Source of the DNA: Promethearchaeota archaeon
GTDB taxonomy: Archaea > Asgardarchaeota > Lokiarchaeia > Sigyniarchaeales > SOKP01
Direction of reading: 5' to 3'
Assembly (NCBI GenBank): GCA_048938855.1
Contig: JBHLLT010000010.1
Span: 32,001-96,000 of the forward strand
DNA length: 64,000 nucleotides
A program made the position numbers and the translations under genes. Shown here one piece after another: positions 1 through 64,000 of this stretch; position 1 is the stretch's first letter, and each line of letters starts with the position of its first letter. The notes under the pieces are model-generated. The model was not told the origin of the DNA. It worked only from the letters and a program-made list of their open reading frames with translations, and ran no database searches.

Positions 1-90
1 ATGTGGTTGAAATTTTTCAGTGGTGTAGGAACACCAGAATGGATTGTGAGAAAAATCAGCCGCGGTGGAAAAAGGAAGAAAAAATTGTAA
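1..90 (+). CDS. Probable 3' end of a CDS entering from the left edge (…MWLKFFSGVGTPEWIVRKISRGGKRKKKL*), function unknown
   Basis: Open frame 1-90 ending in TAA, followed by an AT-rich intergenic region. Confidence 0.5.
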   Translation: MWLKFFSGVGTPEWIVRKISRGGKRKKKL

Positions 91-282
91 CGACAACTTC
101 TCTTTTTATAAAAAAATAATATCTATTAAGTTATCAATTGTTAGCTCTACTTGATGAACTCAAAATTCTTATAACACATTCTTTTAATAAGATTAGGCCC
201 CAATTTTTTCCATATCGTAAAGTAAATAATTTAAATATAAAAATCTCATTTAGAGGAACAAAAAATTAGGTAGAGTATATTA

Positions 283-310
283 TAAAGATATAAATATCTT
301 TAAAAGATAT
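283..310. promoter_or_regulatory. Overlapping inverted repeats (TAAAGATAT-AA-ATATCTTTA and ATATCTTT-A-AAAGATAT), candidate operator upstream of the Rab-like GTPase
   Basis: Perfect 9-bp and 8-bp arms read directly from the sequence, about 100 nt upstream of the ATG at 414. AT-rich context lowers significance. Confidence 0.35.
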
Positions 311-413
311 TATGAAATTATAAGCAAGCATTTTTATTCATAATTTTTAAAATTATATCACTTAATTTTCAAATAAGTACTCTAAATATTAATTTTACAA
401 TATGTGATTAATC

Positions 414-935
414 ATGAGCCAAGATCCTCAATATAGATTCAAAGTAACTCTTTTTGGGCCTGGTGGTGTAGGTAAAACATCTCTTCTATTGCGTTATATA
501 AAAGATTTTTTTAGTGACGATCTTAAAAAAACTATAGGAAGCAGTTTTCTTATTAAGGATGTAGAAATTGATGATAAAAGTATACGTCTGCTTTTATGGG
601 ATTTAGGTGGGCAACCTCAATTTCACAAACTCAGATCGATATATTTTAAAGGGAGTAATGCTAGCATTGGTGTTTTTGATTTGTCATCAAGTCAAACCCT
701 TCTAAAAATTCCTGGTTGGATAAGTACTATAAAAAAATCAGTATTAAAAACAATTCCTATGCTACTTATAGGTAATAAAGCTGATTTAGAACGAGATGTT
801 GATCGTGAAGAAGCAGAAGATTTAGCTAAAAGGTTAAATTGTGAATATATGGAAACTTCAGCAAAAACAGGAGAAAACGTGGAAAGTGCATTTGAAAAGA
901 TCGCAAAAGCGTGTCTTCAAGATTTAAGCGAATAA
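414..935 (+). CDS. Rab-like small GTPase (Ras superfamily)
   Basis: G1 GPGGVGKTS, G2 TIG, G3 WDLGGQ, G4 NKAD, G5 ETSAK; no C-terminal CAAX/CC tail. Confidence 0.92.
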   Translation: MSQDPQYRFKVTLFGPGGVGKTSLLLRYIKDFFSDDLKKTIGSSFLIKDVEIDDKSIRLLLWDLGGQPQFHKLRSIYFKGSNASIGVFDLSSSQTLLKIPGWISTIKKSVLKTIPMLLIGNKADLERDVDREEAEDLAKRLNCEYMETSAKTGENVESAFEKIAKACLQDLSE

Positions 936-950
936 GTAACTCTATACCCA

Positions 951-1574
951 CTAATCATTAATAATATTTAATTTTTTAAGTTCATTCAATAATTCTTCTG
1001 AATTGGTAAATTTTATACCATTTATTCCTAATTCTTTAGCAGATTTTACATTATTCAATCCATCGTCTATATAAACAATTTGTTTTGGTTTACAACCTGC
1101 CTTTTTGATGGCATACTCAAAAACTCTAGGGTTTGGTTTAATTAAATGAGTTTCATGGGATAAAATCAATTCATCAAACCAATCAATAAATTCCCATCCT
1201 TTCTGTAATATAAAATCCCAGTGACTAGAATTAACATTAGATAAAGCAATTAGCTTATACTGGTTTCTATCTTTTATTTTTCTAAGTAATTCCACAACTT
1301 TAGTATTATAACCAGATATAATACTATTAAAAGCATTAAAAAAATCAGTTTGATCTAACATACAAACTTGGAGGAGATCACAAGCAAGCTGATAAAATTC
1401 ATCATTAGTCATATCCCCTTGATGATACATATCAGATTGTCTAAAAAACTCTAACATGATAGGTGTTTGAGGTTTATTTAAAGGAGATTGAATAATTATA
1501 CTATTATAAAAGTTGGAAAAATCTAAATCTATAATAACGCCTCCTAAATCAAAAATAATAGCCTTAACTTTCAT
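951..1574 (-). CDS. HAD-superfamily phosphatase (YihX-like)
   Basis: FDLGGV motif I, LSN motif II, KP and YIDD motifs. Confidence 0.9.
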   Translation of the reverse strand: MKVKAIIFDLGGVIIDLDFSNFYNSIIIQSPLNKPQTPIMLEFFRQSDMYHQGDMTNDEFYQLACDLLQVCMLDQTDFFNAFNSIISGYNTKVVELLRKIKDRNQYKLIALSNVNSSHWDFILQKGWEFIDWFDELILSHETHLIKPNPRVFEYAIKKAGCKPKQIVYIDDGLNNVKSAKELGINGIKFTNSEELLNELKKLNIIND

Positions 1575-1651
1575 AACAATAAAAATAGATTCTTTATGCT
1601 TAAAATAACAGATCGCATATATATTTTTTTAAATAGATATTAAGAGTTGGC

Positions 1652-3712
1652 TTAATGTCTAAAATAAATTCTTGTCGAAATCTTCCTGAATGGTATTGGT
1701 AATTTATATTTTGGAAAATTTCTTGTATCATCTTCAAGTAAATCTAGTAAATGATCTAATTTCACATTATTTATCTGTTCTGAAGTTTGTTTTTTTAGTC
1801 CAAAAGGTTTACCTATTAGTCTTTTTCTAATTGATATTGTTTGATTCTCTTGTTCCTTTTTACCAATAATTATTGTATAGGGGATCCATTCAATTTCAGA
1901 CTGTCTTATCTTCTTTCCTACAGTTTCTTCTCTATCATCAAAATCTGCTCTAAACTCTTCTCCATTAATAATATTTAATAATTTTTCAGCATATTCATTT
2001 TGCTCATCGCTAACAGATATAATTCGGACTTGTATTGGAGATAACCATGTTTTAAATCCTGGAACTAATTTATGTTTATTTCGAATAGCAGATTCGATCA
2101 AACCCCATAATATTCTTTCTACTGCTCCAGTCGGAGAATTATGGAGAATTATTGGATATTTTACTATACCATCAGTATCAATAAAGGAAATATTATATTT
2201 TTCTCTTTTTATACCGTCATTGTCTACCATAAATTCTAATGAGCTTTCAACATCAATTTGATTGGTAGCTAAGGTAGCACTCCTGTTTTGATTAGATAAT
2301 ACATTTCTTTCAAATTTTAAAATATAGTAGTAATATCGTTGTTCCCATAATTCTAATAATGCAGGATATTTTTCTGTTCTTATTAAATTAATAATCCAGT
2401 CCTTATTTTCAGTATAAAATTCATTGGTTACTCGGAAAATAACAAAAGTTTTAATACCTAAGTCTTTTTCAAGTTCTCTAATTAATTCATATTGTTTGAT
2501 AAACTCATCTACGGAAGATTCAATATCTCTACAAAGCGTATGCATATCTGGCATGATAAAACCACGCAATCTTCTTAAACCTGATAGCTCACCTTCTTGT
2601 TCTCTTCGAAAATCATATTGTTCATATTCATATGCTCTTAATGGAAAATAATGAGGTTTTAAATTCATTTGGGAGAATAAATCAAATAAAAGAAAATCAC
2701 TAGCATATCTTAAGAGATACCTATCTTTGCCCGATTCAAGCCAATAACTTCTCGCGGGAAATCGAGCGGTTTGCGCAGTTAGTTTTTTCTTTTTAACAGT
2801 ATACATTATTGGAGTATCAATGAGTATTGCCCCATAATCAATTAATCTGTCTTCTATAAAATTTTTTATTAAGTTCTTCATAATCACTCCTTTTGTATAC
2901 CACCTTAAATTCCCTGCATCTGTATTGGGATCAAAATCTACTAATTCAAATTCTTTCATCATTTTTATATGAATTGGCTCAATAGCCTTATCTACTTTCC
3001 TTGAACCTAATTCAGATTTTAGAAATGAACGAAATTCTTGGTCCTTTATTTCTTTAGGAAATACCACTTCATTTTCATTAACAATATTTAGATCTAATTC
3101 TTTTCCCGATGTTGTAATAATCTTGAATACTGAATTTTTTATTTGTTCTTCTGGTTTTATTGCTAATTTTACATCTCTATACATTTCTGCCATTTCATGT
3201 CCTAAACAATTAATTTTAAATGATTTATACCATCCAAATGGAGAAAATTTAGCTTCTATTCCTCTGTCGTTTAAATTCTTTGCTATTTTTGGGCAAACTT
3301 CCATAGCATTTTGCTCGCTACTTAAAAATTTGCTTAAATGTGCCCAAGGATATACTAAGACTTTATCGATGTGGTAAAACTCACGATCTTTAATAAGTTC
3401 TACAATTTTTTTTGATTTTCCCTTTAATTCACCCTTCTCAATCTTCTGATTATACACTCTGATTTCTTCATTTCTTTCTCTAACTTTCTCTGGAAAACCA
3501 GTAATTTGTAATATTGCAGCTTCAATTTCCTCTGCTCCTTGTTTTGCTATTAAATTTGTATCATATGTATCTTGATCTTCGACAGAAATAAAACAAACGA
3601 GTATTAATCCTTCCATTTTTATTATTTCTTCTGAAAATTCCTGAGGATTACTGGTTGCTTCTTTATTCTTAACAACTTCAACATCTTGAGAGTGAATTAA
3701 TAATATTTTCAT
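1652..3712 (-). CDS. thrS: Threonyl-tRNA synthetase, archaeal type with N-terminal editing domain
   Basis: MKILLIHS start, YPWAHLS and PFGWYK editing motifs, FRREQ.GEL.GL.RLRGF.MPDMH, C-terminal anticodon-binding domain. Confidence 0.96.
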   Translation of the reverse strand: MKILLIHSQDVEVVKNKEATSNPQEFSEEIIKMEGLILVCFISVEDQDTYDTNLIAKQGAEEIEAAILQITGFPEKVRERNEEIRVYNQKIEKGELKGKSKKIVELIKDREFYHIDKVLVYPWAHLSKFLSSEQNAMEVCPKIAKNLNDRGIEAKFSPFGWYKSFKINCLGHEMAEMYRDVKLAIKPEEQIKNSVFKIITTSGKELDLNIVNENEVVFPKEIKDQEFRSFLKSELGSRKVDKAIEPIHIKMMKEFELVDFDPNTDAGNLRWYTKGVIMKNLIKNFIEDRLIDYGAILIDTPIMYTVKKKKLTAQTARFPARSYWLESGKDRYLLRYASDFLLFDLFSQMNLKPHYFPLRAYEYEQYDFRREQEGELSGLRRLRGFIMPDMHTLCRDIESSVDEFIKQYELIRELEKDLGIKTFVIFRVTNEFYTENKDWIINLIRTEKYPALLELWEQRYYYYILKFERNVLSNQNRSATLATNQIDVESSLEFMVDNDGIKREKYNISFIDTDGIVKYPIILHNSPTGAVERILWGLIESAIRNKHKLVPGFKTWLSPIQVRIISVSDEQNEYAEKLLNIINGEEFRADFDDREETVGKKIRQSEIEWIPYTIIIGKKEQENQTISIRKRLIGKPFGLKKQTSEQINNVKLDHLLDLLEDDTRNFPKYKLPIPFRKISTRIYFRH

Positions 3713-3837
3713 GATAGATCTTTACATTAGCCTTTTAATTTGTATGATATAATAAATTCTAAATATTTTTCTTACTTTTGATAAATAATTATATTCAAAA
3801 TTCAAATTAATTATTATTGAAATTAAATTCTATTATT

Positions 3838-4449
3838 ATGAATCTTAAAAAAGCTTTTTCAGACATAAGTGAGTTATTAGAGATATTATATCATGATAGG
3901 GAAGAGATTTTAAAATTATCTCGAGACATAATTAGAGATTGTAGTATTGCTATAAAAAATGTTCATAGAAAAGAATTTGATAACTTCAATGAACGATTAA
4001 ATTTAATTAAGAGTAAACATCAAGATTTAGTTATATTAGTTAATAAAAACCCTGGAATTTTCTTCAAATATTTGCAAACTCCAGAACAAGAATTTGCTGA
4101 ATCTCGTGTATTTTATTCAATTATTCGAAAGGAAGAGATTCCGTCACCTTCTGATTTAAATATTAATCCTTTAAATTATCTATTAGGGTTAGCTGATGTT
4201 GTCGGAGAATTAAGAAGGTATGCATTAGACAATATAAGAAATTCTCGTGTTGAAGATTTAAATATTATACTAGAAGATATGGATGAGATCTATACAAATT
4301 TGTTTACACTTGATTACCCTACAGGTATAACTCAAGATTTAAGACATAAGGTAGATGTTGCGAGAAATCTAATTGAAAAAACAAGAGGTGATATTTCTCT
4401 CGCAATACAAATGGATGAAGTGAAAAGATGTTTTGAAAACAATATCTAA
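3838..4449 (+). CDS. Translin/TRAX (C3PO-like) family protein
   Basis: REEILKLSRDIIR, QEFAE, YLLGLADVVGELRR, LRHKVD motifs; ATG at 3838 preferred to TTG at 3817. Confidence 0.88.
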   Translation: MNLKKAFSDISELLEILYHDREEILKLSRDIIRDCSIAIKNVHRKEFDNFNERLNLIKSKHQDLVILVNKNPGIFFKYLQTPEQEFAESRVFYSIIRKEEIPSPSDLNINPLNYLLGLADVVGELRRYALDNIRNSRVEDLNIILEDMDEIYTNLFTLDYPTGITQDLRHKVDVARNLIEKTRGDISLAIQMDEVKRCFENNI

Positions 4450-4486
4450 TACCGAATTACCGTATTTAGAATATAAGGAATTAAAG

Positions 4487-4942
4487 ATGAATAATCCAAA
4501 AAAAAAAGTATTAGTTGCTGGTACATTCGATCTTATTCATGCAGGACATATTTATCTTATTAATGAGGCAGCAAAACTAGGTGATGTATTTGTAGTTGTT
4601 GCTACAGATAAAAATCGAGAAATATTTTCGGGTCAACGTCCAATTATTCCTCAAGAACATAGATTAGAGATAATAAGGAATTTGAAACATGTAAAAGATG
4701 CTCGATTAGGAAGAAGTGATAATGATACGCTCAAAACGGTTGAAGAAATCAACCCTGATATTATTCTTTTAGGACCAGATCAAAAATATAGTATTGAAAC
4801 ACTAAAAAAAGGTCTAGCAGAAAAAGGATTAAGTCATATCGAGATTAGAAGACTTGAAAAATATTATGATAAATATGAATTACATAGTTCTAGTTTAATT
4901 AAACAAAAAATTATTGAAAAGAGTAAAGAGAATAAGAAATAG
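4487..4942 (+). CDS. ribL: FAD synthetase (cytidylyltransferase family)
   Basis: GTFDLIHAGH motif, LGPDQ, SSS motif; adjacent to ribK. Confidence 0.85.
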   Translation: MNNPKKKVLVAGTFDLIHAGHIYLINEAAKLGDVFVVVATDKNREIFSGQRPIIPQEHRLEIIRNLKHVKDARLGRSDNDTLKTVEEINPDIILLGPDQKYSIETLKKGLAEKGLSHIEIRRLEKYYDKYELHSSSLIKQKIIEKSKENKK

Positions 4943-4952
4943 ACCACATATT

Positions 4953-5681
4953 ATGGAAGTTAAAGATATTATTTCATCAGAGAATTATGCAAATTGGTTT
5001 GCACTTTATAAACTTTGTCAAATTATTGGAAGTCGGAAATCCATTCATATAAATAGTGTTGAATTTGGGAAGATCCTTAACATATCTCAGCAAACAGCGT
5101 CCAGAAGAATAAGCCAATTAGAGGAAATAGGTTGGATCCAAAGAAAAATTTCGGGAAAAGAACAAATTATCAGAATCACAAAGAAAGGTGCTGATGTTAT
5201 GCTTGCAATGTATAAAGACCTAAAGCAAATCCTTGAAGATATCTTAATAGTGGGAGAAGTTACTGAAGGTATGGGAGAGGGAGGTTATTATGTTAGAATT
5301 AAAGAGTATTATGAGCAATTTAAAAAAAAATTAGGATTTACTCCATATTATGGAACATTAAATCTACAATTAAGTGATCTTAACAAAGAATTATTGGATG
5401 AAAATTTAAAAACTCGAATGCCTATTAGAATAATTGGATTTGAAAAAGAGGAAGAAGATGAAGGAGGCTTAGTAAAACGGACATATGGATCAGTAGATTG
5501 TTACAGTTGCATTATTTCTCGTCTTGATGATCAGGACATTAAAATAGATGCTGCTATACTAAAAATTAAAAGAACCCACCATAAAAAAAATATTGTAGAA
5601 ATACTAGCTTCTCCATTTTTAAGAGATAAACTTGCTTTAAAAGATGGTGAAAGAATAAGAATCGAGTTTTCTAAGGAATAA
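4953..5681 (+). CDS. ribK: CTP-dependent riboflavin kinase with N-terminal winged HTH
   Basis: SQQTASRR HTH, G.GEGGYY, PYYGTLN, RTHH, LRDKL.LKDG. Confidence 0.93.
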   Translation: MEVKDIISSENYANWFALYKLCQIIGSRKSIHINSVEFGKILNISQQTASRRISQLEEIGWIQRKISGKEQIIRITKKGADVMLAMYKDLKQILEDILIVGEVTEGMGEGGYYVRIKEYYEQFKKKLGFTPYYGTLNLQLSDLNKELLDENLKTRMPIRIIGFEKEEEDEGGLVKRTYGSVDCYSCIISRLDDQDIKIDAAILKIKRTHHKKNIVEILASPFLRDKLALKDGERIRIEFSKE

Positions 5682-5707
5682 GCCTATAAATTATTTCTAC
5701 CTCATAA

Positions 5708-6325
5708 TCAATTATTTTTCTTTTTAATTGCATAAAAAATCTTTACCAATCTAAAAGTATATGTTCCTAAAACGAGGAACATAAAGATAAATAAAAATAG
5801 ATTTAATAAATTGCAAAAATAACTGATTACAGAGATTACTACAAGGTAAAATAATCTTTCTGATCTTGCCATGAGTCCAATATCGAAATCCCCTTTAAAA
5901 AACACTTCAGCTCTAGCTCTTGTATAACTGATCATAATAGAAGCGGAGAAGGATATTAAAATAATTAGTTTCATATCAAAAAAATTCCAAAGTAATTGAT
6001 CTTTTGAGTAAAAGTACAAGCCCAAGAAAATAAAAAATTCAGAAATCCTATCCATAAATGAATCAAAAAATCCCCCAAATTTTGATGTATTGTTAGTTAA
6101 TCGAGCGATTGTTCCATCACATCCATCCATAATTCCTGTAATAAATACAAAAATAGAAAAATATAGAAGACTTCGAAAAAAACCTAGGGTAACAAAACTT
6201 ATTATAGAAAAACAAAGCATAATCACTGTGGCGAAATTCGGTGTGATCCCTATTCTGATAAAACCTTTTGAGATTAGTCTAACAAGTGGTTTAAAAAGAT
6301 ATCTAAGTCTAAATTTTGAAGGCAT
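5708..6325 (-). CDS. CDP-alcohol phosphatidyltransferase (archaetidylinositol phosphate synthase-like)
   Basis: TPN motif, DGCDGTIAR...G.FFDSFMDR signature, SYTRARAE. Confidence 0.9.
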   Translation of the reverse strand: MPSKFRLRYLFKPLVRLISKGFIRIGITPNFATVIMLCFSIISFVTLGFFRSLLYFSIFVFITGIMDGCDGTIARLTNNTSKFGGFFDSFMDRISEFFIFLGLYFYSKDQLLWNFFDMKLIILISFSASIMISYTRARAEVFFKGDFDIGLMARSERLFYLVVISVISYFCNLLNLFLFIFMFLVLGTYTFRLVKIFYAIKKKNN

Positions 6326-6449
6326 TTTTTAAATAGTTTTATAGGATAAGTTAAAATATATTTCACATTATAAAATAACATAGTTTTTTTATTTTAGATA
6401 TATTAAATGCATATATTAACAATTTAAACAATAAGGAGATCGAAAGACT

Positions 6450-6755
6450 ATGAAATTACGGTTGGTTTTACAGACAAGGACAAGAAAAGATAAAAACATA
6501 ATATTAAAATTTCCGATATCGCCAAGTAAACATATTGGTTTTATTAATTTTATAAATTTGGCATTAAAACAAGATATACCAATAGAATTATCCTTTGAAA
6601 AGATATCAAAAACTGGTGAACGGGAGGAAAGTAAGATTGTTGGGCAATTTAAACTAAAAGGAAAAGCTGATTCACAGTTATATGCATTAGAAGAGGAAAT
6701 TCAAGATGCAGAACGTAAAAGAAAAAAAATTCAGCAAAAGAGAAAATTACCTTAA
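6450..6755 (+). CDS. Small basic hypothetical protein
   Basis: 101-aa ORF with AGGAG upstream. Confidence 0.75.
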   Translation: MKLRLVLQTRTRKDKNIILKFPISPSKHIGFINFINLALKQDIPIELSFEKISKTGEREESKIVGQFKLKGKADSQLYALEEEIQDAERKRKKIQQKRKLP

Positions 6756-6780
6756 GAAATTGTTAACTCAAGTAAATATA

Positions 6781-8892
6781 TTAATTAATTTTTCTATAAT
6801 CAAACTCCCAAGTCTTTTTGACATAGAGTGAATCATTTATTGTATCATAGATAATTGCTCTTTCACTTAATCCCCCAATATCTTCAGCTTCTACTTCAAT
6901 TTGATGTTTATTTAATTGATCTTTAACAGCATCAATATTTTCTTGATATGTCATATCATAATCTAAAAATAATTTTGCTCCTCCAATAACTAATGCTCTA
7001 ATATTTGAATTTTTTCCTCCATGAAATATGATATTATTATACAAGTCTTTAACTCCTGTATCAATAAATGTATGAGGGAAAAGGAAGTGATAACCTTGTT
7101 TTGAAGCTGATGAAGAAGGTAACGACATATTGGATATAGCAAAAATGTTATTCACAGGATCCTTAAGTATTATACAAATTCCTGATCCTAAACCTTTTAT
7201 GACAAATTTTGTTGCAAGGTCATTTTTATCAAATGAATTGATTAATCCATAGTATCCCATGGGAATATTTAGTTCCCTTTTATCGTTTGGTTTATCTATA
7301 CGATCCATACGTTTTTCATCAAAAATATTGAAACTTTCTTCTGTTTCATTGCCATCTTTTGAAAATTCTTTCATTTGAACTTCATTTATCAAAAATTGTC
7401 GAGTATAATCTCCAGCTTTTATTATTCGGTGTTCAAATTGTTTTTCCTTTTGTTCTATTAATCTCTCTCTTTGATCTACTCGTTTTGTGAGCCGTTCTAA
7501 AATTTCTATGCGATCTTTAACTTCTTCTTCTTTCTCTTTAAGTTCTTTAATCAAATCATTTAATTTCTTTCTCTTTCTTTCAATTTTATTATATTTTTCA
7601 TCAATATATGTAATTCTCTCTTCGATTGCTTTTTCACGTTGCTCTAAAAGCAACTCACGTTGCCGTAACTTTTTGTCCCATTGTTTTAATGAAGATATTT
7701 TTGATTCGTTTTTATTATCATTCATTGATTCTTTTAATTGATTTTTATGATGTTTAAAACCATATCGATTTATTCCGTTATTAATGTCGATGCTAGTAAT
7801 CTTTACTTCTGTTTCTATATTCTCAAGTTTATTCAAATCATTGATATTTATTTCAGGTTTAGAAGTGTTTTTCTTAATTTTTATTTTAGTGTCATTTGAT
7901 ATACTATTAGATTTTGCTTTTATTTTTGGTTGATTATATTTACTATTAACAACTTCACTTATTCTACACATTGACTTTGTTTTAATTGGCTTAATAATCT
8001 CAATTTCAGAATATTTATAGTTTTTAAATAGATTAGAAATTTCATTTTTGAAATTAGCAGTGTGAGAAGAAAAGTTTTTTATATAAAAACGATCTCGCAT
8101 ATTAATTGACTTAAAATTAGTAATTTTAAGAGGAAGGGTCTCAGAGCCTCCTAATATTAGTAAACCTCCATCATAAAGCCGTGATTCTATCGTTTGTAAA
8201 AGTTTTTCTCTTGCAAATTGATTTATATAAATAAAAAAATTCCTGCAAAAGATAATATCATATTTTCCTTTTTTTTGATGTCCCTTTGTAATGTCTTCCT
8301 GAATAAATTCAACCTTACTTTTAATATCTTCTGAAAGATTAAACCTTGGACCAAAATCAGTGTCTTCTTTTGAAAAATAAGCTTTTAAATATATGTCTGG
8401 AGTTTCATGTACTGGATAATCTCCATAAACACCTTCTTTTGCAATTTTAAGAGCTGCTGGATCAATATCTGATGCTATTATTTCAAAGTCAGGGAAATTT
8501 TTATCAGCCTTCTTCAATCGGTCCAAGATCATTGCAATAGAATAGGGTTCATCTCCAGTAGCACATGGTGCTGACCATATTCGAATAATCCTATTTGAGT
8601 ATTTAACATAGGATTTGATAAAATTCTCAAAATTTTTGAAAGCCTTATAATTTCTGAAGAAGTAAGTATAGTTAATAGTGAATTTATCCAAAAAAAGGTC
8701 AATTTCAATAGGATTTTCACGAATATATTTTATATAATCTTGATAGTAATTTAGATTTAAGTTTTTCATCCTAAAATCGATACGTTTTTCAAGAAATTTT
8801 CTCTGATAATGTTCAAATTTCATTCCTGTTACAGTTCTTAACTCCTCTATAAGAGCATCTATGGATGAAGGATTAATTGATGATACGGAAAT
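6781..8892 (-). CDS. CheR-type methyltransferase – coiled coil – CheD-like fusion protein; probable ATT start at 8892 (first ATG at 8823)
   Basis: CheR motifs TINYTYFFR, RIWSAPCATGDEPYSIA, DID, DIIFCRN; C-terminal CheD-like LGSG/DP/LP/GGAK/EDIGG; upstream in-frame extension IDALIEELRTVTGM resembles the CheR N-terminal helix. Confidence 0.88.
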   Translation of the reverse strand: MSVSSINPSSIDALIEELRTVTGMKFEHYQRKFLEKRIDFRMKNLNLNYYQDYIKYIRENPIEIDLFLDKFTINYTYFFRNYKAFKNFENFIKSYVKYSNRIIRIWSAPCATGDEPYSIAMILDRLKKADKNFPDFEIIASDIDPAALKIAKEGVYGDYPVHETPDIYLKAYFSKEDTDFGPRFNLSEDIKSKVEFIQEDITKGHQKKGKYDIIFCRNFFIYINQFAREKLLQTIESRLYDGGLLILGGSETLPLKITNFKSINMRDRFYIKNFSSHTANFKNEISNLFKNYKYSEIEIIKPIKTKSMCRISEVVNSKYNQPKIKAKSNSISNDTKIKIKKNTSKPEININDLNKLENIETEVKITSIDINNGINRYGFKHHKNQLKESMNDNKNESKISSLKQWDKKLRQRELLLEQREKAIEERITYIDEKYNKIERKRKKLNDLIKELKEKEEEVKDRIEILERLTKRVDQRERLIEQKEKQFEHRIIKAGDYTRQFLINEVQMKEFSKDGNETEESFNIFDEKRMDRIDKPNDKRELNIPMGYYGLINSFDKNDLATKFVIKGLGSGICIILKDPVNNIFAISNMSLPSSSASKQGYHFLFPHTFIDTGVKDLYNNIIFHGGKNSNIRALVIGGAKLFLDYDMTYQENIDAVKDQLNKHQIEVEAEDIGGLSERAIIYDTINDSLYVKKTWEFDYRKIN

Positions 8893-9074
8893 TTTTTACA
8901 CCAAAACGCCTGCTATTAAGATTTTTTACTCTATTACCATAAAAATGTAATATTATTAATATTTTAGGGAAGAGAAATTTGTGATTGAGGGCGTAACAAA
9001 ACAGAACAACAGATTTTGTGGTAAAAAAATTTTAAGTATTAATTTTTTGAATCGTTGTAATAAAATCATAAAGA

Positions 9075-9824
9075 TTAATTTAGAGAGATGAAACCTAGTT
9101 TAATGAGATTTTTACATATATTATATACTTGATTTTGTTGTATATTTAGACTACCGGATATTTGAGTTATCGATTTTCTTCCATCTATTTGATCATAAAC
9201 CTTAAATGAATTTTCTCCTGTTAAATAATATCTCGGATTTATTTTTTTAGCAGTAGTGAAAATGGGTACATAATTATAATATTCAGGAGTTATTTCTACT
9301 GACTCCGATTCAATTAGTTTTTTTTGAATTTCAACTGGTTCGCGTTCAAAACTTCTTATCCAATCAACAACTTGATCATTATATTGAGCTTGCTCGTATT
9401 TTTGCTCCTCTTCAATAATACGTTCAATAACAGCATGGAATGATTCAAAACTGTTTAATCTTCCATTCCACTTTAAAATTTGATCGATCTCAAATTCTTT
9501 TAAAAATAAATCAGAAATTTTTTTTAAAATCTCTTGCACATCATTATGATTAGATTTTTTATCATATGTAGCAAGATAAATTAAATCAGGAATGATCTTG
9601 TCTTTTAAAAAAGAAAGCTTTAAATTATTATTCGAAAGTTTTAATTCACTTATTGTTCCTAAATCCTCAAATGAATCAGAAAATGAATTTAATGCTGAAA
9701 AAAACCCCGATACCATTATTAAATCATCTATTTCTGAAAATACATTTTTAATATTAGTTGAATTACACAAACTCTTAGATAATAGTGGTAATCCATCTTT
9801 TATAATCAGTACGTCGCAAATCAT
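9075..9824 (-). CDS. Longin-domain protein with C-terminal NPRL2-like winged-helix region
   Basis: N-terminal IIKDGLPL...SGFFSALNSF longin pattern; C-terminal VPIF...IDG..SI..I...L.......ICKNL...G. Confidence 0.72.
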   Translation of the reverse strand: MICDVLIIKDGLPLLSKSLCNSTNIKNVFSEIDDLIMVSGFFSALNSFSDSFEDLGTISELKLSNNNLKLSFLKDKIIPDLIYLATYDKKSNHNDVQEILKKISDLFLKEFEIDQILKWNGRLNSFESFHAVIERIIEEEQKYEQAQYNDQVVDWIRSFEREPVEIQKKLIESESVEITPEYYNYVPIFTTAKKINPRYYLTGENSFKVYDQIDGRKSITQISGSLNIQQNQVYNICKNLIKLGFISLN

Positions 9825-10045
9825 TAAACTCAGAAAAAAATCTCTTTTCTTTTTATAAAACTATTGCTGCCTTTCTTCGATTAATATATTTATGAAAATG
9901 AAAAAAAAAAAGAATTATAATACTTCAGTGATATCAGAATAATATAATTAGTCGTATAATAACAAGTTTTTAGGAGTACATTCTTGAATTTTCTTATCTT
10001 GTGAAAAACAATATGTTTAGAATTAAAATATGGAGCTGATATGTA

Positions 10046-10801
10046 TTGAAAGCGGTAATACTATGTGCTGGTTATGGAAAACGTCTAAAACCGTACACAG
10101 ATACATTTCAAAAATCTATGCTCCCTATTAATAACAAACCTCTTTTAGAATATGTTTTAAATGGTCTAATCTATGCAGGTTTTAAAGATTTCATTTTCGT
10201 TGTAGGTTATAAAAAAGAACAAATTTTGAATTATTTTAAAAATGGAGAGAATTGGAATATAAACATACAATACGTTGAACAAAAAAAGCTAAACGGTACC
10301 GGAGGAGCTTTATTAAAATGTCAAAGTGTTATAAATAATTCACACTTTTTCTTGACTTGGGGAGATATATTAGTACCTTATTCTGTGTATAAAGAAATAT
10401 TAGAAAAATTCAATCAAGAACATTATAATTTTATTTTAATATCTAACTATACAGATGATCCGTTTAAAGGAGCAGCTGTTTATATTAAACATGATTACTG
10501 CATAGATATTATTGAAAAGCCATCCCAAAGTGAATCTAAGTCAAAATTTAATAATACTGGAATTTTTATATTATCAAAAGAGATTTTTGAAATATTAAGT
10601 ACTCTCAAACCATCTAAACGTGGTGAAATTGAATTTACTGATGCATTAAGGATTGGAATTAAATCAAGAAAGTGGAAAGTCCGAGTCCTAAAAATGAAAA
10701 AAAATCAATTTCGAGGAGATTTTGGAGATAGAGACACTTATGAGAATTTAAAAGAAGAATCAACTTGGTTGAAAGAAATAATTAATGACAAAAAAGATTG
10801 A
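10046..10801 (+). CDS. Sugar-phosphate nucleotidyltransferase
   Basis: AVILCAGYGKRLKP, EQ..LNGTGGA, EKP, RGEIE; TTG start. Confidence 0.92.
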   Translation: MKAVILCAGYGKRLKPYTDTFQKSMLPINNKPLLEYVLNGLIYAGFKDFIFVVGYKKEQILNYFKNGENWNINIQYVEQKKLNGTGGALLKCQSVINNSHFFLTWGDILVPYSVYKEILEKFNQEHYNFILISNYTDDPFKGAAVYIKHDYCIDIIEKPSQSESKSKFNNTGIFILSKEIFEILSTLKPSKRGEIEFTDALRIGIKSRKWKVRVLKMKKNQFRGDFGDRDTYENLKEESTWLKEIINDKKD

Positions 10802-10941
10802 GAAATTTCAAACTTCTGTTCGAAATCTATGCTATCCAAAGCTCAAAAAAATACACCTTTTTATATTGGATCTTAGAAGTAATAATGAAAAAAGAAATCT
10901 ATTCTGATTAGAATTAAAGAAAATATAAAGGGATTCCAAGA

Positions 10942-11457
10942 GTGAACCAAATTCTTGAGCGAAAACGAGTTATTATTTTCATTGATCATGCTAACTTATT
11001 CCATAATATCGAAAAATTAAACATTCGGATTAACTATTTGAAGTTGAGAGATATTTTTAAAGGGAATCATCATTTAGTCGGTCTCTTTATGTATATGGGA
11101 ATCCCAGATAAGATTTTACCTAAAAAACTTAATTTTTTGAAATATTTGCAAGCGCAAGGATTTGTTATTCAACCAAAACCGGTTATAATTTCCCCGAATG
11201 GTGTTAAAAAACAGAAAGGAGTTGATATCTTTATTTATAAAGATATTGTAGAATTAGCCGAAGATGATACATATGACAAAGCAATTTTAGTCAGTGGAGA
11301 CTCAGATTTTTTAGATATAGTCCGAAAATTAAAAGAACTAAAAAAGGAAATTGAAATTTGGAGTTTTAAGAAATCAATCTCTCGATTATTAATAGAAGAA
11401 GCTGGTAAAAAAAATGTGTACTTTATTGATGATATCATAGACAAAATAAAATATTAA
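10942..11457 (+). CDS. NYN (LabA/DUF88, PIN-like) domain protein
   Basis: FIDHAN, QKGVD, LVSGDSDF motifs. Confidence 0.9.
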   Translation: MNQILERKRVIIFIDHANLFHNIEKLNIRINYLKLRDIFKGNHHLVGLFMYMGIPDKILPKKLNFLKYLQAQGFVIQPKPVIISPNGVKKQKGVDIFIYKDIVELAEDDTYDKAILVSGDSDFLDIVRKLKELKKEIEIWSFKKSISRLLIEEAGKKNVYFIDDIIDKIKY

Positions 11458-11514
11458 GAAAAAAAGGTAGTAGTTTAAAAAGAATGCTAAAGAATAAAAG
11501 TTGTTTTTCTAAAC

Positions 11515-11627
11515 AAACTTCTCCTTTATGAGAGAATGTGAGAAGAATTTCTAATTAAATCATTCGCTAATCTCTTTTCCCTTCGAAAAAAATCTTCTCA
11601 AAAGTTCTCTCTTTTTAGAGGAAGTTT
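11515..11627. repeat. Long imperfect inverted repeat (possible stem-loop)
   Basis: Nested arms AAACTTC/GAAGTTT, GAGAGAAT/GTTCTCTC and TGAGAAGA/TCTTCTCA. Confidence 0.55.
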
Positions 11628-11737
11628 TTATTTTTCTCTCTTCAAAAATTGGACTATTTAAAAAATAATAACAAAGAATTTTTATTTCTAAATATAATAA
11701 ATTCTATTATCAAAATTTTAAAATTAATGGAAAAAAA

Positions 11738-12307
11738 ATGAGTGAAAACGATAAATATAGGCACCGCTATTATTATAAGGAGTCATATGAAGCGGCTATC
11801 GGAACGTTAGCTACAGGATGTGTTTTTCTTTTTGTTGCAATTGTATCACTTGTTCTTAGAGCTATCCCTATAGACTTTATTGGACTTTCTGCATGGGGAT
11901 ATTGGCTTTTTATACCCGCATTTTTCATTTTTATAGGAGGATTTAACCAGCTTTACAGGAATGCAAAATATAAAAGAATTGTGAAGAATGCTCTTATCCA
12001 AAGAAATTTTCAAGGCACATACAAGCTAGAACATATTGCATTGGAAATTGGCATGAAACCAAGTATCCTACTACGTGTACTATTAGATCTAAGAAATCAG
12101 GGAGTAGTGAAATATAGTTTTGATCCTGAAACAGGACAAATTATCTTAGGCCAGCCAATCACATATACCCAAGCATCTGAATATGTTCCACCTCCTAAAA
12201 AAATTGAGGAGCCTTTAGAAACTGAAGGAAAAAATTATTGTGTTTATTGTGGTCATAAATTAGAGTCAACTGGAAATTTTTGTCCAAATTGTGGGTCTAA
12301 ACTGTAA
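11738..12307 (+). CDS. Membrane protein: 2 TM + PCI/winged-helix-like domain + C-terminal zinc ribbon
   Basis: Two hydrophobic segments, LEHIALEIGM...LLDL...G...SFD, CxxC...CxxC. Confidence 0.75.
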   Translation: MSENDKYRHRYYYKESYEAAIGTLATGCVFLFVAIVSLVLRAIPIDFIGLSAWGYWLFIPAFFIFIGGFNQLYRNAKYKRIVKNALIQRNFQGTYKLEHIALEIGMKPSILLRVLLDLRNQGVVKYSFDPETGQIILGQPITYTQASEYVPPPKKIEEPLETEGKNYCVYCGHKLESTGNFCPNCGSKL

Positions 12308-12506
12308 TTATTTGTTTAGGTTAACTATAATTTTCTTTTTTTTTTTAAATTACTCCTTGTTAAAAATAAAATCGGCATTAATCTTGTTATTTATTCTCTC
12401 TCTCTAGCAAATATATTTGGAAATATTTATCAATTCAAAAGCAGATAATCTCAATGAAAGTTATCATCACATTAAAAAAGAAATAAAAATAAAATTATAT
12501 TTAAAT

Positions 12507-13931
12507 TTAGGATACCAGTTTTGCCTTTTTCTCAGAGTGTAGTTTCTTAGCATCTTCAGTTAATTGAGTATATCTTTCTTTATTGATTGGGAAATAACTC
12601 ATTGCTATTATTCCAATAATTAAAAATATTATTGGAAATATAACCATGAGACTTCGAAGACCAAATTCTACCCCATATGTTGCTGTGCTAAGATCGAAGA
12701 TATTCCAATCAGTACCAATGAATACTAGTCCTATTGAGAGAAATACAACTACATTGGAAAATTTTACAATGAAACCGTTTATTCCATAAAAATTACCCTC
12801 TCTTCTTGCTCCCGTTTTTAATTCATCCTCATCAATAATAGCCGCAATTGTAATGTCTCTTACAATTAATACTCCAGCTAACCCTATTCCTAATAAGAAG
12901 AAGAATATAAAACCTAAGAGTACTCCTCTAATAAACATGAGAGGTATAAGTGTTGCTATAAACACTATTAAAGATAATAGATAAGATCCTTTAGCACCAA
13001 GTTTATTTACTAATATACGCCATGGAAATACAAATATAGCAGCCGAAACAAAACCAGTACCAAGTATTAAAGATAATATTAAAGCATCTTGAACACCTAA
13101 ACAAATAGCTCCATAAATTGGCATTAGAGTAGGTATCATATTAAATGCATACCATAATGCAAAATTCCCACAAACATATAGTCTGAACGACTTATATCCA
13201 AAAGTATATTTTAATGATTGTTTAAATGATGGAACTCTTTCATAATCTTTAGAAAACTCAATTCTTTCTTTTAGTCCAAATTTAATAAAAATAAACCCCC
13301 CTATTGCGCAAATCACTGAAATTGCCACTGCAGCGAATATATACTGTAAATGTGTAGTTCCAATAGGTACACCTTCACTGGTGTAATTATCAATGAACAA
13401 TCCAGGCAATAAAAAAGCAATCAATAATGCTATCACTTGAAAAAATTGGATTGAATTATTAGCTTTTGACCTTTGATCCAAATCACGAAACATCTCTGGA
13501 AATAAACTAGTTTGGTTTAATGAATACATTGTATAGAAAAGCTCCCAAATTACAATTATTATTAAGAAGTATATAAAAGATACAATATCAGATCCTCTAG
13601 GTGCAGTAAATAGTAGTATATTTATAACTAATAGGGGAATTATACCCATTATGATGAATGGTTTTCTACGACCCATTTTAAAGTGTGATCTATCAGAAAT
13701 AGCACCGAGCATGGGATCATTAAAAGCATTCCATATTGACCATATTATGAAACCAAGAGATATGAATACTGCTGGCAATTCTATTATAGAATAATAGAAT
13801 GTAAATATCAGGAAAGTAAAAAATTGTAAAATTATTACATCTGTAAAGCCAGCAAAACTATAAAAAACAGCTTTTTTTAAGGTATATTCTTCTTCCACCT
13901 TGTTTTGTTTTTGAGACATAATTTTTTCCAA
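12507..13931 (-). CDS. MFS transporter, glycoside-pentoside-hexuronide (MelB-like) family
   Basis: WNAFNDPMLGAISDR, GRRKPF, DEDELKTGARREG; many TM segments. Confidence 0.92.
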   Translation of the reverse strand: MEKIMSQKQNKVEEEYTLKKAVFYSFAGFTDVIILQFFTFLIFTFYYSIIELPAVFISLGFIIWSIWNAFNDPMLGAISDRSHFKMGRRKPFIIMGIIPLLVINILLFTAPRGSDIVSFIYFLIIIVIWELFYTMYSLNQTSLFPEMFRDLDQRSKANNSIQFFQVIALLIAFLLPGLFIDNYTSEGVPIGTTHLQYIFAAVAISVICAIGGFIFIKFGLKERIEFSKDYERVPSFKQSLKYTFGYKSFRLYVCGNFALWYAFNMIPTLMPIYGAICLGVQDALILSLILGTGFVSAAIFVFPWRILVNKLGAKGSYLLSLIVFIATLIPLMFIRGVLLGFIFFFLLGIGLAGVLIVRDITIAAIIDEDELKTGARREGNFYGINGFIVKFSNVVVFLSIGLVFIGTDWNIFDLSTATYGVEFGLRSLMVIFPIIFLIIGIIAMSYFPINKERYTQLTEDAKKLHSEKKAKLVS

Positions 13932-14153
13932 TCTGTTTATAATTTTTAGAAAGATGAATGCAAATAATTAATATTATTTTGTTCTTATCATTTATAAAAA
14001 TTCAATCTACTGAATATTTTATTATAAATTTTCAATAATATACTGGGCTACAACCAGCTATTCATATTTCCACTAAATTCAGAGAGGCTTTTTTTTTAAA
14101 TACCATATCGGTTTTAAATATATCAAATTGAATTTTCTCTGAGATGAAATATA

Positions 14154-14621
14154 ATTTCTAAAGGCTTTATCAATAAAGATTCCATTGATATATCTATTGA
14201 AAATACTTCTACACAGGCTGATCCTAATAACTTCAACCCTAATGAAATTCAACAATTTGAAAAAAATAAAATATCTAAATTACTCTCAGAGTTATTTAAC
14301 GAAGTAAAGTCCAAAGAGGATTTAAACTACATATCAAATATTTTGGCAAATATTCTTAACGAGAATAATATAAAATGTCAAAGTGAGACTGAGAAAAACA
14401 GATCCCCTTTTAATATAATTAGTATTGATGAATTCAAAAAGACAAAATCTATTATCTCAAGCGCAGAAAACGAATACCTTTCCATTTTGAATGATCTTCA
14501 TGCAATTTTATTAAACTGCTCTGAATTTTCAAATTCCCAAAAACTAGATTTTTGTACAAACCAACGGTATTTTATGAAAAAATATTTGAAAGAAATCTTA
14601 TTTAAGCTGAAATTGGTTTAA
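14154..14621 (+). CDS. Hypothetical protein; frame is open from 14148, probable ATA (14151) or ATT (14154) start rather than TTG at 14343
   Basis: 65 stop-free codons upstream of the tracked TTG, preceded by GAGATGA. Confidence 0.6.
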   Translation: MSKGFINKDSIDISIENTSTQADPNNFNPNEIQQFEKNKISKLLSELFNEVKSKEDLNYISNILANILNENNIKCQSETEKNRSPFNIISIDEFKKTKSIISSAENEYLSILNDLHAILLNCSEFSNSQKLDFCTNQRYFMKKYLKEILFKLKLV

Positions 14622-14671
14622 TTCTTGAGATTCTAATTACAGAAAAAAGGAAAAAGAAAAATTAAAATTTA

Positions 14672-15379
14672 TTAAGTCTTTAAACCTAGATACATCCAGA
14701 TGGCAAATGTAGCCATAAGAACTCTAACCACACCAATAGCGAGAGGGATAATGAGAATTGAGTCTAATGCCCCACATACTACGAAAATTATAAAACCAAT
14801 TGATAGAAATGTAAACTTTTTCCTCAAAGTACCTGTTGCTTGTTTTGCTTTTATTGCCATTCCTATTCCTAAAAAAACTAACGCTGATACTAAAAATACG
14901 GCTACTAAAATAAAGGTTGGATGAGCTCTATTAAAATCTGCATCGATAATACCATTAGGGAACCTAAGTCCTATAAATTCAAATGATTGAAGAGGTTGAG
15001 TCCATAGAAAATATTCAAATATAACCCCTAAGACTACAAATATTCCTACAAGTATCCATTTTCTTTTAGGCATTATTAGTTCACCCCCTAAATACATAGC
15101 AAAAAACAGAGCTGGTGCAACCCAAGTATAACTTAAAAATACATAAATAACTGGTGGAGTGCCTGGGAGATTAGTATCCGTAATCAATTTCAAGAAAAAG
15201 TCAACAGTTGGGCCCAACCATAAAAAACCTACGAAAATCATAACCAAACCTGCTATCGAAAGCAGTTTTGCCTTCAATTTTATCGATTTAAAGAGAGAAA
15301 GGAAGCCGAATATTACTGACGAAGAAACTATAAGTGAAGCAGTTATTCCATCTAATAAGCCTTCAAAACCAATTGCCAT
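14672..15379 (-). CDS. Multi-pass (about 7 TM) hypothetical membrane protein
   Basis: Seven hydrophobic segments. Confidence 0.8.
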   Translation of the reverse strand: MAIGFEGLLDGITASLIVSSSVIFGFLSLFKSIKLKAKLLSIAGLVMIFVGFLWLGPTVDFFLKLITDTNLPGTPPVIYVFLSYTWVAPALFFAMYLGGELIMPKRKWILVGIFVVLGVIFEYFLWTQPLQSFEFIGLRFPNGIIDADFNRAHPTFILVAVFLVSALVFLGIGMAIKAKQATGTLRKKFTFLSIGFIIFVVCGALDSILIIPLAIGVVRVLMATFAIWMYLGLKT

Positions 15380-15517
15380 TCTTATTCACATTTTTATACA
15401 ATTTTAAAATTATATATTTATTTATTTTATTTTTATTTATAATTATATTTTTTTTGATAATAAAAAAATGTAATATTGTTGATTAAAAGATATATTTTTT
15501 CCACAATCTTGACTTTT

Positions 15518-16075
15518 TTATGCAAGTTTCTTATAGAAAAAGGATTTTAATTTCTTTTCACCAATCTCATGCTCTAATCTATATTCAATCTTCAATAAAG
15601 AATCGAATCCTTCTAGTGGATATTTATGCGATATGAAAATCGTTCCAATTTTTGCGGTACTAAATACATGTTTAAGATATTTCTGCATTGAAGGTAACAG
15701 ATAGATGTAAATATAGTCATATTTCTTTAAATTTAGTAAATAAAAATCTCCTAATTTTAATTTAATATTTCTAAATAACCTTTTACTATAGGTTCCTTCT
15801 TTTTTTAACGATCTTATTCTACTATTTGCCTCATTGATTAATTTATGATTAATTTCAATTCCATAAGATTTGATCCGATGATTTAAAGCAGTAAAAATTA
15901 TAACAGAGCCATTTCCTGCTCCTAAATCAATCAACTTTTGTTTTGAGTTATTCACCAGTCCAAATTTATGTTTTAAAGTCCAGATAATTTCATCTATATA
16001 TTTATAATCTGTTTCTAAAAAAGGTAAATCTAATTGCGAATGAAATTTCTCAAAATTCATTTGTTTCTTCTTCAA
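15518..16075 (-). CDS. Class I SAM-dependent methyltransferase (FAM173/DOT1-like protein-lysine MTase type)
   Basis: LPF.T, IDLGAGNG, GIEIN, GDFY, YIYLLP, ISH.YP. Confidence 0.82.
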   Translation of the reverse strand: MKKKQMNFEKFHSQLDLPFLETDYKYIDEIIWTLKHKFGLVNNSKQKLIDLGAGNGSVIIFTALNHRIKSYGIEINHKLINEANSRIRSLKKEGTYSKRLFRNIKLKLGDFYLLNLKKYDYIYIYLLPSMQKYLKHVFSTAKIGTIFISHKYPLEGFDSLLKIEYRLEHEIGEKKLKSFFYKKLA

Positions 16076-16301
16076 TTTACACTCATTGGTTTTTTAGATA
16101 AAATCTTGGGAGATCTAAAATATTATAATTGAAATTGTTTAATAAATAGCTTTTTTATTTATAAAAAAAAGACGTTATATTAATTCCGAGTTTTCCTAAT
16201 ATTAAAAGGTGTAAAAACTAAATAGTTCCAAGGTCTGACTTTAATACAATGTAACCTTTTAATATTTTAAAATTTCTTTTTATTATATTAGCATTCTAGT
16301 C

Positions 16302-17306
16302 ATGGCAAATATATTAATAACTGGGGGTACTGGTTTTATTGGAGTTCCTTTAGTAAAAAATCTCTATAATTTAGGACATAACCTAAAGTTATTAATTAGA
16401 AAGACAAGCAATACAGAGGCCTTTCAAGATTTGAATAACATTGAATATGTTATCGGTGATATTCGAGATCTTGATAGTTTAAGTCAAATCGCAAATAAAA
16501 TTGATATAATTTATCATTTAGCAGCAAACACCCAAATTTGGTCAAAAGATAAATCAATATATGAAGAAATAAATATTAGTGGTTCTGAAAACATCGCTAA
16601 AGTAGCATTAGAAAAAAATATCCTCTTAATTTTTATTAGTTCATTCTTTGCTATTGGTCCGTATAATTGTGGCGAAGAACCTCCTAATTTTGAAACACAT
16701 GAGAGAGACTTAGATTATTTTATGGATTATGAAAAATCTAAATGTGATAGCACCAAATTAATTCAAGACTATAAAGAAAAGGGATTAAAATGCATTATTT
16801 TCTATCCAGGTTTTGTATATGGACCAGGAGATCTTAATTTTTATGGAAAATTAACAATAGACCTTATTTTAGGAAAACTTCTTGGAGTTCCTAAAACTTC
16901 TGTTTCCAACTTTAGTATGGCTTACCTTTATGACATTGTAGAGCCTATGATAAATGTGATTGGTAGAAATGAATTAATAGGGAATGAATATTTTTTAGGT
17001 GGTGAAACAGTCTCAACAATCGATTACTTTGACTCAGTAGCCAAAATTGCTGGAGTGAAAAAGCCAAGAAAATTCCCCTTATCGATTGCTTTGTTGTATG
17101 GAAGATTGTGTGAACTTAGAGCTAAGATTTCAAAAAATAGAACTCCTTATATTACATGCGCCTTGATGAAAATGGCGACATACGATTGGGCATATTCATC
17201 TCAAAAAGCTATTGAAGATCTAGGATATGCAATAACTCCTTTTAAAGAGGGTTTAGAAAAAACAGTTGAATGGTATATGGATTATATAGAGAAAGGAACA
17301 AAATAA
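16302..17306 (+). CDS. NAD-dependent epimerase/dehydratase (extended SDR, HpnA/3-beta-HSD-like)
   Basis: TGGTGFIG, HLAA, YEKSK, VYGPGD. Confidence 0.9.
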   Translation: MANILITGGTGFIGVPLVKNLYNLGHNLKLLIRKTSNTEAFQDLNNIEYVIGDIRDLDSLSQIANKIDIIYHLAANTQIWSKDKSIYEEINISGSENIAKVALEKNILLIFISSFFAIGPYNCGEEPPNFETHERDLDYFMDYEKSKCDSTKLIQDYKEKGLKCIIFYPGFVYGPGDLNFYGKLTIDLILGKLLGVPKTSVSNFSMAYLYDIVEPMINVIGRNELIGNEYFLGGETVSTIDYFDSVAKIAGVKKPRKFPLSIALLYGRLCELRAKISKNRTPYITCALMKMATYDWAYSSQKAIEDLGYAITPFKEGLEKTVEWYMDYIEKGTK

Positions 17307-17321
17307 AGAGTAGGATAAAAA

Positions 17322-17801
17322 TTGTTAGAAGATGAGATGACGAGTCAAATTATAGATAAAAAAGCTTATAAGACAGAATTAGCCAGAAAATATACGCTTT
17401 TTCTTTCAAAATATCCTGAGATTTTTTCTGATTTGATTAATGGGTCAAACTTTGATTTTGCACTTTATAATTCATTTGAAGCATATGATGATGAGTCTCC
17501 GGCTGATATATTTAATGTATATCGAAATGAAAATGGAATTGAAATAAAACCCGGGAGAGCTATCGAGTCAGATTTGGAATTAGCACTTTCTGTAAATGCT
17601 GTTGAAAAATTAATCCAAACAAAAACGAAAGCAGAATATGCACAACTTTTAGGATCTTTTTATAATAATCCAGATGAGCAAAAAGGGTGGATTGACTTTA
17701 CATTACATAAAAGAACGCAAACTATAATTGAGATGGGCTACGGAAGATTTGCTCAAACTGCTGGTATCCTTGAAAATGATGGTAGTATAATAAAACTTTA
17801 A
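17322..17801 (+). CDS. Hypothetical protein, possible SCP2-like fold; paralogue of 19355-19762
   Basis: IKPG...DLELALS..A..KL pattern shared with 19355-19762. Confidence 0.6.
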   Translation: MLEDEMTSQIIDKKAYKTELARKYTLFLSKYPEIFSDLINGSNFDFALYNSFEAYDDESPADIFNVYRNENGIEIKPGRAIESDLELALSVNAVEKLIQTKTKAEYAQLLGSFYNNPDEQKGWIDFTLHKRTQTIIEMGYGRFAQTAGILENDGSIIKL

Positions 17802-17849
17802 AAATCTTTGTTTTGAATTTAAAAAATTAAAAATTTCTTGTTTATAAAA

Positions 17850-19343
17850 ATGTCAAAATCACAAGAGTTAAGTATTAGAAATAAATACACTGGTGAACTT
17901 ATAGGAACTGTTCCTGCAGATACACCGGAAACAGTTCGAAAAAAAATAAAAAAAGTATATAATAAGCAAAACCTCCTAAATAAAATGGATTTTTTTGAAC
18001 GGGCTCAACTTCTTTCGAAATTTGCCAGTAAATTACGTTTTAAGAAAAAAAAATTGAAAGATATGATTGTAGCAGAAGGAGGATTGCCAATAAAGTATTC
18101 TGAATGGGAGCTTAATGTAGTAACTAATGGTTTTAAATTTTGTGATTGGTATTATCAGTTTTTAAAAGAAAAACCTTTAACTAGTATTGAAGGAGAACAA
18201 CTCGTTAGAATAAGATATCTTCCTCATGGTCTAGCAGCATGCATTTCTCCTCGTAATACTCCCATAAGTTTACCACTCTATCAATTAGGAGCAAACTATT
18301 TAGTCGGCAATGGAGCTATTGTTAAGCCATCCACAGCTTGCCCTTTAACTATGATAGAGGCATATTCTATGATGGAAGAAATGGATTTACCTGCCCTTGA
18401 GGCTTTAGATTTGGTGATAGCTCCTGGTGAATGGGCGGTGGATGAATTTATCAAATCTCCTTTAATTAAAACTTTAATGACGATTACAGCTTCTCATACA
18501 GCAAAAGATATATTAGTTCGTTATGGAAGATTTTTGAAGAAAACTGTTGATAAATCAATGGGAGTTCCCATGTACACTCAACCGTTTAAACATTTCTTTT
18601 TTGAATGTGCGGGAAACGATGCAGGGATAGTCATGGATGATGTAAATTTAGAACAGGTGGCTAAATGGAATGCCATGGCTAGTTATACTAATTCAGGACA
18701 ACAATGTTTTTCGATGAAAAGAATTATCGTACATAAAGATATATATGACGATTATATCGAATGTCTTATCAAAGAAATTGAAGGGTTAAAATATGGAGAT
18801 CCCACTGACCCTGATGTAGATATTGGCCCATTGGGAAGCAGGAAAATCTTAATGATGATGGAAGTAATGGTAGCTGACGCTAAAAAATACGGGGCTAAAA
18901 TATACACAGGTGGCGATAAGATAGATACTGGAGAAGAATATGGGCTATTTTATAAACCAACTTTAATAGAAATAAAACCTGAATTATGTGAAGATTTAAC
19001 TAAAGCTCCATTCCTATGGCGAGAAGAAGCCTTTGGTCCTGTTCGTTCCATTACTAAAGCTAATGATATGAAAGATGCCATAAGGTTAGCAAATACTAGC
19101 AATTATGGTATGAGAGCGGTAACATACACTTCAAATCTTAAAAATATAGAGATTTTTAAGAATGAATTAGAAGCCGCAAATATTTACATAAACGCCAGAC
19201 CTATGCTCGTTGATATAACAGTTTCTCTTGGAGGTATTAAAGATTCTGCTTACCCTGCTGGTTGTAAGTATTATCCACAAGAATTAGTATATGGAAAATA
19301 CATTTATGACGGTACCTCAATTAACTTGGAGAAAATAAAATAG
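17850..19343 (+). CDS. Aldehyde dehydrogenase family protein (divergent)
   Basis: SPRN, VKPS, FECAGND, NSGQQC catalytic Cys, EEAFGP, YG. Confidence 0.92.
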   Translation: MSKSQELSIRNKYTGELIGTVPADTPETVRKKIKKVYNKQNLLNKMDFFERAQLLSKFASKLRFKKKKLKDMIVAEGGLPIKYSEWELNVVTNGFKFCDWYYQFLKEKPLTSIEGEQLVRIRYLPHGLAACISPRNTPISLPLYQLGANYLVGNGAIVKPSTACPLTMIEAYSMMEEMDLPALEALDLVIAPGEWAVDEFIKSPLIKTLMTITASHTAKDILVRYGRFLKKTVDKSMGVPMYTQPFKHFFFECAGNDAGIVMDDVNLEQVAKWNAMASYTNSGQQCFSMKRIIVHKDIYDDYIECLIKEIEGLKYGDPTDPDVDIGPLGSRKILMMMEVMVADAKKYGAKIYTGGDKIDTGEEYGLFYKPTLIEIKPELCEDLTKAPFLWREEAFGPVRSITKANDMKDAIRLANTSNYGMRAVTYTSNLKNIEIFKNELEAANIYINARPMLVDITVSLGGIKDSAYPAGCKYYPQELVYGKYIYDGTSINLEKIK

Positions 19344-19354
19344 CTGTACGACTC

Positions 19355-19762
19355 ATGGATTCTAAAGAATTATTTTCTAAATTAAAATCTTATTTTCCTC
19401 ACAACACTGATTTAATGAGACATTTAAGTGTAAATGCATGTTGGGAATACATTATTACAGAAAATTCATTAAACGAAAAAATTCCTAAACTACAATATTA
19501 TTTATACAAAAAAAATGAAGAACAATTAGAGATGGTTAAAAAAAATCCGGGGATTAAACCGGATTTAATTCTATATTTTACTGAGAATGCTATTTTGAAA
19601 CTAATAACAAACAATCCTATAGCTGAGGATTATTATCTTCATTATCACAAAATGATGTATAATCCTCATTCTGAAAAACAAGTGGATAATAAAATCAATA
19701 AACCTAGGTTAAAACTTCTTAAACTAGGCTATCAGAAATGGCAAAAAGACTTTAAATTCTGA
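19355..19762 (+). CDS. Hypothetical protein, possible SCP2-like fold; paralogue of 17322-17801
   Basis: PDLILYFTENAILKLI...YNP...D....LGY pattern. Confidence 0.6.
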   Translation: MDSKELFSKLKSYFPHNTDLMRHLSVNACWEYIITENSLNEKIPKLQYYLYKKNEEQLEMVKKNPGIKPDLILYFTENAILKLITNNPIAEDYYLHYHKMMYNPHSEKQVDNKINKPRLKLLKLGYQKWQKDFKF

Positions 19763-19865
19763 AAAAAACAGATTCAATATACACTTTCACTTTTTTATAA
19801 AGTAATTCTTATATTATTTTGAGACTTAATAATTTCTATTAAAACTAATATAATGAGAATTGAAA

Positions 19866-21284
19866 ATGAATAAAGAAGAAATTTGTTATCTGGCTGCGTT
19901 TGAGCTATTAGAAAAAATTAAAACTCAAGAAATATCATCCCAAGAGATAACAGAAATTGTTATAGAAAGAATTGAAAAAATCAATCCTGTAATTAATGCT
20001 TATTGTACACCTACATTTGATATGGCAAGAGAAGCTGCCAAAAAAGCAGATGATGCTGTTAAAAAGGGTGAGAAATTAGGATTATTACATGGAATCCCCA
20101 CTTCAATCAAAGATGAAATGCCAATTAAAGGAGTAAGAACAACTTTTGGATCAAGATTATACGAGAATAATATCCCCAATGAGGATGATGCATGTGTAGA
20201 AAGACTAAAAGACGCAGGAAGTGTAATTCTAGGAAAAACCAATATGAGCCCCTTTGGTTTTTTACACATAACTGATAATTTAATCTTTGGAGAAACTCGA
20301 AACCCATGGGATTTAGAACGAACTCCTGGTGGATCAAGCGGTGGGGCGGGAGCAGCTATAGCTTCTGGTTTAGGATATCTAGCATTGGCAGCTGATGGAG
20401 GTGGTTCAATTCGAGTTCCCTCTTGTTTATGTGGAGTTTATGGGATTAAACCAAGTTTCGGAAGAGTTCCTGTATATCCAACACATGGAGTACATTTTGA
20501 ATCATTAATTCATTATGGTCCGATTGTAAGGTATGTAAAGGATGCTGCTTTAATGTTGGATGCAATAAAGGGCCCACATTATGGAGATATGTATTCTTTA
20601 CCAGATCAATATATTAGTTATTCTGAAAAACTCGATGAAAAACCAAAAGAATTGAAGATAGGATATTCTCTAGATTTAGGATTTGCAAAAGTTCTTGATT
20701 CAAAAATTAAAGAAAATTTCTTAAATATTATTCAAAAATTTGAAGAATTTGGTTGGAATGTTGATTCAGCAAAAATTAAGATTAGAAATCCTGAAAGAAT
20801 TCTTATAACATATCATTCTGTTTTATTTGGTTATGATTTAATGACTAAATTGAGGGATTCCCGGGAACTGATACATCCAGGTCTTATTAAAGCTGCTGAA
20901 GCGGGATTAACGGCTACCGTGGGTGATTTTGCAAGATCGATGTCTCGACGCAAAGCGATATTTGAGAAATTTTATCAATTTTTTAACAATTATGACCTTT
21001 TATTAACACCTACAACTGGTTTGCCTGCATTTGAACTAGGAATACTATTTCCAACTCAAATTGATGGAAAAATGGTATCACCCACAGCATGGGCTCCTCT
21101 TGTGTCAGTGTTTAATATGACTGGTAACCCCGCCGCTTCTATCCCATGTGGTTGGTCTAATGAAGGTTTACCAATTGGTATGCAAATAGTTGGAAAACGC
21201 TTTGATGATTTAACAGTACTTCAAGTATCAAAAGCTTTTGAGGAGATAGCTCCTTGGCAAGACAAAAGACCAAAATTTGCATAA
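19866..21284 (+). CDS. Amidase signature family enzyme
   Basis: IKD, GKTN, GGSSGG, DGGGSIR (Ser-cisSer-Lys), GLPIGMQ. Confidence 0.93.
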   Translation: MNKEEICYLAAFELLEKIKTQEISSQEITEIVIERIEKINPVINAYCTPTFDMAREAAKKADDAVKKGEKLGLLHGIPTSIKDEMPIKGVRTTFGSRLYENNIPNEDDACVERLKDAGSVILGKTNMSPFGFLHITDNLIFGETRNPWDLERTPGGSSGGAGAAIASGLGYLALAADGGGSIRVPSCLCGVYGIKPSFGRVPVYPTHGVHFESLIHYGPIVRYVKDAALMLDAIKGPHYGDMYSLPDQYISYSEKLDEKPKELKIGYSLDLGFAKVLDSKIKENFLNIIQKFEEFGWNVDSAKIKIRNPERILITYHSVLFGYDLMTKLRDSRELIHPGLIKAAEAGLTATVGDFARSMSRRKAIFEKFYQFFNNYDLLLTPTTGLPAFELGILFPTQIDGKMVSPTAWAPLVSVFNMTGNPAASIPCGWSNEGLPIGMQIVGKRFDDLTVLQVSKAFEEIAPWQDKRPKFA

Positions 21285-21324
21285 CCTTTATTTTTTTTTA
21301 TTTTATTCTTTGTTTTTTCAAAGG

Positions 21325-22413
21325 TTAAAATGATTTCATGTTAGAAGTCGTAATATATGAGGAATCTCCGATTGTAATACTCTTCTTTATTAAATCCTCT
21401 AAAATGGTAAAATCTCCCACAATACTTTCTGAAGATATTATTTTTTTCAAATTGGCTCCATCCCCAATAACAGATTCAGATAAAATACATTTTTCTAAAA
21501 CCACATTATCTCCAATAGATAGATTTGGACCTATAACTGAGTCTTTTATTTTACAATTTTCACCAATATAGACCGGAGGAACAATTTTTGAGTCGATAAT
21601 ATTACCAGAACGAAATAATTTCTCATATGTGGGATCATGGATTTTTACTTCTTCTAATAATAAACGATTTCCTGCTATTAGACTCTCAGGTCGACCAAAA
21701 TCTAAAATATACTTTTTCATTTCATTGACTTTTAATTTAAAGCCTTCTTCAATTAATTGTTGAATAACAGGTGTAATGCTATGTTCTTGTCCGTTTTCTA
21801 ATGGTATTTTACTCTGTTCTTCTAATAATTCAAATAATCGTGGTGTAATACTCATTCCAAACAAATAAGCACCTGATACAGCTAGATTGGATTTAGGCTT
21901 TTCTGGTTTTTCTACAATATTTTTAACACTTCCTGCTCCGTTTAATTCAATCACACCATAATATTGTGGATTCTCTACTTGTTTAACATTTATCACACCA
22001 TCACAAATATCTTGATGAAAATTTAATAATATCTGTGAATAATCCTCAATAGGAAGTCTATCGCTCAAAAAGACAAAACAATCGTCATTTTGAGCAAGAT
22101 CTTTAGCCAATAAAATTGCATCTCCAAGACCACTAAAGAATGGTGTATCTGCTTCATAACCCAGTGGTTCTTGCTCTCTGAAGTGGAGTTCAAAATAATC
22201 TGAATGATTATTTTTAAGATACTCCATAATTTGCCTTTTTTTATAACCAACGATAAAACAGATTTTAGTTCCTTTAGGGAAGGAATTTTTCAATTTATTA
22301 AGTATATGATCAATTAACCTTTTTCCAGCAATCTTCAAGAAAGCTTTTGGCTTAGAATATGTAAACGGCTGAAGTCTTTTACCCACTCCAGCTAGTGGTG
22401 CAATAAGAATCAT
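21325..22413 (-). CDS. Sugar-phosphate nucleotidyltransferase with C-terminal left-handed beta-helix (glucose-1-phosphate thymidylyltransferase-like)
   Basis: AGVGKRLQP..PK, GLGDA, EKP, hexapeptide repeats. Confidence 0.9.
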   Translation of the reverse strand: MILIAPLAGVGKRLQPFTYSKPKAFLKIAGKRLIDHILNKLKNSFPKGTKICFIVGYKKRQIMEYLKNNHSDYFELHFREQEPLGYEADTPFFSGLGDAILLAKDLAQNDDCFVFLSDRLPIEDYSQILLNFHQDICDGVINVKQVENPQYYGVIELNGAGSVKNIVEKPEKPKSNLAVSGAYLFGMSITPRLFELLEEQSKIPLENGQEHSITPVIQQLIEEGFKLKVNEMKKYILDFGRPESLIAGNRLLLEEVKIHDPTYEKLFRSGNIIDSKIVPPVYIGENCKIKDSVIGPNLSIGDNVVLEKCILSESVIGDGANLKKIISSESIVGDFTILEDLIKKSITIGDSSYITTSNMKSF

Positions 22414-22500
22414 TCTTTTAATTCTAAAGATGTCTAATTTGTAATATAAAAATTATAAAAATTGATAAAATAAAAAGTATTTTGAAACAATTTTATAGTT

Positions 22501-23034
22501 TCACAATATTTTAATTAGTTTATCTAAAGTATCATAATATTCCGCTTCTTTTAGCTTTTCCTTAAGGCTGCTTTTTAGCTTTCTTAAATAATAATTATCT
22601 GAATTTGTTCTATTTGCACCATGTATCAATTTATTCATAGCAATTCTTACTTTCTCATCTAGAATTTTTGGTGGAATTTCTTTGTATTTGTTAATTAAAT
22701 CTATTTTCTCGTCATGTAGTGTAGACTTTTCCCTATTTTCTGATAATCTGGTTAATATTGAATTCAAATTTCTTATCCACATTTCAATTTTATCAATATC
22801 GCCTTTTAGATAAGTTCTTTGGTTTAACCAATCTTTAAATTCTAGAGTTTCTTTTAGAAATTTATCGATTTCAGAATTTTCACTCGTCTTTTCTGTCTCT
22901 TTTTTTACTATATCTCGGATCTTTTTTTTCTTTAATTCTTGAACTTCCTCTTTTGAGAGTTGCTTAAAGGCTTTTTCTCTTTTAATTTTTTGCTCCTCTG
23001 AATCCTTTTCATTAAGCCATTTATCTATTGACAT
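22501..23034 (-). CDS. Hypothetical helical, charged protein
   Basis: 177-aa ORF, no recognised motif. Confidence 0.75.
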   Translation of the reverse strand: MSIDKWLNEKDSEEQKIKREKAFKQLSKEEVQELKKKKIRDIVKKETEKTSENSEIDKFLKETLEFKDWLNQRTYLKGDIDKIEMWIRNLNSILTRLSENREKSTLHDEKIDLINKYKEIPPKILDEKVRIAMNKLIHGANRTNSDNYYLRKLKSSLKEKLKEAEYYDTLDKLIKIL

Positions 23035-23172
23035 CTTTAGTCTCAGTTACATTAAATATATTTATCATTATTTTGTTTATTATTAAGTATTTAACAGAAA
23101 CGAATGTAGCTTTCTTATATTATATTTCGGATAAATTAAAATTAAGAATTAGTTTATTTAATTATTGACAAG

Positions 23173-23943
23173 ATGAATATTAAAGGCATTATTTTTGATT
23201 TTGGTTTTACGTTATTTTATTTTGATAATCCTTCAGTTGAAAGATATTATGAATGTTTTAAAAAAGGATTAATGAAATCCATTGATATTTTGAAAGAAAA
23301 GAAAGTTTGGAGTGAGAAATTATCAAATGATTCGTTTGAAAAAAAGTTTGCTAAAAGCAGACAACATTTTTTTAGAAAGAGTATAAAAACCAAAACTGAA
23401 TTTCCAACATCGTTGATTTTTCAGAGAGTTTTAGAAACTTTAAAAGAAGAAAACATTATAAATGATATTGAGCATATTGATGAAAAAACTTATAATAAAT
23501 TAGCTGAGACTTATCATTCCTGTGAAGAAGATGAGTGGGAACCCTTTGAAAAATCAAGAGAAACACTAGAATTATTAATAAAAAAGCACATAAAACTCGC
23601 TTTAATTTCTAATCATCCGCATCACCAAACAATTGAAAATATGCTAAAAAAACATGATTTTGTAAAATATTTTGATTGTATTTTAACATCTGCTAAATAC
23701 GGAAGAAGAAAGCCAGATCCCAATATCTTTCTCTACACTCTCGAGCAGATAGGATTAAAGGACCATGCTAATTCTGTAGTAATGTGTGGAGATGAATATG
23801 CTGATATAATTGGAGCCCAAAGAGCTAATTTACAATTTATATTGCTTGAAAGAAAATATAAATTTCCTTTTGAAAAAGAAATTAATATATCAAATTTAAG
23901 AAAAATCAGTAATATTTCAGAAATTTTAAACTACATTTGTTAA
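23173..23943 (+). CDS. HAD-superfamily hydrolase
   Basis: FDFGFTL, ISN, RKPDP, GD...DI.GA. Confidence 0.9.
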   Translation: MNIKGIIFDFGFTLFYFDNPSVERYYECFKKGLMKSIDILKEKKVWSEKLSNDSFEKKFAKSRQHFFRKSIKTKTEFPTSLIFQRVLETLKEENIINDIEHIDEKTYNKLAETYHSCEEDEWEPFEKSRETLELLIKKHIKLALISNHPHHQTIENMLKKHDFVKYFDCILTSAKYGRRKPDPNIFLYTLEQIGLKDHANSVVMCGDEYADIIGAQRANLQFILLERKYKFPFEKEINISNLRKISNISEILNYIC

Positions 23944-23960
23944 TAAAAGGTAAATTTTAA

Positions 23961-24090
23961 TGGCCCGGGGGGGATTTGAACCCTCGATATCTGGCTCCGT
24001 TAGCCCAGAAATAATAATTTATTGCTGTCAAGCCAGCGCCGTAGATAAAAGCCCTGGGGGCTAATTCTATCCATACTAGACTACCGGGCC
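23961..24090 (-). tRNA. tRNA-Arg(GCG) with two introns at non-canonical positions 22/23 (24041-24066) and 34/35 (24000-24028)
   Basis: Acceptor stem GGCCCGG/CCGGGCC, T-arm GAGGG-TTCAAAT-CCCCC, anticodon stem CTGGC/GCCAG; removing two BHB-bounded inserts gives loop TT-GCG-GA. Confidence 0.85.
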
Positions 24091-24155
24091 ATGTAATCCT
24101 TAAAATGTATTACTATATTATAATTATTATCTAATGGTACCTAATAGTTAAAAGT

Positions 24156-24818
24156 ATGTCTGATCAGTATTGCGTTATATTTGATATGGATGGTGTTTTA
24201 GCAGACACTGGACCTATTCATTTTGAAAGTTGGGTTAAAATGGCAGCAGAAATTGGTGTGAAATTTACAAGAGATTTATTTGAAGAAACTTTTGGTCAAC
24301 AGTCGCCTACCATTACACGTAAATTAGTAGGGGCAGATGTGGATGAAGATCTTGTGGAAAAATGGGCTAGTCTTAAAGAGAAATACTATCGAGAGATGGT
24401 AAAAGAAAAACTAGAGCCTTTACCCGGCGTAGTAAGAATTATTAAAGAATTAAAAACAGAAGGCTTTAAATTGGCTATAGGTTCTAGTGGTCCACTTGAA
24501 AATGTGGAATTACTATTATCTCGACTAAATATTAAGCCATTTTTTGATGTGATAATTACTGCAGCAGATATTAAGAAGGGCAAACCTGAACCAGATGTAT
24601 TTCTTACTGCTGCAAAAAAATTAGATATCATACCAAAAAATTGTATTGTCATTGAAGATGCACCAGTTGGTTTAGAAGCTGCCAAAAGAGCAGGTATGAT
24701 TTCAATAGCTCTTACAACGACCCATAATAAAGCAGAACTCATTGGTGCTAACTTAATAATTAAGGATCCAACTGAGATTAGCATTAGGGATATTAAAAAT
24801 CTATTTGAATTGAGTTAA
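24156..24818 (+). CDS. HAD phosphatase (beta-phosphoglucomutase-like)
   Basis: FDMDGVLADT, SS, GKPEPD, EDA. Confidence 0.92.
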   Translation: MSDQYCVIFDMDGVLADTGPIHFESWVKMAAEIGVKFTRDLFEETFGQQSPTITRKLVGADVDEDLVEKWASLKEKYYREMVKEKLEPLPGVVRIIKELKTEGFKLAIGSSGPLENVELLLSRLNIKPFFDVIITAADIKKGKPEPDVFLTAAKKLDIIPKNCIVIEDAPVGLEAAKRAGMISIALTTTHNKAELIGANLIIKDPTEISIRDIKNLFELS

Positions 24819-24910
24819 AATATCAAATAAAATGAAATTTTATATTTTTTACAATAATACTTCAATTATATTAAATTCTTAAAACTACAATCAAAAAAAG
24901 GTTTAATTTT

Positions 24911-25876
24911 ATGGTAAAAACAAAAGTAACAGAAATGCTGGGTATAAAATATCCTATTTTCTGTGGAAATATGATGAATATTAGTTATCCCTCATTTGCC
25001 GCTGCATGTTCAAATGCGGGTGCTCTTGGAATTATGGCTTCTGTAATGTACAGAAAACCAGAAGAATTACGGGAGGCACTCATAGAACTTAAATCTTTAA
25101 CAGACAAACCAATTGCTGTAAATGTAAATTTATTTCCCATGTTAAAGCCAATTAAACAGATAGATCACGTAAAGGTGATGTTAGATGAAGGAATTAAGAT
25201 TATCGAGACTTCTGGTCATCAAGCGCCTGATAAATATATTCCCCTGTTTAAAGAGCACCAAGTCACTTGGATCCATAAATGTGCTGGAGTTCGCTATGCA
25301 CAAAAGGCAGCTTCATTAGGTGCGGACATTGTCGAAGTAGTTGGTTGGGAAAATGGTGGTGCAACAGGACGTTATGATATTGGAACATTAGTATTGACTC
25401 CTGCTACTATTGATGCTATAGATATACCTGTTGTAGCTGGAGGTGGTATTTCAGATGGCAGGGGTGTAGCTGCAGTATTAGCATTAGGCGCAGAAGCGGC
25501 GCTTATGGGCACTCGTATCATGGCTACTCAAGAATGTCCTATACACGATAATTTAAAACAAGCTTTTATAAATGCTTCAGTCTATGATACTATGCTTATT
25601 ATGCGATCTCTTAATGCTACTCATCGAGTATGGAATAATCAAGCAGCACAAAAAGTTATTGAGTTAGAGAAATCTAAAAGTAATCAAATGGACATATTTA
25701 ATGCTGCTGCCGGTGCTAAATCTAAGATGATGTATGAAGAAGGCAATTTAGATGTGGGTGTAGTTTCACTTGGTCAAGGTGTAGGGCTTATTCACGATAT
25801 TCCCACAGTAAAAGATTTAATTGAACGGATTATGAACGAAACCAATAAAATCATTCAAAATCTTTCTAAATTATAA
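24911..25876 (+). CDS. Nitronate monooxygenase / FabK-like flavin-dependent reductase
   Basis: LGIKYPI, GWENGG, AGGGISDGRG, MGTR, GQGVGLI. Confidence 0.9.
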   Translation: MVKTKVTEMLGIKYPIFCGNMMNISYPSFAAACSNAGALGIMASVMYRKPEELREALIELKSLTDKPIAVNVNLFPMLKPIKQIDHVKVMLDEGIKIIETSGHQAPDKYIPLFKEHQVTWIHKCAGVRYAQKAASLGADIVEVVGWENGGATGRYDIGTLVLTPATIDAIDIPVVAGGGISDGRGVAAVLALGAEAALMGTRIMATQECPIHDNLKQAFINASVYDTMLIMRSLNATHRVWNNQAAQKVIELEKSKSNQMDIFNAAAGAKSKMMYEEGNLDVGVVSLGQGVGLIHDIPTVKDLIERIMNETNKIIQNLSKL

Positions 25877-25944
25877 CTTTAAATTTAAATTTGTTTTTTA
25901 TTTTAAATATTCATTGATGATCCAAAATTAACAGAATAGAATTT

Positions 25945-27705
25945 ATGTCTGATAAAGATATTAAACAATTACTTTGGTTATATGGCCTGAAAAATGCGGT
26001 CAAATTTAATGGGCATCCAAATAAAAAAGCAATAATGGGAAAGTTAATGGCTTCTAAACCTGACTTAAGAACCCAAACTAAAGTCATAATTCCTATGTTA
26101 GATCAAGTCATAAATATAATTTTAAAGTTAGATTTAGAACAGCAAAAGAAAAAGCTATTGGAATTGGATCCTCATGCTTTAGATAAACAAGAAAAAATTG
26201 AAGAAATTAAAGAATTGCCTGAATTACCGAACCTCTCTGAATATAAAAAAATTGTTATGCGTTTAGCTCCCTATCCAAGTGGGGCATTACACATAGGAAA
26301 CGCTAGAATGATTATATTAAACCATGAGTATACTAAGAAATATAATGGTGAACTTATTCTTTTTTATGATGATACAATTGGGAGTCCTAAGTCCTTGCGA
26401 GACAGTCCTAAAGCAAAATATGTATTACCAGAAGCTTATGATTTAATAAGGGAGGGTTTAGAATGGTTAGGGGTAAAATATAACAAAGTGTATTATAAAA
26501 GTGATAGATTAGAGATTTTTTATGATTATTGTGAGAAATTAATTAAAGATAATATTGCTTATGTTTGTTTTTGTTCTGCTGGTGATTTCCGTGAAAAATA
26601 CAAGAAAAACCAATCAAATTGTCCTCATAGAGATCAGCCTATCGAAAAAAATTTAGAAGAATGGAATGCTATGCTTAGTAGAAAATATTCTGAAGGCGAA
26701 GTTGTTGTTAGATTAAAAACTGGTATGGATCAAAAAGATCCAGCTTTAAGAGATCAGATTATAATGAGAATTTCAGAAGCAGAACACCCAAGAGTGGGTA
26801 ATAAATATATGGTTTGGCCTATGCTTGAATATTCCTGGGCAATTGACGATTATTTAATTGGTGCAACTCATATACTAAGAGGGAATGACTTAGTTAAAGA
26901 AGGAAAAATAGAAGAATTTATCTGGGATCATTTTGGTTGGAGAAAGGCTGAATTAATATATTATGGAAGAATTAATTTTGCTGATATGAAATTGAGTAAG
27001 ACTGAATCTAGAAATAACATTCAGAGTGGAAAATATGAAGGATGGGAAGATCCTAGAACATGGAGTTTACAATCTCTCAGAAAAAGAGGGATAAAACCGG
27101 AAGCATTAAGAGAAGCATTATTAGAACTGGGTTTATCGCAATCAGGAATAACATTTTCAGTAAATTGGTTGTACTCGAAAAATCAAGATATTATAGATGA
27201 GATCTCAAATAGATATTTTTATGTTGAAAATCCGATATCAATGATTATTGACAATATTACTGAAAATGAGTATATTGCAAAGCCCCTATTACATCCGACA
27301 GAACCGAAAAAAGGAAAGAGAATTATAAAATGCAAAACAAGAGATAACCAATTAAATCTATTAATTTCTTTATCAGATGCAAAGAAAATTAAGAAGGATC
27401 AAGTTGTTCGGTTAAAAGATTTAATAAATATAAAGATTAATTCTATTGATTTGAATAAAAATATAATTTTTGCTTCATACCATAGTAAAGAATTAGATAG
27501 AGAATTATCAATTATTCATTGGGTTCCTCAGGATGAAAATATTGAGGTCTCCATCCTAAATCCTAATGGTGCTTTATCAAAAGGCAAGGGTGAGTTGAAC
27601 CTTTTAGAAATTCCTATGAATCAAACAATCCAATTTGAACGTTTTGGATTTGTTAATCCTATAAAATGTGAAGATAATCATCTCTATTGTTATTTTACGC
27701 ATTAG
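25945..27705 (+). CDS. gltX: Glutamyl-tRNA synthetase (archaeal type)
   Basis: RLAPYPSGALHIGN (HIGH), CxC...CPHR, LSKT, WEDPR, QFERFGF. Confidence 0.96.
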   Translation: MSDKDIKQLLWLYGLKNAVKFNGHPNKKAIMGKLMASKPDLRTQTKVIIPMLDQVINIILKLDLEQQKKKLLELDPHALDKQEKIEEIKELPELPNLSEYKKIVMRLAPYPSGALHIGNARMIILNHEYTKKYNGELILFYDDTIGSPKSLRDSPKAKYVLPEAYDLIREGLEWLGVKYNKVYYKSDRLEIFYDYCEKLIKDNIAYVCFCSAGDFREKYKKNQSNCPHRDQPIEKNLEEWNAMLSRKYSEGEVVVRLKTGMDQKDPALRDQIIMRISEAEHPRVGNKYMVWPMLEYSWAIDDYLIGATHILRGNDLVKEGKIEEFIWDHFGWRKAELIYYGRINFADMKLSKTESRNNIQSGKYEGWEDPRTWSLQSLRKRGIKPEALREALLELGLSQSGITFSVNWLYSKNQDIIDEISNRYFYVENPISMIIDNITENEYIAKPLLHPTEPKKGKRIIKCKTRDNQLNLLISLSDAKKIKKDQVVRLKDLINIKINSIDLNKNIIFASYHSKELDRELSIIHWVPQDENIEVSILNPNGALSKGKGELNLLEIPMNQTIQFERFGFVNPIKCEDNHLYCYFTH

Positions 27706-27894
27706 ATAATACTGATTATAAGAAACCAAAACATGATTTTAGCCCTTAATTTATCAAAATTTGTCGACAAATTATTTCTATAAAAACACATCAGAATATT
27801 GTGTAATTATAGATTAAGAGGATAAAATTTTAATAAATAAATAGCAATTTGTAACTCTATATAAATATTAAATTTAGTTGGGATAATATTTTTC

Positions 27895-29808
27895 ATGCGG
27901 TATTTGCCTTGTAAAAAATGTGGTTCTGGTTTGGCGATCGTGAAAGGATCTGTAGGCCAATGTCCTTATTGCGGAGCAAAAACCCTTTATATGGAGGCAA
28001 TTTACTCTTTTAAGTATTATCTATCAGAAATTTTAAATCTCACGTTGTATAAAACTGAAAAACCTGCTAAAGTCTCAGAACTCGAGAGAAGAAGAACTCT
28101 AATTGAAAATTTTTACTATAATCTTAAAGCTGATTTTGACGAATATAGACATTTAATAATTACTAAATTAGATATGATAAGCATCGATCCTTTGAAACTG
28201 TTCCACACAATTCGTACTGCTGGTAATTTTGGGATCATAATTGAGGAGATCATTTTACCTGATATAGATGATGAGGTAAATAGAAAGAAGTATAAAGAGT
28301 TCAAAGATAACTCTTTTATTATCCATAAATCATTAATCGCCTTATATTATAGTTATTTAGCTAAAAATTCATTATCTATTGAACATTGTAAGAAATATTA
28401 TAAACTTGCAGAAAATAACTATCGAAATATTGTAGATTTCTGTAATATTAGTAAACTTGAATATATAAAGTCTAATATTTATAAGAATAAAGAGATTTAT
28501 GTTATTCTTTCAGAATTTACTGCTATACTAAGAGGTCTTCTAAATAATAATCCAAAGTTTTATTCTGATAAATTGGAAGATTTACTTGATAGATTAATTA
28601 AAACTAAAGTAGATGAATTTCGAAAGTATAATTTATATAATCAAATCGAAAATATTTATCAGTTAGAACGTGAAACAAGTGTTGTTTTAGAAAAAGTAAA
28701 AATTGATTGTCCATTGCTGTCGACTGATAATTTAGAAGAAAACCTTATATTTAATAATGAAGAAAATATGGAGAAGCTTAATAGTGTTCGGAATTGGATT
28801 GAGACGGTTTCTGAGAGATACCAAAGATATCAAAGGAACCTTTTAAAACTACATTCTGGAAAATTAGTTAAGTACTTGGAATCTTATCGTACAGAATTTA
28901 TCAGTTATAAAGACAAAAATATTCAAAAATTCAATACTTTGTTAGAAGTTATGATATTAAAAGCTCTTGAGGGGTATAACACTGAAACTGCTGAACTTTT
29001 GAATAATCTTAGTGATTTTTTACAAGAAGATAAGTTAAATGAAAAAATTATTGATAAATTTGAAATTGAGTATAACGATTTAATCCAATTAGATGATCTC
29101 TTAAAAAATTTTATCAAAAGTCTTTTCAAGAAACCTTTACTTCGAAACCTCGAAGCAGAATATTACAAGAAATTAATGTCGTTAATCTTAACCAAACATA
29201 CAGAATTTGATAATTATATCTTGAAATATATTAATTATATGTTTCAACGGTTTGAAGAAGCAAGAGGTAAAAAAATTCTCACTTTAGAAGAACAAAAAAG
29301 CCAATTTAATTCAAATGTAAAGCCCAATCTTAAAAAACTTATTAAAATGAGTTTTAATCTAAATGATAAAGCTATACCATACCCTCTTTTCATAGATCTC
29401 AAAGTACAAAATAAAAAACTTAAATTAAATCACCCAGAAATTATCACAGTCTCAATTGAGAATCCTAATTTAAGTGAAATTAAAGATATAAAAATTTACT
29501 TCTTTATGTCTCATTCATTTGAATCTAAATTAGAGTTTACTAGCATTAAAAGATTAAAGTCTAATGAAATTTCAAAAATCAAGACTAAAATTATTCCAAA
29601 AAAAATTGGTAGTTTTCTTTTTATGGTAATGATAGAATATCAGCATATTAATAAAACATTTTGGATGCCTTCATTAAAGCTCGAATTAGAAGTTGAAAGA
29701 GATGAAGAACTCGCTAAATATGTTCAATATCAATTATCTAAATCAGGATTTTTACAAAGCGATATTGAAATAAATAGGATCAATAGGTTTATGAGAATTA
29801 GTATTTAA
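27895..29808 (+). CDS. Hypothetical protein: N-terminal zinc ribbon, long helical core, C-terminal Ig-like beta-sandwich
   Basis: CKKC...CPYC; C-terminal V.IEN....I.DI.I...L...E......I.P...G pattern. Confidence 0.75.
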   Translation: MRYLPCKKCGSGLAIVKGSVGQCPYCGAKTLYMEAIYSFKYYLSEILNLTLYKTEKPAKVSELERRRTLIENFYYNLKADFDEYRHLIITKLDMISIDPLKLFHTIRTAGNFGIIIEEIILPDIDDEVNRKKYKEFKDNSFIIHKSLIALYYSYLAKNSLSIEHCKKYYKLAENNYRNIVDFCNISKLEYIKSNIYKNKEIYVILSEFTAILRGLLNNNPKFYSDKLEDLLDRLIKTKVDEFRKYNLYNQIENIYQLERETSVVLEKVKIDCPLLSTDNLEENLIFNNEENMEKLNSVRNWIETVSERYQRYQRNLLKLHSGKLVKYLESYRTEFISYKDKNIQKFNTLLEVMILKALEGYNTETAELLNNLSDFLQEDKLNEKIIDKFEIEYNDLIQLDDLLKNFIKSLFKKPLLRNLEAEYYKKLMSLILTKHTEFDNYILKYINYMFQRFEEARGKKILTLEEQKSQFNSNVKPNLKKLIKMSFNLNDKAIPYPLFIDLKVQNKKLKLNHPEIITVSIENPNLSEIKDIKIYFFMSHSFESKLEFTSIKRLKSNEISKIKTKIIPKKIGSFLFMVMIEYQHINKTFWMPSLKLELEVERDEELAKYVQYQLSKSGFLQSDIEINRINRFMRISI

Positions 29809-29893
29809 AATTAGCTTTCTACCACTTATTTTAACGATTTTAAATTTGAAACATAAAGCTTTTAGTAATTAACTTTCTTACTCTAAATAGATA

Positions 29894-31030
29894 ATGACGG
29901 ATAAAGAAATTCAAGATTCTGAACAAGAGTCAAAAATCTCAAATTCTGAGGATACAAAAGATATTAGTGATAGTTCTTGGACTTTTTGCCCTGTTTGTGG
30001 TAATGAAATACCCAAAATTCAGAAGCTTAAATTTTGTTTTAAATGCGGAACGGATCTTAAATATCTCAAGGAACATAAACAGTTAAAACCAACTGACGCA
30101 AATAGTCCTTATATTCAAACAAGGAACTACCCCCAACATGAGATTCCACTAATTTCTTATGGTCCTCTAAAAATTGAAGATGATGAGATTATTAACACAA
30201 AAAATCATGAATTATGGGGAACAGGAGCTTCTATAGGAATCTCCCTTGGTGCCTTTTTTGCTATGAATTTTGCTACGGCAGGAATTCTTGTAATAATGGT
30301 CTTCATGTCTTTTGATTTAGAGGCATTAGTCGAAATTGTCGCAAATCCATATTTCGTTGCCATTAGTTCCTTATTTGAATTGATCTTTGTATTATTTCCG
30401 GTATTATATGTAGGGAAATATCTCAGAAATCCTTCTTTAAAAAATAGGTTGGGATTACTAGGTTTTACCTCAAAAGGGTTGGATAGGAAAGGAATAGTCA
30501 AAGAGATATACATAGGTTTAGGATTTGCTGTTGCTGCATATTTCTTAGTTTTTGGAGTTTCATTTTTGACTGAGATAATCCTTGAATTTATTTTTGGAAT
30601 TCAGATTATACAGGATATAAATTCTGGTGCAGGTGGCGCGGGAATTGTTTTTATACAAGGTGATATTTTAAGTATAGTTCTCTTATCTGTGGTAATGATA
30701 TTAATAATTGGAACATCTGAGGAAATTTTATTCAGAGGATTTATGCAAAAAGGATTGACACGGAGTCTAGGAAGTAAAGGAGGTATAATACTAACAGCAT
30801 TCATTTTTGCTATGATTCATGTATTAGGAGTAGTGCTCTTGTTTATAGATGCACCAATATATCTTCTTATTTCATTTCTTCTATCGTTTTTTCCTTATTT
30901 TGCAGTTTCAATTTTATTAGGTTTAATTTATTATTGGAGAAAAGAGAATCTGATAGCGGTCATAATAACTCATGGCGTTTATGATGCATTGACAATAATA
31001 GTAGCATATATTTCTCTTTATGGTTTCTAA
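29894..31030 (+). CDS. CPBP (Rce1/Abi-type) intramembrane glutamic endopeptidase with N-terminal zinc ribbon
   Basis: CPVC...CFKC; EEILFRG, FAMIH, HGVYD. Confidence 0.92.
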   Translation: MTDKEIQDSEQESKISNSEDTKDISDSSWTFCPVCGNEIPKIQKLKFCFKCGTDLKYLKEHKQLKPTDANSPYIQTRNYPQHEIPLISYGPLKIEDDEIINTKNHELWGTGASIGISLGAFFAMNFATAGILVIMVFMSFDLEALVEIVANPYFVAISSLFELIFVLFPVLYVGKYLRNPSLKNRLGLLGFTSKGLDRKGIVKEIYIGLGFAVAAYFLVFGVSFLTEIILEFIFGIQIIQDINSGAGGAGIVFIQGDILSIVLLSVVMILIIGTSEEILFRGFMQKGLTRSLGSKGGIILTAFIFAMIHVLGVVLLFIDAPIYLLISFLLSFFPYFAVSILLGLIYYWRKENLIAVIITHGVYDALTIIVAYISLYGF

Positions 31031-31048
31031 AACATAAAACTACTGAAT

Positions 31049-31912
31049 ATGAATATACTACAAAAATATGAAATAAAGGCAAAAAATAATCCACCCATAA
31101 CTATTGGAATGGGATTTGGAAATTTTACATTTCATAGCCAGAAAATCATAGCTGCAAGTATAGATTTTCTAAAAAATTTTAACTCTAATATTTCTATTTA
31201 TGGAAAAAAAGAAATTCTCCCAAAAAGCTTAAAGCAAATTTCAGAACGGACAGAGGTTTCAAGATTAAAATTTATTGAAAGCCAAGATCCCGAAAGAGCT
31301 GCAATTGAATCTTTAAAACAAAATTCTATTCAAGCTTTAATTAGAGGGTCCTTTAGTTCAAGCAAATTTTTAAAAAGTCTTAAAGATACTCTAAATATTA
31401 CTGTAATCAATAGGCTAGCAATTTTAGAAACAGTAAAAGAGGATCAATTTTTCTACGGACCAGTTGGGATTGATGAATGTAATAATGTAGAAAATAAAAT
31501 TACCTATATAGAAAATGCTCTTAAGGAATTTCAAGAAATTGAGATCGTACCTAAAATAAGTATTTTGAGTGGTGGTAGGTTAAGTGATATTGGGCGAGAT
31601 ACTAAAGTTAACCAAACTATAAAAGATGCGATTAAAATCATTGATTCCTTGAAGAAAAAATACCCCGAGTTAATGATCTCTCACAATGAAATATTAATTG
31701 AAGAAGCTCTTGAAAATGACTCAAACCTGATTATTGCCCCTGATGGAATATCTGGAAATTTAGTTTATCGTACGTTAGTTCATTTAGGCGGAGGAAAAGC
31801 TTATGGAGCGATTTACATGGGCATTGGAAAGCCTATAATTGATACATCACGAGTAGGAGATTATTCTGAATTTTATGGCGCCCTAGTGTTAGCACTTGCT
31901 CTAAGTAACTAA
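31049..31912 (+). CDS. MtxX / methanogenesis marker protein 4-like phosphotransacetylase-family protein
   Basis: RGS, PVGIDE, LSGGR..D.GR, APDGISGNLVYRTL, DTSR. Confidence 0.8.
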   Translation: MNILQKYEIKAKNNPPITIGMGFGNFTFHSQKIIAASIDFLKNFNSNISIYGKKEILPKSLKQISERTEVSRLKFIESQDPERAAIESLKQNSIQALIRGSFSSSKFLKSLKDTLNITVINRLAILETVKEDQFFYGPVGIDECNNVENKITYIENALKEFQEIEIVPKISILSGGRLSDIGRDTKVNQTIKDAIKIIDSLKKKYPELMISHNEILIEEALENDSNLIIAPDGISGNLVYRTLVHLGGGKAYGAIYMGIGKPIIDTSRVGDYSEFYGALVLALALSN

Positions 31913-31939
31913 TTTATCCTTAAATAATTAAATACTCAT

Positions 31940-32803
31940 TTAAAATTCATTAATTAACGTTGAATAATCTTTTTCTTCTTCCGATGCATGTAAGTACATA
32001 AGCAGTTCAGCTAATTCATTATCATTTTTCACTCCTGGAACCACAGTAGAGATTGCATTTTGAGAAAGTGTATAATTTAAACATTTAATTGGTGTTATGT
32101 CCGATGGAATTTTTTTTTTTAAACTAATGCCTCCAGATTGATATTTTGCTATAGTGACTGTACGATTTCTTTGTAATAGTTTACCGCCAGCAAAAGGTTT
32201 TATCGCAACTAGACCAATATTTTTTTTATTACAAATAGCCAATAATTCACTTCTTTCCTTAATATGGTGATTAACCATATTTATTTGTGTCATTATTATA
32301 TCAAAATGACCACTCAATGCTGCTTTCTTACCTATAGCAGCATTATGAGTGCTCATCCCTAAATATCTTACTTTTCCCTCTTTCTGTAATTTTTTAGCTA
32401 AATCTAATAATCCTCCAGAAGATATTATTGATTCATATTCTTTTTCTTTAACAAACTGTAAATTAATAATATCAATATAATCCTTTCCAAATTTCGACAA
32501 ATTTTTCACAAATATTTGTTCGCAATCTTTAATATTTCGTGATCTTTGCACTTTTCCATTTTCTTCAACTGAACCTAAATGGCAAGTGATAATTATATTA
32601 TCTTTAAAATCTTTAATAGCAGAACAGATATTATCAATATACTCTGACACATTGAAAACAATATCAAAATAATTAATTCCATCCTCAATAGCTTTTTGTA
32701 ATACAGAAACAACTGTTTTCTTAGGTTGTCTAAATAAATACTCAGTCCCTAGGCCAATCTCACTAACTTTTAAATTTGTTCTTCCTAATGTACGAAATTT
32801 CAT
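31940..32803 (-). CDS. Aldo/keto reductase
   Basis: RTLGRTNLKVSEIGLG, GINYFD, GKVRYLGMSTH, KPFAGG. Confidence 0.9.
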   Translation of the reverse strand: MKFRTLGRTNLKVSEIGLGTEYLFRQPKKTVVSVLQKAIEDGINYFDIVFNVSEYIDNICSAIKDFKDNIIITCHLGSVEENGKVQRSRNIKDCEQIFVKNLSKFGKDYIDIINLQFVKEKEYESIISSGGLLDLAKKLQKEGKVRYLGMSTHNAAIGKKAALSGHFDIIMTQINMVNHHIKERSELLAICNKKNIGLVAIKPFAGGKLLQRNRTVTIAKYQSGGISLKKKIPSDITPIKCLNYTLSQNAISTVVPGVKNDNELAELLMYLHASEEEKDYSTLINEF

Positions 32804-32878
32804 GCTAAATTTAGTATAAAATTAATAATCTCTGAAAATTTTTGAATAAGTGGAAAAAAAAGAAAATAATTTAGATAT

Positions 32879-33181
32879 TTAAGTAATTGCTCCAACAATT
32901 CCAGCAAGAAGCACAACTATGCCACCAATAAATACTGAAAATATTATTAAAAGAAGTCCTATGATCCCCAGAACTGTAGGAGTATACTGAATTGGCTTTA
33001 TACCCAATAAAATAGGCAGAATTGAGAGTAGAATTGCAATTAACTCAATTACCCATCCAAAAGACCAAAATTCGAAAATATTAATTGCATGTAATATAGA
33101 TTCTATTAAAGCAATAACTCCCCCCGCAATTGCTACAATTCTCATGAATGTATCAGTTGCCTCCAACTTACTCCATACCAT
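32879..33181 (-). CDS. Small hydrophobic membrane protein
   Basis: 100 aa, almost entirely hydrophobic. Confidence 0.75.
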   Translation of the reverse strand: MVWSKLEATDTFMRIVAIAGGVIALIESILHAINIFEFWSFGWVIELIAILLSILPILLGIKPIQYTPTVLGIIGLLLIIFSVFIGGIVVLLAGIVGAIT

Positions 33182-33310
33182 TTTTTAATCAGCTTTATTT
33201 TTTATGTATTTTTAATCAAAAAGAAGATTAGATCTACTTATAAATTTTAACAAAATAATTACGATTGCATTAATATACTAAAGAACATGATCTCTGTTAA
33301 TATAAGAACT

Positions 33311-33520
33311 TTATTGAGAATATTTTTCTATAATATAATTTTGTAGAGAACATATATACTTCTCAAGATTTAAGCTCAAAATCCTCTGTTCCACTTCACG
33401 TAGGTATGTGACATCTAAGCAATTAAACAACTCTTTCAGCTTTTTAACTGTGTCAAATAATTCAACAATTGTATTCCAATCATGTGCCCATTCATAATCT
33501 TGAATATCTTCAACTTCTAT
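33311..33520 (-). CDS. Small helical protein missed by the ORF track (xEVEDIQDYEWAHDWNTIVELFDTVKKLKELFNCLDVTYLREVEQRILSLNLEKYICSLQNYIIEKYSQ); ATA (33520) or ATC (33523) start
   Basis: 69 sense codons without a stop, protein-like composition, strong GAGGT SD-like motif immediately upstream. Confidence 0.68.
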   Translation of the reverse strand: MEVEDIQDYEWAHDWNTIVELFDTVKKLKELFNCLDVTYLREVEQRILSLNLEKYICSLQNYIIEKYSQ

Positions 33521-33660
33521 GATTTTTAATTACCTCTTTATCCTTTTTTGTTAATTATTGAGAGAATATGATAATTTATCATAAAAAGTATTTAGATACT
33601 CTTGGAAAAGTAATTTATTGTATTTTTAAGATTAGAGATAAAATCTACAATAAAATTATA

Positions 33661-33734
33661 TGGGAGAGGGGGGAATTGAACCCCCGACCACTCGGCCCCC
33701 AGCCGAGTATCATACCAAGCTAGACTACCCTCCC
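33661..33734 (-). tRNA. tRNA-Pro(GGG), intronless
   Basis: GGGAGGG/CTCTCCC acceptor stem, CTCGG-CTGGGGG-CCGAG anticodon arm, GGGGG-TTCAATT-CCCCC T arm. Confidence 0.93.
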
Positions 33735-33944
33735 TTTATTGAATGGGTATCTCTCCTTAATGTCCTCATCAAAAGCCCTTTTTTAAAAAGAGATTTTTTT
33801 AATATAGTATGTAAAGAATAGTGAAAACTGGTAATTAAATCTTTTTTGAACATAATATTATATTTAAAACCAATAATTTTTAAATTGCTTAAATAGTTTT
33901 ATTTCTTATTATTCTCATCAAAAACTTATTTATTTGTAGACCTA

Positions 33945-34241
33945 ATGAGAACTAGAAAACCTTTTTTAATTTTTTGGCCTCAATATTTTGATGCTAAAAA
34001 AAGTCGGAGTGATGGACGACGACTTCCAAGGAAATTTGCAATAGATAAAGTAAATCTTGAAGAAATAGTGAAAGCCGCTAAAAATTTAGGTTATCATGCA
34101 GAAATCGAAAGAAATTATAAATATCCTAGAACATGGTGGGAAGATCCTGGAAGAGTAATAGTAGATGCGCAAGGGAAGAAAAAAAATAAGATAATGCTCG
34201 AAATTGCTAAAGAACTAAGAAAAATACAATTAAAAACTTAG
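33945..34241 (+). CDS. srp19: Signal recognition particle 19 kDa protein
   Basis: WPQYFDA..SRSDGRR, YPRTWW...GRV. Confidence 0.95.
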   Translation: MRTRKPFLIFWPQYFDAKKSRSDGRRLPRKFAIDKVNLEEIVKAAKNLGYHAEIERNYKYPRTWWEDPGRVIVDAQGKKKNKIMLEIAKELRKIQLKT

Positions 34242-34251
34242 AGATCCTACA

Positions 34252-34623
34252 ATGCACGAATTTGCCTTTGCTTATAATATTTTCAAAGTAGCTGAAGCTA
34301 CAGCTATTAAATATAATGCGAAAAAAATTACTGAGGTTTTATTAGAAATTGGAGAATTAACTCTTATTGTTCCTGAACTTCTTCAACGTTCTTTTGAGAT
34401 GGCCACCAAAGGTTCAATAGCAGAGGGTGCCATTTTGAGTATTAAAATTACTCCGGGTAAAATAAAATGTCGAGATTGTAATCAAATCTCAGAAGTAAAG
34501 ATAACTCGGGAATCAGAACTAACAGGGCTTCAATTATTTAAATGCTCTCATTGTGAAAGTAGTAATACGGAGATTATTGATGGTAAAAAGGCAAATGTGA
34601 AAAATATCAAAATTCAAGATTAG
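34252..34623 (+). CDS. hypA: Hydrogenase maturation nickel metallochaperone
   Basis: MHE N-terminus, IGEL, CxxC...CxxC. Confidence 0.94.
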   Translation: MHEFAFAYNIFKVAEATAIKYNAKKITEVLLEIGELTLIVPELLQRSFEMATKGSIAEGAILSIKITPGKIKCRDCNQISEVKITRESELTGLQLFKCSHCESSNTEIIDGKKANVKNIKIQD

Positions 34624-34655
34624 CTAATATAAAGTCTGGAATAATTACAGAAATT

Positions 34656-35384
34656 ATGCAAAATATTAATATACTCTGGGAGGGGGAATTACTATTAGAA
34701 TCTATCAAATGGAATAAAAAAAAACTCTATGAGTTCCGATTAACTTCTGAATATGATTCTAAAATACAATCATGTTGGGAGACCCACATTAAAGAGAAAC
34801 CTAATGATTATGATGGAAAATTGCTTTTTCTAGATAGTTTTCATTTCAAGAACAAAAATCTTTATTTAAATACTAGTTGTATTAGGTTTTCTACCATTAC
34901 ATTCATGGAAAAAAATAAAATGAGAGTACAAAAAGGAATCGGTGTCCTTGGAACTCAGTATCTCATATATTCTCCTGATGGAAATTACTTTTTAGCAGGT
35001 GAACGTGCATTAAATTTATCGTATTTCCCAGGTGCGACAACTATTCCCGGAGGGATATTAGAAATTGAAGATTTAAATAGTCCACCAAACGAGTCACTTA
35101 TAAGGGAACTTTATGAAGAGGTTTCCTTACCTTTTCAAGAAGATAAAATCCTTATTGCAATATTAGAAGGCTGGAATGGAATTTCAGTCACATTTTTACT
35201 TAAAATAAAAATACATAATTCTTACAATTTTAAGCCCTATGAATCTTTATCTGCTGATAAGGATGAATGGAATAATGGTTTAAGTTGGATGTCTGTTGCT
35301 GAATTAAAAAAAAAGACACAAACTCAATTTCTTGATGGATTAATCTATTATAAATCGAAAGTAATGGAAAATTCAATGAAATAA
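34656..35384 (+). CDS. NUDIX-fold hydrolase
   Basis: YDGK, PGG...RELYEE Nudix box. Confidence 0.78.
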   Translation: MQNINILWEGELLLESIKWNKKKLYEFRLTSEYDSKIQSCWETHIKEKPNDYDGKLLFLDSFHFKNKNLYLNTSCIRFSTITFMEKNKMRVQKGIGVLGTQYLIYSPDGNYFLAGERALNLSYFPGATTIPGGILEIEDLNSPPNESLIRELYEEVSLPFQEDKILIAILEGWNGISVTFLLKIKIHNSYNFKPYESLSADKDEWNNGLSWMSVAELKKKTQTQFLDGLIYYKSKVMENSMK

Positions 35385-35403
35385 GAAAAAGTAGAATACT
35401 TAC

Positions 35404-35781
35404 CTAAACTAAGACACCATTAAGAACTCCATGTTGTCCAGGGCGGCTAGTAATTCTTGCATTTCCCAGTTCTGTTTCAACAATAGCTCCTTTTGTTAAA
35501 ACATGCCTTCGATTCAAATCCTTCGAAGCAATATTCTCTTCAAATCCTAAAATTCTAACTTTTTTAGTTTTATTGGTGCCTGGATCTGTGATATTGATAT
35601 ATTGTGTAGCAAATAATTTAAGTTTGAAATTGCCTCCCATTACCCTTTGTTTTTTCTTCTTTTCTTGACCAATTTCTGTATCAATACGTGGGCGTTCTAA
35701 TTCTCGTTTTCGCTTCTTTCTGAAATGCCTGTATTTCTTCCCAGTGTATTTTCTTTTTGACCTTGCTTGAGATCGAGCCAT
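35404..35781 (-). CDS. rps8e: 30S ribosomal protein S8e
   Basis: TG...RKKRKRE, GGNFK, TKGAIV, TSRPGQHG. Confidence 0.97.
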   Translation of the reverse strand: MARSQARSKRKYTGKKYRHFRKKRKRELERPRIDTEIGQEKKKKQRVMGGNFKLKLFATQYINITDPGTNKTKKVRILGFEENIASKDLNRRHVLTKGAIVETELGNARITSRPGQHGVLNGVLV

Positions 35782-35956
35782 TTTCGTTTACGCTATTCGA
35801 ATTTAATAATTATCATAAGGAAGGATATCTTTAAAATTTTTTTAAAATTCATCTCAATTATGATTTATTAAAGCAAAATAAATATAGACAAAATTTTTAT
35901 TTAACATATAACATTAACATAGCTATATTCAATAAAATATTCTACTTTTACGCAAA

Positions 35957-36595
35957 ATGATGGAAAATAACAATAATCTTAGGCGTTTAGATCAAGAACA
36001 GATTGAAAAAATAATTCAAACTGGCACTACAACTGTGGGAATTATTATAAAAGATGGTGTAATAATCGCAACTGATTCTCAGGCAACTGCAGGTACTTTT
36101 GTAGCTTCAAAACAAGCTCAGAAGTTATTTGAAATTAATAAATATACTGCTGCTACAATAGCTGGTGGAGTAGCAGATTGTCAATATGTTGTTAATCAGT
36201 TACAAGCCTTATCGAGGTTAAAAGAAGTTGAACAAGAACTTGTACCTGAACCAAAATATATAGCTAGGATTTGCCGTAATATATTATTCAGTGGACGTTC
36301 TTATTTTCTTGCTATGATGATAGTAGGTGGGTATTCCCAAAAAGAAAGTTCTGGGATGCTCTATGGAATTGACTTATTAGGTACACTTTATGAAGAATCA
36401 GACTATTTATCTTTTGGTTCTGGTAGTCCTTTTAGTCTTGGTGTGTTGGAGTCAGACTGGAAACCAAATTTAACAAAAGCAAAGGGAATTGAGCTTATGA
36501 AAACAGCTATAAGTGCATCTCGTGAGAGAGACGCTGGATCGGGATATGAACTCCAAATGTGTACTATAGACAAAGATGGTTATAAACAAATATAA
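35957..36595 (+). CDS. psmB: Proteasome beta subunit
   Basis: Propeptide followed by TGTTTVG, D.QAT, AGGVAD, GSGS, RD.GSG. Confidence 0.95.
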   Translation: MMENNNNLRRLDQEQIEKIIQTGTTTVGIIIKDGVIIATDSQATAGTFVASKQAQKLFEINKYTAATIAGGVADCQYVVNQLQALSRLKEVEQELVPEPKYIARICRNILFSGRSYFLAMMIVGGYSQKESSGMLYGIDLLGTLYEESDYLSFGSGSPFSLGVLESDWKPNLTKAKGIELMKTAISASRERDAGSGYELQMCTIDKDGYKQI

Positions 36596-36615
36596 GAACT
36601 AAGAATAAGATAATA

Positions 36616-37107
36616 TCATTTCTCTCCAACTTTTACTGCAACTTTATATAGTTCTTTATTAATAAAAATAAAACCATTTAGCTCTTTACTTTTAGCATTC
36701 ATAATTGTCCAGATTATATGCTTAAATGTTGTTCTTTCACTGTTATAATAACCTTCTATATAAGGTAAATCAATACCACTTGGATAGGCACTCCCCGGAT
36801 GAGAATGAAAAATACTAAACATCTGATAATTATAATTTTTAGCATATGAATAGGAGATATTAAATATCCTCTCATAATCATCCATTAAGAAAGCGACTGG
36901 ATTTTTGTGAGAAGATTCAATACATTCGAACTTATATGCGTTGTAATGATAAGAAAATTCATTCTCTCTGTTGGGTATTTTTCTTTCTTCTATTTTTCCA
37001 AAAATTAAACCACATGCCTCATTAGGAGTAGCTTTCTTAACACATTGTATAATTTCTACAACAATTTTATCATCAATATATAGAATGATATCCTTTTCAT
37101 ACTTCAA
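36616..37107 (-). CDS. JAMM/MPN+ (Mov34) metalloprotease
   Basis: PNEACG and FHSHP...PS..D JAMM motif. Confidence 0.9.
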   Translation of the reverse strand: MKYEKDIILYIDDKIVVEIIQCVKKATPNEACGLIFGKIEERKIPNRENEFSYHYNAYKFECIESSHKNPVAFLMDDYERIFNISYSYAKNYNYQMFSIFHSHPGSAYPSGIDLPYIEGYYNSERTTFKHIIWTIMNAKSKELNGFIFINKELYKVAVKVGEK

Positions 37108-37127
37108 TTAATGAGATCACCCCATTA

Positions 37128-37799
37128 TTATAATAATGTTAGAGCAGCATTTAAAGCAGCTAATCTAGCACTTTCAGGATTATCTCCTAATCCTATAATT
37201 ATGACATCATTTTTCTTAAGGTGAATTCCTTTATTATGGATAATCGAGGTAATATACTCAAAAACCTTATCTGAAACTACCTCTTCTTCTTTGGTATCAG
37301 AAAGGGAGTATGAGGGAAATATTAAGTCTTCCCCATTATAGAGTAAACAAGTAGCTCCATCACCTCCAATTTTAACAGCAGCATCTCTTTGTTCAATTCC
37401 ATATGTTATTTTGTCAGTTGCATTTCTTACAAAACAAAAGTAAGAATTTTTACCTTCTGATTTAATAACAATATCCTTAATAATTGTAGAATCTCCTTTC
37501 TCTATTATAGGAAATTTCGCTCTAATTTTTTTAACAAATTCTAGGCCAATATTAGTAAGAATATGCCCTTTTATTATATTATCTTCTGTCAAAACTTTTA
37601 TAAAATTTAAGTCCTCGTTCAATTTTCTGATAAGAGATTTTGCCGTCCCAGAACCAAGTGATAATTCTTTTTGCAAACGATATCTACCAATCCCATCTTT
37701 ATTTTCCTCAAATAGGAAAAGAGCTAAAATAACATGGACTAACTCAAAAGATGGTTTAATTGTTGGTGAATGCCATAAAGGGTCTAATTCTTCAAACAT
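37128..37799 (-). CDS. Winged-HTH protein, DUF4443/DUF2111-like
   Basis: IGRYRL..ELSLG.GT, GIEQRDAAV.IG..GAT. Confidence 0.7.
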   Translation of the reverse strand: MFEELDPLWHSPTIKPSFELVHVILALFLFEENKDGIGRYRLQKELSLGSGTAKSLIRKLNEDLNFIKVLTEDNIIKGHILTNIGLEFVKKIRAKFPIIEKGDSTIIKDIVIKSEGKNSYFCFVRNATDKITYGIEQRDAAVKIGGDGATCLLYNGEDLIFPSYSLSDTKEEEVVSDKVFEYITSIIHNKGIHLKKNDVIIIGLGDNPESARLAALNAALTLL

Positions 37800-37924
37800 A
37801 TTACAATCAAGTATAATTAATATAAGTTTATAAAAAAATATAAATCAGAATACAATTTAATTAAATATCAATATTCCGAAATTTCAATTTCGACTTCAAA
37901 AAAAAGATATAATTATCTAATAAA

Positions 37925-38914
37925 ATGGCGAAAAAAGAGATTAACAAAAGCCCGCTTAAAGCGCATGATTTAGTTCTTTTTAAAACTGAAGAGACGCCTA
38001 AAACAAAAGAAGTCGATACATATTCTTTTGAGAAAGTTAATCAAGAAGATAAAATCAAATTAACAACAGACTTTAGACCTTTTAGTAATCATATCCAATA
38101 CTCCATTTTTATTGATAACCAAAGTTTAGCACCAATTAGTGAAGTGAAAATTAAAATAAAATTCCCTGAATTTTTCACGTTTTTAAGATATTATCCATCT
38201 ACAATAAATACTCCAAATATAAAGATTGAGAGAAATGTTAAACAAATTAATTTTGAATTTGATGAATTAAATGAAAATAGCAATAAACAAATTCATTTTC
38301 ATTTCACTCCAACTTCCCTAGATAATACTGGAGAAATAAGAACAATAATAACCTATGTGAATAACAAAGACACTGTTAGAGTGCTTGATTCAAGACCTAC
38401 AGAAATAAAAGTTGATGGCGTAATAATTGAACCTAAAGTAGTGCCTTCAAGTTTCATCAGAGAGTTCTTTCAACAACCAGGAATTAAAAAAGCTATAAAA
38501 AGTATCGGTATCGGAACTGTACATCCAATTGATCACGAATTAATTTTTGAGATATTAGCACATCTTTTTTATATTAGAAATTTTCAGTTAGTAGCAAAAG
38601 ATCCTCAAAAAAAGATATTGTGGTTTTTTGGAACAGAATCACTCATTAGGGAGGACGTATTAGTAATTGGTCAGATTATATCGAATAAAATTGAGTTTAT
38701 TGCATCATCCCTAAATCATTACCTATTAATCTCACTTTTAACGCAGATTTCAATTGATTTTAAAGATCTTCTAATTTCAAATGAAATTATAACATCTAAT
38801 GATGATATTTATGATTTAGAATGTAGAAATTGTGGCTCGATTTTTCCTTATTTTCCACGAAAGAATGAATCAGTTGTGTGTAAAAACTGTAATTATGAAC
38901 AAGTTATATGGTAG
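37925..38914 (+). CDS. Hypothetical protein: Ig-like sandwich + alpha/beta platform-like region + zinc ribbon
   Basis: Alternating beta pattern, then appendage-platform-like pattern, then CRNC...CKNC. Confidence 0.7.
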   Translation: MAKKEINKSPLKAHDLVLFKTEETPKTKEVDTYSFEKVNQEDKIKLTTDFRPFSNHIQYSIFIDNQSLAPISEVKIKIKFPEFFTFLRYYPSTINTPNIKIERNVKQINFEFDELNENSNKQIHFHFTPTSLDNTGEIRTIITYVNNKDTVRVLDSRPTEIKVDGVIIEPKVVPSSFIREFFQQPGIKKAIKSIGIGTVHPIDHELIFEILAHLFYIRNFQLVAKDPQKKILWFFGTESLIREDVLVIGQIISNKIEFIASSLNHYLLISLLTQISIDFKDLLISNEIITSNDDIYDLECRNCGSIFPYFPRKNESVVCKNCNYEQVIW

Positions 38915-38982
38915 ATTTATGAATAAGGGATATATAAAAAACTTAAAATATAGATATTCGTGGTCTTAATCGTATTTTTTTA

Positions 38983-39603
38983 TTAGGGTACAGGTAAGAC
39001 AATTGGACCTATCCAATAGTTCCAAAACAAGTACCCCAAAATACCACCAGTAATTCCTCCAATTAAGATGATATATCTTTGAAATCGGGGTATATAATAA
39101 AGAGCAATTATAATAAAAGCCAAAGCAACAACTGCACTTCCATACATTAATAAATCAGGATTTATATGTAAATAATCACGAGCAATTTTAGCCTCATCCG
39201 CACTACTTGAGTTGCCCAGAAGTGTTGTATTAATAAAATACCATCCAGCATTAAAAATAAACCGGATACAAAAAGATGTAGCAGTAATGGAAAGAATCTG
39301 ACCGATTCCTATAGTCTTTTCGTCTTCACTATGCATATGCCTATATTTTATAAGAATAACGGTAATACCTACAATTGATACTAACCATGAACTTATTGGA
39401 CCACCCATTAAAAACCAAAATCTTTGAACTGCTGTTAAAGGACCATAATAAAAAGTGTATGCATATGCTATTCGAGCAGGAACTCCATAAATAACCGCTA
39501 CGATATAGTGCCCAAATTCGTGCACAAGAGTCCCAATAATAAGAACAATAAAAAATATCCCCAGATATGTGAAAAACCAGTTTATATGTTTATGTCTATT
39601 CAT
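38983..39603 (-). CDS. Membrane zinc metalloprotease, M50-like
   Basis: HEFGH in a TM segment, GGP motif, downstream AD. Confidence 0.8.
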   Translation of the reverse strand: MNRHKHINWFFTYLGIFFIVLIIGTLVHEFGHYIVAVIYGVPARIAYAYTFYYGPLTAVQRFWFLMGGPISSWLVSIVGITVILIKYRHMHSEDEKTIGIGQILSITATSFCIRFIFNAGWYFINTTLLGNSSSADEAKIARDYLHINPDLLMYGSAVVALAFIIIALYYIPRFQRYIILIGGITGGILGYLFWNYWIGPIVLPVP

Positions 39604-40235
39604 TATTTCTCTAGTTAAGTAATCTTTGCATTTAGTTTGAATTTAAATTTAGATAGAATTTGAATATTGAATTATCCTATTAAAAGTTTAATGATTTACC
39701 AAATCATTTTTCATATTTCATTGAAAAAATAGATAAGAAAATTGGTGTTTAGTTTTATTTTAAGAGTTATCTAAGTTATGACTTAATCAATTAATTAAAT
39801 CTTTTATTTTGATGAAATAGTCTATATATTTAACTTCAGAAACCCTAAACTCCCAAATTTTTTAAAAGGGTCAAATAGTATATTATCAAAAATTTCTTAA
39901 TATAGCGTTTCAAAATTTGAATATTTTCGCCCAATCTTTTTCAATTTCGATAATATTTATTAATATGAGAAAATTTATGAAGATATTACGTGTTATATTT
40001 CTAAAATTCAACATAAATTCAATAACCGCAAAAAAGTATTAACTTTCACGAGATTGATCATCTTCTTGATTCTGAATTTTGTCGTTCAACTTTTTCTAGT
40101 TTATTCTCCATAAAATTAAGTATGAACAAAAATCTTTAAATATATAAAAGCTATATATCTATATAACAAACTCTTAAAAAATACTAAATTTCAACAAAAA
40201 TTTAAAAAATTAATAATATAGTGGAGGAATAACAA

Positions 40236-40445
40236 ATGTCTGAATATATTAGTTGGAGTCCCATTAGAAGATTAATGAAACATAATGGTGCTATAATTGT
40301 TGCTCGAGATGCAGTAGATGAATTAGTTGATTGGATGGGTCAATCAGCAACTAAAATCACAAAAACTGCATTATCATTAACAAAACACGCCAAAAGGAAG
40401 AAAGTTACTCGGGATGACATCTTATTAGCCATTAAATACTTCTAA
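40236..40445 (+). CDS. Archaeal histone (HMf-like)
   Basis: PIRRLMK..GA..VA.DA, A...TKHAKRKKVT..DI; GGAGG SD. Confidence 0.94.
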   Translation: MSEYISWSPIRRLMKHNGAIIVARDAVDELVDWMGQSATKITKTALSLTKHAKRKKVTRDDILLAIKYF

Positions 40446-40604
40446 ATTCTTTAGAACTTAATTTACTAACTTATCTTTTCTTTTTTTTTTAATTACTTTT
40501 TCCTAACAAAATCTGAAATTTTTTTTTTTAAAAATTAATTTAAACACAAACATTAAAAAATTATACAATAAACATAATCTACAATAGTTTAATTGTGATT
40601 TGAA

Positions 40605-41333
40605 TTGGATATCGAAGAAAAAATTGATCAATACTTAAAAATCAGACGTGCATTGCAACCAGCAATTATTCCCAATGAATCTGCACTCATAATTATTGAT
40701 ATGCAAAATTATCAAGTCAAAGAAACATCACCCATTATAGAATGGGCTGAAAAAACGGTCCCTGGTCTATTTGATTATTTTGTTAAACAAATTGATGAAG
40801 TAGTAAATCCAAATATAAATCGATTAGTAGAATTCTTTCGAGCAAACAAAATCCCTATATTCTATACAAAGTTTGCAAGCTTTAGAAATGATCGAACAGA
40901 TTATTCCAATAATATACGAGCTATTAATGAAATGTCCGAAAATATGATCGGTAAATATATATTTCCATCTGTTCAAGATCCTCTTGCTGATATTATCCCT
41001 GAGTTAAAACCAGAAGAAAATGATATAATAGTAATAAAGACAACTAATGGAACATTTAGCTCAACAGATCTCGAGCATCAATTGAGGAATATAGGGATGA
41101 ATACTGCAATAATTGTTGGGGTGGTTTCTCATATTTGTGTCGAGAATACTGCAAGAATAGCGTTTGATTTAGGATTTAACGTTTATTTAGTTGATGATGC
41201 ATGTGCGGGATGGTCTCCAACTCTACATAATGCTGCTTTAAGAGGGATGGAATTATTCTTTGTAAGTATCATCTCTACAGAAGAACTTCTCAGAAGCCTA
41301 AATAAACAATTGAAAAAAAAGAATGAAAAATAA
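40605..41333 (+). CDS. Isochorismatase-family cysteine hydrolase
   Basis: IIDMQN, K, GVVSHICVENTAR. Confidence 0.9.
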   Translation: MDIEEKIDQYLKIRRALQPAIIPNESALIIIDMQNYQVKETSPIIEWAEKTVPGLFDYFVKQIDEVVNPNINRLVEFFRANKIPIFYTKFASFRNDRTDYSNNIRAINEMSENMIGKYIFPSVQDPLADIIPELKPEENDIIVIKTTNGTFSSTDLEHQLRNIGMNTAIIVGVVSHICVENTARIAFDLGFNVYLVDDACAGWSPTLHNAALRGMELFFVSIISTEELLRSLNKQLKKKNEK

Positions 41334-41382
41334 ATTACCTTCTAAAATTCTATTTTATCTATTTTATATTAATAACATTATC

Positions 41383-41931
41383 TTATCCTTTAAGAGGATA
41401 GTCTAACCAAAAATCAATCAATAATGGTTCTCGTTCAAAATTAACAAGTGAAATTGATGTAGCTTGGATGAAAAATGGATTTTCTTCTGTAATCACAATT
41501 TTTTCTTTTATTATATCAAAAGCTTTATTAATTTCCTCCTTTTGGAGATACATTCCAAGTGTACAATGTGGAACCCAGGTTAAAGGAGATATTCCACCTT
41601 CAAAATCCTTAAAAAGACTAAATATTTTCTGTTGAATATTTAAAAGTTCATTAGATGCTTTCGGATTTAAGAAGATTACGCTATTTTCAACGGGAAAATA
41701 TCCAATACTACTTATTTGGATTTTGAGGGGTTTATTCTCAATAGAGAACAAAGTCAATCTTTCTTTCGCAGATTGAGAATTAATATTTTCATATATACTT
41801 AAAGTAATATGCGGTTTGTATTTGGGGTCATAATGCATAGACCCTATTTTTTTATCTTTAAATTTTTTAAAAATTTGATGTATCGGAAACGAACTTTCAT
41901 CATCAAAAGAAAGTACAATTGCATATGGCAT
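41383..41931 (-). CDS. 2H phosphoesterase (2'-5' RNA ligase superfamily)
   Basis: PHITL and PHCTL motifs; ATG at 41931 avoids overlap with the divergent gene. Confidence 0.88.
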   Translation of the reverse strand: MPYAIVLSFDDESSFPIHQIFKKFKDKKIGSMHYDPKYKPHITLSIYENINSQSAKERLTLFSIENKPLKIQISSIGYFPVENSVIFLNPKASNELLNIQQKIFSLFKDFEGGISPLTWVPHCTLGMYLQKEEINKAFDIIKEKIVITEENPFFIQATSISLVNFEREPLLIDFWLDYPLKG

Positions 41932-41987
41932 AATACCTAGTTTAATAAGACCAACTAATAAATATTTTGGAGATTTACAAAAGTTGA

Positions 41988-43004
41988 ATGAAAGAAGTTT
42001 ATCCTGATATTTTTTTAATAAAGCAAAAAGGGAGATTTGGAGCAATCAAACCCCCTGAAAATTTATATGTTTTGGCTGGACCAGATGGAATTATATATGA
42101 TGCGGGCTATGGAACCAAAAGAGCAGTTAAACAATTGGTTAAAGAACTAAAGGAAATTGAAAATTATTACAGAAAACAAAAAAAAGAGTTCAATATTACA
42201 CGAATTCTTGTTTCCCATTGTCATCCAGATCATTTTAGTGGATTAAAGCGAATAAGAAAGAATCTTGGACTAAAAATTGTTTTAACAAAAAGAAGCAGTG
42301 AAATAATTAAAGATAAAAAAAGTTTTATTGAAACCTTTAGAACAGATGCTTATGAAGATTATTTAAGAATCAGAAAAAGAGTCACCCGGAGAATTATTAA
42401 TTCTTTAAGAAATGTGGGTTCAAGATTATTTTATCATGGGATATATGGAACCTCGTATATAGAATATCCAGATGAAATTATTGAAATTAACACCAATGTC
42501 ATAATAAACGGAGAGAATTGGAAAATTTTTCCATCTCCCGGACACGCTATAGACCACATCTCTCTTTACAATCAAGAGAAAGGTATTCTATTCTCGGGTG
42601 ATAATATCTTAAGGACTATAACTACGTGGTTAGGCCCTCCTAATTCTGATATTGCAGAGTACATGAGTACAATCAAAAATATTGAGAAATTGCCTAATCT
42701 TAAATTAATTCTATCTGCTCATGGGAGTCCTATAGAAAATCCACAGGAAAGAATAACAGAAATTTTGACACATAGAGAAATTAGAGAGAAGAAAGTATTG
42801 GAAATAATATACAGCAAATCAACGAATGGTATTTCTCCAAAAGAACTTATTAGAGTTATTTATCCTAATAATAGCAGGTTTCTCCATCAGGTAGCAAGAG
42901 GGTGGGTTGTATTAACTTTAAAAATGCTTGAAAATAAAAAGTTGATAAAAAGAGTAGATACAAAAAAGAAAGTACTATTTTTTCCAGAAGGAACAGAAAA
43001 TTAA
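41988..43004 (+). CDS. MBL-fold metallo-hydrolase with C-terminal winged helix
   Basis: SHCHPDH, PGH, SGD, AHG. Confidence 0.9.
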   Translation: MKEVYPDIFLIKQKGRFGAIKPPENLYVLAGPDGIIYDAGYGTKRAVKQLVKELKEIENYYRKQKKEFNITRILVSHCHPDHFSGLKRIRKNLGLKIVLTKRSSEIIKDKKSFIETFRTDAYEDYLRIRKRVTRRIINSLRNVGSRLFYHGIYGTSYIEYPDEIIEINTNVIINGENWKIFPSPGHAIDHISLYNQEKGILFSGDNILRTITTWLGPPNSDIAEYMSTIKNIEKLPNLKLILSAHGSPIENPQERITEILTHREIREKKVLEIIYSKSTNGISPKELIRVIYPNNSRFLHQVARGWVVLTLKMLENKKLIKRVDTKKKVLFFPEGTEN

Positions 43005-43145
43005 GATTTTCTACAGGTTCAAGGAATTTATAAACTTATTTCTGAATTAATAATAAGTTTCTATTTGAAAAAAGTAATTTTAATATTATATTAATCTTAC
43101 AGCGATATTATTTTTAAAAGTACTTAATCTTGAGTAATTTTAAAT

Positions 43146-45299
43146 ATGAATGAAGAACACAGAGGATGTTTAAATGGGCCATTCTTGAAGGATAACCAAA
43201 TCTTATATAGAGAGTATCAAAAAAATATTGCAAATAGTTGTAAAAATAAAAATTCATTAGTAATTCTTCCAACCGGATTAGGAAAAACTATAATTGGCAT
43301 TCTGTTAATAGCAAATCGGCTAATAAAATATTCAAATGCGAAAATAATTATTCTTGCTCCTACACGACCACTAGTATCACAGCACAGAGATTCATGTGAG
43401 AAATTTCTTGATATTGATGTTAATGAAATTGCCTTATTTACCGGAAAAATACCTCCTGAAAAAAGAATTCTATTATTTCAAAATTCTAAAATTATTATTT
43501 CTACTCCTCAAGTAATAAAAAATGATTTAATGAGAGGTAGATATGACTTAACAAAAGTTTCATTAATAATTTTTGATGAAGCCCATAAAACCAAAGGAAA
43601 TTACGCCTATAACATAATTTCAGAAGAATATATTAACACTTGCACAGATCCATTAATATTAGGACTTACAGCTTCCCCTGGAAAGAATTATGAACGAATT
43701 CAGGAAATTTGTGATAATCTCTTCATCGAAAATATTGTCTTTAAAAATTATGAAGATAAAGATGTAAAAGACTATATTCATGACATTGACACTTTCATTA
43801 ATTTCATAGATTTACCTGTCAAAATACGAGAATTAAGCTCAGTTTGGTATAATTTATTTGAAACCTTTTTAAAATGGTTTATCAAAAACAAACTAATTGC
43901 CCCCAATAAGCCATATTACTCTAAATTGGATTTCTTAGGAATTGCCCGAGATTTAACTTTATCTATACAATATGAAAAGGGAGAAGGTATAGAACTATCA
44001 GAAGATGAATACTTAGAGGCATTGTATTATAACTCGCCTCGGATCATTGATATTGTTAAGGAATACCAACTTGATATCCCCACTATATATTCATATTGTT
44101 CAAGTTGTATATCTATACTCCATGCCAAAGATTTATTAGAAACACAGGACATTTCTCTTTTTAAATCGTTTTTAGACAAAATTCTTTATAAAGCGAATAA
44201 AGATATCTTATCTGCTAAAAGAATTACAAATTCAGAGCATTTTGCCTATGTAAATTCCGTAATAGAAAGCGAAGAAAATATAAATTTATCTCATCCTAAA
44301 TTGAAAAAGACAATATCAATAATCAAAGACGAACTTGAAGAATTTAACAATAAAAAAATACTTGTTTTCACACAATTTCGAGAAATGGCAGAACTTCTAA
44401 AGAATTTATTACAAACTGAATTTGAGGGACAACTTAAAATTGAAAAATTCATTGGCCAAGCAACTAAGATGGATGATAATGGATTTCCCCAAAATTTACA
44501 GATAGAACTTTTAAAACAGTTCAGAGAAGGATTGATTAATATATTGGTCGCAACAAGTGTGGCTGAAGAAGGGTTAGATATTCCCAATGTAGATGCCATT
44601 ATTTTTTTTGAACCTGTTCCTTCAGAAATCAGATTAATTCAAAGGAGAGGAAGAACAGGTAGATACGCCCCAGGTAGATGTTATATACTTGTAACTGAAG
44701 ACTCCGTTGATATTCCTTTTTATATTGTAGCTAGAAGGAAAGAGAAAACAATGAACATAGTTCTTTCTAATCCTAAACAATTGAGCCTAATTAAAGAATT
44801 AAACCGGAAAAATATTAAATTTGCTAATGAAAAACTACATTGCTCAGAAGTAGAAATAATTAAAAATTTCAGAGAAAGAAAAGAACAGGAGAAAGAAAAA
44901 TTAGCTAATCGATCTATAGAAGAAATTATCTCTCAATTAGATGAATTCTGTGAGAGTAAAGAATATAGCTCTTTTAAACAATGCGGTGTGACATTTTACT
45001 CAGATTTAGTAAAATTTAACGAATTTGACCTGAGAAAAAAAATAATTAAAATGAAATCACTTAAAACCAAGAAATCTACAGTACAAAAAAAAAATTTAAA
45101 TAAAAATTTAAAAGCTTTAATAAATATAGTTAAAATTTATGGCAGAAATGGACTCTTAGATTATGATAAATTTCAAGAATTAGCTCGTGATGAAGATATT
45201 ATTGATCATAAATTTCATATCCATTTTAATCAAGCGTGTTTTTTAGGATATCTTAAGAAATCTGAGAATCGTGTGCAATTCATAATGGATTATGACTGA
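43146..45299 (+). CDS. hef: Hef/FANCM(Mph1)-like SF2 DEAH helicase without a recognisable ERCC4 nuclease domain
   Basis: REYQ, LPTGLGKT, DEAH, GLTASPG, ATSVAEEGLD, QRRGRTGR. Confidence 0.88.
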   Translation: MNEEHRGCLNGPFLKDNQILYREYQKNIANSCKNKNSLVILPTGLGKTIIGILLIANRLIKYSNAKIIILAPTRPLVSQHRDSCEKFLDIDVNEIALFTGKIPPEKRILLFQNSKIIISTPQVIKNDLMRGRYDLTKVSLIIFDEAHKTKGNYAYNIISEEYINTCTDPLILGLTASPGKNYERIQEICDNLFIENIVFKNYEDKDVKDYIHDIDTFINFIDLPVKIRELSSVWYNLFETFLKWFIKNKLIAPNKPYYSKLDFLGIARDLTLSIQYEKGEGIELSEDEYLEALYYNSPRIIDIVKEYQLDIPTIYSYCSSCISILHAKDLLETQDISLFKSFLDKILYKANKDILSAKRITNSEHFAYVNSVIESEENINLSHPKLKKTISIIKDELEEFNNKKILVFTQFREMAELLKNLLQTEFEGQLKIEKFIGQATKMDDNGFPQNLQIELLKQFREGLINILVATSVAEEGLDIPNVDAIIFFEPVPSEIRLIQRRGRTGRYAPGRCYILVTEDSVDIPFYIVARRKEKTMNIVLSNPKQLSLIKELNRKNIKFANEKLHCSEVEIIKNFRERKEQEKEKLANRSIEEIISQLDEFCESKEYSSFKQCGVTFYSDLVKFNEFDLRKKIIKMKSLKTKKSTVQKKNLNKNLKALINIVKIYGRNGLLDYDKFQELARDEDIIDHKFHIHFNQACFLGYLKKSENRVQFIMDYD

Positions 45300-45331
45300 A
45301 GAGTATAATAAAATAATGAAATAATACTCAA

Positions 45332-48300
45332 TTATTTTATCTTTTCTTCCTTTGTTCTTCTTAAATAATAAACTAAAACAAAAGCAGTAACCAAAATTGG
45401 AAATGCAAAAACAGTAGGGTTACCTCCACTAAATATAAATAAATAATATGTAATTGCGATAATTGAGGAAAAGAAAGCTATTATTCCGCCATATTGACTC
45501 GCAAAATTTCTTAAATTCCGTTTTAACATTTGAAGTTTATAATTACTACTTTTAATTACTTCTATTTCAGTTTCATCTAATTCATCTAATATTTCTGGAT
45601 TTTCGAAATAGATCGAAAATCTTGGATCGAACTTACCTTTTAATTCTCCTTCACTGATAAGATATAACAAATGATCTTGAACGTTTTGCTTTTTAATTTT
45701 TAATTCATTATTTAGAAATCCTAATGTTAAATATCCATTCGCAACTGCCTTAATTGTCATATCTATATATGATTTTAATATTAAACGTTCAAGATTTCTA
45801 ACTTTTTCAGCTAAAATCTCTGAATAATCATCAATAAACTTATTAAAGTCATCTAGTATAAATTTTGATGTTTGATTAAAATTCTTTGATAGTTTAGTAA
45901 ATTCCTTAATTTTATTATCAACAATTTTGAGGATATCCTTAATCTCTAATTCAATGCTCTTTGCTCTTTTTTGAATTAAAACATTACATTTCTTGAATTC
46001 TTTGATTTCTATATTATCTTCTACTTTTCTTTCTAAATTACCAAGCAATTGACTCAAATGAATCTTCTTTTTATTAATAAGGTTTACCAATTGCTCTCTA
46101 AATGACTCATTTTTCATCAAGTTTAAATAATCATTAATCTTCTGTGTTTTATTATTAAAAAGGTTAATAAATTCATTTTTTGATTTTACATATAATTCTC
46201 TTATCTCTGGTACTAATTTGCTTGAATCACCAGATTTATTAAGTAGTATATTTATTTTTTCTTCGATTTTATTTTGAGATTTTTTCAATTCTTCATTAAT
46301 TTTTTGTTGATTACTTTCAAAATTTTCTTGAATTTTTAGGTAGTTATCATAGCCTTCCGTTTCTTTGAAGACTTTATCAAAATGTGCTTTTAATTCGATG
46401 GTGAGTGAATTGAATTGTTGATTAATGAAGCTTTGCATTTCATTATGCATCTTTAGACTCTTTTTTATTTTATTTATAGCAGCTCTTTCATTTTCTAAAA
46501 TTGATTCAAAATTATTTTTGGTTTCAACGAACTCGTCTCTCTCTTGATTAATTTTAAGTTCCTGTACTTTTTGATGGAACTGTTTGGGGAGCACATCTTC
46601 AAAAATTCTTAAATCATTAATTCTATTTTGAAGTTCTAGCATATTGATGTTCAAAGTCAGGTTTCTAATGCTTGAATCGTACAAGGTTAAAATTTTACCC
46701 ACTTTCTCTCTATTAAATTTTAGTAAATTATTATCGATATAATTCTTGAGTTCTTTATTTAGATAATAATCATCAGTATATACTAAGATGGATTTGTCTT
46801 CTTCATTAAGTTCTGCATTGATTTTCGAAACATCAATCATATCCTTTAATCTACTTATAAGAACTTTGCAAGATAATTCTACTTCATCCTTTAAGTCGAC
46901 TAATTTAATGTTATTTGTTTTTTTCTCAATAGCCATTATAATCAATTTTGATGAAATAATTCGATTGATATACTCATCTTTTAAAATAGAGATTTCATTA
47001 AGAAAGAAATCACTAAATTTCTCCCATTGAATTATGCTAAGTTCTGATTTTTCCTTAAAATTATCAATATTCTTATTACAATCATTTAATTTTTTCACGT
47101 AGATTTTGTCTATTCTATTATAATCACTTTTTAACTGGTCAAATTTCTTTATAGCATCGTCTATTGTTAAATTGTGAGATAAATTTAAATTATTTTTTGT
47201 ATCTTTCAATTGAGATTTGAGATTAGATATATTTTGAGAAGTAAAATTATCAAAATCTTCTAATTTACTTCGATTTCTTTCTTCAATGATCTTATTTTTT
47301 AAAACTTTTACCTGGTTAGCAAATAATTCAATCGCATTGGACTCTAATAGGTCCAACTTATCTTGTAAATGCCGATGAAGAACGTAGAGTTTTTGTTTTT
47401 TCTTAATTTCTTGTTTAACTGCTGATTGAAGTTCTTTAATTTCACTTAATCTCTTATTTAATAATAGATCAGTCTCTTTTTTAGTAATATTAAAAGCTTC
47501 GTGAAAGGCAGTTTCTAAAATCTTGCTTTTTGCTTTATTATTGATTTCTATTATATCAAGTTTAATCTGTTCATTTATTTCTTCAATTTTTTGTATATTA
47601 GTGTTGAAAAATTGAAAACCATCAATATAATAATTGAATTCGATATTGAAATGCTCCTTGACCCTTACCCAATTATCTATAATCTTCTTATGTTTCCTAA
47701 CTATTTTCTTTTCCTTAGTGGTGACTTTTTGGGAAACATTGTAAATGATATTATCATATTTTTTTACGTTTTGAGAAATGTTGTCTAATTCCTGTATAAT
47801 AAGGTTCAATTGGGCATTATCAAATTCTTTTTCAAAAGTTTCACTAAAAATCTTTCTGAAAGAATCCAGTCTTTTTTGTAAATCTTCTTCAATAATCCCA
47901 ACTTTTTCTTTTAAATTTTCTAACAAGTCATTTAAATTTCTTAAATCTTCTTTTTCTTGTATTTTACTTTGAAGATATGCTCCAACATCTGATAATTTCT
48001 TCTGCAAAACAGAATATAATTTGTTCCATTGAGCAATCTCAGCCCCTAAACTTGCTTGGATGTTGATATATTTAAGAATTTCATTAAAAGAACTTTCGAT
48101 ATTTTCATTTAAAAAATCCGCTTCCATTAATGCGTCTCTTAATATAAATTTTAATCTGTCTTTAGCATATTCAATTTCATTAATCAAAAGATAACTTTCA
48201 ATTTCTTCTTTTATTTGGGAAATAACTCCGTTTAGTTTTAAAGTCAAATTATATATGTCGTTCCTAATATCTTCAAGTTTCTCTTTTTCTTCATATAATT

Positions 48301-49738
48301 TTTCTGTATTTAAGTTCATATCAGAGATAATAATTCTCTTTAAAAGATAGTTCAAATAAAACAAGTATTTTGTTTTAAAGCCTAAAAAAACTTTTTTTGT
48401 TCTAATATTTCCAATAAAAAACCTTTTCTCAACCATATCTTTGATGATTGGAAAGATTTCTTCTCTTAATCTTATTGGTTCATTATTAATAAGTCTATAT
48501 CTCCTAGAAAGATCTGTTAAAGAAATTATACTATTATTTTTGAGTTTCTCATAGAAAATTTCCAAAAATTTTTTTTTCCCTTGGCTAAGAGTATTTATAT
48601 AATTCTTAAATTCAACTTCATTGTCTACAATCTGCAAATTAAAGGTATAGTTAAGGTTAATGTAAGATAAAATATCTCCAATATATTCTGTAAACCCAAA
48701 AGTAGTCTTTAATTGATTAACATCTATATAATTTTCTTTCTCTATTTGTTTAAATATTACTCTCTCAATTTCATCAATGAATTTTCTCCAAATTAAGGAT
48801 AAAAGAGCAACTAGTTTAGAAACTTCTTTTAGTTTAAGAGTCTCCCGATTCTCTTGAAGACTTAATATTTCTCCTAATTTCTGATTGATATATGAATATA
48901 TTCCAGTAGGATTATAGCTTAATAGCCATGAATACACTTCAAGCGTATAACCCATCCAGAAGGTTGTGTCAATCTTATCATCTTGATTAAAACTAAATCC
49001 TCCACTTTCATTTTGTTGTTGTTGGAGGAATTGTAATTCTTTGTCTTTTACTTCATATTCAAGATCTAAGTATTTAAGACATAAAAGTCTAAAAACTAAT
49101 GCAGAATCTTTTTTTCTATCATTAAGAAATGAACGAAACTGGTCTCTATAATTACGGACATCAATTCCTAAGAGCGAAAAGATTTCCAACACGTAATACA
49201 AAATTTTCGCAGGATGGCAATTTTTACAGATTTCACACTCCTTTTTCAAACAATGTAGAAATTTATTACCTTGCTTATGTGCTAAAACAAAATTTTTAAT
49301 TTCTAATTTAATTTGGGTTTGTTTCTCAGAAAAAAGATACTCTTTTAGAAGACCAAGGATATTAAGGCAAGATAATGCTAAATAAGTAGAATAAATATCA
49401 GGAAGCTCATCAGAATAAGGAGACAATTTGAAACCCACGCTTTCATATTGAGAAACTTCACAATTCTTTATAAATTTAAATATTTCTTCTCTATTAGCTA
49501 TTTTATCTTCTTTAAGATATTTTCGAAGCAAAAGAAACCAAAAAATTGTTTCTAAATTTAATTGAGATGTAGTTAATAGATTTTCATTAAAGTATTGATA
49601 GTAATTAATTAATTCATTATAATTTTTAAAGTAAAAACTTTTGATTTCTTTTCTTTTTAAAGTTATGAATGATTTAAAAGGCTCTTTTTTAAATTGCGTA
49701 ATATAAGGATAAGCAAATTTATCATCCATAGAAGTCAA
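45332..49738 (-). CDS. 1468-aa protein: prenyltransferase-beta-like alpha/alpha barrel, long coiled coils with PCI/winged-helix-like domains, C-terminal 2 TM
   Basis: GF....PDIYSTYLALSCL.ILG and Q..SGGF repeats; WH-like segments; hydrophobic C-terminus. Confidence 0.75.
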   Translation of the reverse strand: MTSMDDKFAYPYITQFKKEPFKSFITLKRKEIKSFYFKNYNELINYYQYFNENLLTTSQLNLETIFWFLLLRKYLKEDKIANREEIFKFIKNCEVSQYESVGFKLSPYSDELPDIYSTYLALSCLNILGLLKEYLFSEKQTQIKLEIKNFVLAHKQGNKFLHCLKKECEICKNCHPAKILYYVLEIFSLLGIDVRNYRDQFRSFLNDRKKDSALVFRLLCLKYLDLEYEVKDKELQFLQQQQNESGGFSFNQDDKIDTTFWMGYTLEVYSWLLSYNPTGIYSYINQKLGEILSLQENRETLKLKEVSKLVALLSLIWRKFIDEIERVIFKQIEKENYIDVNQLKTTFGFTEYIGDILSYINLNYTFNLQIVDNEVEFKNYINTLSQGKKKFLEIFYEKLKNNSIISLTDLSRRYRLINNEPIRLREEIFPIIKDMVEKRFFIGNIRTKKVFLGFKTKYLFYLNYLLKRIIISDMNLNTEKLYEEKEKLEDIRNDIYNLTLKLNGVISQIKEEIESYLLINEIEYAKDRLKFILRDALMEADFLNENIESSFNEILKYINIQASLGAEIAQWNKLYSVLQKKLSDVGAYLQSKIQEKEDLRNLNDLLENLKEKVGIIEEDLQKRLDSFRKIFSETFEKEFDNAQLNLIIQELDNISQNVKKYDNIIYNVSQKVTTKEKKIVRKHKKIIDNWVRVKEHFNIEFNYYIDGFQFFNTNIQKIEEINEQIKLDIIEINNKAKSKILETAFHEAFNITKKETDLLLNKRLSEIKELQSAVKQEIKKKQKLYVLHRHLQDKLDLLESNAIELFANQVKVLKNKIIEERNRSKLEDFDNFTSQNISNLKSQLKDTKNNLNLSHNLTIDDAIKKFDQLKSDYNRIDKIYVKKLNDCNKNIDNFKEKSELSIIQWEKFSDFFLNEISILKDEYINRIISSKLIIMAIEKKTNNIKLVDLKDEVELSCKVLISRLKDMIDVSKINAELNEEDKSILVYTDDYYLNKELKNYIDNNLLKFNREKVGKILTLYDSSIRNLTLNINMLELQNRINDLRIFEDVLPKQFHQKVQELKINQERDEFVETKNNFESILENERAAINKIKKSLKMHNEMQSFINQQFNSLTIELKAHFDKVFKETEGYDNYLKIQENFESNQQKINEELKKSQNKIEEKINILLNKSGDSSKLVPEIRELYVKSKNEFINLFNNKTQKINDYLNLMKNESFREQLVNLINKKKIHLSQLLGNLERKVEDNIEIKEFKKCNVLIQKRAKSIELEIKDILKIVDNKIKEFTKLSKNFNQTSKFILDDFNKFIDDYSEILAEKVRNLERLILKSYIDMTIKAVANGYLTLGFLNNELKIKKQNVQDHLLYLISEGELKGKFDPRFSIYFENPEILDELDETEIEVIKSSNYKLQMLKRNLRNFASQYGGIIAFFSSIIAITYYLFIFSGGNPTVFAFPILVTAFVLVYYLRRTKEEKIK

Positions 49739-49942
49739 TATCTAAATTACTCCTAAAACGTAATTTTATGTTTTGTTATTAATGAAAATTTTGACATTTA
49801 TTCTTTTGGAATTAATAATAGCTTATTTAATAACATTTGTAAATAAAGAGTTTTGAGAAATCTCTTATATTTTTGGTAACTCAAAAACTAATTATTATTT
49901 AATATACCATGTAAAAAGGAATTTTGTTTAATATTCATAAGT

Positions 49943-50584
49943 TCATTTATTATCTTTTAACTCTTTACCTGCTACTTTCCGAAATATTTTTCTATTTAAA
50001 TAAACTATTATTCCAGCAAACAACAAGCATACTATTATAAGATAGAGAAAAATATTTAAAATGCCTGGAGACTCTCCTGGCACATTTAAATAAATGTAAA
50101 TTTCTCCACTCATTCCAAGGTTATAATTTGATGAAGAATCTATAGCTATAATTTGGAGGATATAAACGGTATAGAATTTATTTGGATATAAACTAATATT
50201 ATCCCAATTAAAATTCCATTGGTTTCCTCCCATAAAACTCATTGAAGCATTAAATAAAAAAGTAGAGAAATTTGAGAGTTGAAAGGTTACATTTCCAAAA
50301 AGAGGGGGATTCTCATCTGTGATATTTATAATTATTGTATAAGATTTTATCCTAATTATGGTATTATTTATTTCTGGTTGAATAAATGTTATTACAGGTG
50401 CTGTAGTATCATTACTAGGACCTTGGGAAATATATAATATATGGTTATTTCTAATGTGGTCAAAATTATCTTCCTGATTATTAAAAGCAGCGTATATTTG
50501 ATAATTAATTGTAGTAAATAATATTATAAAAAATATTAATTTAAAAAGTAGCACTTGATTTTGCTTTTTATGTGGTACGACCAT
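49943..50584 (-). CDS. Exported Ig-like protein with N-terminal signal/TM and C-terminal TM plus basic tail
   Basis: DTTAPVITF Ig start, many N-x-S/T sequons, PGESPG + hydrophobic helix + RKIFRK. Confidence 0.8.
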   Translation of the reverse strand: MVVPHKKQNQVLLFKLIFFIILFTTINYQIYAAFNNQEDNFDHIRNNHILYISQGPSNDTTAPVITFIQPEINNTIIRIKSYTIIINITDENPPLFGNVTFQLSNFSTFLFNASMSFMGGNQWNFNWDNISLYPNKFYTVYILQIIAIDSSSNYNLGMSGEIYIYLNVPGESPGILNIFLYLIIVCLLFAGIIVYLNRKIFRKVAGKELKDNK

Positions 50585-50730
50585 AATTACCCACTATTTA
50601 CACTTACTATTTTAGAATAAATTCTAATTAAAATATAAATTTAAGTGAAGAATTTAGCACGTTATTAGAATTCAATGAAGTTTCGAAGAATTATTTGTAC
50701 ATTTTATTATAAAATTAAAAAAAGAAATTT

Positions 50731-52260
50731 TTATAATTGAGGAGTATTGTTAAAACTCCAAGTACCTTTAATGCCTAAATTATCTTGAATTAGAGGTGAT
50801 TGAATGGAATTTATAGACTGGATTTGACCTGAGGGAATGATATTTATAGAATAGTTAAAGGCATCTCCAATTGTTTGATTTTGATTCAACTGATTCCAGA
50901 AGTGGTGGAAAAATATAGAACCCGCAAAACCATCAGCATTAGTATTATCTCGCCAATACCAAGAAAGAATATCAGTAGTCGATGTTATCAATATTGAATT
51001 GGGTATATTATACCAACTTGAACCTATATTAGAGTTTTGATTTAGGAAATTTCCACTAAAACAAAAGTCTAAATTTATCATTATCCGTTTACAATTAATT
51101 TGTGAAATCAGATTAAAAAACTCAATTTCAGTAATATAGCTGTTATCTGCTTCAAAATGAAAAGTTGCATTCCCGTTTGCTTCAATTTTATTTGAACCAT
51201 GATCTACCATATATATTATCAGTTGATCTTTTGCTCTTATACTTGAAGCGAAAGATCCTGATATAGAAACATTTAATTCACTTTTAAACCTACTGGAATT
51301 TACATCATTATTCTCCACATCCACCACTGCTTCTATTCCTGACCTATTTAAATCATTTGGAATTCCATCAGAAGCATCAATATCAATGATATCATCTCCA
51401 GTATGGTAAAGCATTAAAAAAATATCATCGTCATTGTATCCATGATCCTTTAAAATCCAGTAAACTTGGAGTGCTTGGGCTGGAAAGCCATCTGTATCTT
51501 GATTACTAGGAGGGGGGCTTGGTATTGGAGGTGGAAACCAATATTCAACCTTAATATCGTCAAAAAGGACCATATCTGTACCAGTCATATTACCCTCAAC
51601 TGCTAAAACTAAATGTAATTGAGTTATCTCTGTTTTATTTGAAGCAGCGATTCCCGTTACGTTTAAAAAATTCCATCCTGGAAAGGGTCCAAATAATCCT
51701 GTTGACCAATCTGTTCTTATTATGTCATTACTAGAATTTAACCATCGTAATCCTATTCTGGCCCCAGCGCCTGGAGGGGTTATTACAGCGGGGAATATAG
51801 GGGGTGTATTTATGTTAGTTGTAATATTAACCCATGCAGAAAGATTATATGCGGCATATTTAAGTAACGGATGATATTTTGTCCAATTGTATACAAACTC
51901 AGTATTAACAGCTTTGGAGGTAGGTGGACTTGTTACAATTAATTGGATAACTCCTGGAGTATCATGACCTGGTATCGAGCTGTCAATTCCCCCATATTCG
52001 TTGGGGCCAAAATTTTCTGCCCATTTGGAAGGAAAAGGTTCACTATTAAACTTACCATCTTCTCCGTTATTAAAATCAGGTTCTCCATCCTTTCTATAGA
52101 AATCATTTGCACTACTAAGAATAATTGCCTTTCTCCCTCCTGGAGGCTTTGGCAATCGCATGATTGGAAGATATAATATCCATCCGGAAATAATTAATAC
52201 TATAATTATAATAAATGCTACTATAGGGGTATATTTCCTTAAAATCCGTTTTAAATCCAT
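50731..52260 (-). CDS. Membrane-anchored clan CD cysteine peptidase (C13 legumain/GPI8-like) with inserted beta-rich domain
   Basis: VY.IL...GY..D.I.LM, YMVDHGS (His), LDFCFSG (Cys), GS.F; N-terminal TM. Confidence 0.8.
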   Translation of the reverse strand: MDLKRILRKYTPIVAFIIIIVLIISGWILYLPIMRLPKPPGGRKAIILSSANDFYRKDGEPDFNNGEDGKFNSEPFPSKWAENFGPNEYGGIDSSIPGHDTPGVIQLIVTSPPTSKAVNTEFVYNWTKYHPLLKYAAYNLSAWVNITTNINTPPIFPAVITPPGAGARIGLRWLNSSNDIIRTDWSTGLFGPFPGWNFLNVTGIAASNKTEITQLHLVLAVEGNMTGTDMVLFDDIKVEYWFPPPIPSPPPSNQDTDGFPAQALQVYWILKDHGYNDDDIFLMLYHTGDDIIDIDASDGIPNDLNRSGIEAVVDVENNDVNSSRFKSELNVSISGSFASSIRAKDQLIIYMVDHGSNKIEANGNATFHFEADNSYITEIEFFNLISQINCKRIMINLDFCFSGNFLNQNSNIGSSWYNIPNSILITSTTDILSWYWRDNTNADGFAGSIFFHHFWNQLNQNQTIGDAFNYSINIIPSGQIQSINSIQSPLIQDNLGIKGTWSFNNTPQL

Positions 52261-52495
52261 ATAAGGTCACTTATGTTTTTATTTTCTATGTAAAATGATA
52301 CTAATTTCTTTAATACCTATAAAATACAATTACACGAGATTCCATTTTAAATCTTACTCTTCTCAGTTAAAAGAATTAAGTTGTTTTGAATTTTATAATT
52401 TTCTAAAAAGGTTTTTAAAAATAAATATAAAAAAAAAATAGAGAACAATACCCTCATTCTTTCATTTTCAGGATTTCTTAAAATGAAAGCTTTTT

Positions 52496-52546
52496 TCTTA
52501 CTCCCTCACCAGCTCCGCGACAGAAACTATTAAGCTTAAAACGATT
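52496..52546 (-). pseudogene. Degenerate fragment of a CCG-domain (HdrD-like) gene (NRFKLNSFCRGAGEGVR)
   Basis: 12 of 17 residues match YRIKLNSMCCGAGGGVR of the adjacent gene; flanked by stops. Confidence 0.6.
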
Positions 52547-52671
52547 CTAAGTACATTATATCATGTTTCTCATAATTAATTTACTTCACGACTTTGATAA
52601 AAATTACTTTAATCAGAAATTAAAATCCTACAAGAAAAAAATAAAAAAAAAGTCAAGAATAAAGATTAAAA

Positions 52672-54093
52672 TTATTTCTTAGGTTTGTCTTCCATTGTTT
52701 CCCTAATGGAAGGAATTACGAAATCTTTAGTAGTTGGCTTTTCTATAATCTCTAAAAGATCATATTCTGTGATCATTTGAAGAACTCCCATAACTTTCAT
52801 GCCGTGATTATACGTTTCATTGGCATCTGAGAGATTCCTCCAACAAAACGGACATTCGGTGGTTAAGATATCTGCTCCAACAGCATTCGCTTCATCACAT
52901 CGAAGACTTGCTGTTTTTATTGAAAATTCAGGATATCCAGCCCTTACACCGCCACCTGCTCCACAACACATGCTATTTAGTTTTATTCGATACATCTCTT
53001 TGAACTTTATTCCAACGTCTTCTTCAAGTTTTCTAAGAATAATCCGTGGGACTTCATACCACGCATCAATTGCTTCTTTAATTTTTCGACTATCCATCAT
53101 AAGATTAGTCGATTTCTCAATCATATCTTGTTCCATATCAACTGCGAAATGCCTTCCTGTATGACAAGGATCATGATAGGTGACTACTTTTCCCTTCAAT
53201 TCTTTATTGGTTTTAAATTTAATTTTCCCCTGTTCTACTAATCTTGCTACAAGTTCAAAAGCGTGTTGTGTTTTAAAAGGAAGTTTTTCACCTTCAGACA
53301 TCCATTTTGGATAATCAATAGTAAATGTTCTATAACACCCAGCACAACTGAAATACACCATTTCAACATTTTTAAATGCTTCAAGATTTTTCTTCATTAA
53401 TTCTTGTGCAGTATCAACAGCTCCCACCCTAAAGAATGGGCTTCCACAACAAACTTCATCAGCAACCAATGTAAAATTCATTCCTAATTGTTCAAATAAT
53501 TTGGCTGTTGCTATTGCTACCTCTACTTGTCGATAACTAGCGGTACATCCTACATAGTAAGCAATTTTTGCTTCTTTATTATTAATAAACTTTTCTAAAC
53601 CCGCATCTTTAGCCCATTTTAGTCGCTCGTCAGCAGCACCCCCATAGGGATTATTTCGTTCTTTTACTAATTTATCTACTAGTTCATGCTTGTCTATCAT
53701 TGGTACGCCAGATTCCATGCATGCGGCTCTTAATGCTTCGATAATATCAACTGTTCTAACCTTATTTTCACATTGAGCCGAACATTGACCGCATGTAATA
53801 CAAGGTAAAATAACATCTCGAACTTCTTCTGTAAATTCTAAATCACCACTTAAAATAGAGCGAGCAATCCATATTTTTCCTGCATTCCAGTAAGCTTCCC
53901 AGCCATATTCGATCCCTGCTGGACAAGCGTCGACCATTCCTTCATAGAGCACAGTTCCTTGTTTTCCAGTATATTCCCCAATTCCTTCTTTATCAGGTTC
54001 ACCAGAATAGGCAAATCTACATGCTTTACAATGAATACATTTATAAATATCCTTTTTTAATTCTTGTAATCTTTCCATTCCTGTTTTAGCCAT
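52672..54093 (-). CDS. HdrD/GlpC-like Fe-S oxidoreductase (ferredoxin-like + two CCG domains)
   Basis: CIHCKAC, CITCGQCSAQC, EVCCG, YHDPCH, CCGAGGG, ECPFC. Confidence 0.92.
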   Translation of the reverse strand: MAKTGMERLQELKKDIYKCIHCKACRFAYSGEPDKEGIGEYTGKQGTVLYEGMVDACPAGIEYGWEAYWNAGKIWIARSILSGDLEFTEEVRDVILPCITCGQCSAQCENKVRTVDIIEALRAACMESGVPMIDKHELVDKLVKERNNPYGGAADERLKWAKDAGLEKFINNKEAKIAYYVGCTASYRQVEVAIATAKLFEQLGMNFTLVADEVCCGSPFFRVGAVDTAQELMKKNLEAFKNVEMVYFSCAGCYRTFTIDYPKWMSEGEKLPFKTQHAFELVARLVEQGKIKFKTNKELKGKVVTYHDPCHTGRHFAVDMEQDMIEKSTNLMMDSRKIKEAIDAWYEVPRIILRKLEEDVGIKFKEMYRIKLNSMCCGAGGGVRAGYPEFSIKTASLRCDEANAVGADILTTECPFCWRNLSDANETYNHGMKVMGVLQMITEYDLLEIIEKPTTKDFVIPSIRETMEDKPKK

Positions 54094-54114
54094 TATTTTA
54101 TCAACCTCCTTATT

Positions 54115-55605
54115 TTATGGAAGAGCTAGTCTTCCTGGATGCATTATCATATTTGGATCAACAAGCTTCTTGAATGCTCTTAAATATTTCCAATACATAC
54201 CAGCTTGATAATAAGCTTGTACGTGAATATAAGGATCAGGGCGGTAATTCAACCAGCCTTGTTTAAGTGCATATTCAGTTGTATCCTGATTCAACTCTTG
54301 AACCTTTTCCAAGTCGGATTGTTTAGTAGAATCAAAGCACACGATTGGCATACAGATTGCTTGTCTACATCGTTCAATACTTGCAATCCATATTACTGGG
54401 GGGAATCCATAATCTTCCATTTTTTTCGTATACATGTCAGCAAAATGCCCACATTCCGGCCATGGAGTATACCAAGTAATGAAAAGAAAGCCTGCTTCCC
54501 AAAAGCTATAAGGAATAGCGATTTTATTTGGCTTTTTCATTCGACTTGCGATCTGTTTAGGATGTAGTTCCTGTTTGACAATAGCATCAGGGCTTTTTGC
54601 TCTTTTTTTAAAATCTTCAGCCATTTTATCAATTTTACTAGTTGCATAATCAAGTTCTTCTTGAGTTTGTGCCCATGTTTCCCAATTCATCCACCACTGA
54701 GAAATACCAATTTCTTTATAGAAGGCATAATCGTGAGGGATTTTATCCTTGGGCCATCGAGCCATTACAAGGGGGTAGTTTCCTCCTTGAACCATAACAG
54801 TATGATGGCTAATTCCAAATTCTTGTTTAGCAACTTCAAGAGTCAAATCCTGCATATCGTAAGGATTGTCCATACCCCAAACAACAACAGTTTTAAATTT
54901 AGGGTGGGGATATATTTTCACAGCAGCTTTTGTAACTACGCCAAATGCCCCCTGGCTCCCCATAAGAAAAGACCACATATCAGGTCCTATCCCATACTTA
55001 TAAAAAGGTTTAGCAAAAGGGAGAGCCCACGAACCAGTTCGTACTACATCTCCATTAGGGAATACAATCTCACCACACATAAAGTTATCTCCTTGCGGAC
55101 CTACTGAAGATGTGTATAGAGAGAATCCTCGATCGATTGCATCACCCATAACTGTTGCTGCGGGTGGAGCCCCATCAGGAATTGGAGGTGCCCAATCTGG
55201 ATGGTATTTATGCATATAACTCCAAAGCTGCCCATTTGTGACCCCTGGTTCTATTACACAATAGCGGTTATCCTCATCTATTTCAATAATCCTATTCATT
55301 CTGCCTAAATCAAGCAATACTCCACCTGGTTTAATAGTTGGGCATGCAAAACCACCTGATAGACCAGCAGATACAGGACTTACAGCAATCTTCTCTGCAG
55401 AACAGTATATCAAGATTTTACGTATTTCTTCAACATATTTTGGTCTAACGACAATATCGGGAATTTGTGATTCTAAACCCATTACCGATTTTGCCAGATA
55501 ACCTGCAGTAATCGCTTTATTATTTGTTGCATACTCTTTACCGACAATACCAATCATAGCTTCCAAATCTTTTTCATCCGGTAATTTATAGCTCATAATT
55601 TCCAA
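54115..55605 (-). CDS. FAD-binding oxidoreductase (VAO/PCMH/GlcD superfamily)
   Basis: PDIVVRP, DLGRMNRI, EPGVT, GPD....GSQGAFGVVTK, DPNMIMHPG. Confidence 0.9.
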   Translation of the reverse strand: MEIMSYKLPDEKDLEAMIGIVGKEYATNNKAITAGYLAKSVMGLESQIPDIVVRPKYVEEIRKILIYCSAEKIAVSPVSAGLSGGFACPTIKPGGVLLDLGRMNRIIEIDEDNRYCVIEPGVTNGQLWSYMHKYHPDWAPPIPDGAPPAATVMGDAIDRGFSLYTSSVGPQGDNFMCGEIVFPNGDVVRTGSWALPFAKPFYKYGIGPDMWSFLMGSQGAFGVVTKAAVKIYPHPKFKTVVVWGMDNPYDMQDLTLEVAKQEFGISHHTVMVQGGNYPLVMARWPKDKIPHDYAFYKEIGISQWWMNWETWAQTQEELDYATSKIDKMAEDFKKRAKSPDAIVKQELHPKQIASRMKKPNKIAIPYSFWEAGFLFITWYTPWPECGHFADMYTKKMEDYGFPPVIWIASIERCRQAICMPIVCFDSTKQSDLEKVQELNQDTTEYALKQGWLNYRPDPYIHVQAYYQAGMYWKYLRAFKKLVDPNMIMHPGRLALP

Positions 55606-55822
55606 CCCATTAACTAATCTTCAACTTTTAGATTTTATTTAATTAAAATTATTATTTTGGAAAATTAAGTACTGAATTTTAAATTTTCTTATATCTTTTT
55701 CATACAAACAATGATATTTTCTTATAGAAGTAATGTTTCATTTCTATAAGTTAAAAATTATTTTAAGTAAAGAAGTAAAAATCTATAAAATAACGAGAAT
55801 TCATGAAACTCCTATTCTTATT

Positions 55823-56368
55823 CTAATTTTCAATCGTTATAAATTTACCAATTTTAGAATTAATTTGATGTGTTGTTCTTCTCTTATCATTTGCTTTGTA
55901 ATCAAGAAAAAGTTCATTGTAATCATCAATAAATTCCCAAAATTCTTCATAAATTTCTTTTGAACTCATCTTTTTTCTTTCTATTTTGTGATTTTGTGTT
56001 AAAACTTTTGGTTTGATTTCTTTTTGTTTAGCTATAGGCTTAAATTCAACTTTATCTCCATTAAAAATTAGCTTTTGGAAATAATTACCATATTTCTCCT
56101 TAGACACATTAAAAGCTTTTACACCATTCCTTAAGATCTTAGAGTTATCCTGGGGTAATTCCAAATCTACTTTTTGATAACCTCGAATTTGAAAATTCTT
56201 ATCGATAAAAAACTGAAAGTGATGCGGACAAATTAAACCTTTATGAACTGAAACTGTAGTTAATTGGGTTTCTTTATTTAATCTTGAAGGTGGTATACCC
56301 ACAGCATCCCGTGTTTTACAAATTGGGCATATAACTTGAATTTTATTTGTCTTGCCGAGGATAACCAT
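55823..56368 (-). CDS. Hypothetical protein with N-terminal CxxC...CxH zinc-binding motif
   Basis: CPIC...ICPHHFQFFID...IRGYQKVD. Confidence 0.75.
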   Translation of the reverse strand: MVILGKTNKIQVICPICKTRDAVGIPPSRLNKETQLTTVSVHKGLICPHHFQFFIDKNFQIRGYQKVDLELPQDNSKILRNGVKAFNVSKEKYGNYFQKLIFNGDKVEFKPIAKQKEIKPKVLTQNHKIERKKMSSKEIYEEFWEFIDDYNELFLDYKANDKRRTTHQINSKIGKFITIEN

Positions 56369-56531
56369 TAATTCTCACATTAATAAAATAAATCTATACC
56401 TTTCAAAAATCTCTTAAACATAATATTTAAACTAAGCATTTTTATTGGTTATGACCGAATCTTTAAGTTCAAAAAAAAATTTTTCCAATTATATCACTAT
56501 TTGTAATTCTATTCTGGAAAGAGTTGATATC

Positions 56532-57941
56532 ATGTCAGAATTGGATGTTTTTTTTCACCCAAAATCAATCGCGATAATTGGAGCGTCAGATAGTTTTAAA
56601 TTTGGATATAATACAACGAAATATTTATTGGAATCAGAGTTTAAAACATATCCAGTTAATATAAAAAAAAAAGAAATACATGGTCATAAAGCGTTTAAAA
56701 GTGTAAAAGATATTCCTGAAGAAATCGATTTAGCAATAATACTTGTTGGAAATGAATTCGTTCTTCAAACAGTAAAGGATTGTATCGAAAAAGGTGTGAA
56801 GGGTATAGTAATTGAATCGGCTGGTTTTGCAGAGACTGGTGTTGAAAGATTTATAAAAATTCAGAAAGAAATTGAAAATATTGCTAAAAAGTCGAAAGTA
56901 CGAATTATAGGTCCAAATTGCGTAGGAGTAACAGATTTTAATAATCAATTTACAACTGCAGATATGAGTTTTGATGAAGCAATTAATGGAAAAGTAGCAG
57001 TTATAGCACAATCTGGAGTTCTTGGCAACATATTTATAGATTGGGCGACTGACAAAGGAATTGGCTTTTCTAAAACTATCACAATCGGAAACAAGGTAGA
57101 TGTTGATGAGGTCGATCTATTAAAATATTTAAACAAAGATCCTGAAACTAAAGTCATTACTCTTTACTTAGAAGGCACCAAACGAGGAAAAGAATTATTA
57201 GAAACGTTTAAAAATATGGTAAAACCGGTTCTAATTTTAAAAAACGGGAAAAGCGATATAGGGTCAAAAGCAATTACCAGTCATACTGGTTCAATGGCGG
57301 GGAATAATAGAATATATGATGTCGTTATAAAGCAAAATCCACGAATTTTTAGAGTAAACAATTTTTATGAAATGTTTAATATAGCACACGTATTTGCCAC
57401 TCAACCCTTGCCCGTTGGAAAAAATGTGTCTATTATTACAGGTTCTGGAAGTTTGGGAGCCTTGGCCTGTGATGAAATTGAAGAACAAGGCTTAAGCTTA
57501 GCAAATTTAAGCGAACATACTATAGCTATTATTAACTCAGTAATCCCTAATTGGGTATCAATTAAGGGTACTATTGATTTAGGGCCTTCCATATTTCAAA
57601 CATTTATTCCTGTTATAAATGCGATTTTCGAAGATAAGAATGTGGATTGCGTTTTATATATTTTTTCAGTTCCTCGATGGCCACTTCAAATAATGGGTTC
57701 GATGGCCACAAATTGGGCAATCGAGCAATTTAGAGCTATTAAATTATTAATACAAAAATTTAATAAGCCATGTATCTGCGTATGCTTTGGTTCTGGATGG
57801 ACATTTGATTTTCTTAGAAAATCAGAGTCTAAATCTAATTCAGAAGTAACAATTCCAATAATGAGTAGGATAAAGCATGCTGTAATAGCGTTTAGAATGA
57901 TGAATGAATTCAATAAAAATCAATTTGACAGCTCTAACTAA
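56532..57941 (+). CDS. Acyl-CoA synthetase (NDP-forming) alpha subunit
   Basis: PKSIAIIGAS, YPVN, SAGFAE, GPNC, QSG, SHTG phospho-His. Confidence 0.92.
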   Translation: MSELDVFFHPKSIAIIGASDSFKFGYNTTKYLLESEFKTYPVNIKKKEIHGHKAFKSVKDIPEEIDLAIILVGNEFVLQTVKDCIEKGVKGIVIESAGFAETGVERFIKIQKEIENIAKKSKVRIIGPNCVGVTDFNNQFTTADMSFDEAINGKVAVIAQSGVLGNIFIDWATDKGIGFSKTITIGNKVDVDEVDLLKYLNKDPETKVITLYLEGTKRGKELLETFKNMVKPVLILKNGKSDIGSKAITSHTGSMAGNNRIYDVVIKQNPRIFRVNNFYEMFNIAHVFATQPLPVGKNVSIITGSGSLGALACDEIEEQGLSLANLSEHTIAIINSVIPNWVSIKGTIDLGPSIFQTFIPVINAIFEDKNVDCVLYIFSVPRWPLQIMGSMATNWAIEQFRAIKLLIQKFNKPCICVCFGSGWTFDFLRKSESKSNSEVTIPIMSRIKHAVIAFRMMNEFNKNQFDSSN

Positions 57942-58057
57942 TTTAAAAAAAAAATTTACTTTTAAACTAATTTTAAAAACTGGACTCCAAATTTTTTTAA
58001 TTTGACTAAGATCTACCCATAATTAAGTAAAAACAAATTAAATGAAGTGATAAAATA

Positions 58058-58591
58058 GTGTTCGATTTTAGTAATATTGCTACTGCTTGGCAAGAAATTG
58101 TAAACTGGTTTTTAGCCCAACCACTCTTTGCACAAGTACTTGTAATTATTGGAGTTGTTGCAGTTTTAGTGCTTGCGGTAATTCTAGTTTATTATGTCTT
58201 GAAAGGAATTGGCTATTTAATTTACTATTTGTTTAAAGGTATTTATTATCTATTTAAAGGAATAGGTCTACTGATTTATAAGATTTTTGAAGGGTTATAT
58301 TACGCAATTTCGGGGAAACCTAAGCCAAAGAAATGCTGTGAGGTTCCCAATGAACAACAACCAACGCAGCAACAATCGACTCAACCTGCTCAGGTAAAGG
58401 AAGAAGAGCCAATTGTACCCATACAAAAAACTCCTCAGGTAGTTCACTCCGAAATAACTTTTTGTAGTGAATGTGGAAATAAGTTCACTGATACAATGCT
58501 TCAATCCTTATCAGAAACAGGAGTTGCATATTGTATTCATTGTGGAAGCAAGAAAACTCAAGAATACCAAATGAGTATTGAAAGTCAATAA
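58058..58591 (+). CDS. Membrane protein with Q/P-rich linker and C-terminal zinc ribbon
   Basis: TM, KGI.YL repeats, CSEC...CIHC. Confidence 0.75.
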   Translation: MFDFSNIATAWQEIVNWFLAQPLFAQVLVIIGVVAVLVLAVILVYYVLKGIGYLIYYLFKGIYYLFKGIGLLIYKIFEGLYYAISGKPKPKKCCEVPNEQQPTQQQSTQPAQVKEEEPIVPIQKTPQVVHSEITFCSECGNKFTDTMLQSLSETGVAYCIHCGSKKTQEYQMSIESQ

Positions 58592-58607
58592 ATTTTTTTA
58601 TTCTTTT

Positions 58608-59477
58608 TTATTTTTTTAAAGCTTTTTCAAATAACAAGACACCAAATCGTTTATCTTCATGATATTGAAATCCTATCTTCTTGATCAGATCTACTACATC
58701 ATGTTTACAAAATACCTCAAAAATTTTTGTTCCTTTAGTTTCAAGCTCCTTTTGAATTGTATATTGAATTAAATCACATGCCCCTTTTGGATTTCCATAA
58801 ACTATCATCCATACTTCTTGTTCTAATGGAAGCTCATAATCATGAGGGTTTTCGAATTCAATTTTTTGCAAAATAGCCTCTTTATTATAAATCCATGAAC
58901 CAAGTTCAGTATTAATATATTTTAATGGAATGAAAGACCAACCAATACAAATCTCATCTCCAGGACCAATGTTAAATTCCTTATAAATCTGTTTTGCATC
59001 ATCATCAGTAAGTACATCAATGTTAGGATTAATTTTGCCGGATAATTTAACATCATCAGAATTTACCATTACTAGATCCATACATTTTTTTTGTTCAAAT
59101 CCATAAAACTTTGCTAATTTTATTGATGCATAATTATCAGAAGCAGTATCATATTGAGCTACCTTTACTCCTGATTTAGCTGCATATTTTACAGCATAAC
59201 CTAATTGCATTTTACCAATTCCTTGACCTTGATATGAAACTTTTATTCTTCCTCCTTCTAACCATGCTACATCATTATTATATAGCTTTACACGTCCAAA
59301 TCCTATTAAATTTGTTTTATCTTTATCCTCAAATGTACCATAATTCATACTTCTCTTATCTTGGAGCCATTTTTCTATAACATGAGGGACATAATCATCT
59401 CCCTCCCAAATATCTTTACTAATATCTTTTATTGCTGGAATATCAGCGATGGTTAGTTCTCGGAAATAGACTTTCAT
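58608..59477 (-). CDS. GNAT family acetyltransferase
   Basis: WLEGGR....QGQGIG, N.AS.KL...GF. Confidence 0.88.
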   Translation of the reverse strand: MKVYFRELTIADIPAIKDISKDIWEGDDYVPHVIEKWLQDKRSMNYGTFEDKDKTNLIGFGRVKLYNNDVAWLEGGRIKVSYQGQGIGKMQLGYAVKYAAKSGVKVAQYDTASDNYASIKLAKFYGFEQKKCMDLVMVNSDDVKLSGKINPNIDVLTDDDAKQIYKEFNIGPGDEICIGWSFIPLKYINTELGSWIYNKEAILQKIEFENPHDYELPLEQEVWMIVYGNPKGACDLIQYTIQKELETKGTKIFEVFCKHDVVDLIKKIGFQYHEDKRFGVLLFEKALKK

Positions 59478-59551
59478 AAAAATTCCTTTATTACATCTGA
59501 ATATTGAAAATTAATAATATAAAATCTGGAAAAAATAAATTCTTTATTGTT

Positions 59552-60139
59552 TTAGGCTTTAAAATACCTTCTGTATAGACTATAATACAGAAAAAATGCC
59601 AGAATATAATGGATTAATATGCAGGGTAAAATACCTACGTTTAAGAATATATAACCAATGTATAGTCCCATTAAGAATGTATATGCCAAGTTTATCAATA
59701 AAATAGTTAAATTCTTAAATGCAAACCATGTATGAATATGATATAAAGAGAAAACTACACTCGAAATAAGAATTACAGAAATTTCGCTAAAATTTAGTGA
59801 AATACTCAAGAAGCCGATTAAATAATATCTAAAAATTAATTCTTCCATAATTATTGTAAGAGGAAAGAACAAATATAATACAAATCTGTTGTTTTTAGTA
59901 ATTAATGCGCTCATAACGTCGTGGTTTCGCATCAATTCAATATTCTCATTATTAAAAATAAATATTTCAATAAACTTCCCAAGAATTATAAGTACAACTA
60001 AACCTAATAAAAATGCTAGAATAAAGAACGGATCTAATACAGTAATAAAAGTATATTGAATATAAACTCCAAAAATCATTGGGATAAATAAGAAAAAAGA
60101 AATGACTACAATTATAGCATATTTACCTGAATATTCCAA
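59552..60139 (-). CDS. CPBP (Rce1/Abi-type) intramembrane protease
   Basis: EELIFR, FSLYH, ILIH. Confidence 0.85.
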   Translation of the reverse strand: MEYSGKYAIIVVISFFLFIPMIFGVYIQYTFITVLDPFFILAFLLGLVVLIILGKFIEIFIFNNENIELMRNHDVMSALITKNNRFVLYLFFPLTIIMEELIFRYYLIGFLSISLNFSEISVILISSVVFSLYHIHTWFAFKNLTILLINLAYTFLMGLYIGYIFLNVGILPCILIHYILAFFLYYSLYRRYFKA

Positions 60140-60219
60140 TCAATACCAACCTAATTTCCTATATTATTTAAAAAGAAAACCTTGAATTTAATTTAATCAA
60201 ATTAGATGTATAAGAAAAT

Positions 60220-60504
60220 TTAGCTAGGGTAATCATTTTTAGAACCCATAAGCGTGGTGGTTTCTTCGATCCATTGAGATAAGTCTTTATCAACTCTACA
60301 AAATGTGACAATTTTATCTATATCTCTTAATTTAGAAAAGGAACACTCTACAATTACATCCCAACCACCATATATTGGTGTAGCATAAGTAATTTTCCAA
60401 TCTTCATCTGGTTCTGTTGATTTTAAATTAGTCAATTTCTCAACAACCCTCCATTCTGTCCCAATTGCTTTTAGCCGTATTAAGATATAACCCCTATAAT
60501 AAAT
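60220..60504 (-). CDS. Stand-alone Lrp/AsnC ligand-binding (RAM)-like protein; probable ATT start at 60504
   Basis: Extension IYYRGYILIRLKAIGTEWRVVEKL supplies the first strand and helix of the fold; YGGWDVIV and ETTT motifs. Confidence 0.78.
   Translation of the reverse strand: MYYRGYILIRLKAIGTEWRVVEKLTNLKSTEPDEDWKITYATPIYGGWDVIVECSFSKLRDIDKIVTFCRVDKDLSQWIEETTTLMGSKNDYPS

Positions 60505-64000: not shown

What the first reader, a model, noticed from the sequence alone, without database searches (positions are those of the whole stretch)
6781..8892. Orphan CheR–coiled-coil–CheD fusion with a substituted CheD catalytic dyad
Seen: intact CheR SAM-binding motifs, a roughly 100-aa E/Q/K/R-rich coiled coil (LEQREKAIEER, IEQKEKQFE), and a C-terminal CheD-like domain where LGSC reads LGSG and H-x-x-LP reads N-x-x-LP. 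No chemoreceptor, cheA, cheW, cheB or archaellum gene is in the window. Known: CheR methylates Glu residues in receptor coiled coils, and CheD deamidates Gln using a Cys-His pair. Inference: CheD has become a non-catalytic docking module and the protein methylates a non-chemotaxis coiled-coil target, possibly its own linker.
Basis: partly seen in the sequence, partly recalled or inferred. Interest (0 to 1): 0.75.

Follow-up and report, generated by a model that had tools for sequence, protein, structure and literature searches.

The report
Asgard CheR fused to dead CheD
This gene joins a working-looking chemoreceptor methyltransferase (CheR), through a floppy linker and a rod of fixed length, to a catalytically dead copy of the receptor deamidase CheD; it is a conserved accessory of chemoreceptor signalling in one family of Loki-type Asgard archaea, not an orphan with a new target.

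Summary
Window 6781-8892 (-) encodes CheR_N + CheR, about 105 disordered residues, a 115-residue helix and a CheD-fold domain. In that domain all three catalytic positions are replaced (Thr to Ile, Cys to Gly, His to Asn).

The scan has met this family before on other DNA, with the same verdict; my tests agree independently. In 112 fused homologues the Cys is never present. The CheC/receptor-contact motif (GGAK-L-F) is kept.

"Orphan" is wrong for the genome. It holds four intact chemoreceptors with canonical methylation sites and a CheB. The fusion is its only CheR and its only CheD.

- Of 34 other fusion-bearing species, 29 have CheW and 33 have receptors.
- In this genus the gene is intact only in the four receptor-bearing genomes.
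- In the seven receptor-less genomes it is a remnant or gone from the same slot.
- The protein carries no methylation consensus, so self-methylation is unsupported.

Best reading: a receptor methyltransferase anchored to receptors by a dead CheD.

No CheA or CheW is in this assembly, but the assembly has a gap exactly where a relative carries its che cluster, so true loss is unproven.

The gene most likely starts at ATT 8892, behind a GGTG ribosome-binding site.

The parts
6781..8892 (-). Whole gene for the CheR / linker / rod / pseudo-CheD protein: 703 aa from ATT 8892, or 680 aa from ATG 8823; stop TAA at 6781-6783
8899..8902 (-). GGTG, a Shine-Dalgarno-like site 6 nt upstream of the ATT start. 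The in-frame TAA at 8896-8898 lies in the spacer.
   Evidence: GGTG + 6-8 nt + ATT/ATC/ATA recurs in most of the other species compared
8890..8892 (-). Probable non-canonical start codon ATT
   Evidence: The 23 codons up to ATG 8823 are conserved as peptide: 100 third-position changes against 28 and 26 at the first and second positions. None of these codons is ATG, GTG or TTG. In L019 the 'M1' codon is CTT. CheR_N passes its cut-off only with the extension.
8710..8859 (-). CheR N-terminal all-alpha domain (PF03705)
   Evidence: 38.4 bits, profile positions 4-53 of 53
8095..8673 (-). CheR SAM-dependent methyltransferase domain, with motifs TINYTYFFR, IWSAPCATGDEPYS, ASDID and CRNFFIY
7705..8019 (-). 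Disordered K/N/S-rich linker (residues 269-373); length varies across the family (40-129)
7369..7713 (-). Long E/K/R-rich helix (residues 371-485), probably a coiled-coil rod. Its length is conserved: median 114 residues, interquartile range 112-115.
6784..7311 (-). CheD-fold domain (residues 505-680) without the catalytic triad
7180..7182 (-). Gly548 at the position of the CheD nucleophile Cys27
7129..7131 (-). Asn565 at the position of CheD His44. The family has His 87, Asn 15, Tyr 10.
7198..7200 (-). Ile542 at the position of CheD Thr21
6967..6972 (-). Leu618-Phe619, equivalent to the B. subtilis CheD M101/F102 contact with CheC; retained
   Evidence: PMC3513319

Best explanation
The gene encodes an accessory chemoreceptor glutamate methyltransferase.

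Its CheR half (N-terminal helical domain plus SAM-binding domain) looks catalytically intact. It methylates the Glu sites of the organism's methyl-accepting chemoreceptors.

Its C-terminal CheD-fold domain has lost the Thr/Cys/His triad, so it cannot deamidate. It keeps the surface that CheD uses to bind the methylation-site helix of receptors, and CheC, which mimics that helix. It therefore serves as a docking foot.

A rod of conserved length (about 114 residues, roughly 17 nm if straight) and a flexible linker of about 100 residues then let the tethered CheR sweep neighbouring receptor sites. Functionally this resembles the pentapeptide tether of E. coli CheR.

Shown: the domain make-up, the loss of the triad across the family, retention of the fold and the contact motif, the conserved rod length, co-occurrence with MCPs, and decay without them.

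Inferred: methylation of MCPs, docking through the dead CheD, dimerisation of the rod, and the sweep.

In this genome the fusion is the only CheR and the only CheD. It would work with the dispersed CheB on the four MCPs.
For: Domains and folds.

The triad is lost in every one of 112 fused homologues, while G614, G615 and GGAK-L-F stay conserved. B. subtilis work shows that CheD's binding to receptors and CheC matters more than its deamidase activity. It also shows that M101/F102 lie at the interface and that cheD mutants have poorly methylated receptors (PMC3513319).

Standalone CheD in relatives' che clusters keeps LGSC and His, so the fusion's domain is a diverged paralogue (38% identity).

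Substrates exist. The four G000 MCPs are intact and carry AASEEIAS, SAEQQTAS and ASMEEISA-type sites, and an intact REC-CheB is present.

Co-occurrence:
- MCPs are in 34 of the 35 genomes that carry the locus; the exception holds only a truncated copy.
- CheW is in 29 of the 34 other fusion-bearing genomes.
- In a 201-genome sample of the phylum, MCPs are in 24 and CheW in 26.

Within the genus, the gene is intact in the 4 MCP-bearing genomes. The 7 MCP-less genomes split as follows:
- an internally deleted, frame-shifted remnant in G132;
- a C-terminal stump in G156;
- clean absence from the same slot between the two conserved neighbours in the other 5.

G204, G229 and G234 have CheW, and the fusion is their only detected CheR.

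The four MCPs have no aromatic C-terminal pentapeptide, so another tether would be useful.
Against: - No binding or methylation was measured; docking by the dead CheD is inferred from conservation only.
- Most fusion-bearing genomes also have one or two ordinary CheRs, so the fusion's added value is unknown.
- The gene never lies in the che cluster. It sits in a housekeeping syntenic block.
- In this assembly no CheA, CheW or CheC was found, so the pathway it would serve is incomplete as seen.
- The genomes compared are related, so the co-occurrence counts overstate the number of independent events.
- The AlphaFold2 inter-domain arrangement is unreliable (pTM 0.41).
Confidence: 0.6

Rival explanations
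1. One reading: the protein has left chemotaxis and methylates a non-receptor coiled-coil target, possibly its own linker, with the dead CheD as a docking module for that target.
For: The gene is far from any che gene and sits in a housekeeping block. No CheA or CheW is in this assembly. The rod has a few strongly conserved charged residues: E390, R452, E460, Q462 and R466.
Against: This protein has no [ASTG]xx[EQ][EQ]xx[ASTG] site, and none sits at a conserved column of the rod in the family. The gene tracks MCP presence and decays when MCPs are lost. Canonical sites exist on four MCPs in the same genome.
Confidence: 0.07
2. The dead CheD domain docks on CheC rather than on receptors. CheR would then be recruited or released according to CheY-P, as in the B. 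subtilis CheC/CheD/CheY-P adaptation circuit.
For: The retained L-F pair corresponds to the M101/F102 CheC contact, which is conserved in species that have CheC. CheC is present in relatives' che clusters.
Against: No CheC is detected in this genome, where the fusion is intact. The CheC site mimics the receptor site, so the two partners cannot be told apart by sequence.
Confidence: 0.15
3. The CheD-fold domain is a regulator or 'reader' rather than an anchor. It would sense the amidation or methylation state of receptor sites, or bind CheR's product or substrate helix, and gate CheR activity (a reader-writer).
For: The pocket motifs other than the nucleophile are conserved. The conserved rod length suggests defined geometry.
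Against: Nothing distinguishes this from simple anchoring. The AlphaFold2 model gives no confident contact between the CheR and CheD domains.
Confidence: 0.1
4. The domain is still a hydrolase that uses other residues: Ser at the Cys position in some members, or Cys550 here.
For: 20 of 112 members have Ser at the nucleophile position together with His. This copy has Cys two residues downstream.
Against: This copy has Gly, Asn and Ile at all three triad positions. Cys550 is kept in only 13 of 112. Gly, which cannot act as a nucleophile, is the majority residue.
Confidence: 0.05

Closest known systems
CheR protein-glutamate O-methyltransferase (B. subtilis 5FTW; Salmonella 1AF7/1BC5; P. aeruginosa CheR1 5XLY)
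   Same: The N-terminal helical domain and the SAM-binding domain, with the same motifs and fold (5ftw TM 0.81; E 1.8e-34).
   Different: It carries a C-terminal extension of about 430 residues: a disordered linker, a 115-residue rod and a dead CheD. It is encoded outside the che cluster. Its receptors have no pentapeptide.
CheD chemoreceptor glutamine deamidase / methylesterase (T. maritima 2F9Z; B. subtilis CheD)
   Same: The fold (TM 0.89, rmsd 2.1 A), the GLGS, GGA-x-[LM]-F and GG motifs, and the contact residue F.
   Different: Thr21, Cys27 and His44 are replaced by Ile, Gly and Asn. It scores far below the NCBIfam equivalog cut-offs (72 against 240 bits). It is fused to CheR.
Rare non-Asgard CheR-CheD fusions (P0117, P0121-P0125; 461-542 aa; high-G+C, presumably bacterial, origin not checked)
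   Same: The same domain order, CheR_N-CheR-CheD.
   Different: Their total length leaves no room for the roughly 220-residue linker and rod (checked in P0117). All keep T-x-LGSC and N-H, so their CheD looks active.
CheR with accessory targeting parts: CheR-TPR (WspC/FrzF type, PMC3447774) and the pentapeptide tether of E. coli-type CheR
   Same: The principle of an extra module or tether that localises CheR to its receptors.
   Different: The module here is a pseudo-enzyme derived from another receptor-modifying enzyme. There is no TPR and no receptor pentapeptide.

Membership tests
CheR methyltransferase (PF01739 + PF03705) | Profile match above the curated cut-offs for both domains | tested here: met
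   PF01739 scores 159.6 bits against 27. PF03705 scores 38.4 against 27 once the ATT-started N-terminus is included.
CheR methyltransferase (PF01739 + PF03705) | CheR fold and SAM-binding / active-site motifs | tested here: met
   Foldseek gives 5ftw TM 0.81. The motifs align with 5FTW and 5XLY and are invariant in the family: T53, F55, F56, R57, W83, S84, G90, E92, D119, D121, R194, N195.
CheR methyltransferase (PF01739 + PF03705) | SAM-dependent methylation of receptor Glu residues | not testable with these tools
   Only indirect support: consensus sites on the genome's MCPs and co-occurrence.
CheD deamidase (PF03975; NCBIfam CheD equivalogs) | Pfam domain match and CheD fold | tested here: met
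   51.6 bits against 25; 2f9z_C TM 0.89.
CheD deamidase (PF03975; NCBIfam CheD equivalogs) | Catalytic triad Cys27-His44-Thr21 (T. maritima numbering; the triad is recalled from the 2F9Z literature, the positions were read from the alignment) | tested here: not met
   Gly548, Asn565 and Ile542. Cys and Thr are absent in 112 of 112 family members.
CheD deamidase (PF03975; NCBIfam CheD equivalogs) | Score above the equivalog cut-off | tested here: not met
   The best is NF041119, 72.1 bits against 240.
CheD deamidase (PF03975; NCBIfam CheD equivalogs) | Binding to the receptor methylation helix / CheC | not testable with these tools
   The interface pair L618-F619 is retained (L 94, F 93 of 111); binding itself is untested.
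Complete chemosensory pathway in this genome (MCP, CheA, CheW, CheY, CheR, CheB) | All core parts present | tested here: inconclusive
   MCP x4, CheB x1 and CheR x1 (the fusion) are found. CheW, the CheA dimerisation domain, CheC and archaellin are not found. The assembly breaks where a relative has its che cluster.
Pentapeptide-tethered CheR system | Aromatic C-terminal pentapeptide on the receptors | tested here: not met
   The four MCP C-termini contain no Trp, Phe or Tyr in their last 12 residues, so they cannot hold such a pentapeptide.
CheR-TPR (WspC/FrzF type) | TPR repeats C-terminal to CheR | tested here: not met
   No TPR-repeat family was found apart from one weak hit far below its cut-off (PF25773, E 0.053, 14 bits against 27). 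TPR-bearing CheRs appear only as distant hits (P0118-P0120).

The most novel reading that the evidence does not exclude
In this organism, and in at least one other species (G210: 9 MCPs, the fusion, one more CheR, the dispersed CheB, no CheW), the chemoreceptors, the CheR-pseudoCheD protein and a dispersed CheB may form a methylation-based receptor system. That system would work without CheA or CheW. It would signal through other partners, for example the kinase-less HisKA-REC protein and the small proteins of unknown family encoded directly beside one MCP. The dead CheD would then be the piece that holds the modification enzyme on kinase-free receptors.
Probability: 0.12. Interest if true: 0.8.

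Novelty: new variant of a known kind. Interest (0 to 1): 0.5.

Why it matters
It would be a clear case of a signalling enzyme (CheD) turned into a pseudo-enzyme anchor for its partner enzyme (CheR). That would be a third way, besides pentapeptide tethers and TPR domains, of keeping CheR on receptor arrays. In my full-text searches I found no paper describing it.

It occurs in the archaeal group closest to eukaryotes, whose chemosensory clusters lack a known motor output. Knowing which proteins sit on the receptors helps in working out what those receptors control.

For annotation:
- The protein should not be called 'chemoreceptor glutamine deamidase CheD'.
- Gene callers cut off its N-terminal helix, because the gene starts at ATT.

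Tried and rejected
Neighbourhoods were taken instead from the search for related loci and from my own ORF clustering.

2. Literature. Four full-text searches found no paper on a CheR-CheD fusion or on Asgard adaptation enzymes. This covers the held library only.

3. Is the che cluster truly lost from this genome?
- Proteins of the G202 che cluster found no counterpart in G000 for CheA, CheW or CheC. They found only paralogue-level hits for CheB, CheD and CheY.
- Synteny with G202 stops at the very end of G000 contig C52. More than 80 kb of G202 beyond that point has no orthologue in G000. Neither deletion nor a binning gap can be shown.

4. Laying the contigs of four metagenome runs on the G202 flank and che start at 80% likeness was not usable.
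- Many related organisms are present.
- G000-G202 identity (81-85%) sits at the threshold.
- An uncovered part proves nothing.
- One useful by-product: a 4.2-kb contig of the probable source run has the same depth as G000's contigs (about 35). It carries a gene that is missing from the assembly and runs past the C52 end, so the assembly is incomplete there.

5. Functional link to the upstream longin-like gene: rejected. It is adjacent in about 30 of 33 loci, but it is present in 40 of 40 genomes of the family, whereas the fusion is intact in 5 of the 41 sampled, this one included.

6. Cys550 as a replacement nucleophile: rejected on conservation (13 of 112).

7. 'GTG TAA' as a start codon followed by stop read-through: rejected. 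L019 and L024 lack the GTG yet keep the ATT and the conserved peptide.

Full report
**What is there**

On the minus strand an open frame runs from the stop at 6781-6783 up to a stop at 8896-8898. Numbering below follows the 680-aa ATG-started product.
- Pfam finds a CheR SAM-binding domain at residues 51-243 (E 8e-47) and a CheD domain at 568-670 (E 1e-13, above its cut-off).
- NCBIfam CheD equivalogs match only far below their cut-offs (72 against 240 bits).
- An AlphaFold2 model built on 38 family members (mean pLDDT 73.8) gives four parts: a CheR body (1-265), a disordered stretch (269-373), one uninterrupted helix (371-485) and a confident CheD-fold domain (505-680).
- Foldseek returns B. 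subtilis CheR 5FTW (TM 0.81) and T. maritima CheD 2F9Z chain C (TM 0.89, rmsd 2.1 A).

**The active site**

The alignment with 2F9Z puts Gly548 at the nucleophile Cys, Asn565 at the His and Ile542 at the Thr.

**The family**

A search of 5.8 billion proteins returns more than 110 clusters of the same fusion. All are from Asgard (Promethearchaeota, Loki-type) metagenome genomes. In 112 members with the CheD part:
- the Cys column is G 89, S 20, E 2, D 1;
- the Thr column is I 101, V 8, A 2, M 1;
- the His column is H 87, N 15, Y 10;
- the Cys of GSGIC is present in only 13.

The domain is nevertheless under constraint. G614 and G615 are invariant. The pair L618-F619 is kept in 94 and 93 of 111. 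In B. subtilis CheD this pair is M101/F102 at the CheC interface. That work found that CheD's binding role outweighs its deamidase activity and that cheD mutants methylate receptors poorly (PMC3513319).

Standalone CheD genes inside the che clusters of close relatives keep LGSC and the His. They are 38% identical to the fusion's domain. The fusion's CheD is thus a diverged, disabled paralogue.

A few non-Asgard CheR-CheD fusions exist (461-542 aa; high-G+C sequences, presumably bacterial). They are too short to hold the long linker and rod, and all keep Thr, Cys and His.

**Linker and rod**

The disordered part varies in length (40-129 residues). The helix does not: median 114, interquartile range 112-115. 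Its hydrophobic spacing peaks at 7. That fits a coiled-coil rod used as a spacer.

This protein has no match to the methylation consensus [ASTG]xx[EQ][EQ]xx[ASTG]. No such site sits at a conserved rod column in the family. Self-methylation on the canonical pattern is not supported.

**Is it an orphan?**

In the window, yes. The neighbours are a riboflavin kinase, a CDP-alcohol phosphatidyltransferase, a nucleotidyltransferase, threonyl-tRNA synthetase (my reading of the 686-aa product; no profile was run on it) and two conserved small genes. This block is syntenic in about 30 of 33 other loci.

In the genome, no. The assembly is 3.95 Mb in 93 contigs, 97% complete with 7% contamination. It contains:
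- four intact MCP genes, each with three or four overlapping consensus matches (AASEEIAS, SAEQQTAS, ASMEEISA) and no aromatic C-terminal pentapeptide;
- one intact REC-CheB.

The fusion is the only CheR and the only CheD. CheW, the CheA dimerisation domain, CheC and archaellin were not found.

**Comparative evidence**

- Of 34 other species with the locus, 29 have CheW and a che cluster, and 33 have MCPs. The one without MCPs carries only a truncated copy.
- In a 201-genome sample of the phylum, CheW is in 26 and MCPs are in 24.
- Most fusion-bearing genomes also have one or two ordinary CheRs. In three genomes with CheW the fusion is the only CheR detected.

In the window's own genus:

| Genomes | MCPs | State of the fusion gene |
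|---|---|---|
| G000, G150, G192, G195 | present | intact |
| G132 | none | remnant: residues 1-266 joined out of frame to 572-680 |
| G156 | none | stump: residues 562-680 only |
| G008, G049, G171, G177, G189 | none | gone; the two flanking genes abut at the same slot |

So the gene is lost when receptors are lost. These genomes are kin, so the counts are not independent. The two different remnants do show at least two separate decays.

**The neighbour**

The upstream 249-aa gene folds as a longin-like domain plus a winged helix. The gene is present in 40 of 40 genomes of the family, with or without the fusion. The adjacency therefore reflects synteny and is no evidence of a functional link.

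**This genome's missing kinase**

The dispersed CheB has 69-83% identical orthologues outside the che cluster in four relatives. One of them, G210, also lacks CheW but has nine MCPs.

G000 therefore holds every dispersed part and lacks exactly the clustered ones. Two explanations remain:
- Assembly gap. Synteny with G202 ends at the end of contig C52, and more than 80 kb beyond has no counterpart. A contig of G000-like depth in the probable source run continues past that end with a gene absent from the assembly.
- True loss of the core with retention of a receptor-modification module.

I cannot decide between them. The gap is the more economical reading.

**Start codon**

The ORF listing begins the gene at ATG 8823. 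Several points argue for an earlier start.
- The 23 codons upstream are conserved as peptide in 13 other species. Third-position changes outnumber first- and second-position changes (100 against 28 and 26).
- These codons contain no ATG, GTG or TTG.
- In L019 the 'M1' codon is CTT.
- CheR_N passes its cut-off only with the extension.
- A GGTG lies 6-8 nt before a conserved ATT (ATC or ATA in two species).

**Verdict**

The 'orphan with a non-chemotaxis or self target' half is not.

The best reading is a receptor methyltransferase anchored by a pseudo-CheD through a fixed-length rod and a flexible tether. The binding and the methylation themselves are untested.

This scan has already described the family on other DNA, and my independent tests agree. 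New here:
- the receptor-linked decay series within one genus;
- retention of the interface motif;
- the conserved rod length;
- the test that uncouples the longin neighbour;
- the intact-triad fusions outside Asgard archaea, as a contrast;
- the ATT start;
- this genome's pattern of dispersed parts only.

Noticed in passing
window 8890-8902 (-): The gene appears to start at ATT, 6 nt behind a GGTG ribosome-binding site, with an in-frame TAA in the spacer. The arrangement recurs in most of the 13 other species compared. Gene callers therefore truncate the N-terminal CheR helix.
   Followed up: yes
window 9075-9824 (-): The 249-aa gene directly upstream on the same strand folds as a longin-like domain plus a C-terminal winged helix. 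Its top structural hits are the GATOR1 and yeast SEA complexes, the VAMP7 longin domain and adaptor sigma subunits. It is present in 40 of 40 genomes of the family, with or without the fusion.
   Followed up: yes
window 6450-6755 (+): A 101-aa gene convergent with the fusion is conserved in 29 of 33 loci and retained where the fusion is lost. It has no Pfam match and its function is unknown.
   Followed up: partly
window 414-935 (+): A small Ras/Rab-like GTPase (173 aa, GPGGVGKTS P-loop; named from the motif only, no profile was run) belongs to the same conserved syntenic block in 17 loci.
   Followed up: no
L106 (G000:C49:247000-257000), genes at 2876-6621 (-): One MCP (277 aa) sits in a co-oriented row of genes. 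The others are a 102-aa membrane protein, a HisKA-REC protein with no ATPase domain, a 272-aa protein related to the first gene of relatives' che clusters, and a 118-aa protein without a Pfam match. This may be an alternative output for a receptor.
   Followed up: partly
L006 (G000:C49:56493-60032), gene at 1483-2628 (-): A REC-CheB lies outside any che cluster, next to a ribosomal protein L11-like gene. It has 69-83% identical orthologues in four relatives, which carry cluster CheBs in addition, except G210. Its REC domain scores below the Pfam cut-off.
   Followed up: partly
G000 contig C52 end; L092 9512-10260: A 4.2-kb contig of the probable source run has the same depth as G000's contigs. 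It carries a gene absent from the assembly and continues past the end of contig C52, so the assembly has a gap at the place where a relative has its che cluster.
   Followed up: partly
P0117, P0121-P0125, P0126, P0128, P0129: Rare non-Asgard CheD fusions exist: CheR-CheD, a 320-aa protein with REC and CheD domains, and CheD joined to REC-CheB. All keep the Thr/Cys/His triad.
   Followed up: partly
L095 3459-4611 (G132) and L096 4630-4986 (G156): Two different remnants of the fusion gene lie at the syntenic slot in genomes without MCPs. One is an internal deletion with a frame change; the other is a C-terminal stump abutting the longin gene.
   Followed up: yes
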